In this document: one piece after another, positions 1 through 64,000 of the stretch | Layout: each line of letters begins with the position of its first letter | Position numbering within the stretch: position 1 is the first letter of the stretch | Assembly: GCF_025526975.1 (NCBI RefSeq) | Contig: NW_026515673.1 | Location: forward strand, 434,001-498,000 | Source: Fimicolochytrium jonesii | Taxonomy: Eukaryota | Reading direction: 5' to 3' | Length of the DNA: 64,000 nt | Notes under the pieces: model-generated | Seen by the model: only the letters and a program-made list of their open reading frames with translations | What the model was told of the DNA's origin: nothing | Database searches by the model: none | Translations under genes and position numbers: made by a program

Positions 1-244
1 GGCCTTATTCATGGTTTCGCGGGCAGCGAGAGTGGTTGCTTCACAAACGGACATGGTTTGTTGAACGATGGAGATAAGTTGTTCCTGCGTCATTTCGGGG
101 GCGGCCGACTGTCCAAGGATGGAGAGTACGGCGGCTTGCTCTTTGAAAGCCCGTACATGGTGATGGACGATGGGAGCGTGTTTCGCCTTTGCTTTCTTGA
201 ATGCGTCCTTCTCGGCGGCCGAGCAATGTGTGAGGAAGACATTG

Positions 245-1935
245 TCAGTCGACGTGCCGGCATTCATGCCGGCGTTCTGCCGATGCTTTGATCCTGGGGA
301 CCATAAATCCACCACCATCTTTGCTGGTTTCTCCAGCTTTTGTGATCTCCGTACTTTCATCGCACAACGCAGGTCTTCTTTCGTCCGCCCCCATGTGTAT
401 CTTCGTTCTGATCTCCAGGCCGGGTTTTGTCAGTAACTCCATACTTCGTGTGCTCCTTCTCCCAATCTCCCCTGTGTCAAAAACGTGGGTGGACCACTGG
501 CGTCCTGCAACATCCTGGATTTTGGGAGGTTCCGGAAAGATGAGTTCCGAACCGTTCGACTTGTCGTAGTCTTCGACTCGGATGTACGGAAGGGCCCCCT
601 GCTTTGCTAGGATGCAGCGATGGAAGTTGAGATGCCTAGTACACCGCGACACATCTCGAACTGGTCTCACCCAGTGCTTGTCCCCTCCAGGCGCTGGCTT
701 GGAGCAAAGCCTGCATCCACTCCATCTTGAGCTTCTCGTTCTCCACAATGAACATGAAAGACAATCCTGCCGACATTGGAACGCTTTCCGATCCCCTGGT
801 GGTCGTGATGGAGCTTCGGGGTTTCCGCTCGCTCAACTCGATTGGCAGGTAGAGTTGAAACACAATGCTATTTTGGGACATCACCCGGAATGGCCTCGGC
901 TCGATAGTGCACTCCGCGAGATCGAGGATGACGGTAGCATACTTCGCATTTGGTCGCTTGAGGACATAGAGCTGGTCGTCCTGCAGATGAAAAGGCAAAT
1001 ACAATACTGAGATGGCCATCCTCTATATCTACTTCGACCGGAGACTTCACTCACCTTGATGCAGAGCCAGCGGCGCTTGGGTTTCCCTACTCTCCCTCGT
1101 CCTCGGAACTCCCAATCTCGAGAGCATATCGTGACGTAGCCTGCGAAGGCTTGTCCAGCTTTCACATTGGCCGAAACTGGGTATCTTACTTTCCGCTTGA
1201 GCTACAAATCACGACGATGGGCACGATGTCAGAATGGGAAGAGCTATACAAATAGAACCCACGGAAGGCATCAATGCCGTACGCGTAAAAGGAGATCAGA
1301 GTACTCACCCCGGCCCACTTTGTTTTTGGCAGCAAGCCGTTGGGCAGGCTCTCATCTGACGTCTGCTCATCCTTTCGTAACTCCAGATGGCTTTCTCTCC
1401 CTTGATGTCGAAGGAGAATCCCTGCGCTGGAGATACTCGCAGCTGATGTGCAGGGAAAGAGTGGCAGTAGAGGGCCATCTGGTAAGTTGCTGTAGTCCGC
1501 CGGGAGCCTGAAGAAGCTGGTCGTGCTTTTGGCCTCCGGTGGCGCATCGAGCCTACTACATCTAGATCTGCCACTTGCGGTGGAGTCGATGGACGTCCAA
1601 CTTGCCGTGCGTCCTCCAACGGGCGCTGAAGTCGGGCGTTTCACCCCAACCCCCTCATCGGTCGGTTCCGTCCACTTTTTCGAGAGTGGATTCCGTCCCT
1701 TTCCTGCACTTTGCGGCCGGGTGCGCTGATCGATATCTGCATTTACGGCCATTGGGTTTGCGTGATATGAGGCGCTCGCGGCAGAGTCTTGCCGGAAAGT
1801 GCTTGAGACGCTGCTTGACGCGCTGCTTTCGGCATTGATGGAGCTCTGAGCCGATGCTGCAACGAACGGCATCTTTTCGTGGTGTTGATCGTGCCTACGT
1901 GTGGAAAACGCTTTCATGGGGAAGTGCAGGTTCAT
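245..1935 (-). CDS. PH-domain-containing protein (multi-exon, low-complexity N-terminus)
   Basis: Spliced reading gives AGYVTICSRDW..KPKRRWLCIK | DDQLYVLKRPNAKYATVILDLAECTIEP..FMFIVENEKLKMEWMQALLQAS, a typical PH fold pattern. GT-AG introns at about 1308-1203, 1054-981 and 670-608. Start codon uncertain. Confidence 0.6.
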
Positions 1936-2370
1936 CTAGAATACATATGCTCGCTCTTCCGAGGCTTTTTCTTGTGAGCGAGCCCTTGAATCGCAGCATG
2001 GACGTCAAAAATGCGTCAATCCGACCTTTGTCTCTGTGTTCGCAAAATTCGACAGCGCGTCTCATGGGTGAGTGGATTTGAATGTGCATTATCCTCATTC
2101 TTTACTGTCCGCGACGTCCGTGTCCCCCACGTGACCGCATATTCCCTCTGATTCCTTCGTACCTTCCTACCCAGGGTGGTGTAAAAGCAAGCAAATCGAA
2201 ATCGTATGTGACCGTGTATCACAAAAAAGCCATGGCTTTCTGACAGACAGCCTTGGCTTTTTGACCGTTGACCTTCGAGGCTGCAAATCTGGCTGCAAAT
2301 GCACGACATGCCTGAACTTGGAAGGACATGTGGGCACAAACAGTGCAAGCTGGTAAGGCTGCGTCCCCCC

Positions 2371-2374
<4 letters not shown>

Positions 2375-2405
<31 letters not shown>
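2375..2405. repeat. (CA)n microsatellite
   Basis: About 15 perfect CA units. Confidence 0.95.
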
Positions 2406-2409
<4 letters not shown>

Positions 2410-2469
2410 CTCTTCTCACAGATAAGACTTCCTGCCACCGAGATTGCAATTGCGACGGATGTAATTGCA

Positions 2470-2847
2470 ATGGCCAATGGGGCCACCGACAGCGACAGTA
2501 ACAGCGACAATGTTGCCTGCATTGGGACCGGGGGGGACGGCAAAAAACCGAACGAAACAAGGGAGATGGTAGCAAAGAGGGTTCTGTTGGGGGGGTGGCT
2601 CTGGTGCGAGGGGAAGGGTGGCGTATGCGAACATGGGGGATGGTTCCACCGACTCTGCTGTATGAGCGCTGTTATCGAGAACCCTTGCTGGTGGTGTGAG
2701 GACTGTCGCCCCACCCGATATCACCGAAGAAGGATTTGGAAGGAATTAGAGGGAGCGATTGCTGCAGCGAAGGCAGCGAAGGGGGGCAATGCAGAGAATG
2801 CAAAAGGCCGAAAAGTGATTCTCCACATCATTGGATTGTCGCCAGCG
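2470..2847 (+). pseudogene. PHD-finger-like ORF fragment truncated by an LTR
   Basis: WLWCEGKGGVCEHGGWFHRLCC..PCWWCEDC matches the C-terminal part of a PHD finger (C..C..WFH..C..W.C..C). The reading frame runs into the LTR at 2848. Confidence 0.4.
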
Positions 2848-3016
2848 TGTTGTGGAACTCGTTACTTTTATTCCCCTTCACACACACACCACTCGCTTTA
2901 TAGACATTCGATCGGACGGTCTGCACACAACCACACCAGCTATTCTATCCCGAGAAGGAAAAAGGGGGTACGGTACTATAAAGGGAAGCTGTGGCTAAAA
3001 CAGGTTGTTTACAACA
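2848..3016 (-). mobile_element. 3' LTR of a Ty1/Copia element
   Basis: Bounded by TGTTGT (2848-2853) and ACAACA (3011-3016). On the minus strand it is preceded by the polypurine tract GAGAGGGAG (3025-3017) and contains CTATAAAG and AATAAA. Confidence 0.75.
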
Positions 3017-3184
3017 CTCCCTCTCAGACTGCAGATCGAATTCAGTTGCCGTCGAAGTCGCAGTCGCCATTGCTCCGCATCCTGATCTCATTGAACGCTC
3101 CGCTCTCAACTTCCGCGATCGCTTGAGTCCAGCGAGGAATAGTCGCCGGACTCGTGATTCGCTTTTCAAGTCACCTTCACGATT

Positions 3185-3292
3185 GCTTGAGGTGTAGCCT
3201 GGATATGGGCACTCGCATTCGTTCTTTCGACTTCCCGATCGCTTGAGGTGTAGCCTGGATATGGGCACTCGCATTCGTTCTCTTGACTTCCG
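3185..3292. repeat. 56-bp tandem duplication in the Copia 3' untranslated region
   Basis: GCTTGAGGTGTAGCCTGGATATGGGCACTCGCATTCGTTCT occurs twice with a 56-nt period and no unique spacer. Confidence 0.9.
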
Positions 3293-3445
3293 CCATCGCC
3301 TCGCCGTCATAGTCGTGGATGCCTCGGTAGAAACCTCTCCCAGTCGTAAAAACCTCCGTGAGGAAAAAATAGATCCTGGGACTAGGAAAAGAGCGCATTC
3401 ATATCAGGCAATATTGGCAGTTCGGCGTACTCGTCGTCGGCAACC

Positions 3446-4095
3446 CTAAGCAACATCGGCTGTTCGGCGCAATCCTAGAGCGTGAACAAACTTCCAGTGT
3501 TTGTTTTCATCTAGGGATTTGGTAAATATATCCGCAACGTTCGTTGTATATCCAGCGTCGTTGCGTCGGTTCTTTCGTCGAGCGGGCGAGACAGTGTACA
3601 GCAAAGGATATATCTGCGCGCGTGCAGTTGGCCAGGTACATCAACGCTCCTATGGCTGCGGCGTACAGTGTATCCACATCTAGGACAGCCTCATCGTCTT
3701 CTTTTGGTCGATATATGTCTTTGTTGCATGTTGTACTTCTGTTGTACTTCGTAGCTGATGAGGAATCGGAAAGCGATTGCGTCCATCACCGGTGAGTATG
3801 TATCCTCGTAGTCGATACCGTACGTCTGCGTGAACCCTTGCGCTACCAGGCGGGCTTTATAGCGGGATACTGAGCCGTCTGCATTTCTTTTTCGCACTAG
3901 AACAAATCTGTGACCGACGGGAACAACATCAGAAGGACATTCTTCAACTTTGTCAAATACCTCTCTCTTTTGCAAAGAATTCAGCTCTTCATCAATAGCT
4001 TGTTTCCATCTTGGCCAGTCCGGGCGTTTCATCGCTTCTTTGACGCTCCTAGGATCTGGGTCATCCGGCGCTGTGGCCAGCAGACACGCGGATGC
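3446..4095 (-). mobile_element. Ty1/Copia pol remnant (RT N-terminus, RT C-terminus and RNase H end) with two internal deletions
   Basis: DPRSVKEAMKRPDWPRWKQAIDEELNSL..RYKARLVAQGFTQTYGIDYEDTYSPV (RVT_2), then in shifted frames YAAAIGALMYLANCTRADISFAVHCLAR..PTQRRW and NVADIFTKSL..LGLRR*. The YVDD catalytic core, gag, integrase and 5' LTR are absent. Confidence 0.9.
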
Positions 4096-4227
4096 GATAC
4101 CCCACATCCTTTACACGCGTGTAAAAAACGCGGGGATCCCCACTCTACTCCTTCAACCCCATAACACAGCCATCACGGCAATCACCTGCATACACCTCAT
4201 CTCTAGCAGACACGCAAAAGGCACAGC

Positions 4228-7200
4228 ATGTCATCACACCAGGCGCTCCAGGGGTACCTGTGGTGTGGCATCTTTACTGGAGCAACCACACCACGGCGGA
4301 AGAGGAGGAAGGTTGCTCCAGTTACCCCACGGTTGCCCATACGTCTGCCACCCGCCGTGCAGACGCCATTGCAGCCCCCGCGCCCTCGATTCGAGTTCCC
4401 ACCATCTGTCCAGCGCCACTTGCCCGAAGCCATTGCAGACATGGTCAGCGAGAGTTCCGGCGATGACGACGGGCAGCACCAACAGCGAGGGCTTTCACCT
4501 GTGGAAAGGGGTCTGCAGCGTCCGTTGAACCTCCCCGCTCCTATCCCTTTCCCTTTTCCCAGCACACCGGGTAGATCCCTGGTGCTTGAACCCCCGCCTC
4601 CACCCCCGCCTCCACCCTCGCCTCCACCCCCTGCGCAACGACCCCGCCCGCAGACGCATGCCAGCACGAAGGTTTCCCTTCACAGAATCCATAATCACAA
4701 TCAAGTGCAAAGGGAGCGCCTGACAACCTTCCTCGGCAATGTTCACGTCCTTGCGCGCCACACCACGTTCTTTCTCAAGTACTACCTTGGTGAGTTTGTG
4801 AGGTACACTGTATATTTCCCATGAAACAATGTCCTGACTACTACGTCTGCCCACCGCAGCTGATCATCCTCTACGCGATTTCCTGGACATCACCAACAAG
4901 CACATTAGTGTGATATTTGAGCTGCTAAACAACCCCGGCTACAATGGCAGTCTGACCATCGCGCAAGAGTTGCGTCCATGGGTTCAAGAGTACTGTAATG
5001 TTCACGGATTCGCCCCAATCCACATGCAAGATTGCCAACAGACGGCGGCATACACAGCTCAGAGCATCTTCACCAACCTCAAAGTCAACGTACAGGAGCA
5101 TTTTCTGCAAATGCTTCTGCGCTACATCAATGAACGGCTTGGTTTGAAGCAAATTGTACTGCATCTCCGGAGAGCGCAGCGGCGACATTATTATCGTCGT
5201 GTCCGCCAATTCACAAAGTATGCGACATTTGAAGAGTACCCAACCGAAGAGGAGTTTGCCGGCCTCACACGACTTGAGCGGACTCTCCTCGACAAGTTAT
5301 GGGCTCTGTTTCCTCCCCAGGATGAACCACTTGCATACAGCCTTGCGGTGGACGCAATGCCATATTTAGGTGAGTTGCATCCTGTATATTCACACTCCCC
5401 CCTTCCCCCCCCCCCCCCCCCCCCCCCCAGCGCCTCGCTTGGTACGCCGACCTGGCCGAGTGGTTGCCTGCCGGGACCCCGGTCGACGTGGTGCGCGATG
5501 CGCTCTTGCCGATGGGCGCCTGCACGCTTGGCTCCTGCGCGCCCCGCCCCCCCCCCCCCCGCCCCTCCTCCCCCGCTTTGACGACGCCCCCACTGCGCGC
5601 ACAGCGGGCCCGGGGCGTGGCCGATGCTCTTGCCCACCGCCACGGCATCAACGTAACCATCGCCTACGATGTGTTCCCTGCTCGTCGAACATACCCCCCC
5701 CCCTTCGCTCCCCCCCCTTGGCTTCCTCTTTTGTCTGGTCATGGTCCACACCTGCCTCACCACAGGTGCCTATTGTGAGCTCTCACGCCTCTATGAGCGC
5801 CGTGGAATGCGGCTGTTTTCCGCTATCCCGCTGCGCAAATCTTGAATCCAGTCATCTGTTCGGATCGACACATTGATCCTAGGCCGTCATATCTTGGGCT
5901 TGAGCCAAAGTTGCATGGGGAAGTTCACTGATGAACGCAAGCGGGAGCTGTGGGGGCAGTTTCTCAATGTGAATGTAAGTTAAGTCTGTACCCTTCTGCG
6001 CTTATTTCAATTGCCCTGCTGAACGACGGGTTATAGGACAAGGTCTTCAAACATCGAAAGAAGCTTGGTCTCAAGTTCGATGGGTCAATTAGCACCAACG
6101 GGTATTCCGTTACCATCCACTTCAAGAAGCCAGGGCTCAAGCTCGGGTATCGGGCCCGGAAGCGCAGCAAGGCCCAAATGCAGGAAGAAGTCCAGCAGCT
6201 GTATTTTGAGCACCACATTGACGAATTAAGGGAGGCTCCAAACATCGTCTGCATTGATCCGGGCAAGCGTGACCTCCTGTTCCGTCGAGACATCGAGAAG
6301 GAGCGCCCATTTCGGTACGTTTTATTTCATTACTGCTTTTGACATTCTGTTGCATCATCCTCACAATGCACCATCCCATACCATACCAGATACACATCCA
6401 ATCAACGGGCGGTCGAGACAAAGTCGCGGTACTTTCAAAGAGACATGAGAGAGCGAAAGATCAATGCCGGCATCGCCGAGATGGAATCACATATTCCGTC
6501 GCACAAGAGCATGAAGATCGAGGCGTTCTCAGCGTTCATTGTGGATCACATACATGCAGGTATGATGTATTATGCATTGTCTTCAAATTCCATAATACAT
6601 GGGCTGACATCCATCCATATCCAGATCCCGCCCTAGATGAGTTTTACCGGGATGATATTCACGTCGCTTGCAGATTCAAGGCTTTCTCACTGCGGCAAAA
6701 GTCTGAGAGCAAGCTCATTAAGAACATGCGACGCCGGTATGGAAAGCATTTTTCGGTCGTCTTGGGTGATTGGAGCGATGCTGGGAAAACAACGCGCTTT
6801 CAGGAGTCATCAAAGACCAAGGGGTGAGTGACCATGATTGGTGGTATCTACTATGTATTCTATTATTCTAACTCATCATGGAAATTAGATTCCACACACT
6901 CTTTGCGAGAAACGGCATTCCATGCTACTTGCTGGATGAGTATCGAACGTCGTCCGTGTGCCCCAACTGCCACGGCCGTGTGAAGAAAAACATCCGACGC
7001 CGGCTGTCATCTCGGCCGTGGCAAGCTAGAAAGGGAAGAATGGAATTCGTCCATGGATTGGTGGGTTGCCCCAACCCCGAATGTATCAACCAAGACTGGA
7101 GGCCATTTGAGATTCCTGGAAGACGACCACTACGACTACGGATGAAAGTGCACAATCGGGACGTCCTAAGTACCAAGAATTTCCTCTCGATTGTGCGTTC

Positions 7201-7249
7201 GGTGGTGCTTGGCAATGGCAGACCAGACACATTCTCCCGTAACCAGTAG
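4228..7249 (+). pseudogene. Fanzor (Fanzor1-like, TnpB-derived RNA-guided endonuclease), 7 exons, about 762 codons, one in-frame TGA
   Basis: Exons 4228-4789, 4860-5369, 5766-5974, 6037-6314, 6390-6559, 6625-6823 and 6889-7249 join in frame at GT-AG sites (2289 nt). Motifs: FSAIPLRKS*IQSSVRIDT, FDGSISTNGYSVTIHF, RuvC-I CIDPGKRDLL (D at 6256), RYTSNQRAVET, VVLGDWS, RuvC-II LLDEYRTSSVCPNC (E at 6938), CPNPEC, RuvC-III HNRDVLSTKNF (D at 7160). TGA at 5843-5845. Confidence 0.9.
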
Positions 7250-7335
7250 TCTAGAATTTTCCGTGGTGGTTATCTGCCATCCACATCATTGTACCTCTGC
7301 CGGAGGCATCGCCGATGATGGCAACTTGTAAAAGT
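7250..7335 (+). ncRNA. Candidate Fanzor omega-RNA scaffold
   Basis: Lies immediately 3' of the Fanzor stop. Hairpin GTGG-TGGT/loop TATCT/GCCA-T-CCAC, then stem CATCATTG..CGATGATG enclosing CCTC-TGCCG-GAGG. The TGCC loop can pair with GGCA at 7320-7323 (pseudoknot). Ends are not defined. Confidence 0.6.
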
Positions 7336-7491
7336 GTGATTGGATTGGGCGTGACAGCAAATGTAGAAAGAAACGGAATTGATAGGAAGGTATCACTATA
7401 TAAACAAAATTGAGGGGTTGAAGGAACTGGATTCCCTCAAATCGGATGTGAATGAGTGCGTATGTGGTGCGGCTAGTTGCGGTGGTGTCGA

Positions 7492-10400
7492 TCATGAAGC
7501 TAGTCCAGACGTTCTCACGGATGAATTTGGTCGAGAATTACCGTCCGTGCCGCTTCCTAGCCGTTTCAGTAATAACGCGGGTGAGTTCGACCGCTCGGTT
7601 GCCGGTGATTGCTGGATGTCTTCGAGGCCGGACGAACTCCGTGGTATCGGTGTTATCGACGGCAGAGCGACTCGTAGCTTCTGCGCGGCCGCTACTGGTT
7701 CGGTGGGTAGAGATATCTGCCCAAAAGAGCGACGGTGTATCGACAGCCGAGGGCTGTCAGTCGCATATGACTTGTCAAAGTTTGGTGGCGGTAAAGGCTC
7801 GATCCAACTCTTAATACTGCCGCCCGAGGATGATTTCGGGATTTTCTTCCCCACCACTGGGTTTCCCCGATCGGGTGACCCTCGGCCTGCAGACCCCGCT
7901 CTAGCGCTCAAAAGCACATGCGGGCTGCTCATACGGCGGCCCACATCTCCCGGCCGCCGCGGCGAGTCCACCGTCACCCGTGGAAATGGTTCCGGACTGT
8001 CTTCTTCCGATATTGAGTGTGTTGAAGGCGGTTGCGCGCCAAAGGGCGGCGTCGATGGCGCAGCGATCTGAAAATCCTCGCGTTCCTCATCTGGCGGTGG
8101 ATGGAAAACGGGAACGGCGTCCGGTTTGTCTAATATCGACTCCCAATGGGATCGATTCTGCACAATCATGTCCATGCATTGACGCGAGAAACTCGTTGGA
8201 ATGCATTGTACCCAGGAGTCGAAGAGCGGGACTACCAGGACGTCGATGAACCCTATTTGACATTTGGGAATGTGCGTGTCGTACCGATCCATGAACTTCG
8301 ACACTGGCATGCCAAGCTTCCTTTCCCTGTCGCCCTGTGGATTGACGGGATCAGCACGAGGCCAGACCTTCGCTGCTACATTTTCCTGAAATTGCGTCGG
8401 CTCCGCTTACCTGGAGGAAAAACTCCTGCATGACTGAAAAGGCCCACTTGCGGGATTGCTCCAGTGGCTTGGCGGAGTTATTCAGGTCCGCGCACTTGAT
8501 GGCACACTCCAAGATGAGAGATCGATCCGACGGCTCCTCCCAGTTTAGCGCAGATGCCGCGATCTTTCCCTTCAACTTGTTAATGTAGTGGAAGTGCTGA
8601 GACATATCTAATTGTGCGAACAGGGTGAGATCGTGCAATGCTCAAGTGTTGCACAAAACCAAATTACCTGTCGCTGCCACCATACTGATGATCAGCTTTC
8701 GAGCTTCTCTATATTGCTCGTTTGACAGCCCAACAAACACATTGGTTTCTGGCCGCCGAGCAATCTCAAAGGCTTTCGCTGAGTGATGGAATTCGAGAAC
8801 AGACATGTCGTTATAAAATATCGCTAATGGGTGCGATGACTGTACAAGGAAGTTGTTGTTCAACCCCTGCCAAACCGACTAGCAGATTAGCACGCGGACT
8901 CCAGGAGGATTAGCCCACACATTCAGTCCACATATCGTGTTTTGCTCACCGGGTGATCTACATCATGAACGGCACTGGCTATACACGCCGCAAACACCTC
9001 CAGTTTGGTGAAGTTCGCGGCCATTTTTGGGTCGCTTAACAGTAGCATGTTGGAAGTTTGGAGAACGTCTGCTCCATGGGAGCTATTGTGATACGGTAAT
9101 GGATGGTACGAAGCCTCAATCTCCTGAAAGAACGCGCGGAGCTTCATCTCGTCCAGCGAGAAGTGCTGCACCAACCCCCAGTGGTGCAAGAGATGCACCC
9201 CTAGGAAGTATAAAGGGCGCCCATTGGTCGCTTCCGCAAGATCGTGGATGTTGAAATCAGCCGTTGTCGATTTTTTCAACAGCTCATTGACCCGGTCCAT
9301 ATTCATGGAGACTATCTCGGCCGCTGGTCGTGGAGTTGGCGCGCCGTCGGCTTTTATGGCGTGCTTCACCAATTCAAACTCATTCTTCGCAGCGAACATG
9401 TCCTCTTTGGCGTCGTTACCTCGACTCCGTCGCTGCTCTTTCTGCAAGAGAGAGTTTTCGATCCAGTTTTTTGTATCGGAATCGAGGCCTTTTCCCGTCT
9501 CGTCGTTGATCTCGTCGATATTCGAAGAGAAGAAGTCGGTTGAAGTCAGAGCTTTCATGATAAAATCGATCTGCTTTATGCCTGGGTCGCCCGGTGGCAG
9601 TCGGAACTTGAAGCTCTGCAACATATCGATCGTCTTCTTGATGGGTCCATCGAGATTATACCGTGGCGCTGCTTTTGAGCTGGAATCTTTTAGCGCTGCG
9701 GTGAGCTCGTTGTTCGTTTTCGCCAGTTTAGCGTTCTCGATCGACATTGAAGCAGCACTCATCAATGACTGTATGAGTTCAAGCCGGTCGCCGGTGAATG
9801 CGCCGGGCTGCAGATCATTCTCCAGGTACACTACCCCGGTCACGGCATTCTGATGCATGATGGGACAGCATAGAATGGACTTCGTTCCGCGCTCGGCAAT
9901 GTATGGATCCTTCCCGTACGTTTCATCGTGACTGGCGTCCGCTAACACGATCGGCTCCCTCGTTCGATAGACGTAATATACAACCGACAGCGGAACTCCT
10001 TCATCGCTAGAGGCTTGCTCGACGGGTACATGCTGCAATACCCGTTGAACTTCTTCGCCTTCATTAACAATGCCGATGGCCTCAATCATCAGTTTGCCAT
10101 CTTGACGGAGGACCAGCAATCCTTTCTCTGCACCAGCATTTTCCATAACGAACTTGATAATTTTCGTTAGCAGGGTTTCCAAGCTTGTCTCGTTGGTTAT
10201 AGATTGAGTCACTTTCAGTACTGTCGTCAAGTCGAGATCGACGGTATTTGAGCCCGCTTGTTCCGTTCCTTGAGAGCGCGTGGTCAGACCCGGCATCTGG
10301 CTGTTGAACCGGCTACTCGGCATCGCCTTGGTCAACAGATATAGATCCACCACATCCGGATATTTCGTCTGTAGATGCCGGCATTTTCCTTCGCTGCCCC

Positions 10401-13400
10401 ACGAATACCATAGAACGTAAGCATCATGAAGACATGCCCGAGCCAGGCGTTTTGATCCTTGTTGCAGCCAAAATCCACCGTACAGCTCTGTCGTCAGAGC
10501 TTCCTGCAACCGGAAACCATGGGCATGCGCTGAATCCAATGCCTCATCGTAATATCGGCGAGCGGCGGTAACGTTGCCAGCGATACGCTCCTAGAGAGAG
10601 GCTTTAGACTGCGGACTGACGAGCCACGAAGAAAGGAAGGCGCAAAGAAAGAAACACCCACCTTCTCTGCCGCTACCATCAGGAATTTACACATTATCTC
10701 ACTCGGAGGCTCTTCCGCATACCGTTTCACGATGGCGTACGCCTCATCGATCTCAGCTTGAAGAAGGGCTCTATCACGGTCTGGGCGATCCCACTCCCGT
10801 GCTGCAATCAAGGCTTGGAATACATAGAAGTCGATGTATCTAAGGAATATCGTGAGGCGAGATGAGTTTATGATCGAGCTGTGGGCCGTTCGACAAAAAT
10901 GCAAGAAATGAAGTACCTTGGAAGTCCGATATAGTGATTGGGACTATTCTCCTGTTTGTATTGCTCCAGGAGTGATCTTTGATCTTCCCGATCGTAAAGG
11001 TAGGCGTTTACCAGACGGTAGTAGTATACCATCGTGCGACTCATCCCCGTGGCCATGACATCGCGACGCTGGTAAACACATTCATTGCCAGTAGCCAGCG
11101 CCTCTAGCTCCGCCATTGTTCCCGCCCAGACGTTGAGAAAATAGCCTTTCATCTTCTCCATGAAAGGCCGGTGTCGTTCTTCCCAGTCTCTCCATGAGGA
11201 TGCCGGGCGACCGTATGACAACAGAATGCCGGGCCACGCCACCATTGCATAAATGAGCACGGAGTAATGTGCTGATTCCAAGCCCGACGTGATGCATCCG
11301 TCGATATTTGCTTCGAAGTCTTTAAAGGAGGCGACATACACGTAGCCATGCAGAGCAAGAGCAAGCCGTGCCCTCGCTTGAACCTCCGTACTTGCCCTGC
11401 CCAGAAGCGCAAAAACGAGCTCAGATAGCCACCGCATTCTGTTGAACCGTGGACCACCCCTAGCGGAGGTGAAGCTTCGAACGCTGTACGCAAACAAGAC
11501 AGAACTGTCCGGGCCTAAACCATTCTCCAATGCTCGAACACATCCCTGTGAAGATTCGTTAACAATTTCAAACCGGATAACAAATAGTGATAGCGCTCGC
11601 ATACCTTGAGATAGTAATACTGGGCTTGGCTGCTCAGCCCGAGGGAGTTTGCAGCGCCTCCAACATGGATGAGAATGATTTCGAGCCTTCCTGCCGTCGC
11701 ATCGGAGCAGCGAGGGGCAGACGCAACTTCCGCAACAGTACGCCCTTCAAGCAGCGTTTCCAACTTCGAGAACTCGATAGCAGCCAAGTCCTCAGCCTGC
11801 TGTTCGTTTTCAGGAGTAACTATTTGAAACGACTGAAGATCTTTTACGCCCATGCCGATGATATCGGTAAAGCGCCCTTGCACGTAGTATGCGATAACAA
11901 GCGTACTGTTAGCGATTAACTGATCCTTCGTCGACTTGGCTCGCTTGGCCATCCCGCGCAAGTGCATTTCCGCTTCGTCGTACAGTCCTTCCAAGATGGA
12001 TAATTGGGCAATGGCTAGGCAGGTATTAAACTTCAGCTCATATTGAGCATCCCACGCATTGCTATCATCTCCCAGAAGTCCTGCGGCAGTGTTCAGCATT
12101 CTTCGCGCCGCAAGCACTGATCCAGAACGTTTGACGCGGACGCCAGCCTCGTAATGCAGCCGGGCCGCATAATAGCGCTCCTCTGGATCTGTCAGCTTCT
12201 CCCAGATGCGGTTGTAGTGAGATACTACAGGGAATACGTTTTCCAGGACTTCTTCCTCCGTCATGGTCCGCCGAAGAACCCGCGCTATGTTGAGATGAGT
12301 AGCATCTCGCTCTTCCGCATCCATGAGGTTGTAGCATGCCTGATGCAGGCGGCTGTGACAGAACTGTGATGATGGGGAAAGCATATCAGGAAATGTATCG
12401 CAAATGAATATGGTCATTAGCGATGGGCCTTACCCTGTATGCCAGCACCATTTCACCCACAGACTGCCGTGAGTTCATGATCCCCAGAGACATAGACGAC
12501 CGATGGCCAAGACGCTGAGATGTTACAGAACCCGACGAACTCCGCGACATCGTTGAATTTCCGCGAATGAGCACTTCATTATGAGGCTGAGCTAGAATGA
12601 ATCCTTCTTTGACAGCCGGCCACAGGTCGGTGGCCAATTGCACAATGCTACTTTCCGATATGAGAGAAAGTAAACGAAGATCGAAGCCATCCCCGATGCA
12701 TGCTGATAAAGGGTTATGAAAAATAAGTGAATATGGGCAAGAATGCAGCTCAACAAGCGCTTCAAAGAAAGCTTACCTCCCTGCTGAAGTAGCTTCTGCG
12801 TCTCTGGGCTGAACTGCCTCAATCTCGTCAGGAGCAGCTCCGCCACATTATCGCTCAAGACAGACTGCCGATCCATCTCCTGTATGTCCCAAGACCACCC
12901 TCCAGCGACGTCATCAAAATAAAGGAGACCATGCTGTTCCCCGTAGCGTAAGAACTCGCGGATATGGAAAGGATTTCCCATTGTTTTTCGATAGAGTAAC
13001 GCAGCAAGCTGGTCAACATCCTCGACGGCTGGCTTCAGCGTATCGACCAAGATATCACGAATTCCCGACATTGGCAAGGGCCCGAGCTCAATCTTCCGCA
13101 ATCGCTGTGGCGCCTCAAACTGTATTCGCTGAACGGTTGGACCATATGCATTGCTCAGCGGGCCGCCACTGTGAGGCTGCGTCGCCACTATCAGCAGGTG
13201 TGAGATCTTTTTATCGAACAGAATAGCTTGAAGGAGTTTTTGCGAAGCTGCTTCTGCATACTGCATGGGATTGCACCATTAGCAAGGCTGACAGCGCTTC
13301 ATAGGGTAACAAATTCGAACAATTTTACCTGCAAATCGTCCAAAAATACCACTAACGGGTTCTCCACCTGAGCAAAAACTCCGATCAAAGCCTGCATGGC

Positions 13401-15495
13401 TCTGATGAAGGAGTTCTGCTCCGCCGATTGAGCATCAAACTGCTCCGTCGCGTCTTTTTGTGTTCCCACTATCATCTCCAAATCGGGCAAGACGTCGGTC
13501 ACTATGGAAAGGTAATTGGAACCTAGCGATGTCGTCAATTGAGATTGCCATCTTTCCAAGATCCTCGCCGGCTCGGATAGAAGCTGCCGAATCAGCATGT
13601 CAAGCGCTTCGACAAGTCCACCATATGGGCGATCGCCTTTGTATTGGGAGTATTGACCATGAACTGAACAGTAGAAATGAGCTTCCGAGCGGTCAGCCGA
13701 GTTCACTGTCAAGGGCACATACCGAAGAACCCGTTTTGTGCAATCACATGCTTCCTAAGATGGCTGATCAAGGAGCTCTTTCCTTCTCCACTAGACCCAA
13801 TGATGAGGCAAAGCTCGCTACGGCTCCGCCCGGTGGCAATATTGTGATACGCCGTCATCAGCTCTTTCATCTCCCTCTCGCGTCCATACAGCTTATCCGG
13901 AACGTTGAGGTTGTGCGAGTGATCCTTTTGACCAACTTGGAAATTGAACCCATCGAGTATCGCGATCACGTCCGCATCTGATAATCTGGATAGGGCAGAG
14001 ACTTTTCTTGACGCTTTCTCCTTCTGGAGTTGGTGGAAACATTGCATGAGATCCCAGCGGAGCCCGGCGCTCGACTGATAGCGAGTTTCAGGTGCTTTGC
14101 TGGCAAGCTGTTAAAAAAAACAAAAAGGTCAACAGGAAAAAAAGATGCAGCAGTACATGCCACTCCTCCCACTCAACATACCCGCATGACAATGTCCACG
14201 AATATTTGCGGGATTGCGTCGTTATAAAGTCGAGGCGACTCGACCTCCTTCGCCAAATGAGCATGCACGTACTCCTACAAAGCCACAGATAATGAGCGAC
14301 TTTGTATATATCCCACAAAGCCTTGCAATCAGACGCTTGCTTACCGTGGCATCTTCGAACTGAAATGGAGGTTGTCCGACCAGAACCTCCCACAGCGTGA
14401 GTCCCAGACTATAGAAATCTGCAGCCCCAGGGAATTGTCAGAATTCTTGCGACACCCTGCGTCCCCAGTCGACGGCAATTCCTCACCTGTCCTATAATCG
14501 ACAATTCGTTGCATTCGCCCTGTTTGCTCTGGGGACATGTAGGCAAGAGTGCCTTCGAGGTAACCCCTCGTCATCTGATTCCCCATGTCTGTGACTTCAG
14601 ACAGATTGAAGTCAATCAGCTGGACGCCCAAATGTGGGCCTGTCCTTTTCACCACGATATTGTCGGGGTTGATATCCTTATGCATGACTTGTGCGGCATG
14701 CACAATCTCAAGAGCCTCCGCTAGCTGCGTCGCTATGCTCAAAAACTCCTCCAGTCCAATCTGCCGGTTTTTGCGACTAAACTTCTCACGACTGCCATCT
14801 TTGAATTTGGGTCCCCCATTTCCAGCGTCGCTGTCCGCCGCTGACCCAGGAACTGATGAGTTTCCTGGCCTGCTGCTCTCAGTAGGCTTTGATAGGGCGA
14901 ATTCTCTCAGAGATACGCCCCCATAATCTTCCAACACTAGTATCAACTGCCCGTTGAGATCTTCTACCGAAATTGGCTTGATGACTCTATCCGACAGTGC
15001 CCCTTCTATGGATTCGTGGGTCAAGCTGGTGCTCCGCGGCCTCCGCCCGGTCGTAAAACCTTTGCGTTCAGATGGTGGCGGAGGTGTAGGACCCGAACTG
15101 TACATGTGTTGCTCCTCGGTGACGGCTTCTAGTTGCTGACAGCGTGATTGCTGGGTATTTGATGAGAATGATGGAGAACCGGACCCCTGCCCAGACGCCT
15201 TATAGTAATGGTATCGCGGAGATTGCGTCGAATGACCCCCGCTTGATTTGCTAACTCCAGACCCTTTCGTCCTCGATGCTTCGAGTTCCGCGAGGTTGGC
15301 ATGGATATGTTTCAGTAATTCGTACTCGTGCTTGAGTTTGATATTCTCTTCCTCGTCGTAGAAAGCATTCCCTTTGCATATCACGGTTTCATTTGGATTG
15401 TCATTTCGCCGCGCCCGTTGGATAATAAGCGAAGTGCGTGAATTGTAATGGAGCACCGTCGCATTTGTAAATCCAGGGAGCTTTATGCTGTCCAT
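7492..15495 (-). CDS. Ser/Thr kinase - AAA/STAND ATPase - helical region - GAF - class I cyclic-nucleotide phosphodiesterase fusion protein (multi-exon)
   Basis: Kinase: HKDINPDNI, LIDFNLS, GTLAYMSPEQTGRM..DYRT|DFYSLG. Walker A GSSGEGKS, Walker B LVVFLDDLQ, GNPFHIREFL. GAF: DLDLTTVLKVTQSI..KSILCCPI..VVYLEN..IENAKL. PDE: YHNSSHGADVLQ, HDVDHPG|LNNNFL, SVLEFHH, AT|DMSQHF, IKCADLNN, EFFLQ|GDRE, CQIGFIDVLVVPLF. GT-AG junctions checked in the kinase C-lobe and PDE join in frame. Confidence 0.88.
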
Positions 15496-16333
15496 GTTGG
15501 CAGTTGACCCTCCGCGGTGTTCATGTAGGGTGAAAATTAACGAGTTTTGGATAGAGAAGAGGAATCCCTCGTAATGAATTCGTGAGGAGAGCTACGAGAG
15601 GCGTATCATGCAGTATTGGCTCCTTTGATTAGCACCCCTCACCCTTGGTATTCTTCCCAAACTGGAAAAGGGTTACGTCTGTTTTTCGGAACCGGTCGGT
15701 TTGAAGTTTGGACCACTTCCTGCCCTGCTTACGCGATGGTCGATTGAGCGTTGCGTTAATAGCAGCCTCCCGAAAGCGGACTACGTTTTGGTGTATTGGT
15801 CTGCGACCCGAAATGAAAAGCTGACGCCGGGCTGCGACCGGAGGGAGATGCGAAGGGGACAATATGGAAGGGACGATATCTTAATTCCGCTTCTGCCGAA
15901 AAAGATCGAGAAGGGTATATGTATGGGCTCTGGAGACGCCTGAAATCGAACTCGCACTAGAGTTTCTTGCTCTACGCTTTGCTGCGAAATCCAATCGACC
16001 ATGGAACACTTGTGAGGGAAGGTTCCACGTAACGCAATTAACGTTTTGCGCCGTATCGCAGAACGCAGAAAATGCGGTAATGGGGGCGGAGTTGCACATT
16101 CTCACGCGTTCCCCCTTACCCTTACTTACCCCATGCTCAGCGGTTCATGACAAGAGTTCACGTGCTACAAGTTATTTGTGTTTATGTATGTAGCTCGTAC
16201 TTTCTACGCGTGACAAGGCGTGAACTTGTTTACGTAGTTTACTCGTTTATTGACCGTATAAAAGGTCAGCATTGCATGGCGTTTAGGGTTTTAGTATTTG
16301 AACAGCTTTCTTCGTCGAGATCATCCAGCAATA

Positions 16334-17802
16334 ATGGCATCTTCACTCCCACCCACCTTCCGAAAGTACGTCGTTCATACGCTTTCCACCGACTTCAACA
16401 AGGCAACAAGGCTGGAAACGTTGAAGGTGAATTTTGAAGCCTTGGGACTTGTCTCCTGTTTGGGAAAGTTCCCAAGTCCGACTGTTGTATTGACCTTGTT
16501 GAGTATCCCATCAGACGGCGGACGTTTTGGCCTCGATTCCACCCACTCACGTGGTCATCAAGCATCATTACTGGGCGATCAACGCCAGCGATATCAACTA
16601 TACGGCTGGGAGATATGATCCCACTAAGAAGCCGTACGTTGCAATTCAACCTTTGTTTTTCTATCAACAGAGGCCAGCGATAGCGGGCAGATGTGGACTT
16701 CGGATACCTTTCTTTTGACATGACTCTCATTAAGTTTCTGATTGCCCGTGTACAGGCCCTTTGACACTGGATTTGAGGCCGTTGGCGAGATCGTTGCCGT
16801 CGGTAGCGCCGTCAAGGGTTACAAAGTTGGCCAACCGGTCGCCGTCGCCTCCTACGGTGCCTTCACAGAAATCCAAGTGATAGATTACCGCATGGTTATC
16901 CCCGTTCCATCCCTCCGCCCCGACTTCTTGCCACTCTTGGTTTCGGGACTCACATCTTACCTTGCACTGAAGCACCAAGGTCAGATGACGACGGGGGAAA
17001 CCGTGCTTGTGACAGCCGCAGCTGGCGGAGCTGGCCAGATTGCCGTCCAGCTGGCGAAGAGGGCGGGCAACCATGTCATTGGAACATGTTCTTCTGACGC
17101 GAAAGCGGAGATGCTGAAGAAGCTCGGGTGCGATCGGGTCATCAACTACAAAACGGAGAACGTGAAGCAGGTCATCAGGAAACACTACCCGAGGGGCGTG
17201 GACATCGTGTATGAATCCGTCGGTGGTCAGATGCTGCAGGACTGTGTGTCTTGTTTAGGGCAGAAAGGAAGGCTCATCGTCATTGGATCCATCTCGAACT
17301 ACGCCTCATCGGAATCGAATCCAGAGGACACGAAGGGAGATGGAAAGAAGAAGGTTTTTGCGACTGGGTTCGGCGAGGACGCTGTCTCTACTGTTGCCTT
17401 GTTGAACAAGAGCGCCACCGTGGCGGGATTTTTCTTCCCGCATTATGCGAAGGAGTACCCTGCGGCTTTGAGGGATCTGTTCAAGTTCGTGGATGAGAAA
17501 ACTTTGACGCCTGTCGTCGATATGGTTGACTTTGAGGGGGTGAGTGGAGATTCTTGTGGTTCTTTTTGCGTGATCCAGAGCCATTGTCGACCTTTGTCTC
17601 ATCCTTGTGATTCATGCATTTCCTGTGCGTGCCAGATAACATCAATTCCTGATGCCATCCACTATCTTCACGTAAGTCAATTACCGTTCTCACATTGGTT
17701 TTCACCGCATCCTCACATCTTTGCATTTTACAGTCTGGTAAAAACATGGGCAAGGTCGTCGTCCCGCTAATCCGATCAGACAAGCAAAAGTCACATCTGT
17801 GA
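16334..17802 (+). CDS. MDR-family NADP oxidoreductase, prostaglandin reductase 3/ZADH2-like, with C-terminal PTS1
   Basis: INASDINYTAGRY, PFDTGFEAVGEIV, VLVTAAAGGAGQIAVQLAK, GVDIVYESVGG, SGKNMGKVVV. Ends in SHL* (PTS1-like). Confidence 0.88.
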
Positions 17803-18171
17803 TCTCAAGTCGTCATAGCCCTTAGCTATAGGAATGCTCCTAAATCTTGCTAGAAATCACTCGAACATCTAGGACGTTGTCCTCTCGTTGTTTTCTTTTC
17901 TCGATAGTGTATTACATGACATTACAGAGGTTGACGCACGAACATGATTCCGACCGGCGAAACTATGTAGGATGGGTACTAATATAGCATAGACAGATGA
18001 GGAGGACGGGAGTCGAGGAAGCCGTGATGTACGCCGCGCAGTAAAATGTGATGGGGAGGGTCTCTGTATACCCAATATCTAAATAGTGCGGTCGTGACGT
18101 CTACGATTGTAACGACGACAGGATTCTACTAAAATCTACAAAGCTTGGTGAATTGTTTTCGATGCGCAGCC

Positions 18172-19149
18172 TTAGAGGTAAAGTGCGGATGCACCGAGAA
18201 TCAGAGCAGCCAGTGCAGCCACCATCGTCGACTCCTTGCCGCTGCTGGCCATGGCACCCGCCTTCACGACCTGCGTCCCTGTGTTTTTAGGCGGGTTCCA
18301 TCCACTTGGTGGCTTTGCCCCCGCATCGCTGAACTTGATGTCCTTCTTCGACTCCATACAGTACCCGCCGACAATGTTCTGACCACCAGTCTCGGCGCCC
18401 ATGAACCCACACTTGTCGTCCTTATATCCAATCAAGCTCGTGAACTGGCAGTTATTGCATGCCGAGTCGCACCAGTCCTCCACGTAAGCGCTGCCGTCGA
18501 TTTGGCAGGATACTTTCATGTACCGGTTGAGTGGCGCACCCGGGTAGCTTGTGCGAGATCGCTCACCCATGCGGCAGTGTCCGTCGGCAAGGTAGGCGGT
18601 ACGGAACCATGTGTTTTGCACCTGATTGACGTTTTTGCACGTGGGGACTCCGATGGAGTTGTCGTATTCGGTTGCTGATGAGATACAGCATTAGAACCCT
18701 GAGAGGCGAAGGATCTCCCGATATAGAGACGGGACTTACCAATCAAATACGGCTGTCCAAAGTTTGTTGTGTTTGGGAAAAACGGAAAAGCGGCGTTGTT
18801 TTCCACTTCATTCTTCGTGGAGCTGACACACTCCGACATTGACGAGTTGGCACCTTTATCGGCCTGGTAATTGATTCCAGAGTCACAGGGTACGAGATGG
18901 AGGTTCTCGCAGGTGCCCTGAGTCCACGGGTCCCGGTTTTGGTCGACAGCCCATTGAACGGTTACCGGTTGGCCTACAAGTTGCAATTAGTATTGGCAGA
19001 AGGAGAGTCTGTGCCGTTTGTCGGAAGCGGTGTGCGCTCTATATTCACTTACCACGGCATGTGTCGTCGTCGAACCAGGAAATTCGCTTGACGGAGGCGA
19101 CAGCGCCTTGAATGGTCGCGGCTGCGACGAGGAACTGCAATGCGTACAT
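18172..19149 (-). CDS. Secreted Cys-rich, probably GPI-anchored protein of unknown function
   Basis: Signal-like MYALQFLVAAATIQGAVA, many Cys, hydrophobic C-terminus AGAMASSG..VAALAALILGASALYL*, GT-AG introns. Confidence 0.65.
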
Positions 19150-20736
19150 TTGGATGAGGTGCCTCTGCTAACTAGTTCTTTCTTGGTGCTGCCACGGTTT
19201 AGTCAAGAGGTCGTTGTATAGCTGCTTGGCCACACAGACCGTTACTGGGTTGTTTTTCAAAGCGAAGTGTGAGATCGCTCGCTGCCCAAAGTGCCAATGG
19301 CGAAAACGGCGGTCCGCAATGTTTCCAGCCCAATGAGCCCAAATTTTCGCCCTTCAAATTCCCGCATGCGTGATAACCCAAAACATTATAGGCAAACAGC
19401 CTCACGTGTCGACACGTACCGCCGGTATCAAATATTGACGGCGGATTGACGGGCAGACCTCCGACTCATGCCCAGTCTACGCTCATGTCCAGTCTACGTA
19501 TATTGTACAGTAATCTTTTGAACCAGATGGCGAATGGAAGAGCGGTCAGTGCGAAGTTGCATCTTCCCTCGGCAGAGCAGCCGTTTCCAAGGCTGAACCA
19601 CGATCCCCATAATGTGCTGCTATCTCACTCGATCACTTAAGGAGATGCCTTCCAGACTTCCAGAGGACAGTCCTATCGCTCGCTTGGAAAGGAGAGCCCG
19701 TCTTCGAACACCAGATCTTGGGATTGAGAGAGTCTCCGTTCAGTTTGAGGGCACCGACATGAGTAGACACAGGACACAGAACGCCGTAGGCTTACATGTA
19801 CATGTCCTGCTTCAAATAGCAGTATATGCATGTAGTCCCCATAGCGTACAGTGATTTATTCTCCCACGCGGCCCGGAGACGGGCTACTTGGACAGCTTGG
19901 AGGTTGCGAAGTGGGACCGGGCGACGTTATGTAACCCGCACTTTACAACTAGAGGATTGCGGAGCGGCTCCATTGGCAAGCACCGCTCCGCTTAGCAACC
20001 GCAGCGTTATGATGTCCTTCATGTCGACTCAATGCCGACTCCAGCACAGACTGACACATGTTCCTTCGTGGACGGTCAGCAATAATAAAAATACAAATAA
20101 AGAATACATAAAGAATCAGACTTAAAATTCAATTAAGCGACCTCTGAGCCCGTCTGAGCCCGTGGGAACATTGGAGATGGAACGGCAATCTTCTCACTAT
20201 TCCCAATTCCCCTTTTCCGAGTCTTGTTCACCGCTCAGTTCCTCTCTAAACTCGACCTGCTTTTGGAAAACCTCATAACCTGCAAGCTGAGTTTTTCATA
20301 AGTCGAGTACGTACTATATGGCTTCTGTATAGTGGAGGAATGGCATTGAAGCCACAGCCGTCGCTAACTCACAGACGTAGGGCCTCATCTCGTTCGCTTT
20401 TGGGCGCGTGCGCTAGTTTTTGTTTCGAGAAACATCGCGATGACGGGTGTGGATTTGTCAAGCTGTGGAGGGTTTCGGCGCCAAAGGTATGGGGAAAGGG
20501 TTCAGCCTGAGCATTGGTGGCCTGCAAAGGCAAACTTTCCTCTTGCATACTAGTGCTGGCCCTTTTGAAGTGCATTCTGCACCGGAAGGCACTCTTTCCC
20601 ATGATTTCGACGTGAATGTGAGTGCCTTTGCTCCCGAAGGAATCGCTGTCCACACATGGGTCTCACGAAACTATCTCCTGAAATCCTGCTATAGACGCCA
20701 AGCTTTGCTCGCAACGGAGGGGTCCACTCGCATGCC

Positions 20737-23700
20737 ATGCTCCCCATATACCACGACTCTCGCCGGCGCTCGTCGGTCTTCTCGAATGCCGATCTGCTGG
20801 CGTTCAATGACCTCCACGTCTTTCATTCAAAGCGGGGCGAGTCTACAAGAAGGTCTTCACTCCAATCCCAGCACGGGGAAGCCGACGACACGCACCACAG
20901 CCCATTCATGGTTCCCAGCTATATACCTACTGCGCGCAACGTAGTCATGTCGTCGCCGACTGCTCCACAACGACGGGAAATGCTACTGCGAAGCCCTCCG
21001 CTGCCCGCGATTGTCCAAAGCTACCATTTTCCTCCCATGCCACCTCGAGCTCGAGAATCGCAACCATGGAAGCATATGTCTGGCCACTGGCAACGAGCTG
21101 GATACTGCTCATCTCCTCATGCTTCTGGTATCGACCCTACGGTCCTTCTCGTGCCCACGTTCAAGCCTCAGCCAATGTTACCTTCGTCCCCACGCTCGAT
21201 GAGCAGCTCGCCATTAGGCAAGCAGTACTGCAAGGATGAGGGAACTGTCGGGCCAGCGGAGCATGATGGATCTGAGGAGTCTCACTTCATGTTGGATGAG
21301 GGAAGCGTCTGCTCCAGTGATGATGAATTCGACAGGCGTTTGGCCATATTGCTCTCGTCACCACCACCGCAGAGCCCATTCTCTGAGAGCAGGACTCCGC
21401 AGCGGGAGGAAGCCGAGATCCAGGACGATCAGCCAGGTGATCTCCAATCCGACTACGCTCGCGACATGAAGGTTCCTCTTCCCCTTCACTCTGATGACGC
21501 CTTCACGTCGAGAATGAAAGAACCCATTGAATGCGGCCAAGATCATCCCGCCCACCAAGCTAGGCTTTCTGAATCGGACCTCGTCATACCTATCGCCAAC
21601 CAGGAGGATGTTTCGGCTGGTTCGGATGTCTCGGAGGAAGATTGCGGTACAACTGACGATTGCGACTCGGATATGTCCACGTACTGTGGTCGCCTTCCCT
21701 TTGATAGGATTTGGTACCTAAATTAACGCATGTCACTTTGAAGACGAGCATTGCCTAACCGATCTTTTCTTTTCAGCACGAATGTAGTCCAGTCTCTCGA
21801 AACCTCGGCGAATGAATGCACCATCCTTGTCACGCAACCGTCGGCCGTTCAGAAATCTTACGGAGATGAGAAGCGGTAAATTGACATTGGAAAAGTTTCT
21901 AGGGAAGGGAACATCGACTAATCATCCCGTCCTGCTTGAATCAGATTCTTCGTGTCACCTATCTGTCGATTGACTGGTACGGGATGGCATCTAGACGGTC
22001 TTACCCATGAGGACGTTGAGATTCGCATCTCCACTGTACACCCAACTTTCTGCCGCAAAACTGGCCATCTAGGTGGCTTCCAAGACAAAGATCACTCTGC
22101 CAAAACAAAGCGTACTGGTCAAGGTGACGATGACGACATGGGGCGCCTAGCTTCTTCTGCAGGCCTGAAGGGAGTGCTGGAGCGCTCCGTTCAGAAGCTC
22201 GATCGTCTCAGTCGGACCCCCACTTCTACGAACGGCCGAGGCAAATATGTCGTCGTTGGGGTCTTTAATAAAGTGCACATCGCCGATTCTGAGAGTCGAA
22301 AAGCTGTTCCGCTGTATTACCAGGTACTGTGGGTAATATACGCGAGTATTCTGGCGTTCGAACTCACTTTGGTGTCGCGCGCAGGTCAAGACTCCAACTG
22401 GACAGTTTCTGTACCATGCCAGGCCCATCACAAAGATCTCCAAACCGTCCAAGAAGAAGCTGACTCATGGATCTCAGCGTATGTACTATGTGACATCGAC
22501 ATTGCAATTGTTGTCGCGGCAGTCTGAAGACGAACTATCTTCCGCGCAGTTCTCATCACGTCGGGCTCGACATTGACCCTATTCAATCGCGAGAAGAGTC
22601 AAACCGGCATTTCGAGGTTCCTAGGCGTCGATATCGACACCTGCCTACCCAGGCCGTGCCCAGCGACCTCACAGTTTTTCGTTTGGGACAATTGGGTCAT
22701 CTTCAGGGCTGATGACCCAAGAATGCTTGGGAGATATTCGCCGCCTGTAGACGTACACCGTTATGGCAGGCTTGGCACGGAAGAATCCGGAGAGCTTCTG
22801 TGGAATCCGAAGAGAGCCCGTGATAATCTCAGCCCCTCCGCTCAAACACCCAGAGCTGGTAAGCTGCGGAGTCTTCTTCAGGTCTCTCGAAACTTTCGCT
22901 ACAACGCTGATTCGAACCATAACGGCCAAGATCTCAACACAACTGGCTTGTCGCCACTAATAGTACATTATGGTGACAAGATCGTGCTGCAGCATTGCGC
23001 CACCGGCGCGATGCTGCGACCGATGTGTATCCGCAAACTCGAGAATCGGACCAGGGCCATTATTGAGACCTCGGAATATCTTGGTAATTTTCCATCGCTT
23101 TGTGCACAACGAAACGTTATCAAGGCAATGACGTTGTTATTCTGAAGGTGGTAACAAGGCATCATGCGCTGAGCCTGTAGCTCCACTGCACAAAGTTGCG
23201 TTTCAAATCTACGAGCACACCGGACAGTATCTGTCAGTACAGCGAGATGAGGACGACGAAGCCTCCGTTCAAATTCAATGTACTTCGCTGTCTCGTGCAA
23301 CCGACGGTCCCTCTTCGGCGAAGACTGGCACGCGCCGCAAACAAAGACACAACGATGACACCGAGGAAGACGACGATGATGAGCGTGGTGCCACCGTTGA
23401 GCAACGCAAACGACGTAGATGCGCCGGGCGAGCAACGAAAGTTACCAATCGAGGAAAGCCGAGTGTCCCCAAAATGAAAGGCGGAAAGATGATTGATGAT
23501 GTTGGGGATGCATGCGTATGGACTTTAGTTGCAACTGGTAAGTCTCCCATATGATTCATCGCAATGGAAAAAAGACGAGCGTTAGCTACCTGTTACCCTT
23601 CCTCCATCCATATCGCCCCTCCCCTGGGGATTCACGTTTTCCAGAGCATACAGAGACGACTTTCGTCCTGCCAAAGCTGACCCGAGAAGATCGCAAGCTA

Positions 23701-24018
23701 CTCTCTCTCCCACTCAGTGACCCCGGCCACCAGCATCCTCTACTTTCAGCAATCTCGCCTGTCCCCACCATCTACGACACCTGCATGTCTCCGGATACGA
23801 CAAAGCTCTTTCTCTTCGGTGAAAACTTCGATCAGAACATCTGGGTCTTCCTTGGACGTGAGCCGGCGAAACATTTGAAAATCGAAAGTGACGCTCTTCT
23901 TGTCTGCTGGTTCCCGTCAAAGCTCAAGAAAAGGACGGGACGGACTGACACGCAACCTATCTTGATTGCGCGGGACGACGGTGTCGTTTTTCGGACCGGC
24001 AGATGTGCTCAACTGTGA
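20737..24018 (+). CDS. CSL (CBF1/Su(H)/LAG-1) family transcription factor, fungal type
   Basis: AVQKSYGDEKR|FF, LTLFNREKSQT..RFLGV, WDNWVIF, VHYGDKIVLQHCATG..PMCIRKLE, DACVWTLVAT, PVPTI..LFGENF..IWVFLG, PILIARDDGVVF (NTD, beta-trefoil and IPT). Long disordered N-terminus; start uncertain. Confidence 0.88.
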
Positions 24019-24955
24019 TGCGGACCCACTACTCTCACTGCCAAAGAACAATGTGACTTGGGCGACTACAACTCTTCGTTATGAACTCTATACGACACTG
24101 GCGACAACCTGCACATCTTTCTCTACTCCGCCATGATGAACAATCACAAAATCTCACACTTCGCCGTGAACATTCAGGCATACGGCGGCCATATGCGAAT
24201 CCTCTACTCTCATTTCGCCATGAACATTTCAAACATGGACAATTTTCCTCGATTCTATTCCAAGGGTCGTCTCTCGATTCCTACCTCAGCACCAAAACGC
24301 GTCCTGTATATAGACCCTATTACGCTGGTGCTCACACTTGAGGCGTATCGAGAAGTGGTTTCGTTTTTCACTGTTCCGCACTGTTTCGTCCCTTTTCTTA
24401 CCATGTCAACTTTTGTATCTCATCACCTCGGCATATGTACATAGTTTGAAGGATGTAAATATTCGAACATTCACAATTTCCGTTACATACTGTATACCGG
24501 CGTCGATGTGCGTGGGAAACTGGGAATGCGGGAAAAAGCGCAGTCGCTTACTTTACGCGCTTTGGCTTTCCACTCACTTTCCAAGTTTCCACTGACGGTC
24601 CATGCAAGGCATCAACCAGTGGGGAACCCTTATGCTCTCCCGTTCTGCAGGTATCAGCAAACACCGCCGTGGAAATAGCAATTTTGAGAGCGCATCCCGA
24701 TCCAAAGCTTCGGGTTTGCGTTTCAGGAACAGACGGATCTAAAGACGACGAACTAGCATTTCGAACTAGCAATTCGCACAGGACGGGAAAGACATAGTAC
24801 AAGGCAATTTTCCAGAGCACATAAAACACGAGGAACTAGCCAGGCGTTGCGCGAGTCAGTGCGAAACGGTTGTTTAGAGGCTTCAAATCAAGCGAGAAAG
24901 TCCTGTCACCATCACGATCTTGGCTTGGCTTGGCGGGCGCTTAACAACCGGCAGC

Positions 24956-26898
24956 ATGGGCGCCTTCGCGTCTCGCCCCAGTGGAGACGGCGCCGACGGA
25001 ACAGTCGCCAACAACCCGACGAAGATAGGGTTCGGTCCAGTGACTGTTCTGCCGATTCGGACGGATGCGGATAAGCCGCCGGGAAATGTAGAAGATCCTG
25101 ATGCGGCGCGATCAGCGGAGGCGGGAGCAGCGAACGATGGTGGGTCTCCCAATGCCGGCCCGGACGATATGGGGGATACTGTGAGAGTTCAGCGGGAAGA
25201 GGAGGCGCGCTGTGAAGCAGTTCATCAGGCGCTAAATGATGAGGATATGCAAGCTCTCCAGAATGTTTATGACTATGTACGTACGGGAATGTCATGGAGC
25301 CGCGAATCGTCCGTGAAAACTATGCTTCAGCCGGCTCCACTCAGATGTTGATACGATCTTTTCGTCCTTACCAGGCACGGCCCCATCGCCCGTCAGTACT
25401 CATATCTCGCATCTTGGTGCACCGCTCTAGTATACGCTTCGAACGGCTGGACATCGCCCATCCGTGGACATCAGCTGATGCAATAACCATCATGGCCGCC
25501 TTCGCGATGGATGCAGAACGTCCTACAGTGGCTACCATCATGCTCACTACCATCACCGACCCTCTCTTGCCCACAGCCGATTCTGCGTGGCCGCCACCGC
25601 GTTCGCCCACGATGCCCGGCACAACCCCCATCCTCCCAACACCCGTGAACCTCACGGCCCAAGCCCCGCACGCAATGCAAGAGGCCGCGGCCGTAAATGT
25701 AGGCGCGGGGATGAATATGCGCGTCAGGCTGCATATAACAATGGATAAGGCGATCGCGATCGCGGCGGATAGCATTAGGTTTACGTTGGTGGTTCGCGAG
25801 TTGCTGGCGCCGGAGGGTGAGAGGGAGTCCCAGGTTTTCATCACGGAGGGCACGCTCAAGTGGGATATTGTGGGAGATGTGACCAGGATTGCTGTGCGGC
25901 GGGTTCGGCAATCAGTGAAGGTGCGTACCCCAAGGAGGGCTTTCTTGTCCCATCAAGCCATGGTGCTCATATCCTTCCTATAGATCCACGACGTTGTCTT
26001 TTGCTTACAAGAAATCTACGGCGCATTCGCCGCACCACCATCAACTCGTCCGTCAGTCTCAAGGCCATTTCCACAGCCAGCGCCACCTCATCCCCAACCG
26101 TCCGCCCCACCAACAGGCTCGTCATCAGGCGCTCCGTCCAGCCGCATCCTATCTTCCTCTCCCTCCGGCTCATCTTCACCCGCACCGGCACCAGCAACAC
26201 CACCAGCCCCAAATCCCGCAATACAACGCCCACCTCCCTCACCCGCTCTCCGCCCATCAACAAGCGCTTCCCAAAACCTCGCCTCACTAGACTGCCCCAT
26301 CTGCCTCTCGGAACAACGCTGCGTGATTGTTCTCCCATGTCGCCACCTCTGCCTGTGTCGAGAGTGCGCCGAGGCGGTGATGATGCAGGGCCGGGGCGGC
26401 CCGGGTGTAGGAAAGCCGACATGTCCCATCTGTCGTGCAGGTTCGTCTTGGATGTTGACCGTTTGTAGAATTGGGATTGTCACACGACGCCATTAGGTTT
26501 GCATATGTCTACGTACTAACAAAGCTTTTCGTCCATTTGCTGGTGGCTCGTCTCTCACAGACGTCGATTCCTTCCTCCACATCCGCCTGCCGCCGTCCTC
26601 AACCTCTGAGACAACCGCCGTCGACCTCATCAGCATCCGCGCGACAACACCGCCCACCATCGCCCCAAACAACGATCACTCGCAATCTCCAGCTTCCATT
26701 TACCCGTCCCTCCGAGGGTCGGCGCATCTTAGATCTCATCAGTCGCTTAATGTCGTGGCCCCGGAGCCAGATGAACTGGACGGTTTGCCTGCGTTGTTGC
26801 CGGATGTGGAGAGTGTGATTCTGGTGGACACGACGCATCTGACTGGGACGGATCATCGTGAGGACATCGAGAGGGGTGTGGAGCGTCCGTGGGCTTGA
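24956..26898 (+). CDS. RING-HC E3 ubiquitin ligase, MGRN1/RNF157/LOG2-like
   Basis: N-terminal myristoylation-type MGAFAS; VRQSVK|IHDVVFCLQEIYG; CPICLSEQRCVIVLPCRHLCLCRECAE..CPICR at about 26293-26436. The RING frame is missing from the ORF track. Confidence 0.8.
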
Positions 26899-27285
26899 AC
26901 CGGTGCAATTTCGCTGGGATAACCTTTCTTGCTGTATTCGTTTCAATTTTGGACATCATGGACAAGGGACTTGGACATATTTTTTGGAACGCATAGTATA
27001 CCATATCTGAATCACCTCATCACATTGACAATGTACTTTTCGCTGTGAAAGAGAAACAAACGGGGGCCAAGTCCGGAGGCTAAGGAGACAATATCCCTTC
27101 TTTCTATGTACACATGGGACGAAATTACTGCCTGTAAGAAAAGATCTCGAAAGAACACACTGAGAATCTACAGATGGAGAGGGGAGAAGATAGCGCCCTC
27201 CGTGTTGGGAGTCTAAGCATTAAGCGCGAAACGACAATCTGAATCTCACGGGACAAAGACGGGAAAAATGAGATAGTCCTGTTCT

Positions 27286-28874
27286 CTAAGCCGTCGTAGC
27301 AGGTCCAACAGTCATAACATCCATCTCCGGCCGCTTCCCACGACCATTGTCCGTCTCCGTGATCACTTTGTACTTGTCTGGCTTCACCTTATCGCCGGGA
27401 ATGTATCCGTCGATGATACCGGCCGGGTGGGCCAACCACCTCCACGCGTAGATCCCGGCCGCTACACTTTGCTTCTCAATCAATTGATAGAAGAAGAATG
27501 CAGTGACGGTACTGAGGACGACGAGGGCGAGCCAGCAGATGCCGACGATGCGAGAGAAGTTGCTGGAGCGCAAGTGGCCGGCAATTTGAGGGATGACCGT
27601 GTAAAGGTACAGAGGATGCAGAAGGTAGATTCCAGCGGCAAGGTGTCCGATATGCTTGAAGATCCGGAAGGAAAGGATGCTTTGGACTGTGGGAGCCAAC
27701 TCGAAGAAGGTGAGGAGGAAAAAGACAGAGAGCGTGTCGGCGAAGTGGACCTGGAAAAGCGAATGAGATGCGACCAGTTAAATTTCTTGGCGAACCTTCA
27801 AATCCCAAAAAAAAAACCATCAACGCACCAAGTTGTTTGAAGCTATGTCAATCTGGAGGTGGGCAAATGTGTTGTTGAGAAAGTCCCTAAGAGGGAGGAC
27901 CCATTTGATGCCAAATGCGAGAACCAAGCTCAGGATTTGCAATGCTATAGCAACGAAGGAGTTTCTCGGCCGGTGGAAGTGACCATGAGCCTTCATGTCG
28001 CATATGACGTAACCGAGCAGGAACACCCAGTTCCAGCTGTAAGTGACCCAGGAGAAGGCCATGAGGGTGGCAAACACGACGTATCGGTTGGACGCAAGCT
28101 GGGCCGTGAGGAAAGCTGTCAAGTAGACGGCATAAGATCCTTCCATGAACCAGGTCACGGTCCACAGCATAGAACCCATTTTTTCGGCAGCTGCGGGGCC
28201 ATTGAATGTGAACTGTAAAAGGAAAAGCTCTTCAGCATAGTTCCCTTTCGATGAACAGGTCCGTTCGGAAAATTCCCACGCACCAGATCGACGATAAAAG
28301 TTATCAGTCCACTAAAGCCACCAATGCTGCACCATCCGGCGGGCGCAGGTGCCATCGTTGTAGAACCTAGGAATATTTCCTGGGCAGATGCTGAGGCCTT
28401 GGCGGTGTGGCCCTTTTTGCAGAGCTGCCACTGCGTGAACGCGACGATTATGACTGGCAGAGCGAACCGGAAAGCGCGACGGAACATGGACGATACGAGA
28501 GCCGGATAGTTTGGCTTGAAGTTTTCTGCGGAGGACGACGGCGGTAATGCCACGGCCGTCACAACGCGACCGGAGATCATGAATAGTAACGTGATGGCCC
28601 AGCTCGCATCTCTGTCAATTGCGAAGGAAAATCAGCCTCGTGAGAGATTGCCTGTGACACGCACGCGAACTTGACGGCCTTACCGGAAAATGCCTTGGGG
28701 AGTGTCCAGAGGCATACTGTTGGTGCGCTCATCGAAAGTGGCCTTGGCGAACGTGTTGTTGAGCACAATCACTGCTGCCAATACACGTAAGATGTCGACA
28801 TAGCCGACGCGGAAAGCGCTGTGCGCGATATAGGCGGAGGAGTATGAGGCCGAAGCCCTGTTGGCGATCGTCAT
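27286..28874 (-). CDS. Acyltransferase-3 (OafA-like) integral membrane protein
   Basis: RVGYVDILRVLAAVIV, ISGRVV, SSMFRRAFRFALP, MLWTVTWFMEGSY, LGHLAAGIYLLHP-like, FYQLIEKQS; several TM segments. Confidence 0.8.
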
Positions 28875-29922
28875 TTTCAGCGTTGGCCAGAGGAGGTCTT
28901 TACGGAGCAGGAGTAGGGACGATGAAGCGTATGGGCACCTTTTGAAGGAAGGCACCTTCCCAGGGGGCGTCTGAAAGCGTGAGAAAACGGAAAAGCCGTA
29001 GGAAGGGCAACCGAATTTGGAAGGAAGCGAAAGCATCTTATCATTCATTATTCGGCGTATTATTGTACTGTATGTAAGTGTATGTATCGGATCATGTATT
29101 CACCCAGGATAAGGGGGGGATTCTGCCTCTGGGAACACAGCACGCACACACTCAGCTCGGGCATATCGGGCGCAGGAGGCGAGCGGAATCATCATCGCTG
29201 ATCATACGCGCGCACGCGTTCCGCCCAGAGATGATATTATGATGCCCATTCGGACGGCTTCGGACGCGCACAAGCACACCCCCAGTTTCCGGTCGAAGCT
29301 TCCTTCGCCCTCGCCTCCCGCCAACCATGCATGCAAATCATTTGCCAACGTTCCAAAAGTCTCCTCCTGTCAAAATTGCTCTGCCCCGCATGGCATGCCA
29401 TCATCTTGACTGGCGGAATATCCTGAACGCATTTTCAGGTCACATAGAAGCAGTATATTTTGACACGCACATCTTTTTCTTATTCACAAGCTGATTTATA
29501 ACTTCATACGCAACTACCTAATCAAGTTCATACGGGCTCCCATCCAAGTTCATACGGCGCAAATCAGATCGTCCTAAGGAAGTGAATCTACTCCATTATC
29601 CGGTCCATTTATCGTGCCTACAAGCTGCACGCGTGTGAAAAAGGATGCGAAGGTGTGAGCTTCGACAGTAGCCGTTTGAACTTGAATGACATAGTGCGGA
29701 TGAGGCTGGGATGTAAGCGGATGATCTCAATAGGCCACCCTAGGAAGTGTAAATGCTAGAGGTATGAACCCTTTCAGCTGCAATATGAAGGTTTTTTCTG
29801 AGCGTTGGAACTGAATATGCCTTCAGGATATCTTGCAACAACGTGCATGCAGTGAATCGGCCTCACTGTGTTTTCATGTTCGTGACTCAGCTGTGTGGAT
29901 GACTCACCACCCGAGTAAACCA

Positions 29923-30159
29923 GGGATTGACTAGAAGTGGGTAACTCGTGCTAAATGTGAGTAACTCGGGTTAGGGTTAGACTAGTTAGGCAGCTGCCGA
30001 GCGGAGCGAGTAGACCCTGATTGTAGGAGGCCGGGTAAGGCCGACTCACCGAAGGCAAAGGGGTTAGATTTGTTAATCAAATGGTTCACTTTGGCTGTAA
30101 AAGAGTCTTATTCTTGAGGTGAGCTATTTAGCACGAGTTACCCATTTCTAGTCACGCCC
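29923..30159. mobile_element. Mutator-type (MULE) MITE, 237 bp
   Basis: 34-bp TIR GGGATTGACTAGAAGTGGGTAACTCGTGCTAAAT with 3 mismatches between ends. Perfect 9-bp TSD AGTAAACCA (29914-29922 and 30160-30168). Internal GGGTTAG repeats. Confidence 0.88.
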
Positions 30160-30179
30160 AGTAAACCATGCTCGACATG

Positions 30180-30285
30180 GCCGTGCGACCCTTCTATCAC
30201 CATGCCTGACCCAAACAAGCCCGGTTGCAGCAACTCGTACGATTTCTTCATACGCGGAGAGGAAATTCTTTCCGGAGCTCAGCGC
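30180..30285 (+). pseudogene. Aspartyl-tRNA synthetase C-terminal fragment
   Basis: AVRPFY(+1 nt)[29 protein letters not shown] matches the conserved cytosolic AspRS motif. It is frameshifted and the rest of the gene is absent. Confidence 0.85.
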
Positions 30286-31133
30286 AAGAACGCGCGGAAA
30301 CTTTCGAGCCCCCATTTGACCCCGTCACCCCGCCACCATCCAGCTGTACCTCGATCTCGAGGGGTTCAACTGAGCAATTGTATCTTGCGCGGAAGGCAGT
30401 CTCCCACTAGTGGTCTTCGCGCTGGGAGGTCTGGGGGTAGGGTTGCCGTTATCCCCTTTGCGACGCTTGTGGGCCTCCAACCTAGCGAGCTTGGCGCGGG
30501 TAGCTGCGAGTGCAGCTTCGATATCCTGGTTGCCGGCAAGGTCCTGAGAGCCCGGCTGCGGGTCCTCCCCATCGGGGCCAGCTCCTTCTTCATCGTCGCG
30601 GCGGCGTACACGGGTCTGGGGCTCGGTGTTCCCGGCTTCGTTCTCTGGGGCTGGTAGGCCATCGTCGGCGGCTGACATTCCCACGCTATATATGACGGCA
30701 CCTCGGCGCAATTTTCTCAGGCTATCGTCTCGCCGAGCGTTCGGACGTAACTTGGCAAGGCCGGGTGACGACGGTAGACGTGGGTGTATCTTGGCTATCG
30801 CGAGTGCCCAGATCCAGGCTGCACCTCAAGCGATTTCTCTTTCTCGAATCGCTAAGATTATGGCTGAGCGCACGAATAAAGGTAAGGAAGGGGAAAAGGA
30901 GAAGGAAGGTATCCTGAAGGACTATAAATCCGAGAACGAGTCACGTGCACGCTCAGCCTGGGTTTTATCCACACATGCACCCGAGGGTGAATATTCTCCA
31001 GGAGGTCACCCCGACCCGCGCCCCCGCCCCCCCCCCCCCCCCCGGGCCTCCCCACCCCCGCCTCCTCCTTTGCACGCAAGAAAGACACTATACAGTATTA
31101 ATAGGCCCCCCCCCCCTCGCTTGTACCTCCCCC

Positions 31134-31343
31134 ATGATCCATCCAGTAACGGGAGGGACAGTCCACAAATGTCCGAAGTGTGGCAAGACCCCAAAGACGG
31201 AGACCGGCGGTCGGCGATACTGCAAAAAACAAGTCTGCTGCATAGTGCACACTATGGCTCACCTGAAGACCGAGCCGTGCCCCGTCTGTGTAAAGGAAAA
31301 CGCCGCCAACGTCAAGACCGTCCCAGCGCCCTCGACAGCTTGA
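31134..31343 (+). CDS. Small Cys/His-rich putative zinc-binding protein (69 aa)
   Basis: CPKC..YCKKQVCCIVHTMAH..PCPVC pattern; family not recognised. Confidence 0.35.
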   Translation: MIHPVTGGTVHKCPKCGKTPKTETGGRRYCKKQVCCIVHTMAHLKTEPCPVCVKENAANVKTVPAPSTA

Positions 31344-32580
31344 AGACCGAGTTGGCGATTCGACGCGCCTTGCGGCTCTGGACCCCGTGTGGTTACCACA
31401 ATCTCTGGCGCGGGGTCGCTGCTCAGTTAAGCCTGCCTGCCGACAGCGTAAAGCCTCTGAACGTTGTTGGCAGCGGAGATACAACATCGTCGTGCTGGCA
31501 GAGCACCGAGGGGTCGACCGCTTCGTCGTGCGCTTTTCGCTAAGCGATTCGGCACCGCTAGCTTACCTGCAGGCTGGCGCAGCCGCTGCCGCGCTGTGTT
31601 CGGAGGAAAAAGTTCCTACGCCGCAGATTTTTGGCACATACCGCACTGTGGGTCTTGGAAACATCACATCATGCATCAAGCCGGGCCGCGGCTACGTCTT
31701 CACCCGGAGCACATTCATCGACGGTCAGCGGCTGTCCGACCTGTGGCCGGGGGCCAGCCTGTGCTTCAAGCAGACCTGTTTGAGATCTCTGGCATGCGCC
31801 TACATCCCGCTCATGAACCGGGAGTTCGACTGCATCGGTACTCCGCAAGTCAAAGATGACCGGAAGATTTCCATCGGCCCGCTGTACTCCCACGTTCTGG
31901 AAGCCGCCCGCGATCATGGGCATGTGGATTTCGGGCCCTACCGCACCTGGGTCTCCTACGCCACCGCACGACTTGAAGCTCTCAGCATCGTTTTCCGCCA
32001 TCACAGCGCCATTGTACACAATCTCGCTCTCCTACGACCATTAGTTGCGTCTGTTGCGGCTGCCAACGGATACACGGCTCGAGACACCTTCCGGCTGGTG
32101 CACCCAGATTTACACGGTGGCAACATCGTTGTTGATGCGACCGGGAATGTCCGGGCCATTCATGATTGGGACGGCGCTCGAACACAGCCACTCGACTACG
32201 CGGCGATCTACCCCCCGAACGAATTTGTTACCAACGGGCCAGACGAGGACGAGCAGGACTCCCAGCTCATGTCTTGGTTCTGCGATACCGTCCGCGAGTT
32301 GGACTGCCCCACATGGGCTGATTCCCTGGGACGCTTCATAGGCGACGGCGCTGATCACGACGCGGCTCTATACCATCCCGGTCACGATTTTGCCAACGTC
32401 ATCGAAAACCCACTCAGCCTTACGCCGGAAGAGTTTGGCTGGGCGCTGTTTTACATGCTCAACCGCATGAAGCTGGCAAGGATGTTGGAGGTGGACGTTC
32501 ATATTCAAAAGATGCCTGTGCCGAGGAAGCCCAGAGGAGCCCGGCTCGCCAAGACACTGCGGCGCATGTATAGGCCATGA
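31340..32580 (+). pseudogene. APH/choline-kinase-like phosphotransferase, apparently frameshifted near 31477
   Basis: LVHPDLHGGNIVVD..AIHDWDGA (Brenner and Mg-binding motifs), FDCIG, FGPYRTW. The N-lobe VVGSG is in one frame and RYNIVV in another. The long ORF has no early ATG. Confidence 0.7.
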
Positions 32581-32649
32581 CTAAAATGGTGATGACCGTA
32601 TGAATATAATTGGTGATTCCTCGCCCGGTGAGACAACCACAAAATAGAG

Positions 32650-33632
32650 TTGATGAGGGCCACGAACGGCACGGCTCCCCCCAAAAATATTAGCCAAATG
32701 GCTCGTTCGCCAGTCCTCGAATTCGGAGTCAAGGCGTATATGGTTTTGATCATGCTGTGGCCGTCACTATCAGTCCGTGTAATGATTCCTACCCAAACGC
32801 CTTTCTCATATTGTATACGCAAAGCGTTGCCAACTGGACTGACTGGAGTATGGACGCCGGATGCTCGGTCTTATGCAGTTGCTGTAGTTCTGCTTGCTAA
32901 GAACCTAGCCAGGGTCTATCTCAATGATCTAGATGAAGCTGCACTACCCTTTGACAACAGTTCAAGTGACCTCAATACCCGTTCGTGTTTGTCAATACCC
33001 GCCCATACGAAGATTGGGATCTTCTTCAAATTGCACAGGGTATCGGAAGCTCAGTTTCCACTTCATACAGTCACGGACTCGATGATATCACAAACGACGC
33101 ACTCTGCACAGCATCACTTACGCCACGAGGACCCGACGGTCCACATGAAATGATTTTAACTCCGGAGCATAAAGCCCTCTCCAACGCCTTTTGGCGATGT
33201 TTCCCAAATATTACTCATCTCGATATATCTCGAAGTCGCTTGTGCTCCTGTGAGTCGGATGACCGGCCTCACTCATGTAACGTCAGTACTCGATAACGAT
33301 TACGATTGGGATCTACTCCGTACTTTTCCAGACAGCGTGATGAACCTTACAGTATGTGGAGCATTCCTTTGACATTTGATCGTATCACGTTTCCGGAGAA
33401 TATGGACTTTCACAACGACCGTCAGATTACACTGGAGAATGTTTTGATCGACGACCAGAATTTGTTCCCCTCTGAATTTGAGCAGGAGTTGTACGACTAT
33501 GTGGGAGGTGGGCAGCTGACCGTCAAGCTGTCCAGGTCACAGCTTACCGATGATGAGCAGAACCGAAGTACGACGCTATTGAGGCAGGCCATTTGGGCTA
33601 CAGGTGCATTTCATCGTACGACTGTTTTATGA
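32650..33632 (+). pseudogene. Fragmented ORFs, possibly a degraded LRR/F-box-associated gene
   Basis: Three consecutive short ORFs in shifting frames; CFPNITHLDIS is LRR-like. Confidence 0.25.
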
Positions 33633-34046
33633 GTTAGCCATCGACACCGGCACACGACGAAAAGTCACTTCAAGAGCACGCCCGCGTGAAAAATCGTCGG
33701 AGCTACCGCATCGTGATGCGTGCGTGGATCTAACAATTACTCACGCGTGCCTTTCGCGTTTTACTGTACAGTACAGTCATGGAACGGAATTCTTTCACAA
33801 GGTCTGACGTCAACTAGGAGGATCGAGCTCCGAGCTTGATGTGAATTAGAACCCGATAGCAGAATCTAAGATGTCGGAGGACGGCGGACGTCTTGAGAGG
33901 AACGTATAAAAGAGGGGAAGTCAGGGCAGCCATCGGGAGCATCCATCGCCGGCCGCTCGCACGCCGTCTCGAACGAACGAATTGCGCCTGAGCTCTCGCA
34001 GAAAACGACTACGTACATATACAAATCCTCACATCAACGCTGAAAC

Positions 34047-34412
34047 ATGTCTAGCTGGAACTATAAAGGTCCTCGCTACGACCAGCCCACGCATACCACG
34101 TTCCAGAGGTATCCCCCAGCCGGTCCATATCATCAATCCACCCTCGGCTACAATGTGCACCACAACTACTACGATGAGAACTACACGGCCCCTCGCGGCT
34201 TCTGCGGGATGCCGTTCGCTTTCTGGTTATGGCTAGCGGGGATAGTGTTCCCCTTCTTCTGGATCATCGGCCTGTGTTGCTTGAACAGCAGGAATCCGTA
34301 CGAGAGAGTGTGGGCGAAAAATATCCTCTTCTCTTTGATCATCTACATGATCATTGGCCTCGTTCTTGGGCTGACCGGCGGACTTGGGTGGGGTAGGAGG
34401 AGGTACTATTAG
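34047..34412 (+). CDS. Small membrane protein with Pro/Tyr-rich N-terminus and two TM segments
   Basis: Clean single ORF with an upstream TATAAAA (33905); FWLWLAGIVFPFFWIIGLCC..ERVWAK..IIYMIIGLVLGL. Confidence 0.65.
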   Translation: MSSWNYKGPRYDQPTHTTFQRYPPAGPYHQSTLGYNVHHNYYDENYTAPRGFCGMPFAFWLWLAGIVFPFFWIIGLCCLNSRNPYERVWAKNILFSLIIYMIIGLVLGLTGGLGWGRRRYY

Positions 34413-34769
34413 AGCACTTCGAATTCGGTAGTACGATGCCCGTACCTTCGTCTACCGCCGTTTTGGCGAATTGGTAGTTGACCGGAAACCCCATAATAGC
34501 ATAGTGCCCGGTGCAGTATACAGTAGTCTTGGCGCAAAATACAAAACCTTATGTGACCTGTCTCATAAAGAAGTGCCCCGTTGCCGTTGTCCAGGACTCC
34601 AGGTTGTGCGAAGACCATCATATTAAACTCTTTGAAATCACGTGAACCTGAAATCTGAATTGAAACCCGCAGCTGTGCACTGCGAATCCAACTGCATGCA
34701 TGCAGGGTGGAATACGAAGAGAGACATTGTCGCCATCCGAGTCCATATCCACTCACTCTCATCGTCAAC

Positions 34770-35917
34770 ATGCCCAGATACTACTGTGGTAAGTGTCTAT
34801 CTTCTGTTTATCTGATCACCCAGCCATATGACAAACTGAATCTTGTGTACTGATCGCTTCATTCCTTCGAATCCGAAGACTATTGCGATATTTTCCTAAC
34901 GCACGACTCGCCGTCGGTGCGGAAGGCTCACAATGCCGGATGGAAGCACAAAATGCATGTGCAGAACTATTACTCAGGTTGGAAACAAACGCTCGCTGTC
35001 CAGCCGCCCGGCTCGCGTTTCGCTGACGGAAGTGCTTCTTGGGGAATTTCAACAGCGTTAGATCCGGACCAGGTGCAGGCGATCGTAGACCGAATCAACG
35101 AAGCATATCAGGGAGTCCCGGGTGGACCAGGTCAGTTTGCGCGCCAGCATACCTGCCGGGTCTCATTTTGCCGTGAATGGGGGTTCAGTACCCCGATGTA
35201 TAAAGGGAAGGCTCATGAGATCTTTGACCTCTGACCTCTGACTGCCGTTTCTTTCCATGCTCAGATTTCAACAATAATGGCATGAATGGACAGATGGGAG
35301 GCCTGGTGGGAGGCCCGATGGGAGGGCCAATGGGAGGGCCAATGGGCGGACCTCCATTTGGGAGTAAGTTACAATCTTTCGCGCTTTATTAGTGTTCACG
35401 GCTGACTTATGGTCGTATCGCTCAGTGCCACCACCGCATATGATGGGAAGACCCCCAATGGGTCCGCCGGGTCCAAACGGCGTCCGTCCACCGTTCCCAG
35501 GCCCACCACCAGGGATGCATGGGCCCCCACCTTTCGGACGTCCACCTATGCCATTTCCTCCAGGACCGCCACCTGAAGGCTTTCGACCCCCAGGACCGTT
35601 CCCTCCAGGAGGATTCCCACCTCCACCAGCGGGTTTCCGGCCGCCCTTCCCGGGTGCGCCACCATTTGGAGCAATGCCTCCGCCGGGTCCGGGTGGGATG
35701 CCACCACCGCCTATGGGATGGGCGCCTCCACCGCAAATGGCAATCAATGGGACACCGAATGGGGATGCGAATGGTAAGCAATGAGCCTCGCTCTTATGCG
35801 ACGATCCACGGTCCATCCAAGGTCCAGCCTTGCTAATCGAGTTTATACCAATTATTAGCACTGAAAAGATCAGCTGACGACGACGACGAAGCTAGCAAAC
35901 GTGCACGGGCAGAATAA
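34770..35917 (+). CDS. SNRPC: U1 snRNP protein C
   Basis: [36 protein letters not shown] zinc finger followed by a Pro/Gly/Met-rich tail; several introns. Confidence 0.95.
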
Positions 35918-36530
35918 TTCCTCGGGTCGTCCTGTATCTCACCAGCAGGCGCCTTCCGCGAGCTTGAGCGAATGGGCAATCACGATACCGAAACAGAAAG
36001 CGAGAATGTACACAGATCACCAGGGCGCGTGTCTGGGGACGACCGTATAGATTGGGCATATGTATATATTGGCCACGACTGCCCCATTAGTCGAGGTGCG
36101 GGGAAGGTTTTGACCTGATGGCGTGGGATGTAGAGTACATTTGGCAGCAAGATGAAAATACATCCGGAAAACATTGAACGAAAACTGCCTCCCCAACTCG
36201 GGAACTCGTAACGTGATGCATTGCAAAAAAAAAACGTGGACACTCTTATTGAGAACACTTCAACTTCGGAAGAACTGAGGTGACATCTCATCAAGATAGG
36301 GATGGCCTGTGGGTCCGAATACATGAACGAGTTGAGCAAATACAGACAGGGATGCAAAGAAGACGAACTGTCGGCAATCTCAACGTTTCATTTCGGGGTC
36401 GTTTTTTCACCGTATAATCTCTCTAATGAGGTGCGCCACACCGCCGGGCAAGTCTCGGAAGCAAATACATAAAATCCATAATGATTTGACAAATGTTACC
36501 GGACACAAGGAATCAACTCGTCCCAGTCCT

Positions 36531-37252
36531 CTATCGCCACCTGCTTCCTCGGCTTTGGTTCCTGCTCATCCGTCTGATCTCAGCGTCCACCTCCCTGTCG
36601 CTAAGCTGCTCACCACCCCATCCCCAGACACCCTTCAAGAATCCCTTGATATCCCACACCATTGACAGGAACCAAAAGATGACGTTAAATGAACTCCAAG
36701 CTAGTGTCCAGTTGAAGTTCGTGCACTGCGATAATTCTTGGTCTCCCGGCTTGCATGACATTCCCATCTGCGAGCCGAGGTAGCCAACACAGATCAACCA
36801 GAGGAAAAAGACTGTGAAGTCGATAAGGAGCTCGATGGCGAGAACTTTCAAGGAGGACCAGGATTTGACGATGGCAGAGACGAAGTATCTAAATTGCAAG
36901 GAAGAAAGGTGTTAGCAACACGCTCTGCAGCAAGTGAAAAGTCGGCGCAAACTTACTGTCCAATGAGCACGCCAGCTAGCATGGGGCTAACGACTGCCAG
37001 AAACCAAAGATACTGCACAGCCGGCCAGAGCTCCTTCTCCTTGATGAGCTCTTCATTGTGTAGTTTGCCAATGAAGAACCAGCTGGCAAATGACACAATA
37101 ATCTCAAAGAAACGGTAGGCAAAACGGGCTTGCTTTTCGATCTGAAAGTTTTTGTCGAACGATCCGGCGGTCGGTGGAGGGCCTAGACTTCGCATCTTCG
37201 TCAAGGAAATCGTCTTGAGCGACGTCAGACGCTCGCCGAGAGACTTGGGCAT
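36531..37252 (-). CDS. MARVEL-like four-TM membrane protein
   Basis: RFFEIIVSFASW, YLWFLAVVSP, IELLIDFTVFFLWLIC, Cys pair in the loop, LAWSSFNVIFW; one intron. Confidence 0.6.
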
Positions 37253-37744
37253 CGTGCGAGACGGATAATCTTTCTGGACGAAGTGCTGCTGAGCTGGACC
37301 ACTTGATGACCAGGAAGTCACAGTCAGATGCGTCCACAAAAGAAATACATCGGCGGAGATATGATAATAGTCCCATGCACGAACTTACCGACTGCACAAC
37401 AAGCGTTTGAAAACGACGAAGAAACGAGGAAATTTTGAGGAGCCCGCGGAAGTGAACACTATGGAGAGCACTGCCCCTGTGGATGCGCTTTCAGAAGATG
37501 CGATGAGATGGGACTGGCTGTTTCGCCGACCTGCGAGATGCTTCGGCAGATTACGATTGGCGAAATTCGAAATTGACGGGATCGCGGTTCGGAGTTCCTT
37601 GCTGCGCCACTCGGTATATCTGTCAGTTTCCGCCGCCATTTGGTTCCGGCAGGCGTAAACACTTCGGACATCTATTGAACAATGAACTTTTCATACGAAG
37701 ATACAAATGGAGCAGTGGGTATATCTAAAGAAAAACAATCGATC

Positions 37745-40700
37745 TCAGACGGGACTTTCCCCGAAGCTTTCGTGAAATTCAAAACCTGTCTCGCTCGGTG
37801 CTGGTGCATCGGCTGCTTCTATTGGCTGTGCGGTTCGCCTTACAGCCCTAGCCCTGTTCTTTTTCGCAGCATGCTTCAGCAACTTCTTGACGACCCCTTC
37901 CTTTTCGACGTCCACAAATCTTGGGAACATGGCATACATGGCGGACAAGACTTCATTTCGTGCTTCGTCAAAGACGCTAACGAGGGGTAGCACGCGCCGT
38001 GATTCATCCGCTACTTGCTTGGCAATGTCTTCGACGATTCGCGCGGGAAGCGATACTTGAAGGGGCGATCCGGGAGCCACAAATGTGTTGTAAAACGTCT
38101 CATAGTCACCGCGCATGGACGGAGGGATTAGGAGCCCCCCTTCTGATCCAGCGACGGGTGGAGCGTGCAGTGTGGGCTGTGACGACGAGCCAAACCCAAA
38201 TAGGGATATTTGACTGCGTTGCGTTGAGACGCTTTGCTTGCTGTTACGGTTTTTCGAGCTTGTGCGGCTGGCTTTTCCTGCGAGAAGCATGTTGGCCACT
38301 TTGCTACGGAGTGTTGGCGCGATGCTATCGCTATCCGTGAAGTCAAAAACTGGGTAGTTCTTGGCGGCTACCGAGTCTCTACTTATCGCGCCGGATTGAG
38401 TGGCTCCCAGTCGATGTTCGTCCGGAAGTGGAGCTTCCGCAACATGTGACCGCGGTTTTTCCGACACCCCTTGGGGCTGATCAGGTCTGGGACTCCTCGA
38501 TGGGGTATCATCAATAGACTGAGGCGGCGGATCAGTTGACGGCCGTCGAGAACCTGCCGTAGGTTGTCCTCCTACCGGCCCTCCCTTTTCGGCTTCCTGT
38601 GCCGCTCGGACTTCACCCATGAGTTTCCTGTACTCCTGGTAAAACAAAGGGTTCTCCGCACCAAAGTCTCGCGCTGCGAACGTTTTGAACGATTCAAAAC
38701 ATGTTTCGTCATCCAGCACTCCTTGGAATAGCGTCCAGGTAACTGTCGATGCGCCTGGTTTCCATTTCTTTGGAGGATGCCCTCCGTTCGGTTTACGTCC
38801 GCTTGGTCCTCCACTGCGTTGATTCGTTCTTCTCGACGTAGAAGAAGTGTGTGCATTCCGTTTTACGGCTGGATTGTAACCAACGGCCGCCTCATGGGTT
38901 CCGATATGGAGGCAGTTCTTCTTATCCGATGGTTGTAGTTCCGCAATGTCGCCGCTTCCGGTTGCAGCTACGGAGTCTGTACTCCCGGGGACTGTTTGCT
39001 TGGCACCTCTCAGCTGATCTAGCTTTTCTATGCTGCCTCCGTCCTCGGAGTTTGTGTCCCGCGACGGGGCACGGTACAATCTGCCGAAGAAAATCTCCAA
39101 AGATCGGCCTGGGTGGATATCATAAGAGCCCAGGAGGGGAAAGAATATCGACGTAAGATGACCGATCGCAACGCCGATGACGATCCAGTTAGAGGCGCCA
39201 AAGTAGAGTCGGAGGGTTGATTCGCCATAGTTAATTCCATCAGGAAGGAGCATCTGCTGTATTCCGTACCTGAAAATGGAATCATTGAGTAGTTGTCCAC
39301 CAGTAAACATTCTCGAGTGGTCCTCACATGATAGCGATGGTGGTTCCTCCAATGGCAAACACAATCAGATCTCTTCGTATGCCATATGTGTCATGGTCCC
39401 TCCACAACCACCAGCACAACGCGGGGCATCCAAACATGAAGAAGCCACCCATCAGCACGAGTACAGGTGTCATCTCCCAAGTTCCCATGCGGCATTTGTA
39501 ACTGACGGGATTCACGCTGAATTGCTTTGTGAATATCAGAACGACGCTGATATACAGTACGACAAAGGCAATGACGAATGCAAGGATGTACAGTAGTTTG
39601 CGAGTAGGTTCATCTTGGGATGTAGCGGTACTTTGAGTGTTCGTAAGGGCCGACGAGGCTCGATGGTGGAAGTTAGGGCCTGGAGAAGGGCCAGTGGTTG
39701 AGCCAAGGCGGCGTTTGTTGAAAAATGAGAATGTGCTGGCACCTGCGCCTGCCGTCGAGCCATTTCGCAGACCTGGTAGGCCCCCTGTCTGTGACTTCTG
39801 CAAGGCGCTGCTGCCCAAGCGTTGAGACCGCCCACCGAAATGAGCACGATGGGAAGTTGGTGACGTGATTTGACCCTCCTCCGCAGCTGCGAAGGCATCG
39901 CTGTCCATTTGGTTGAACAAAAAGCCAAAGAATGATTGTGCTCGACTTTTGCTCTGAGCGATGAATGCTCCCAATCGCGGGCGTGAAGCCGCAGTTGGAA
40001 CTCCCTCGTCCCCACTTCCACCCCGAGCGCGATTGATCCCTGGATGTGTCCCACTGGGCGGTAGGAATTGACTTCCGTTCCGACCAGCTATTGTTGCCGC
40101 GCTTGCGTTTGCGCCGGAGAAGCCGGCTGCAATCGGTTTGCCGGTTGACATTCGAGAGTTCTGTCCGCGGACAGGCATTGGTGTCGGTATATTCCCCTCA
40201 CCAAGTATTGTTGATCCACTCACTAGATTTGTGGAGCCCGCCAAGGTGTCGGCCCTCGATTCCGCAGCCGCCTTCTTTCTTGTTCCGAGGGGCTCCAGCG
40301 AGTCCTGCTCTTCCCCTTCTCTATCCTCCTCATGGGCATTTTCATCGTCCTCATCAATATCAACGGTCTTCGCTGGCGTCGCTCCGGTATATCTGCCCTC
40401 CAAATTGCGCATCCTGGCTAGCTTTTCCTGGTGCGATCGGAAAAGGTATCGTAGACGCCAGGCACGAGCGGACAGAGAAAAGACGGTGAGGGAGACGCCG
40501 AGATAGACACAAATCATGATCATGGGGCAAGGGAAGCTCATGGATTGCAGCATGAGGAATGGGAACGATATCAGAAAGTTTCCGAGAAAGCCAACCATTG
40601 TTAGCCAGACCGAACGCTGTTAGTCATTCGAAATCGAAAAACGACAAGCGGGATGTCCGTCAGCTTAATGAACTCATTTTCAACGTGAACTTTCTCAGAG

Positions 40701-41000
40701 TCCGGATACCTTGGCCAATGCAGAATCCTTCCTTGTCCTCCAAACAAACCACAACGCCGTCATCACGATGAAAGTCAAGTATAGAGCTGTCACGCCAGAG
40801 TAGACTTTTCGCACTGAGGTGATGATGCTTTTCCTCATTGCTGCATCGGCGGCAATCTCCTCCGCCGTTGGCTGATTTGTCGAAACAAGATCTCGTTGCC
40901 CCAAAATATTGGGCGGAAGGCGATCGAACTTCATTTGTGTCGGGTCCCTAGTCCACGCCGGCAGCGTGGTGGTGAGGGGCCAGAAGGCCGGCATTTCCAT
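37745..41000 (-). CDS. Seven-transmembrane receptor-RGS fusion protein (GprK/RGS1-like)
   Basis: Seven hydrophobic helices; LWRDHDTYGIRRDL; RGS motifs FQGVLDD..FESFKTFAARDFGAENPLFY and YNTFVAPGSPLQVSLP..VFDEARNEVLSAMY..FPRF. Confidence 0.88.
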
Positions 41001-41445
41001 AGAAGGCGGAGAACGGGCGATCTGGTGTTGGCGATTTTGCAAAATACGACAGCGCGAATAATGACCGTAGTACGGGTTGAGGCTTTTGAGCGGGTTTTCT
41101 ACAACTGTACTGTAGGCCGACTAGAAAAGGCTGCAGTGGCGGGAGGGAGACAAGCCGCTTGTAGCCTTGTACTGTATATCCCGCAACTTTTGTACCAAAT
41201 AACATTGCGCGTAAATGGGTACCAAGTTTCCCGCGCATGTGAAAAGGGGTGTTTTCTCACTATTGTCTCTTTACTCCGTTCTGGGACCGGGCAACCACAC
41301 ATATCGCACTGGAAGACAGTAAGACTGAGAAATCTGATATTGCGGTAATGGTGATGCTGATTGCTTAGTATGTTACAGTTGTTCGTGCAGCCTATCTAGC
41401 TATCTAAGGATGAGAAAAGACTGCGAACTGGGGTGTAGGGTATGT

Positions 41446-43801
41446 TTAGAGGGTGATCTTCGCGACCTTTGGGAGATCGCCACTGTTGGGACCTGCATAA
41501 ATCCCAAAGTCACCCTTGGGAACGACCCACTTCTGCTTCTGGGTCGACCAGTAGCTGAAGTCACGAGTTGTCAGGGTCAACGATACGGTCTTCACTTGAC
41601 CGGGCTTCAGGAACACCCGTTCAAAACCCTTGAGCTCGCGGAAAGCCTTGCCCGCCGATTTCGGCGCCTGCACGTAGAGCTGCACAACCTCGTGGCCAGC
41701 GACATGCCCGCTGTTCTTCACATCCACCTTCACCACCGCGGTGGGGCGACCGGAGTTACGGGTAACCTTGGCGGAGAGCTGGGAGTAGATGAACTTGGTG
41801 TAAGAAAGCCCGTAACCGAACGGGAACAAGGGCTTGACTTTTTTGGCTTGGTTGTAGCGGTAATCCACAAGAAGCCCTTCGGAGTAAGTGATGTTCGGAC
41901 AGGTGATACATTTGTTGGCGCTGTCGGCCGGAATATCGCCAAAGTAGGTGACATGCACGCCCCAGTCCTCAGCCTTCCTGTTGATTGTGAACGGCAGGCG
42001 GCCCGAAGGATTGACCTTTCCGAACAGAACGTCGGCGATAGCATTGCCAGACTCTTGGCCAGGCAGCAGAGCGTGGATGACGGACTTGACGTTGGGGTGG
42101 TCGATGAAGGAATCGAGCAAGATAGGCCCCGGTGCGTGGATTACGACCACCGTATTCTTGTTGACATCCGCGACAGCCTTGATAAGGGCCTCGCTGCCAT
42201 GCCAGAGGTGGAGGTCGTTGCGATCGCCCTGATTGCCCTCGACGTTAAGGTAGCCTTCTCCCGAATCAGCGAACGCGAAAACAACAGCCACATCTGCTTT
42301 CTTGGCGACCGCGACGGCCTTAGCCAGGTCGGTGTTGCTCAGGGAAGCCGCGACGGGGATCTTGAGGGCGGAAGCTTGAGTTTTGATCCCGTCGAAAGGA
42401 CCAACTAAGTACGGAAACTCTGCAGTTCCAGAACCCCAACCAAGAGCGACGGTGCCGTTGACGCCAGCGCGATCTGCGAACTGGTTGGGATCCGCGGGAG
42501 TAGCGGCATCCTCTCCGATGACGGCAATGGACTTCAGCTTCTTGGTCAAGGGCAAGGTTTCATCTTTGTTCTTGAGGAGAATGCTGGAAGCAGCGCCCAC
42601 CTCTCGGATGTGCTTCTTGTGATCCTTCTGAACATCCGGCCCTGAGATGCCGTTGAAAGAGTTAAAGTTCGTCGCGGGGAAGCCCTTGTTCTGACCGGAC
42701 TTGAGCCATGGGGCGAGAATTCGGACGGCCATGTCGTCCAAGCGAGCCTCGGGAACTTGTCCCGCCTTCACGAGTTGAGCGAGGTTCGCGCCCCACCAAC
42801 TCTCGTGTGATCCCCAAACCTTCGTTCCCGGCATCATCATGTCCGTGCCAGCAAGAGCAGGCGCTTTGTCCGTCTTGGCAGCCCACCAGTCGGACATCAC
42901 AAAGCCCTTAAAGCCGAGGTCCTTTTTAAGGACGCCATTGAGAAGACGATCGTTTTCGCAAGCGTAGGTGCCGTTCACGAGGTTGTAACTGCACATGACG
43001 GCCCCGACGCCAGCGCTGATCGCAGCCTCGTAGGCAGGGAGGTAGATCTCGCGGAAAGTGCGGTCATCGACATTGCTAGAGCTCAGCTCGCGTCCATGTT
43101 CTTGGTTGTTCAGCGCGAAGTGCTTCACGGTTGTGATGACGCCTTGCGAGGACATGCCTTCGATGAAGTTCGAAACTCCGACGGACGCGACGTAGGGATC
43201 TGCCCCATAACCTTCCCACTGCCTTCCGCCCTCGGGAACGCGAGCGATATCCTGTGATAGAAGAGCGTTTAGAGACCGCAAACGCTTAGAACGGTGATGT
43301 AGGGATCCACCAAGATGAACGTACCACACAAGCGGTGAGTCCGATATTAATTCCTTTACCCCTGAACTCTGCGCCCATTTTCTCACCCCGGGCGCGGTGA
43401 AGGGTTTTGTCAAACGCTGCCCCGTAGTTGATCCCGGCAGGAAATACGGAGACGCCCTTTGGAAAACGGATCCCAGCTGGACCATCTTGCAGACAATAGC
43501 CAGGGAAGCCGATCTTCTCGACGGGGCCGATGTTGCCGACGCATGGGTTCCCCACATCTGCACCCCATCCTACACCCGTCGTAAGGACAATCTTCTCGTC
43601 CAGGTTCAGCTTGTCCACGAGTTGCTTCGCTTTTGCGAGATACTTGTCCCAGTCGTTAGGGGAAGCTAGGGAAGGAATATATTAGAATTGCATCAAAGCT
43701 AAGGTGAGGATGCCAATCGTAGACTGCTTACCGGTAGACTGGGGCGCCGCCAGGACGGCGGCGGCCAAGAGGAGAGGGGAGACGAGGCTGGACTGGCGCA
43801 T
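41446..43801 (-). CDS. Secreted GH3 beta-glucosidase
   Basis: Signal peptide; CLQDGPAGIR, GGRQWEGYGADP, KHFALNNQE, VMCSYN, GFVMSDW nucleophile motif, ADSGEGY, FPFGYGLSYTKF, C-terminal Fn3-like domain. Confidence 0.95.
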
Positions 43802-44187
43802 TGTGGACGGAAGTTTCACAATTGTTAACGACTAACTGAGGGCACTCTCAACCCATCTGCTTTTATATTCGCTGAGGGACCAGAGTAAGATCTCCGTTGC
43901 CGTTGCATCGACTTGAGTAGTAGAGCTCCGCATCACTCGGGAAGCAAAGCGCACACAGGGCATGCTGCGATGTTCCCGCAATGTTGAATCATCTATGGTT
44001 GTGCTAAACGGGCCTCGGCTCGCTTGCTGTGTAGTACAATACAAACAAGGCGAGACGAGATAATTACAGATGAGACGATGCCTTGTCGGGAGGAGAGCTC
44101 CCCAAGCATGGCAGTGCCCATCTGCGATCCATCATTGGTCGTCGCCTTGTCCTTTGACGGCGCTAGCTTCCGAGTAACACGGTGACA

Positions 44188-44972
44188 CCCAACCAAAATG
44201 AAATATCGTCACCGGCGCTCACTGGTCTCGGTGATATTTGGCCTGAATCTTACCAAAATTTAGGGTTCGTGGCAGCTGGTACTATGGTACTACTACCTAT
44301 ATATATACCACAGAGATTCCATCGCCAACGGGGGATCTGGATAGTGGATTTGGAGATTTCCCATTCGAGGCCCACAGTGGGCACAGCGGTGACGAAAGCA
44401 TTCATGTGACCCTGAATTTTGAAATGCGAACACCTCGTGGCGGTTTTGTGGAACTCTGTATCTTGCTTCTGTAGCACGAGAAAAGTCACACGGTATCTAT
44501 CGGTACTACCAAACGCCGCTGGCACATGGGGGAAAAGCTACTGGGGCGTCCTATCCGACTCCTACTATCCAATGCAGGTTGGATAACTTTTGTGGTTGCG
44601 CCTCCACGATCCTTCAATTTATCCATGGACGAGACCGTCAATTACTGTCATTCGGGCTGTCGATGGTGATCACGTCAACAACGACTCAGCACACAAAAGG
44701 CGTACTTCCCACACCCATCAACCCACGGTCCGACCCCGTCGCGGGATCGTTTTCCAGTCGATTGTATCGGGAGGTGGATCACCCCTGTGCCCCCATGTCT
44801 CACCAAAAGGCTAGAAATCTCCAAATCCACTATCCAGATCCCCGGTTGGCGATGGAATCTTTGTGGTAGGAAAGATATATTGTCGATTTTCGGGCCAAAA
44901 TATCCGGTCCATTCAGGCCAAATGTCACCGAGACCAGTGAGCGCCGGTGACGATATTTGAGCGAGTCCAGGG
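44188..44972. mobile_element. Non-autonomous TIR element (MITE-like) with bipartite long inverted repeats
   Basis: 44201-44248 vs 44911-44958 (48 bp, 1 mismatch) and 44306-44360 vs 44814-44868 (55 bp, 2 mismatches). Possible CCC..GGG termini; no TSD seen. Confidence 0.8.
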
Positions 44973-45492
44973 ATCAAGAGATCGAGGGGCTAAATGCGGC
45001 TATAGATGTTTTCCAAATGACCATTTATCCTAAACTCCGCACCTAAATGTTTCCTGGGGGGGCAAATTCGGACTGTCAACTATCAGACAGAAGCGCCAAG
45101 TATACTACATATCTTGCAGAAATGCGCGCTACTGGGAAGGAGATGGTTTAACAGAAGCAGGATCGAATTTGGCGTGTTTTTCGACCGTCGAACTGGCCTC
45201 TCCGACTTGATGTCGCTCTTTAATGACGCAGGAACACGAAAGAAAGATAATCTGACGCTCGATGCGCGGTATGTACCATTTATTTCGAGCGCCTCCTGTA
45301 TAATGGGTCTTGAATCGGAGGGACACTCGCTCGCTTGTTCTTGCCGCTGCGAATTGGAGTAAAGGAACGATATCTTCCTCGCTTCTCTTTGGAGATGAAC
45401 GAGCTTCCGGCGGGTGGGATCTAGCGAACCCGCAGCCAAGGGAACGTGCTTGGCATAATCAGCGGGGAAAGAAGACTCTGTTGAGCTTGACT

Positions 45493-46206
45493 TTACAAAA
45501 ATGATATGGTTCCAAACCCAAGTCCAAGTCGGCGTTCGGCGAAGGGTCGTGTGATGATGAAAGAGCCAGCTGCCATCCCGAGGCAAAAAAACACAGCACT
45601 GTCCCAGCTCGAGCGAGACCGCCAACGCAAATACGCATGCCACCACCGCGCATGCCATGGGTACCACAACCCCGGCAACCCATCAATGCTTTTGCTGTTC
45701 TTCAGCCGATGATAGGGCTCCAGTGCGGATTCTCCTTTCCTAACCCAATGGTCGATAAGCGTCTCCCGCTGCTTTACAAACTGGTAGAACGGCACGGCGT
45801 AGCCACATACACTCGTCACGCGGCTCACGTCGACCACGATAGCGGCTCGCGCAGCCACCATATCCTGCAAGTGCTGTGGCAAAGACTCCTCGAAACCTGG
45901 TGTCCCGCGCAGATGCACAGTGCAACGGCCGTACAAGCGCAGGATATTTGGCGGGCCATCAACCGCGATGAACATGATGGTGATGCGTCCGTTTTCGCGG
46001 GCGTGAGAGATGGTCTCTACGCCTGACCCGGTCAGATCTACGTAGGCAACCCGTGTAGGCGACAGGACGTGGAAGCTGTCGTAGCCTTTTGGTGAGACAT
46101 TGACGGAGGCCGTGGCGCTGAGGGGGGCGGTGGCGACGAAGAACATGTGCTGGGCGGCTATGAACTTCAGATGCCCAGGTGTGAGAGCGTAGAATGTTTG
46201 GCCCAT
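45493..46206 (-). CDS. Pyridoxamine 5'-phosphate oxidase-like FMN-binding protein
   Basis: FIAAQHMFFVATAPLS..VNVSPKG..VAYVDLTGSGVETISHARENGRITIMF..GPPNILRLYG..SVCGYAVP..SIDGLPG; C-terminal TM segment. Confidence 0.9.
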   Translation of the reverse strand: MGQTFYALTPGHLKFIAAQHMFFVATAPLSATASVNVSPKGYDSFHVLSPTRVAYVDLTGSGVETISHARENGRITIMFIAVDGPPNILRLYGRCTVHLRGTPGFEESLPQHLQDMVAARAAIVVDVSRVTSVCGYAVPFYQFVKQRETLIDHWVRKGESALEPYHRLKNSKSIDGLPGLWYPWHARWWHAYLRWRSRSSWDSAVFFCLGMAAGSFIITRPFAERRLGLGFGTISFL

Positions 46207-46715
46207 TGTTGTTGTGTGGCGGGATGGCGCGAAGATGAAGGCTCGTAGATCAGCAATCGTACGAGATTGTCGAAGATTGCTCTTTCTTGCACTCTCTACC
46301 AGGAAAGCTAGTCGCTTCTTGGTGACAATACAAACGATGGCCAATGCAAGAGCTAGGTTTTGTTCCCGCCGTCGACCAACCGATTCAGGAGATGGTAACG
46401 CGGAAGTGTTTGTCACGAGAGTCACTGGGAATATTACTGTACTGTACAGTATGTATATCACGCTAAGTGACTTATGACGGATCGCACATAATTATTATCC
46501 GGGCGTCAGCTTGAGATTCGTTTTGAAGAAGGCACGGGGGAGACCGAATGGGGGCGTATTCTCCTACGTACCACCCTCCTTGGAATCCCTTGCAGTTTCC
46601 TTACAACCAATCCTCCCGTTCTCCTTACGAGCCGTAGCATCCTCCTTGAAGCGAATGGAAGGTCGGCGGTACCACTCTCCCTACCCACTATCCTTGCGCT
46701 CTCCGTGCGCTCTCC

Positions 46716-47723
46716 TTGCGCTCTCCTGAAAGCCGGGAGACATCCCCGAATTCGCTTTGTACAGACATAGAGATGATGGCATCCGCTTGTTTTCGAAAAG
46801 AGCGGTGGAAAACGCGTCCATCAAGAAAACGTAAGGAAAACGCGTCCCTCACCTTTATTGTACAGTACATGTACATATACAGTACAGTACTGTACAGTAC
46901 ATGTCTGCAATCCAGCACCGTGCGCAAAAATCTCCTTACCTGTCGACTTCCAGCATATCTGAACCACAAATACCTATTATCATTCTCCCAGGGCACTACT
47001 ATCGCGGAAGAGTGGACCGCGACCTGCTCCGCTGGGGCAACTCCCGGCCCCCGCTGTGGTGGTAGGAGAACCGGGACTACAAACCAATGCGGAGGTGAGC
47101 TCTTCGAAGCCCCGCCCATCCCTGGTCCATTCGTTCGATATTACCACCGGAATCGCTACCATTTTCTTAAGTTCCTCTTTGCAAGCGAAGAGCGTGACTT
47201 TCATCGCTGGGTGGCGGTTGCACCGATGCTCCCACGCCCAAACCAGCCCCCTGTTCAGCTTGAGACGAATCCGGCTGGTCAATTCGCCGAATCCTACCTA
47301 AACTTCGCGTGGATTTTGCGCGCGAAACTCTTTATCCCACAATCACGCCTCCCCGCGTCCGCTGCTATGGATCCCGTGGTGCATAACATCCCGCCGCTCT
47401 GCAAATTGGAGGACGCTAGTTGGCACCGCTTGTTGTGCCTGTACCGTGACTTCTGGGAGGGGAAGACGTACACCATGGTACAGGGCATTTACGACGGGGA
47501 TGTTGGGGGAAGGGGTGGGAGAGGGGGGGCCGCTGGTGGGTCTGAGGGTACATCTTCAGGCGTTCGCGGGGTGCGTTTTTCTGGCACTTCAGCTGGGAAA
47601 CCGAGCTTAACCCTGGAGACCACTCTGCCTTATTGGAGACCACTCTGCCTTATGGTCGTAATACCTGGCAACGAACCAAAGCGGTGGCAACGAACCAAAG
47701 CGGAGGCGCGCAGGTCTGATTGA
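46716..47723 (+). other. Unassigned 335-codon ORF (orphan gene or degraded element)
   Basis: Long ORF with no recognisable motif. It crosses the TACAG-rich tract and ends in two tandem duplications. Confidence 0.2.
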
Positions 47724-48206
47724 TGACAGCGCGTGTTCGGACTATGAGTATGCTGACAGCAGTCAGTGAAACAGAGGAAGAAGAGTCCCTTGGCCAGCGT
47801 CAGAAGGAAGAGAGCATGATGAGACTTGTAGAGAGGGAATTATTTCGTATTGCGCTAGCGGAGGACACGGACCGAGCTCACACGCCGAACCGTCGTCCGT
47901 CCATACCAGCGAAGTACGTCCTTCTGTCCTTTGCCTCCTTTGTGATAGGAGGAAAGCAAACTTGCGAGATGCAGCATTACAAGCATACATATTCGTACAC
48001 AGAATGAAACTTTTTCACGATTTCGGTTCATTAAGGAGCGAGTCGCGCCATGTTGTCGCTTCCCACCCGTTTTCGTATCGGTGCATAAGTACATATACAC
48101 ACCCTTCCCTTCACACACCCTTATCTCGTTCCAAAACAAGAGGGGGTGGACGGGGACGAAAAAATCCCACTCCTTCCAATTCCCATAGAGAAAGCGATTC
48201 CCTAAA

Positions 48207-51200
48207 CTAAACATACCCCACAAAATCAAACATACTCGGATCCGCCACCTCCCCAAACATCGCCGCCAAAAAGTCCTCATCCAAGAACGTGCTGCGGACC
48301 ATATTCCCCCCAATCGGGTTATTCGCAGAAGCAGCAGCCACGCCCTGACTCACATTCACATTCCCGTTCGCGTTCGCACCAGGGACCGGGTTGAGCATCG
48401 CGTAAACGGGTGCGCCTGCGTTGGGTTCTGTTGCATAGTACGACATTGCGGCAGGGTTGGACAGGCCCGGGTACGCTTGTTGTTGGGTGGCGAGCGGGTC
48501 GATTTGCTGGTAACTTTGCGAAGAGATGTTGTGCTGCGGACGCGGGTAAGGGGCGGTGATGTTTGGGTTTGAGGTCCATGCGACGGCGCTTGTGTTTGGC
48601 GAGACGCGCGATGCGGCGTATGCTTGTTGGACGGGTGAGGGGAACATCCCGTTCGGAATGCCCGAGGACATGGGGACGGGTATTGGCGCACTTTGAGCGT
48701 TCTTTGCGTCGGCTGGGAACGCCGCGTCGCCTTTTGCTCGTCGATGCGCCCAGCGTCTCAAACGCGTATGGATGCCCTTACTCTCCAGCGTGTGTGCCAT
48801 CATCATCATGACCGGTGTGAAGATGTCGAACGTGGCTTCCAGCGTCTCCATGATGGAGTGTAGCCGCTCGACGTGCACCATGCTGTCCGTATCGCCCGCC
48901 ATGTAGAGGGAAACGTGGCAGTCCCAGGCCGCAAAGAACGAGATGATGAGACCCGGGAAGACGTATGTGTTGGCGCCGCTGGAGGGGGATTGGGGGAGTG
49001 AGGTGGTGGTGGATTCGGGTTTGGTGATTGTGTCGAGGTTGGTAGATGGACGGAAAGCGGCGGTAGTTAGGAGTGTTTCGAGGATGCCGATGAGCTCGAG
49101 GCTGATGGCTTTGGAGCGGGAATCGTGCAGGCCAAGAACGTTGCGCTTGATGTAGAGCCGGCAGACATGGCTTGTCGCGTGCAGGATACTGTTGACAATC
49201 AGAAATGGTGATGGTTAGTCCCCATCGACTTCCGCAATCCTATTATCGCCGATATCGCTTCGTCTTACCTCCTCCGGCTCCAGACCTTCTCACTGTGCTC
49301 CGCCTTCCACGATAAATTTGCGGGCAAAGCCTCACCCCACTTCTCCAAATCCCTATGCAAGTCGTCCGCGGTATCCTTAGCGCTCGCGGTCTTCTTTGAA
49401 CCCGGCGCGCGCACGGCGTTGGTGAACCGCAGCAGCTTGCCCACGATTCGACACAGGTCCGCGTGTTGACGCATATACTCCACGTCACCATTTTGGCGCT
49501 CGCTGTCGTTGTAGCCTTGGGGGTATGGAACGTCCCTGCGGGGTTGATGGCGTCAGTACAAAACTGTGATTTGCTTGCCAAGCAAGACGAAAGGCCCAAC
49601 GCCACCCGTTGAATTAATCGGAAACTAACCATTCCTCATCCTGAATCAACGTCGGCCTCCCCGACCCAATACTCGAGTACCGGTCCAGGATATACGCCCA
49701 ATACCATGTCCTTCGCCGCATCTCCTCATTGCCTGCCGGATCCTGCACGCGAGCCGTTTTGCGGATATTGGACAGATTGCGATGCAGGCCCAGTTCTTGT
49801 GCACTGCGAATGGCCCACCCTACTGCACGCCATTTGTTTACTACTCGCCGACCTTTGCCGTACCAAAGGAGTGTGAGGAGAAGGGTGGCTTGGGTTATCC
49901 AGATATGTGGTGCCTGGAAAACATTGTGAAGTATGTTCGTCAGAGGCCACGAAAGAGAAAGGGATCCCGTTCCATGTATCAACAATGGATCACGTACCTC
50001 GTAGTCAATCAGTATATCCCTCACTTTTCTCGTCAAATCATCCAATGCAACTGGGTCGATCGTGAAGTTCGGCAACGCGGTAGCATGATACGCCGCAACT
50101 ATAAGCACCGAGTACAATAGCGCTCGGAACGCATGTGAATCCGGGCCGTCAGAGAGTGTTGAAAAGAAGCTGTCTTTGTCGACGAGCGGAACGTACGGAT
50201 GGACTGCATCGAAGTAGAGGGAGCATAGGCGGATGATTTGGTCGTGGGTGAGGGGAAGAACTTCGCGAAGGGCGATGAGGTGGTGTGGGGAGGATGGGTC
50301 GGCGACGCGGGCGGGGAATTTGAGAGGGAGAGTGAGGAGGCCATCGGAGTTTCGGGTGGAATGTTGTGCCAGTGAGGCGGCTGGCAATGGCGAAAAACAG
50401 GAGACCATGAGGAAAGTGTTCCAAAGGGCCGAGATGCGCAACAAATACTTGGCCGCTAGCATTGTAATGGACTCTATGCTTACCATGGCAAATGTTTCCA
50501 AAGTACAGCACAAAGTTGCCTCCCAAATCCTCCACCAGACATCCCGGATCATTCACAAGCTTCGATCTCCTCGCCACCGGTTCTATCGACCCATCCGTCA
50601 AAGGCCCGTGATGCTTTGAATTGGAGCCCGAGCCGCCGCCCAGACTCGATTCTGATCTTTTCTTCTTTGGTTGCGCGGGTGCTTCATGGATTGTGGCATC
50701 TCCCTCGGGCGACGCTGAAGCGATCAGCGTCTCCATTTTCTTCAATCTGCGTTGGGTAATAAGGGATGAGTGAGTATGCGACACCGACTAAACACCTTGC
50801 CCGTGCCTTGAGGTCGCTCTAGCTCCCACACCTCCCATGCCATTGCCACCACCACGCGCCAAAACAAAAGCCACTAATGCCCTCTATCGCTCGTCCATCG
50901 CAGGGTACGCCTCTCGCAAACCCAATCACAGGCCAAATTCTCACCTCTCCTCCAACGTCTTCATCTTATTCTTCTTTACCGGCCCTCTTTTCTTGGTACT
51001 CTCGGTATAATGACACTCGAACCCAAACGCATGACACCCGGAACACGGGAAGTCTCCCGAACACTTCGTCCTCTTCTTCCTGCACGTATCACACGCCTTG
51101 GACGCTCTTTTCCGTTTCGGCAGCCGTGTATCCCCACTTCCGCCGCCAGTATTCTCGTGGGAATTGTGGTGGTCCTCGCCGGAATGGTCGCCTGAGTGGT

Positions 51201-51339
51201 CGTCGCCTGAGTGGTGGTCGAGCTCGCTGTCGTGGTCATGGTCGTTGTCGTGATCGTGGGAACCGGTTTCGGAGGCTTCCGGGCTGCGTTCGGCTGGTGG
51301 CCCTCCATTGTAGGGCTGGATGTCGGGTGAGGCCTCCAT
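48207..51339 (-). CDS. Zn(II)2Cys6 transcription factor with fungal-specific TF domain
   Basis: ACDTCRKKRTKCSGDFPCSGCHAFGFECHY; LYFDAVHPYVPLVDK; AIRSAQELGLHR; EMRRRTWYWAYILDRYSSIGSGRP. Start uncertain. Confidence 0.92.
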
Positions 51340-52580
51340 TGTTGTTGTTGTGTGGGGGTCTTCTTGAGACGTAAGTTCGTCCTGCACAGAGGAGGCGGGA
51401 CTTGGAAAAGGGAGAGGTGGGTGTGCTTCCAAGCAGAGAAAGCTGTCTAAGTAGTATGCGTTGCTGAGGACATATGCTAAAAGCGATGAGGATTGTCAGT
51501 TTGGTTGCGGGAGTTTGAGAGTGATGGGTTTGAGAGAGGGGAGCGACCTTGCATGGTGTTCATTTCGGCGCTTCCCGCGTGCTTGTGTCGGGCGCGTTAC
51601 AATATCTATGAAGTCACCAAGCCAAGGAAGTCCGCGAAGTCTTAACCCCGCCTCCGCGTTCGGCTCTCGTTCGTGTTTGCTTGCGTGACGCTTAGAGATC
51701 GGTCCGCCCGGATGCAACAGCTTGTCAGTTTCTTAGCAGATGCCCATAAGCATACACGTGGAGAGAGTCGGAGAGTCGGAGATAGCGAACGGAGCCCACA
51801 AATCCAACGGGCCAAGGGCAGAAAGATGTGCGGGGAGGCATCCCACCCTGTCAGATTATAAATGCCCTGTAGCATCTGAAACACAACAGCGGTGGCAGGG
51901 CAAGCCTCGCAAGATTCGAGCGTATGCCACTGGCCGCTGGCGAACGCCGTGTATGTACGCCGATGCACATGCAAGACACGCCGAGACAGCTGGGCGCTGG
52001 ACAAAAAGTGTATGCCTCAGCTGCCCACGGTCGATGCACACGCACGTTATGCCCCATCGAAATGGACACATCGATGGGGCACATCGAAATCGAATGTTCA
52101 ACGCTCATGTCCCTTTGTGCACTGGGCGGAATTTGCGATCTGTCCAGGTTTTACGCGTTCGTTGCGCATCCTGGACATGCAGGTTTGTCGTCCACGCCTG
52201 CGGTTGGTTGGGCGAGTTCCGACGTAAGATGGAAAATTTGGTAGTTTTTTGGCCAGGGCGATCGGCTGGGCGTTGACGGTCGGAAAAAAAAGAAGCCGAC
52301 TTTTTAGAGATGGAATTTGTGATCTGCACGTGACGTCTCGTGACTTCGATTCCTCAAGAAGCGGCAATGCGCCTTTCGTCCTTACTCGTCGTGTGTTCTT
52401 CCCCCCTTCGCGAGAGCCGACGATCACCGTATGTATCTCTCGCACTATATCTCTTGGCTTTAAAGGAAACGATACCTTGATCCTTTGGGCGTTACTCCTA
52501 CGAGAGTATCGATAAATCACTCCTTATCTACTCTGGACAACTTTTGAACACGTCCACTCAATTCGCCCTTCCCTTTCCAG

Positions 52581-54624
52581 ATGGCCGACACTAATGGCAC
52601 GGCGTTCAACGCTACGACGGAACGTGGGTTCTCTCCAACAACATTCTTCGACGAGATATTCGCCTTCCTGCCGAAACTCGTAGCGGACCCACAACGCGCG
52701 ATAGAAGCAGAGCCTCACCTGGCTGGCGCTTTGGTCGGATTAATCATCTTTCCCTCCCTGTTGCTCGCCTTACTCCACAATGTGCTCGCGGGCGGGAAAA
52801 GGACGGTCAATGCGCTGGACAACTGGGTCGCAAAGAGCTTAGTAGAGGAGGCGGAGGGATGGGCAAAGGACGCTGCGAACGCGCCCGTCACGGAAACGCC
52901 TTGGGAGATTGGCGTCACCAACACGGCCGTGGCAGTCGCGGAAGACGGAAACCTGAGGACATTCGAGGCGGCTGAGGGCGGGAAAAAGGTCACGGCTGCA
53001 TTCATCGCCGCTGCAATTGTCAAAGCTATTTCGGCACCCAGCCAGGAGCTTAAGGTTCAGCGGCCAAAGATTGTCAGTTTCTTGCACAGTCGTCAATGCT
53101 CACCGAGGGACATCAAAGACGTTGGAAAGAAGCTGGAACTGTATGGCATCAGAGTGGATACCGCCGAAGCACTGGAAGCGGAGCTTGCTCCTTACTACGA
53201 AAAGAGGAAGGCAGATATGGCAAAGGGCCCCCAAATCCCGCTGGTACTACCGACATCACCAGTAGGGCCTGCTCCCGCTGGCGAAAAGCCACAGTTTGGC
53301 CCGCAACCGAACAGAGGCTGCTTCACGTGTAAGAAGGAGATTGATGGCAAGGCGAGCCAATGCAGTGCTTGTAAAGCGATGATCTACTGTTCTGCTGAGT
53401 GCTCGGTGAGTTCCCTATTGTGATAATGCTGCGTGCAAAAACGGCGTGAAACCTGATCCGATAGCTTCTTCTCCTGTAGAAAAAAGACTGGCCACAACAT
53501 AAACCCATCTGCCCAGGCTTCAAAGCGAACATGCAACGCGTCGACAAAGAAAAGCTCCACGATCTCCCCTTCGACTTCTACAACTCCGAAAAGCAACTCG
53601 CCAGCTACAACCAAGTCGCCTTCCTCGCCCAAAAAGACGTGCACAACGTCGGCGTCTTCCGCCGTCTCTGCGGTTGCTATTCCCACCTTCAATACGGCGA
53701 ACTCGCCGCCGTTCATATCCAACAGATGCAGTCCGGCCAGCTGGCCGACCCGCTGGAGAGGTTCAAGCTGCTCGGACTGTCCAATGAGCTGTTCCCGTTA
53801 TCGGCGCCGTACCCTGAGGGCTACAACGTAAGGGAAATCGACTCGTGGAAGAAGTACTATGAGTTGAAGAAGTTGAGCATGGATGACCCCGCCGCGCTGG
53901 TTCTGGAGGTGCCGCTTACTGTGTGGCATATTCTTAACAAGTTCGTCTTGGACAAGCTTGAAACGAAACCTGATGGTGGGTTCTGAATGAATACTTTGTG
54001 CTCACTGTGGTTTTCCGATATCCGCTTACCACTTACTCACGGCTCTACCCTTATACCTGAATCATTACAGGCCGCCGCGCACTAACAATCCACATGGCCG
54101 GCGTCGAAAAGGAAGCCGACCTCTGCACGCTCTTCGAACTCCTCCTCTCCCTCATTCCCAAAACCGACATTGCCCTGCACATGATCTCCCCCTCCGTCTC
54201 CTCCCGCGTACCGCCCCAACACGCCACCATCGGCATCCGCAACGAGCAAATGGACTCCACAATCCTCATCACTCTCCGTGAATCCCTCTACGGCGAACCG
54301 CACATCACAGGCGACGCCTACAAAGCCGAAGGCCTGCCCTTCGGCACGGGCAAACCGGACGTGGTCATCATCATGAACTCGAGCTTGATCTCCAGCCCGT
54401 CCTGGCTGCCCACCGTGCGTCTGCTGATTGAGAACAGGCAAAAGACCATCTTGACGGAGCAAATGGAGCATACTGTGGACATGATTGCCAAGCAGTTGGA
54501 CTTGATTGGGTGCCCGCTCACTGTCAAACCGGAGGTTAACCCGTTTAGGCAGCCGGTGTATCAGTGGAAGAAGGATACCAATTTGCCGGGGTGGAGCAAT
54601 GCTTTCATTTATGGCATCTTCTAG
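52581..54624 (+). CDS. MYND zinc-finger protein, MSS51/ZMYND15-like
   Basis: CFTC..CSACKAMIYCSAEC|KKDWPQHKPIC; VPLTVWHIL; TIHMAGVEKEAD; PDVVIIMNS; NPFRQP. N-terminal TM segment. Confidence 0.8.
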
Positions 54625-55076
54625 ATCGGAAGGATGCGATGTTGTTTCTCCTTACACCGTCCCGTATGACAACCCAGTCTCCCTGATTACATCTGCGTAG
54701 CGATATTGAAAATACACACATGGCATTGACTGACTGTAAAACTGTGGGTTTTGATTTGAACGAATATTTAAAATGCAACCGCGTTAGCTGCTGGAAGCAA
54801 AACGCAAGGAACGGCAGCACCTCAGCAGAAAGTGTCACTCCGAGTCCTTTGCGAAACCTCTCACCGCACAAGAAAGCCAAACATCTTGCCTGCATTGTCC
54901 GGCTCCCCTGTTGAACATCCACTACGAACTCGCAAGGACTTTCTCCACCGAAAGCTGTCACTTCCGTGATCCACGGCCGATCGCCCATCACACCACCCAC
55001 GGCCCAGCCCACGGCCCACCGCCTCGCCCCCAACCCAACCTCAGACACCACCACCATCCAATAACTCACCCCAAAC

Positions 55077-55724
55077 ATGCTAGTCCTAGCAGTCGGCGAC
55101 TTCCACATCCCCCACCGGGCAGTCGACCTCCCAGCCAAATTCAAACGTCTCCTCGTCCCCGGCAAAATCCAACAAATCCTCTGCACAGGCAATCTCACCT
55201 CCCGCGAGACCCTCGACTACCTCCGCTCCGTATGCTCCGATATCCTGCTCGTCAAGGGCGACATGGACGAGACCGGTCTTGCTTCCTCGATATCGGGGGG
55301 TGGGGCCTCATCATCTGCGGTCCCTGCGTCAAGGGTTGTGACGCACGGCCCGTTAAGAATTGGACTGATCCACGGCCATCAAGTAGTACCCTGGGGCGAC
55401 CAACGCGCGCTGGGGATCGTGGCGCGGGAGATGGACGTGGATGTTTTGGTTGTGGGGAACACGCATCGGTTTGAGGCGTTTGAGATGGAGGGGCGGTTTT
55501 TCTGTTTGCCGGGGAGTGCGACGGGGGCGTTTGGTGGGGGTGGTGGGAGTGGTGGGAATGGTGCGGAAGGGGCGGCGCCGCCGGGCGTGAAGGGGAGAGA
55601 AGTGGAGACGGTGCCGAGTTTTGTGTTGATGGATGTGCAGGGCCCGACAGTGATTTTGTATGTTTATCAGTTGATTGATGGGGATGTCAGGGTCGAGAAG
55701 TTGGATTATACCAAACGGGTGTAA
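55077..55724 (+). CDS. VPS29: Retromer subunit Vps29
   Basis: MLVLAVGDFHIPHRAVDLPAKFKRLLVPGKIQQILCTGNL..IHGHQVVPWGD..PGSATGAF..PSFVLMDVQG. Confidence 0.97.
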   Translation: MLVLAVGDFHIPHRAVDLPAKFKRLLVPGKIQQILCTGNLTSRETLDYLRSVCSDILLVKGDMDETGLASSISGGGASSSAVPASRVVTHGPLRIGLIHGHQVVPWGDQRALGIVAREMDVDVLVVGNTHRFEAFEMEGRFFCLPGSATGAFGGGGGSGGNGAEGAAPPGVKGREVETVPSFVLMDVQGPTVILYVYQLIDGDVRVEKLDYTKRV

Positions 55725-56324
55725 GGAGAAGAAGATCGTAAGATGGCATGCGCTCTCTTGACGGACGAAATACATCCACCTACTGGCGGTAAAGAATAGT
55801 TTTTCAAGGTCGTAGCATGTAGGCTAGGATACGTTATGTCTTTCGTCATTCTCCCTTCTCATTTCCCACATTAATGTACATGTGCAAAGAGAACTAAAGC
55901 TCAAAGACAACCATATACTCGCTCGGAAAACCCATACGCTATATTTCATGTCGCTATGATCATTGAATATGAAGATCTATATGTACACGCATTCCCGTGA
56001 TTGCGCTTCGTCGCAATAGGGAAACCGGGCTGTTCTTTCTCACATGCCGAACGTAGCACTGAACACCCTCTATGTTCCATTTCTATCGCGACCATCCAGG
56101 TTGTCGCGCTCGTGGGTTATCGCAGCAGCGTGGGGTGGTGTTCTCCTTTTTGTTGCGTCGAAATCCCGCCAAAACCGACCGACAAACTCCTACTTGGGCG
56201 GAAGTTCGTTGCGCGAGTCGTGAGATGACTGCTGTCAAAGCAACACCTAAGCAACTCCTCCCATTGCATTTCCGACCGCATCGAATCCCGAGTGATCGCA
56301 TCGGCGCCCTGCCTATGCTCCTCC

Positions 56325-56660
56325 TCAAGCCCATTTACTCCCTCCCTTCTTCCCCTTCTTCTTCTTCTTCCCAGCCTCTTCCGTCGCACCACCCTCCCTA
56401 CTCTCCGCACCCGCAGCCTCAAATCCAGCCCCAGCTGGCACAGGACCTAACACCTTGAGCCCCGCAACCCCGTTCTCCACCTGCCACTGCACGCTGCGGT
56501 GCAGCTCCGTGAGCTGGTACAGCACGTCGGCGGATAAGTGTTGCCGTGTTTCGAGGAATGTGGTGAGATGTGAGAGGAGTTGTGATTCGTTTAGCGGTTG
56601 GGTGGAGGTGAGGGTTAGGTCGATGGGGACGCTGGTGGGGGCGATGTATTTGGTTGCCAT
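56325..56660 (-). CDS. Small protein, possibly RNA polymerase I subunit A14 (Rpa14/Ker1)-like
   Basis: PIDLTLTSTQPLNESQLLSHLTTFLE..VLYQLTELHRSV plus a Lys-rich tail resembles the recalled A14 pattern. Head-to-head with UTP25. Confidence 0.4.
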   Translation of the reverse strand: MATKYIAPTSVPIDLTLTSTQPLNESQLLSHLTTFLETRQHLSADVLYQLTELHRSVQWQVENGVAGLKVLGPVPAGAGFEAAGAESREGGATEEAGKKKKKGKKGGSKWA

Positions 56661-56992
56661 TATGGTCGGGGTGGAGTTGGTGAATGCAGGAGTTGAGTGC
56701 TTTTTTTTTCGGCGGACTCAGCCAGGAGCACTTGGACTCAAGTCGTTCGCGGCTTGCAAGACGAGGCGGAGGCCGAGGGCTGGGTTTTCCGGTCAAAGGA
56801 GGGGTAGTCGTTAGCCTTTGCTCCTGCTTTGCTCTGGCAGAATGTTGCGTCGGCAGACTCGGCACCGAGCAAGAATTGCAAGCAGACAGAGCAGACGTGC
56901 AGCTTGCCCCCAGCGCGTTTGCACTTCAAAAACTCTGGACATTGAACCTGTCGTCGGACTTGCACTCGTTCCCCTAAACGCACTCTTAGCCA

Positions 56993-59328
56993 ATGGTCAA
57001 ACGGAAAACTCGGGAGGCAGAGGGCTGGGAAGCCCCTTCCTCGTTCAACAAGCTTGTCAAAAGCTTGAAAAAGTCGTCAAAAAACCGCCAGAAAAGCCTT
57101 AAACTACCCAAACCGCAGACTGCAGAGGACGTACAGGTCGACGAGAAAGGTTAGTAATGGTTGATGGACCGTTTGTTATGGCAAACGAATGCTGACTTGT
57201 TCTATAGTTAAAAAGCGGGCCAGGAAGCAGGTGGAGACGGAAGACATAGAAGAAGGCGTGTCGGAACAGAAGGAAGGGGAAGCACTAGAAGAGGATGCTT
57301 CTGAGGTCGGGTCCGAGGGTGAGGAAGTGGAAGACGACGAAGACGCTGAGGAGGCGAACGAAGACGAGGAAGAGGACGACGATGTAGCAGGCATACAGTC
57401 AACCGACCACTGGGAACGGCACTTTGGAGACCACGTCTCAGAAGGGCTTGTATTCCAGGCCTCGGCCGTAGACTCTGCAGACTTGCAATGGATCTCTGAA
57501 CCGGTTCAAGACCCAGAATTGGAAGTAGGGGTTCAGCTGCGCTTGAAGACAGCCTCGCATCCATCAACACATAAGGCTGGAGATGCAACCCTTGAAGACT
57601 TCACAGTCAAGCAGCGGTTGCACGAGCCATGGCAGAAACTGAACGGAGCATCATGGGCGGCCGTGAAGGGGGACAGCACGAATGCGACGGCGCAGATGAC
57701 ACCTCTGCAGGCATCTCTGTTCCCGCACGTCAATGAATACCAGGACGTCATGTTCGCAAAGCAGACCCACGCAAACTCGGCACAGTTACGGCAGATGTAC
57801 GCCTTGCACGCGATGAATCACGTCTTCAAAACGAGAGATCGGGTGTTGAAGAACACCACAAAACTGAAATCGGAAGCGGCAGACGATTTGGACCTCAGGG
57901 ATCAGGGCTTCACGCGGCCGAAAGTCCTGATCATCGTGCCGTTCAAGCACACGGCCCTGGAGATTGTGAAGATGCTAATCGCCTTATCGGGAACAAAACA
58001 GCAGGACAACAAGAAGCGTTTCTTTGAGGAGTTCGGGCTCCCACCAGAAGACGATACAGTCGACCCCAAAAAGTCCGAAGACTTCAAGAAGACTTTCGCG
58101 GGCAACATCGACGACTGTTTCCGAATGGGCATTAAATTCTCGCGCAAGCAGCTTAAGCTGTTTGCCGATTTCTACTCGTCGGATATCATCATTGCGTCGC
58201 CGCTGGGGTTAAGAATGGTCATTGGAGCAGAGGGAGAGAAGAAGAGGGACTTTGATTACCTGTCTGCCATTGAGGTGGTGATCATGGATAGTGCGGATGT
58301 CTTCCTGATGCAGAACTGGGACCATGTCCAGCACATCTTTGAGCATCTGAACCTGATACCAAAGGATCCGCATGGGTGTGATTTCTCCCGCGTTAGGGCG
58401 TACTATTTGGATGGGCGGTATGCAAGCACTGGTCTTTCTTCGTTCTGAAGTTCGGCGACGAGCTCACACAGTTGATTCCCCTTTCCAGAGCAAAATACGT
58501 CCGCCAAACCCTCATCTTCTCCCGCCTACTCACCCCCGAAATGAACGCCCTCCTCACCACCCACTGCAAAAACGTCGCCGGCAAGCTCAAAATCAAGCCT
58601 CGCTACACGCAAGGCTCCATCGCCGACGTCGTCATCACCGTTCCGCAGATCTTCCACCGAGTCCCATGCGCGTCCCCCATCGACGCCGACGACGCGCGAT
58701 TCACGTACTTTGTGGAAAAGATCCTCCCGACGTTGAGACAGAGCGTCGTGCAGCAGAAACATTCGATGATTTTCGTGCCGTCGTATTTTGATTTTGTGAG
58801 AGTGAAGAAATATTTGGAGGAGCATAATTATAACTCGGTGCAGCTTTGCGAGTGAGTATGGGCAATGTGTGGGGTGAGTTTGGAGCGGAAGTTGGGGAAA
58901 TGGTTCTGACTTGCTTCCTTCACAGGTACACACCCCGCCGTGAAATCTCTGGTGCCCGTGGCGAGTTCTTCCGTGGTGAAGCCAGCTACATGCTTTACAC
59001 CGAACGGTTCCACTTTTTCCGGAGGTAACACACCAACCTCGCCATCCCCAATTCCCTTCTTTCCTCCCATTAACCATCCCTCCCTTCACACAGATACCGC
59101 ATAAAAGGCATCCGCCACCTCGTCTTCTACGCCCTTCCCGACTACAGCGACACCTTCTACCCCGAGATGGTCAACATGCTCGAGTCGGACGCCTCCAAGG
59201 ACGTCACCTGCACCGTGCTGTATACGAAGTACGATCGGTTGAAGCTGGAACGCGTTGTGGGGAGTAGGAGGGTTGGGCATATGATTGAGGGAGCGAAGGA
59301 TGCTTTTATGTTTGTTGAGGAGAAGTAG
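56993..59328 (+). CDS. UTP25: U3 snoRNA-associated protein 25 (Def/DUF1253)
   Basis: YALHAMNHVFKTRDRVLKN, RDQGFTRPKVLII, FAGNIDDCFRMGIK, FYSSDIIIASPLGLR, MQNWDHV, IFVPSYFDFVR, LYTERFHFFRR. Confidence 0.96.
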
Positions 59329-59766
59329 GTGAGGCCCTTGTATTAGACGGAAGGATAACGTAGATTTTGTATAGAGTTGGTAGGCGGGGCCTGAGGTATT
59401 TGATGTAACTTATTGTGTCGACCAAAACATTATCATAGACCCGCCGGTGCAGTTTCATTCCTTCGTGAAATATGCGCATCATGCGCGCCCAGAATGACCA
59501 AGGTTCAAACCACATGTAAAATCCGCATTCATAAAAAAGGTTACAGAACAAAGGTTGAAGGATAAATAAGAGGGGTAAACCACAACCAAGCACAGGAAAG
59601 GCACAAAAGTACCGAGATACACATCGGCATGGTTGGACTAGAGTTTAACAGGAGTTGACAGACTGAGAACCACCTATTCTCCCAAAAGTCCAGCTCCATT
59701 TGCCAGCGATCAGCATTTCGTGGGTGTGTATGTCTGTCGGACACGCCGTTTAGCTTTACGCGTTCA

Positions 59767-61587
59767 TTAGTAGCGAGACTAAAGGAGGGTGTTGTGGTGG
59801 GATCAGTGGGTAGGCTTCATGAGGTACTAAAATCATCCGCGGTTTCGCCGACACCGTAGCAGAAAAAAACATGAAAACCAAAAAACAGCGAGATACGTAC
59901 CGACATGTCCTGCAAGACTTCTCCCAACTTATTCCCTCCAGTCGCAACAATCTTCTTCAACGTACCCAAATCATCCGCGGCCTGCCCCACGAACTTTGTC
60001 GCAAATTCGCGGGCCGACTCGCCGAGGACGGCCATGGGGTCGCCGGAGCCGGAGCCGCGCGCACCGGGGGCGCCATGGGATTCGTCGCGGCCGTAGTATT
60101 CTGCGGAGCCGAAGCCGCTGCGGCCGCTGAAGTTCTGAAGGCGGGTGCGGGCTTCGCGGCTATAAAAAGCGGACAGAGGTCATGAATAATGGGCTTAATG
60201 CATCAAGGTTATTGCAATATATTCAGTGGCATGGGCTCCTTACCTCTGTGCCTCGTCATAGCTGCCGCGTTGGAAATACTGATCACTGGAAATTGCCTTT
60301 GCTGTCCCGAATCGCTTGGCAGCGTCGCCATTATCCTCATACTGGGAAGACGAAGCGGACGGCTTGGCTGAACCAGCACCAACACCGCCCGTAGCACCAA
60401 ACCCACCCACCGAGCCAAACCCGCCCAACTTGCCCATGCCCATCCCTAATCGCTCCATCATGGCTGCCTCCTCTGCTGACACTTTTGGGGGGGCTCTTGC
60501 GGCTGGTGCGCTGGTGTTCCCGTAGGATTGTGTGGCCGCCGGAACAATAGGAGCTGCCAGCCGTTGCTTTTCTTCCTCCTCGCGTCGCCTCTTGGTTTCA
60601 TCCTCCTCACGCATGAGCCTTTCCTGCTCCTCCTTGGCTAACCGCTCCGCCTCCTCAAAATTGACAATCTTAGTCGCCTTTTTGGCGCCCAGACCTTTCT
60701 TAGTAGGTCGGAGGATGTTGGCGCCGGAACTGGTTCGGGTGGGCTGCATGGCGCCAACAGGCCTGGATGGATCTGATGCCGATGAGAGCGATGCTGCGGC
60801 GGCAGTTTCTGCACTGATGGTCGCCTGAGCGACTTTCACTGGCGCGGCGACAGGCGTTGGCGTGTGAACAGCGAGCGGGGTAAACGAAGTCTCTGCTTTC
60901 GGTGGTGCGATCGATGCTGCGGTCAAGGTCGGAGTCGAGTTCTGCGAAGACCCAGTGGCGGGAAGATCGTCCCATCCAGAGAAAAAGTCGCTGTTGCGTC
61001 GCGCAGTCGGCGCGGCGCCTTCTTCGCCTTCTGCGGGATCTACGACCACTCGATTGGGATATCTATCGGAAGCAACGTGAGTACATGGAGCGAGATGCTT
61101 TCGTGGGAAAACCAAAGCCGCACCTTCTAGCATCCTCGTCAACGAGCTTTTTCAGCCGTTCCTTATACAGGCCCGCCGCCCTAGTGATATAACGCGCCTT
61201 CGCTTCCTTCACGTTTCCAGCCCCGTTCTGGCGAAAGAATTCAGCAGCATTGGCGTTTCCGCCAACTTTCATCGTGCGGAGTTGGTCAAACGTCCACGAG
61301 TCGAGGGTCGTGGAGCGCACAAAGGTAACGTGGACACCCATATTCCGATGCACTGCGGAGCAATCGAAGCAGAGGTACACGCCAAACGTGACGGTCGCCC
61401 ATGTCGGGTTCTTTGCACTGCAGTCAAAGCAGACCTGGTGGACGCATGGAGGTGGGGTCAGCAGTGAAGTTCAAGTGCAGAGATTCCTCTCAGACGAGAC
61501 CGAATAGCCCACCTTGTTCTCACGCTTTGCCTTCAGCTTCTTGAACACCTCCTCGATCTCCTCCTTGGGAACTTGGTTGTCGCTCAT
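59767..61587 (-). CDS. GLO3: ArfGAP Glo3/ARFGAP2-3
   Basis: [65 protein letters not shown]lo3 motif. Confidence 0.93.
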
Positions 61588-62176
61588 GATGCTGACGTGT
61601 TGTCTGCGTGAGACTTTGTGTGTGGGAGTGAAATTTGCGCGCGTAAGGCGGAGTGCTTTGAAAGGTGCTTGAAGTCCCTCCCACGGTCTAGTGAAACTGA
61701 TCTCCCTGTCGTGCGCTCGAGCGGCTGCGATGGGTGTCGTCTCCGCAGGATTAGGGCAGTTTGCCGTGGTATTCAAGTGCCGCCGGGCTTTTGTTGAATG
61801 GACTGCGGTGTGCAGCCAGCTTGATTACAGTTCACCCGTGGAATGGCACGCCGCCAATCAACAATGATTAGAATCGCGCTCATTCCGGCCTCAAACGCGG
61901 CTAATCAAAGGCCTGGGGACACAACTCTCATTACCGCCAGCCACAAATTGGTCAAAGGCTTGCTGGGTCTTGAACACTTGAACATTCAAAAGGCATCCTT
62001 TTCAGCGGCCTTGAAGACTTACCGCATCGGACTCGTTGCCAGTTTTGCCAGTAACACCAGGTCCTCTGACTACTTCTATATACTGTACATTGCCCTGCTG
62101 CACAGCAACACCTCGGTCGCCTTGGTTTGAGGTCATTCCCGTCTCGTTCGGCCCTCGTTTATTCAGCGGAACCGTT

Positions 62177-63967
62177 ATGAGTGATACGATAACACTTGCG
62201 TCTCAACGGCGGAAAGCCGCCGCCGATGGACCTCAGATAGCTAACGCCGTGGACTTGAAGGCTGGGAAACGTAATAGTTTACAGGCGACGGATAACAAAT
62301 TCGTCAAGAAGACTTTAACGACGGTGTTTGTCGCGCTCCTGATCGACATTCTCGCCTTCACGATCATCTTGCCGCTGTATCCGAGAATATTAGAGCACTA
62401 TGACAAAGTAGATGGCGGGGACAAGGTATACCTCTCTTGGCTACGCTCAATGTGCTATTCTCTTTGTGCGAACCTGACACATTCTCAAACGATCGTTAGA
62501 CCTCGCTCTATTATCAAATGCACGGCCTCGTCCAACGCTTCCGCCAAAGCATCGGCGTCTCAGGCCAAGGCTTCGACATCATCCTCTTCGGCGGCGCCCT
62601 CGGCTCGCTCTTCTCCTTTCTCCAATTCGTCAGCAGCCCTGTCATCGGCAAACTCAGCGACCGGTACGGCCGCCGGACGGTGTTACTGACCAGCATGATC
62701 GGCAACGGCGTCTCGATGTTGCTATGGATCTTTTCGAAATCGTTTGGCGTGTTTGTGTGGTCGAGGATTATTGGCGGGTTGACGGAGGGGAATGTGCAGA
62801 TGTCGATTGCGGTTATCTCGGATATCACGACTGCTGAGACGAGGTCGAGGGGGCTGGTATGTGCGCTTCAGATGTCTCACATTGTGTCGGTAATAAGCTG
62901 ACCTCTGGGTCCGATGGACGTTTCTGCGAATCTAGGCCCTTGTTGGAATTGCATTCTCATTAGGCTTCACGGTCGGCCCACCCCTCGGCGCATACTTCAC
63001 ATCCATGGACATTGCGAAAGTGTTTCCCTTCCTGGAAGGCCTCCCGATAAACCAGTACTCTGGCCCGGCGCTGTTTGCATTCATACTCATCGTCATCGAG
63101 ACGGTCTATCTGGCCATCGCGTTACCCGAAACGAAAGGGTTCAAATCAGGTTCGACCCCGTCGGACACGGACATCGACTCGAGTCCAGCCACGCGACGAT
63201 CAACGCGTTTGGCGGAGAAGAGAGCCCTCAGCGAGTCGACGGAGAACCTCTCCATCGCTTCAGCTCCTTCAAGCGTAACCAAATCCGCCCCATCGCTATT
63301 ATCACCACGCACCCCACCCAAACTATCCCGCCTCAACACCCTCAGCCTAATCCACTTCCTCTTCCTCTTCTGCTTCTCCGGCCTCGAGTTCACCCTCACC
63401 TTCCTCACCCACGACCGCTTCGGGTTCTCCCACGCCCGGCAAGGCCGCCTGTTAGGCTTCATGGGCATCACATCCGCCTTCGTGCAGGGTGGGTACACGC
63501 GACGCGTGGCGCATAAACTCGTCTCGGAGCGCGGGATCGCCGCACAGGGCATGTTCGCTGCCGCGGTCGGGCTGGCGATCCAGGGCCTGCTGGCGTGGAG
63601 TGTCGGGTGGTTGTATGTTGGCGCGGCGTTTCTGGCGTTTACGAGTGGGACGGTTGTTACGGCGCTCACTGCGCTTGCGAGTTATGAGACGGGGCGGAGT
63701 GCGGATGGGGCTGAGTTTGGAAGTGAGGAGGATGACCGGGACGGCGCGGGGAAGCATAGCGGGTCGGTGTTGGGGAAGTTTAGGAGTGTGGGGCAGTTGG
63801 GCAGGTCGTTGGGGCCGATGTTTGCGTGTACGTGTTATTGGGTGCTGGGAAGCGCTGTGACGTATTCGGCGGTGGCATGTGGGATGCTAGCGATTGGGTT
63901 GATTACGTTGGGGTTTGTGCGTGCACGGCCGCTTGCTGGTGGTGAGGCGAGGAAGAAGAGGACGTAG
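62177..63967 (+). CDS. MFS transporter, MFSD10/TETRAN-like (DHA1)
   Basis: ALLIDILAFTIILPLYP, GGALGSLFSFLQF..IGKLSDRYGRR, GGLTEGNVQMSIAVISD, FSGLEFTLTFL, LGKFRSVGQLGRSLGP. Confidence 0.92.
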
Positions 63968-64000
63968 AGATGGTAGAAGGTTACGCCCAAGGCCGTACGA

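What the first reader, a model, noticed from the sequence alone, without database searches (positions are those of the whole stretch)
4228..7249. Six-intron Fanzor RNA-guided nuclease gene hidden from the ORF track
Seen: seven exons splice in frame to about 762 codons with RuvC-I (IDPG), the RuvC-II glutamate just before the zinc finger (DEYRTSSVCPNC), CPNPEC and RuvC-III (NRD). Known: these motifs define Fanzors, the eukaryotic TnpB/Cas12 relatives that cut DNA using an omega-RNA guide, and the Glu next to the Zn finger is the Fanzor-type arrangement. Inference: this is an intron-rich fungal family member with no adjacent transposase. Automated annotation would probably miss or fragment it, and its TAM is unknown.
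Basis: partly seen in the sequence, partly recalled or inferred. Interest (0 to 1): 0.88.

Follow-up and report, generated by a model that had tools for sequence, protein, structure and literature searches.

The report
Dead six-intron Fanzor with guide RNA
This is a six-intron chytrid-fungus gene for a Fanzor, a known type of RNA-guided DNA cutter; this copy is broken by an early stop, but its family has a full-length relative and the copy still carries its predicted guide-RNA scaffold.

Summary
Seven exons joined at six GT-AG introns give 762 codons, with one internal TGA at codon 384. All six junctions align without gaps to family gene models. The protein is 44% identical to Spizellomyces SpuFz1 and keeps the RuvC triad D501/E660/D734. 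An 89%-identical full-length paralogue folds like SpuFz1 (Z 38.6, rmsd 2.7 A). It is a Fanzor1 of the SpuFz1 clade, from a multicopy, mostly broken family whose models are named Fimicolochytrium jonesii. This locus is annotated only as a 288-aa fragment. The stop replaces an Arg and a DNA-unwinding Tyr is lost, so this copy is very likely dead. Together they predict a 3.17-kb non-autonomous element and a CATA-like TAM. The ends rest on one copy, and no reads were available. Intron-bearing Fanzors are already published. Verdict: new member of a known kind; interest 0.4, not 0.88.

The parts
4228..4789 (+). Exon 1: about 130-aa Pro-rich extension with a basic RRKRRK cluster (possible NLS, inferred), then the start of WED/REC
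   Evidence: 25% Pro in residues 1-135; paralogue model pLDDT <50 over residues 1-119
4860..5369 (+). Exon 2: REC domain, with the TAM-contact helix (Q247, Q248, A251)
5370..5765 (+). Intron 2, 396 nt, 70% GC, with three poly-C runs; probably carries a foreign insert of about 320 nt of unknown origin
   Evidence: no homologue found
5766..5974 (+). Exon 3, containing the premature stop
5843..5845 (+). In-frame TGA at codon 384; Arg in 14 and Gln in 1 of the 15 family models that match this stretch
6037..6314 (+). Exon 4: WED end (L463 where 8 of 8 paralogues and SpuFz1 have Tyr) and RuvC-I D501
6390..6559 (+). Exon 5: RuvC helical insertion
6625..6823 (+). Exon 6: RuvC-II region (GDWSDAG)
6889..7249 (+). 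Exon 7: shifted catalytic E660, zinc finger, RuvC-III D734, stop
   Evidence: weak Pfam Cas12f1-like_TNB hit, E 0.0029, below its cut-off
7256..7330 (+). Predicted 75-nt omega-RNA scaffold and right end, ending in TA
   Evidence: Motif unique in the window, 0.04 expected; 14 of the first 19 nt and the core stem-2 pairs are in register with the SpuFz1 scaffold (by eye); hairpin predicted but fold energy not unusual, z -0.6
7331..7345 (+). Predicted 15-nt guide read from flanking host DNA (inferred)
   Evidence: Analogy to SpuFz1; no CATA-flanked target in the window
4160..4183 (+). Predicted left end: CATA followed by a degenerate inverted copy of the right end (core 4169-4182)
   Evidence: the repeat alone is not significant (65 of 958 control windows score as well)
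4149..4160 (+). Outer 12-nt perfect inverted repeat, left arm (right arm 7414-7425); rival element boundary
   Evidence: (6 of 590 random pairs reach 12 nt)
3507..4110 (-). Broken Ty1/Copia reverse-transcriptase remnant directly upstream; not a transposase for this element
   Evidence: Pfam RVT_2 E 1.7e-15

Best explanation
This is a six-intron Fanzor1 gene of the SpuFz1 clade with a stop at codon 384, likely a dead copy of a transposase-less DNA element (predicted 4162-7330) that still carries its predicted guide-RNA scaffold. Intact family members would work like SpuFz1. The spliced 760-aa protein would enter the nucleus and bind a 75-nt RNA transcribed across the right end, plus about 15 nt of flanking DNA as guide. 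It would read a TAM, predicted as CATA or a relaxed form of it, and cut both strands with D501/E660/D734, favouring spread or retention of the element, which would be moved by a transposase encoded elsewhere. Shown here: exon structure, stop, homology, catalytic residues, fold of the paralogue, scaffold motif. Inferred: splicing in vivo, element ends, guide, TAM, cleavage, trans-mobilisation, loss of function.
For: Family: 17 of 33 hits are F. jonesii-named models, 13 S. punctatus, 3 unnamed; 11 more F. jonesii-named members. The window model is 87-91% identical to 8 of 8 paralogues compared and 44.4% to SpuFz1. Paralogue P0003 hits PDB 8GKH at E 1.5e-133 and PpFz1 at 1.9e-34. The P0042 model has pLDDT 83.7 and matches SpuFz1 at Z 38.6, rmsd 2.7 A over 577 residues. 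Decay: TGA where 14 of 15 models have Arg; 15 private changes at columns invariant in paralogues, including the Y345 equivalent; only 2 of 31 family models hold all six marker motifs. RNA: motif 8 nt after the stop, unique in 64 kb. SpuFz1 contact bases U5, C6, C7, U16, U18, C19, U35 and A75 are kept in register, and pairs 35-75, 36-74, 37-73 and 38-72 all still form, two unchanged and two with both bases changed (by eye). The end-to-end alignment of the right end puts the terminal TA on CATA 4160-4163, as in Spu-1.
Against: The inner inverted repeat is weak: 65 of 958 (local) and 301 of 958 (end-to-end) control windows score as well, and its terminal bases mismatch. The scaffold fold is no more stable than shuffles (z -0.6), and the predicted fold puts a different stem 2 at 7284-7320. 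A stronger 12-nt repeat lies further out. G20 of the SpuFz1 loop is shifted by one base. The motif was defined after I had seen the sequence. TAM contacts R96 and N133 are not kept, so CATA may not be the TAM. Only 13 of 27 SpuFz1 RNA-contact residues are identical. The stop could not be checked against reads.
Confidence: 0.8

Rival explanations
1. Same Fanzor pseudogene, but the element ends at the outer repeat (about 4130 to 7438), giving a scaffold of about 180 nt, perhaps with an internal insertion or intron, and a different TAM.
For: Perfect 12-nt inverted match, 6 of 590 random pairs reach it, and it occurs nowhere else in the window. A further 8-of-10 match lies just outside it (by eye). 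The outer and inner repeats lie in the order expected of one long repeat. Fanzor1 RNAs vary from 75 to 150 nt.
Against: The 75-nt register, terminal TA, core stem pairs and upstream CATA all fit the inner ends. The extra stretch has only a weak donor (GTAAAA) and no good acceptor at the needed place (by eye). It lies just downstream of the neighbouring phosphodiesterase gene's stop on the minus strand and may be its 3' UTR.
Confidence: 0.12
2. The TGA is a sequencing or assembly error and the gene is intact and active.
For: It is the only frame break in 762 codons, the triad and zinc finger are intact, and the poly-C-rich intron 2 hints at a difficult region.
Against: A C-to-T change in an Arg CGA codon would explain it (the ancestral codon is inferred). 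There are 15 other private substitutions, including loss of the unwinding Tyr, and most family models are broken.
Confidence: 0.06
3. The locus makes a functional 288-aa C-terminal RuvC protein (the annotated model), or the TGA is read through.
For: The 288-aa model exists in public annotation, and other family models of 288-290 aa start at the same Met.
Against: The fragment lacks REC and most of WED, which hold the guide and TAM in SpuFz1. Shared starts are what gene finders do with broken copies (inference). Paralogues have Arg or Gln at the TGA, with no sign of a recoded residue.
Confidence: 0.02

Closest known systems
SpuFz1 / Spu-1 element, Spizellomyces punctatus (Saito 2023 PMC10432273; Bao and Jurka 2013 PMC3627910; PDB 8GKH, 9CEU-9CEZ)
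   Same: 44% identity, same fold, same triad, multicopy with many partial copies, no transposase inside the element, 75-nt scaffold just after the stop, CA+TA at the left end (predicted here).
   Different: Six introns against a single ORF; about 130-aa disordered N-terminal extension; about 3.2 kb against 2.1 kb; degenerate rather than well-kept 30-nt repeats; N385 is Gly, N133 is Ala and R96 is not kept across most of the family; this copy has a stop.
PpFz1, Parasitella parasitica (Xu 2024 PMC11423790; PDB 9CF0-9CF3)
   Same: Fanzor1 fold (Z 35.0, rmsd 3.8 A), DPG at RuvC-I, GUUAUC loop motif, 4-bp stem 2.
   Different: 26% identity; PpFz1 has an insertion of about 110 residues in RuvC that this family lacks.
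Intron-containing Fanzors, e.g. CrFNuc of Chlamydomonas (Jiang 2023 PMC10530073)
   Same: Spliced gene, predicted NLS, rearranged RuvC-II glutamate; densities up to about 9.6 introns/kb are reported, against 2.6 per kb of coding sequence here.
   Different: CrFNuc sits in Helitron2 elements and showed no cleavage in that study; this element has no transposase and belongs to the SpuFz1 clade.

Membership tests
Fanzor1 | Eukaryotic TnpB homologue with DPG at RuvC-I, Glu shifted next to the zinc finger, and RuvC-III Asp | tested here: met
   D501, E660, D734 align with SpuFz1 D383, E541, D606 (residues)
Fanzor1 | Zinc finger (CxxC...CxxxxC) between RuvC-II and III | tested here: met
   CPNC 667, CPNPEC 703; four Cys at least 90% conserved in 97 sequences
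Fanzor1 | Enlarged REC/WED bilobed fold | tested here: met
   Tested on the 89%-identical paralogue P0042, not on the window's own protein: Z 38.6, rmsd 2.7 A, 577 residues to 9CEZ; best non-Fanzor Z 11.4
Fanzor1 | Intact reading frame | tested here: not met
   TGA at codon 384 in this copy; met by P0042. This lowers 'working enzyme', not descent.
Fanzor1 | Omega-RNA scaffold downstream of the ORF, overlapping the right end | tested here: inconclusive
   Motif and register fit; fold not significant; no Rfam match; one copy only
Fanzor1 | Expression of the omega-RNA and splicing of the mRNA | not testable with these tools
   No run was listed
Fanzor1 | RNA-guided, TAM-dependent dsDNA cleavage | not testable with these tools
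   Needs an assay
Spu-1-like non-autonomous element | About 30-nt terminal inverted repeats, TA duplication, CA upstream of the left end | tested here: inconclusive
   TA at both inferred ends and CA upstream, but repeat score not above background
Spu-1-like non-autonomous element | Multicopy, no transposase within the element | tested here: met
   28 F. jonesii-named models; no transposase Pfam hit in 197 ORFs; short exons under 110 aa were not scanned

The most novel reading that the evidence does not exclude
The full-length members of this family are active, six-intron Fanzor1 nucleases with a relaxed or altered TAM, since two of SpuFz1's TAM-reading residues are replaced across the family. 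Dead copies such as this one still supply guide RNAs in trans, an intermediate step on the way to protein-less 'ghost' elements.
Probability: 0.2. Interest if true: 0.6.

Novelty: new member of a known kind. Interest (0 to 1): 0.4.

Why it matters
It hands over a ready test set close to the best-studied Fanzor: a full-length 761-aa paralogue (P0042), a predicted 75-nt scaffold and a predicted TAM. A natural SpuFz1 relative lacking the N133 and R96 contacts would show how Fanzor TAM choice evolves and might widen targeting range. The six intron positions (SpuFz1 residues about 65, 244, 311, 401, 458, 524) are not shared with the two introns of a metagenomic relative (about 164 and 585), and SpuFz1 has none, which points to independent intron gain within one clade. 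The window copy itself is ordinary transposon decay.

Tried and rejected
No whole genome was held and no RNA holder or other run was listed, so the stop, splicing and paralogue flanks were not checked at DNA or RNA level. The metagenome scan gave 4 loci from 310 candidates, all distant (36-42%), two nearly identical to each other; none shares flanking DNA with the window. The viral scan gave 0 of 133. An exact search for the scaffold motif in viral contigs gave 4 loci, none with a Fanzor, taken as chance. A gapped alignment of the whole flanks did not single out any repeat (920 of 2000 shuffles scored as well). No clear terminal repeat was found in L001; by eye L001 has a similar TTTTCC-hairpin start after its stop, but with a different loop. 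Intron calls in L004 were ambiguous and were dropped. Rfam: 0 matches. The Pfam copy in the scan tool gave no family even for SpuFz1, so its silence is uninformative. The first fold (13 sequences) was poor, pLDDT 50.4, though its 7 hits with E<=0.001 were all Fanzors; the second (97 sequences) was used. The intron-2 insert gave no protein homologue (weak test) and no copy in the window; the atlas look-up did not complete. Four extra residues named in Xu 2024 (Q152, N159, R514, R631) did not match P0028 numbering and were not used. The Copia remnant was rejected as mobiliser: it is a broken retro-element outside the inferred ends.

Full report
Observation. The seven exons are there. Joined at six GT-AG introns they give 762 codons and a TAG, with all the named motifs at the expected places and one internal TGA at codon 384, window 5843-5845. 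Five introns are 62-75 nt; intron 2 is 396 nt and 70% GC. The neighbours are ordinary fungal genes: a kinase-AAA-GAF-phosphodiesterase gene downstream on the minus strand and a Zn2Cys6 factor further on. None of 197 ORFs of 110 aa or more has a DNA-transposase Pfam hit; a broken Copia reverse transcriptase lies just upstream.

Family. Exon 2 found 33 proteins: 17 named Fimicolochytrium jonesii (15 of them at 79-86% identity), 13 Spizellomyces punctatus and 3 unnamed. Cluster look-up added 11 more F. jonesii-named models, among them the 761-aa P0042. The window model is 87-91% identical to the 8 paralogues compared and 44.4% to P0028, which clusters with the SpuFz1 construct. All six junctions align without gaps to P0042 and P0043. 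P0041 (288 aa) is exactly residues 475-762 of the model, so the window very likely comes from F. jonesii and this locus is annotated only as an unnamed C-terminal fragment. These models are predictions, not RNA evidence.

Membership. A paralogue hits SpuFz1 (8GKH) at E 1.5e-133 and PpFz1 at 1.9e-34, the only 2 PDB sequence matches. The AlphaFold model of P0042 (pLDDT 83.7, residues 1-119 disordered) matches SpuFz1 at Z 38.6, rmsd 2.7 A over 577 residues, then PpFz1 (35.0) and GtFz1 (23.7); the best Cas12 is at 11.4. D501, E660 and D734 align with the SpuFz1 triad D383, E541, D606. N385 is Gly in all 8 paralogues, as in PpFz1. Among SpuFz1's TAM contacts, Q129 and Q130 are kept; N133 is Ala in 6 of 6 paralogues covering it; R96 is Gly in 4 of 5, in a loop where the alignment is uncertain.

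This copy is probably dead. At the TGA, 14 of 15 matching family models have Arg and one has Gln. The copy has 15 private changes at columns invariant in the paralogues, including Leu for the Tyr that starts DNA unwinding in SpuFz1. A stop in exon 3 of 7 removes the whole RuvC domain. Only 2 of 31 family models carry all six marker motifs, although some of that may be mis-modelling. A sequence error cannot be excluded, because no genome or reads were available.

Guide RNA and ends. The SpuFz1 RNAs listed by Saito (supplement 5) begin TTTTCC or TTATCC, a short stem, then GTTRTC. That pattern occurs once in the 64-kb window, at 7257-7274, 8 nt after the stop; 0.04 matches are expected. I chose the pattern after seeing the sequence. 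Numbering from 7256, 14 of the first 19 nt equal SpuFz1's, position 74-75 is TA as in SpuFz1, and the four core stem-2 pairs (35-38 with 72-75) still form, two of them with both bases changed. Saito shows that the region 40-70 is dispensable. These comparisons were made by eye. The reverse complement of the last 30 nt aligns to 4162-4190 with its terminal TA on a CATA, the Spu-1 arrangement of CA before the left repeat. Against this: the repeat is no better than 65 of 958 control windows, the fold is not unusually stable (z -0.6), and a perfect 12-nt repeat at 4149-4160 and 7414-7425 offers other ends. I put about 75% on the inner ends.

Mechanism. By descent from SpuFz1, an intact member would load the right-end RNA with a 15-nt flank-derived guide, read a TAM and cut dsDNA with its RuvC triad. 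Saito proposes, without proof, that this helps transposons persist, possibly in trans. Cleavage, TAM, expression and mobilisation are all inferred here. The single insertion site predicts CATA; the changed contacts suggest the TAM may be looser.

Literature seen. Saito 2023 (PMC10432273): passages, sections 7 and 10, part 1 of 2 of supplement 5, and term searches of the supplements. Jiang 2023 (PMC10530073): passages and a supplement term search; it reports intron and NLS gain in Fanzors. Bao and Jurka 2013 (PMC3627910), Xu 2024 (PMC11423790), bioRxiv 10.1101/2023.08.09.552727 and PMC12247965: passages only. 'Fanzor + Fimicolochytrium' found one paper, where Fanzor appears only in the references; 'Fanzor1 + chytrid' found only Saito; 'Fanzor + intron' listed 25 of 75. 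The species name was not found in either supplement set, but that is weak: the Jiang files did not even contain 'Spizellomyces', two Saito files could not be read, long cells are cut, and bioRxiv supplements were not seen. The family may sit in those tables under accession numbers.

Verdict. A real, well-spotted gene model and a true Fanzor1, but a broken copy of a known kind. Its value lies in pointing to an untested intron-rich sister family of SpuFz1 with a full-length member, a predicted scaffold and altered TAM contacts. Interest 0.4.

Noticed in passing
window 5370-5765: Intron 2 holds about 320 nt of 70% GC sequence bounded and split by poly-C runs (24, 14 and 10 nt), with a 134-codon open frame that is not the Fanzor frame. 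It could be an insertion or an assembly chimera; no homologue was found.
   Followed up: partly
window 3507-4110 (-): Broken Ty1/Copia reverse-transcriptase remnant that stops about 50 nt before the inferred Fanzor left end, next to an imperfect palindrome at 4100-4135.
   Followed up: partly
window 3175-3299 and 30800-30834: A 56-nt tandem duplication whose unit also matches 35 nt at 30800-30834 on the other strand (91-94%); perhaps a small dispersed repeat.
   Followed up: no
window 7492-15591 (-): Large multi-exon gene with kinase, AAA_16, GAF and cyclic-nucleotide phosphodiesterase domains; its 3' end faces the Fanzor right end, so the predicted guide may be antisense to its 3' UTR.
   Followed up: no
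L001 3695-5925: Metagenomic SpuFz1-clade Fanzor with two GT-AG introns at different positions and its own unrelated N-terminal extension; a TTTTCC-hairpin follows its stop at 5944.
   Followed up: partly
P0029, P0047-P0052: A cluster of seven 630-aa SpuFz1-like proteins on metagenome contigs of only 2.1-2.4 kb, about the size of a whole Spu-1-type element.
   Followed up: no
window 2082-3126 (+): Cys-rich open frames without Pfam hits (for example CEGKGGVCEHGGWFHRLCC); possibly a zinc-binding gene or another decayed element.
   Followed up: no
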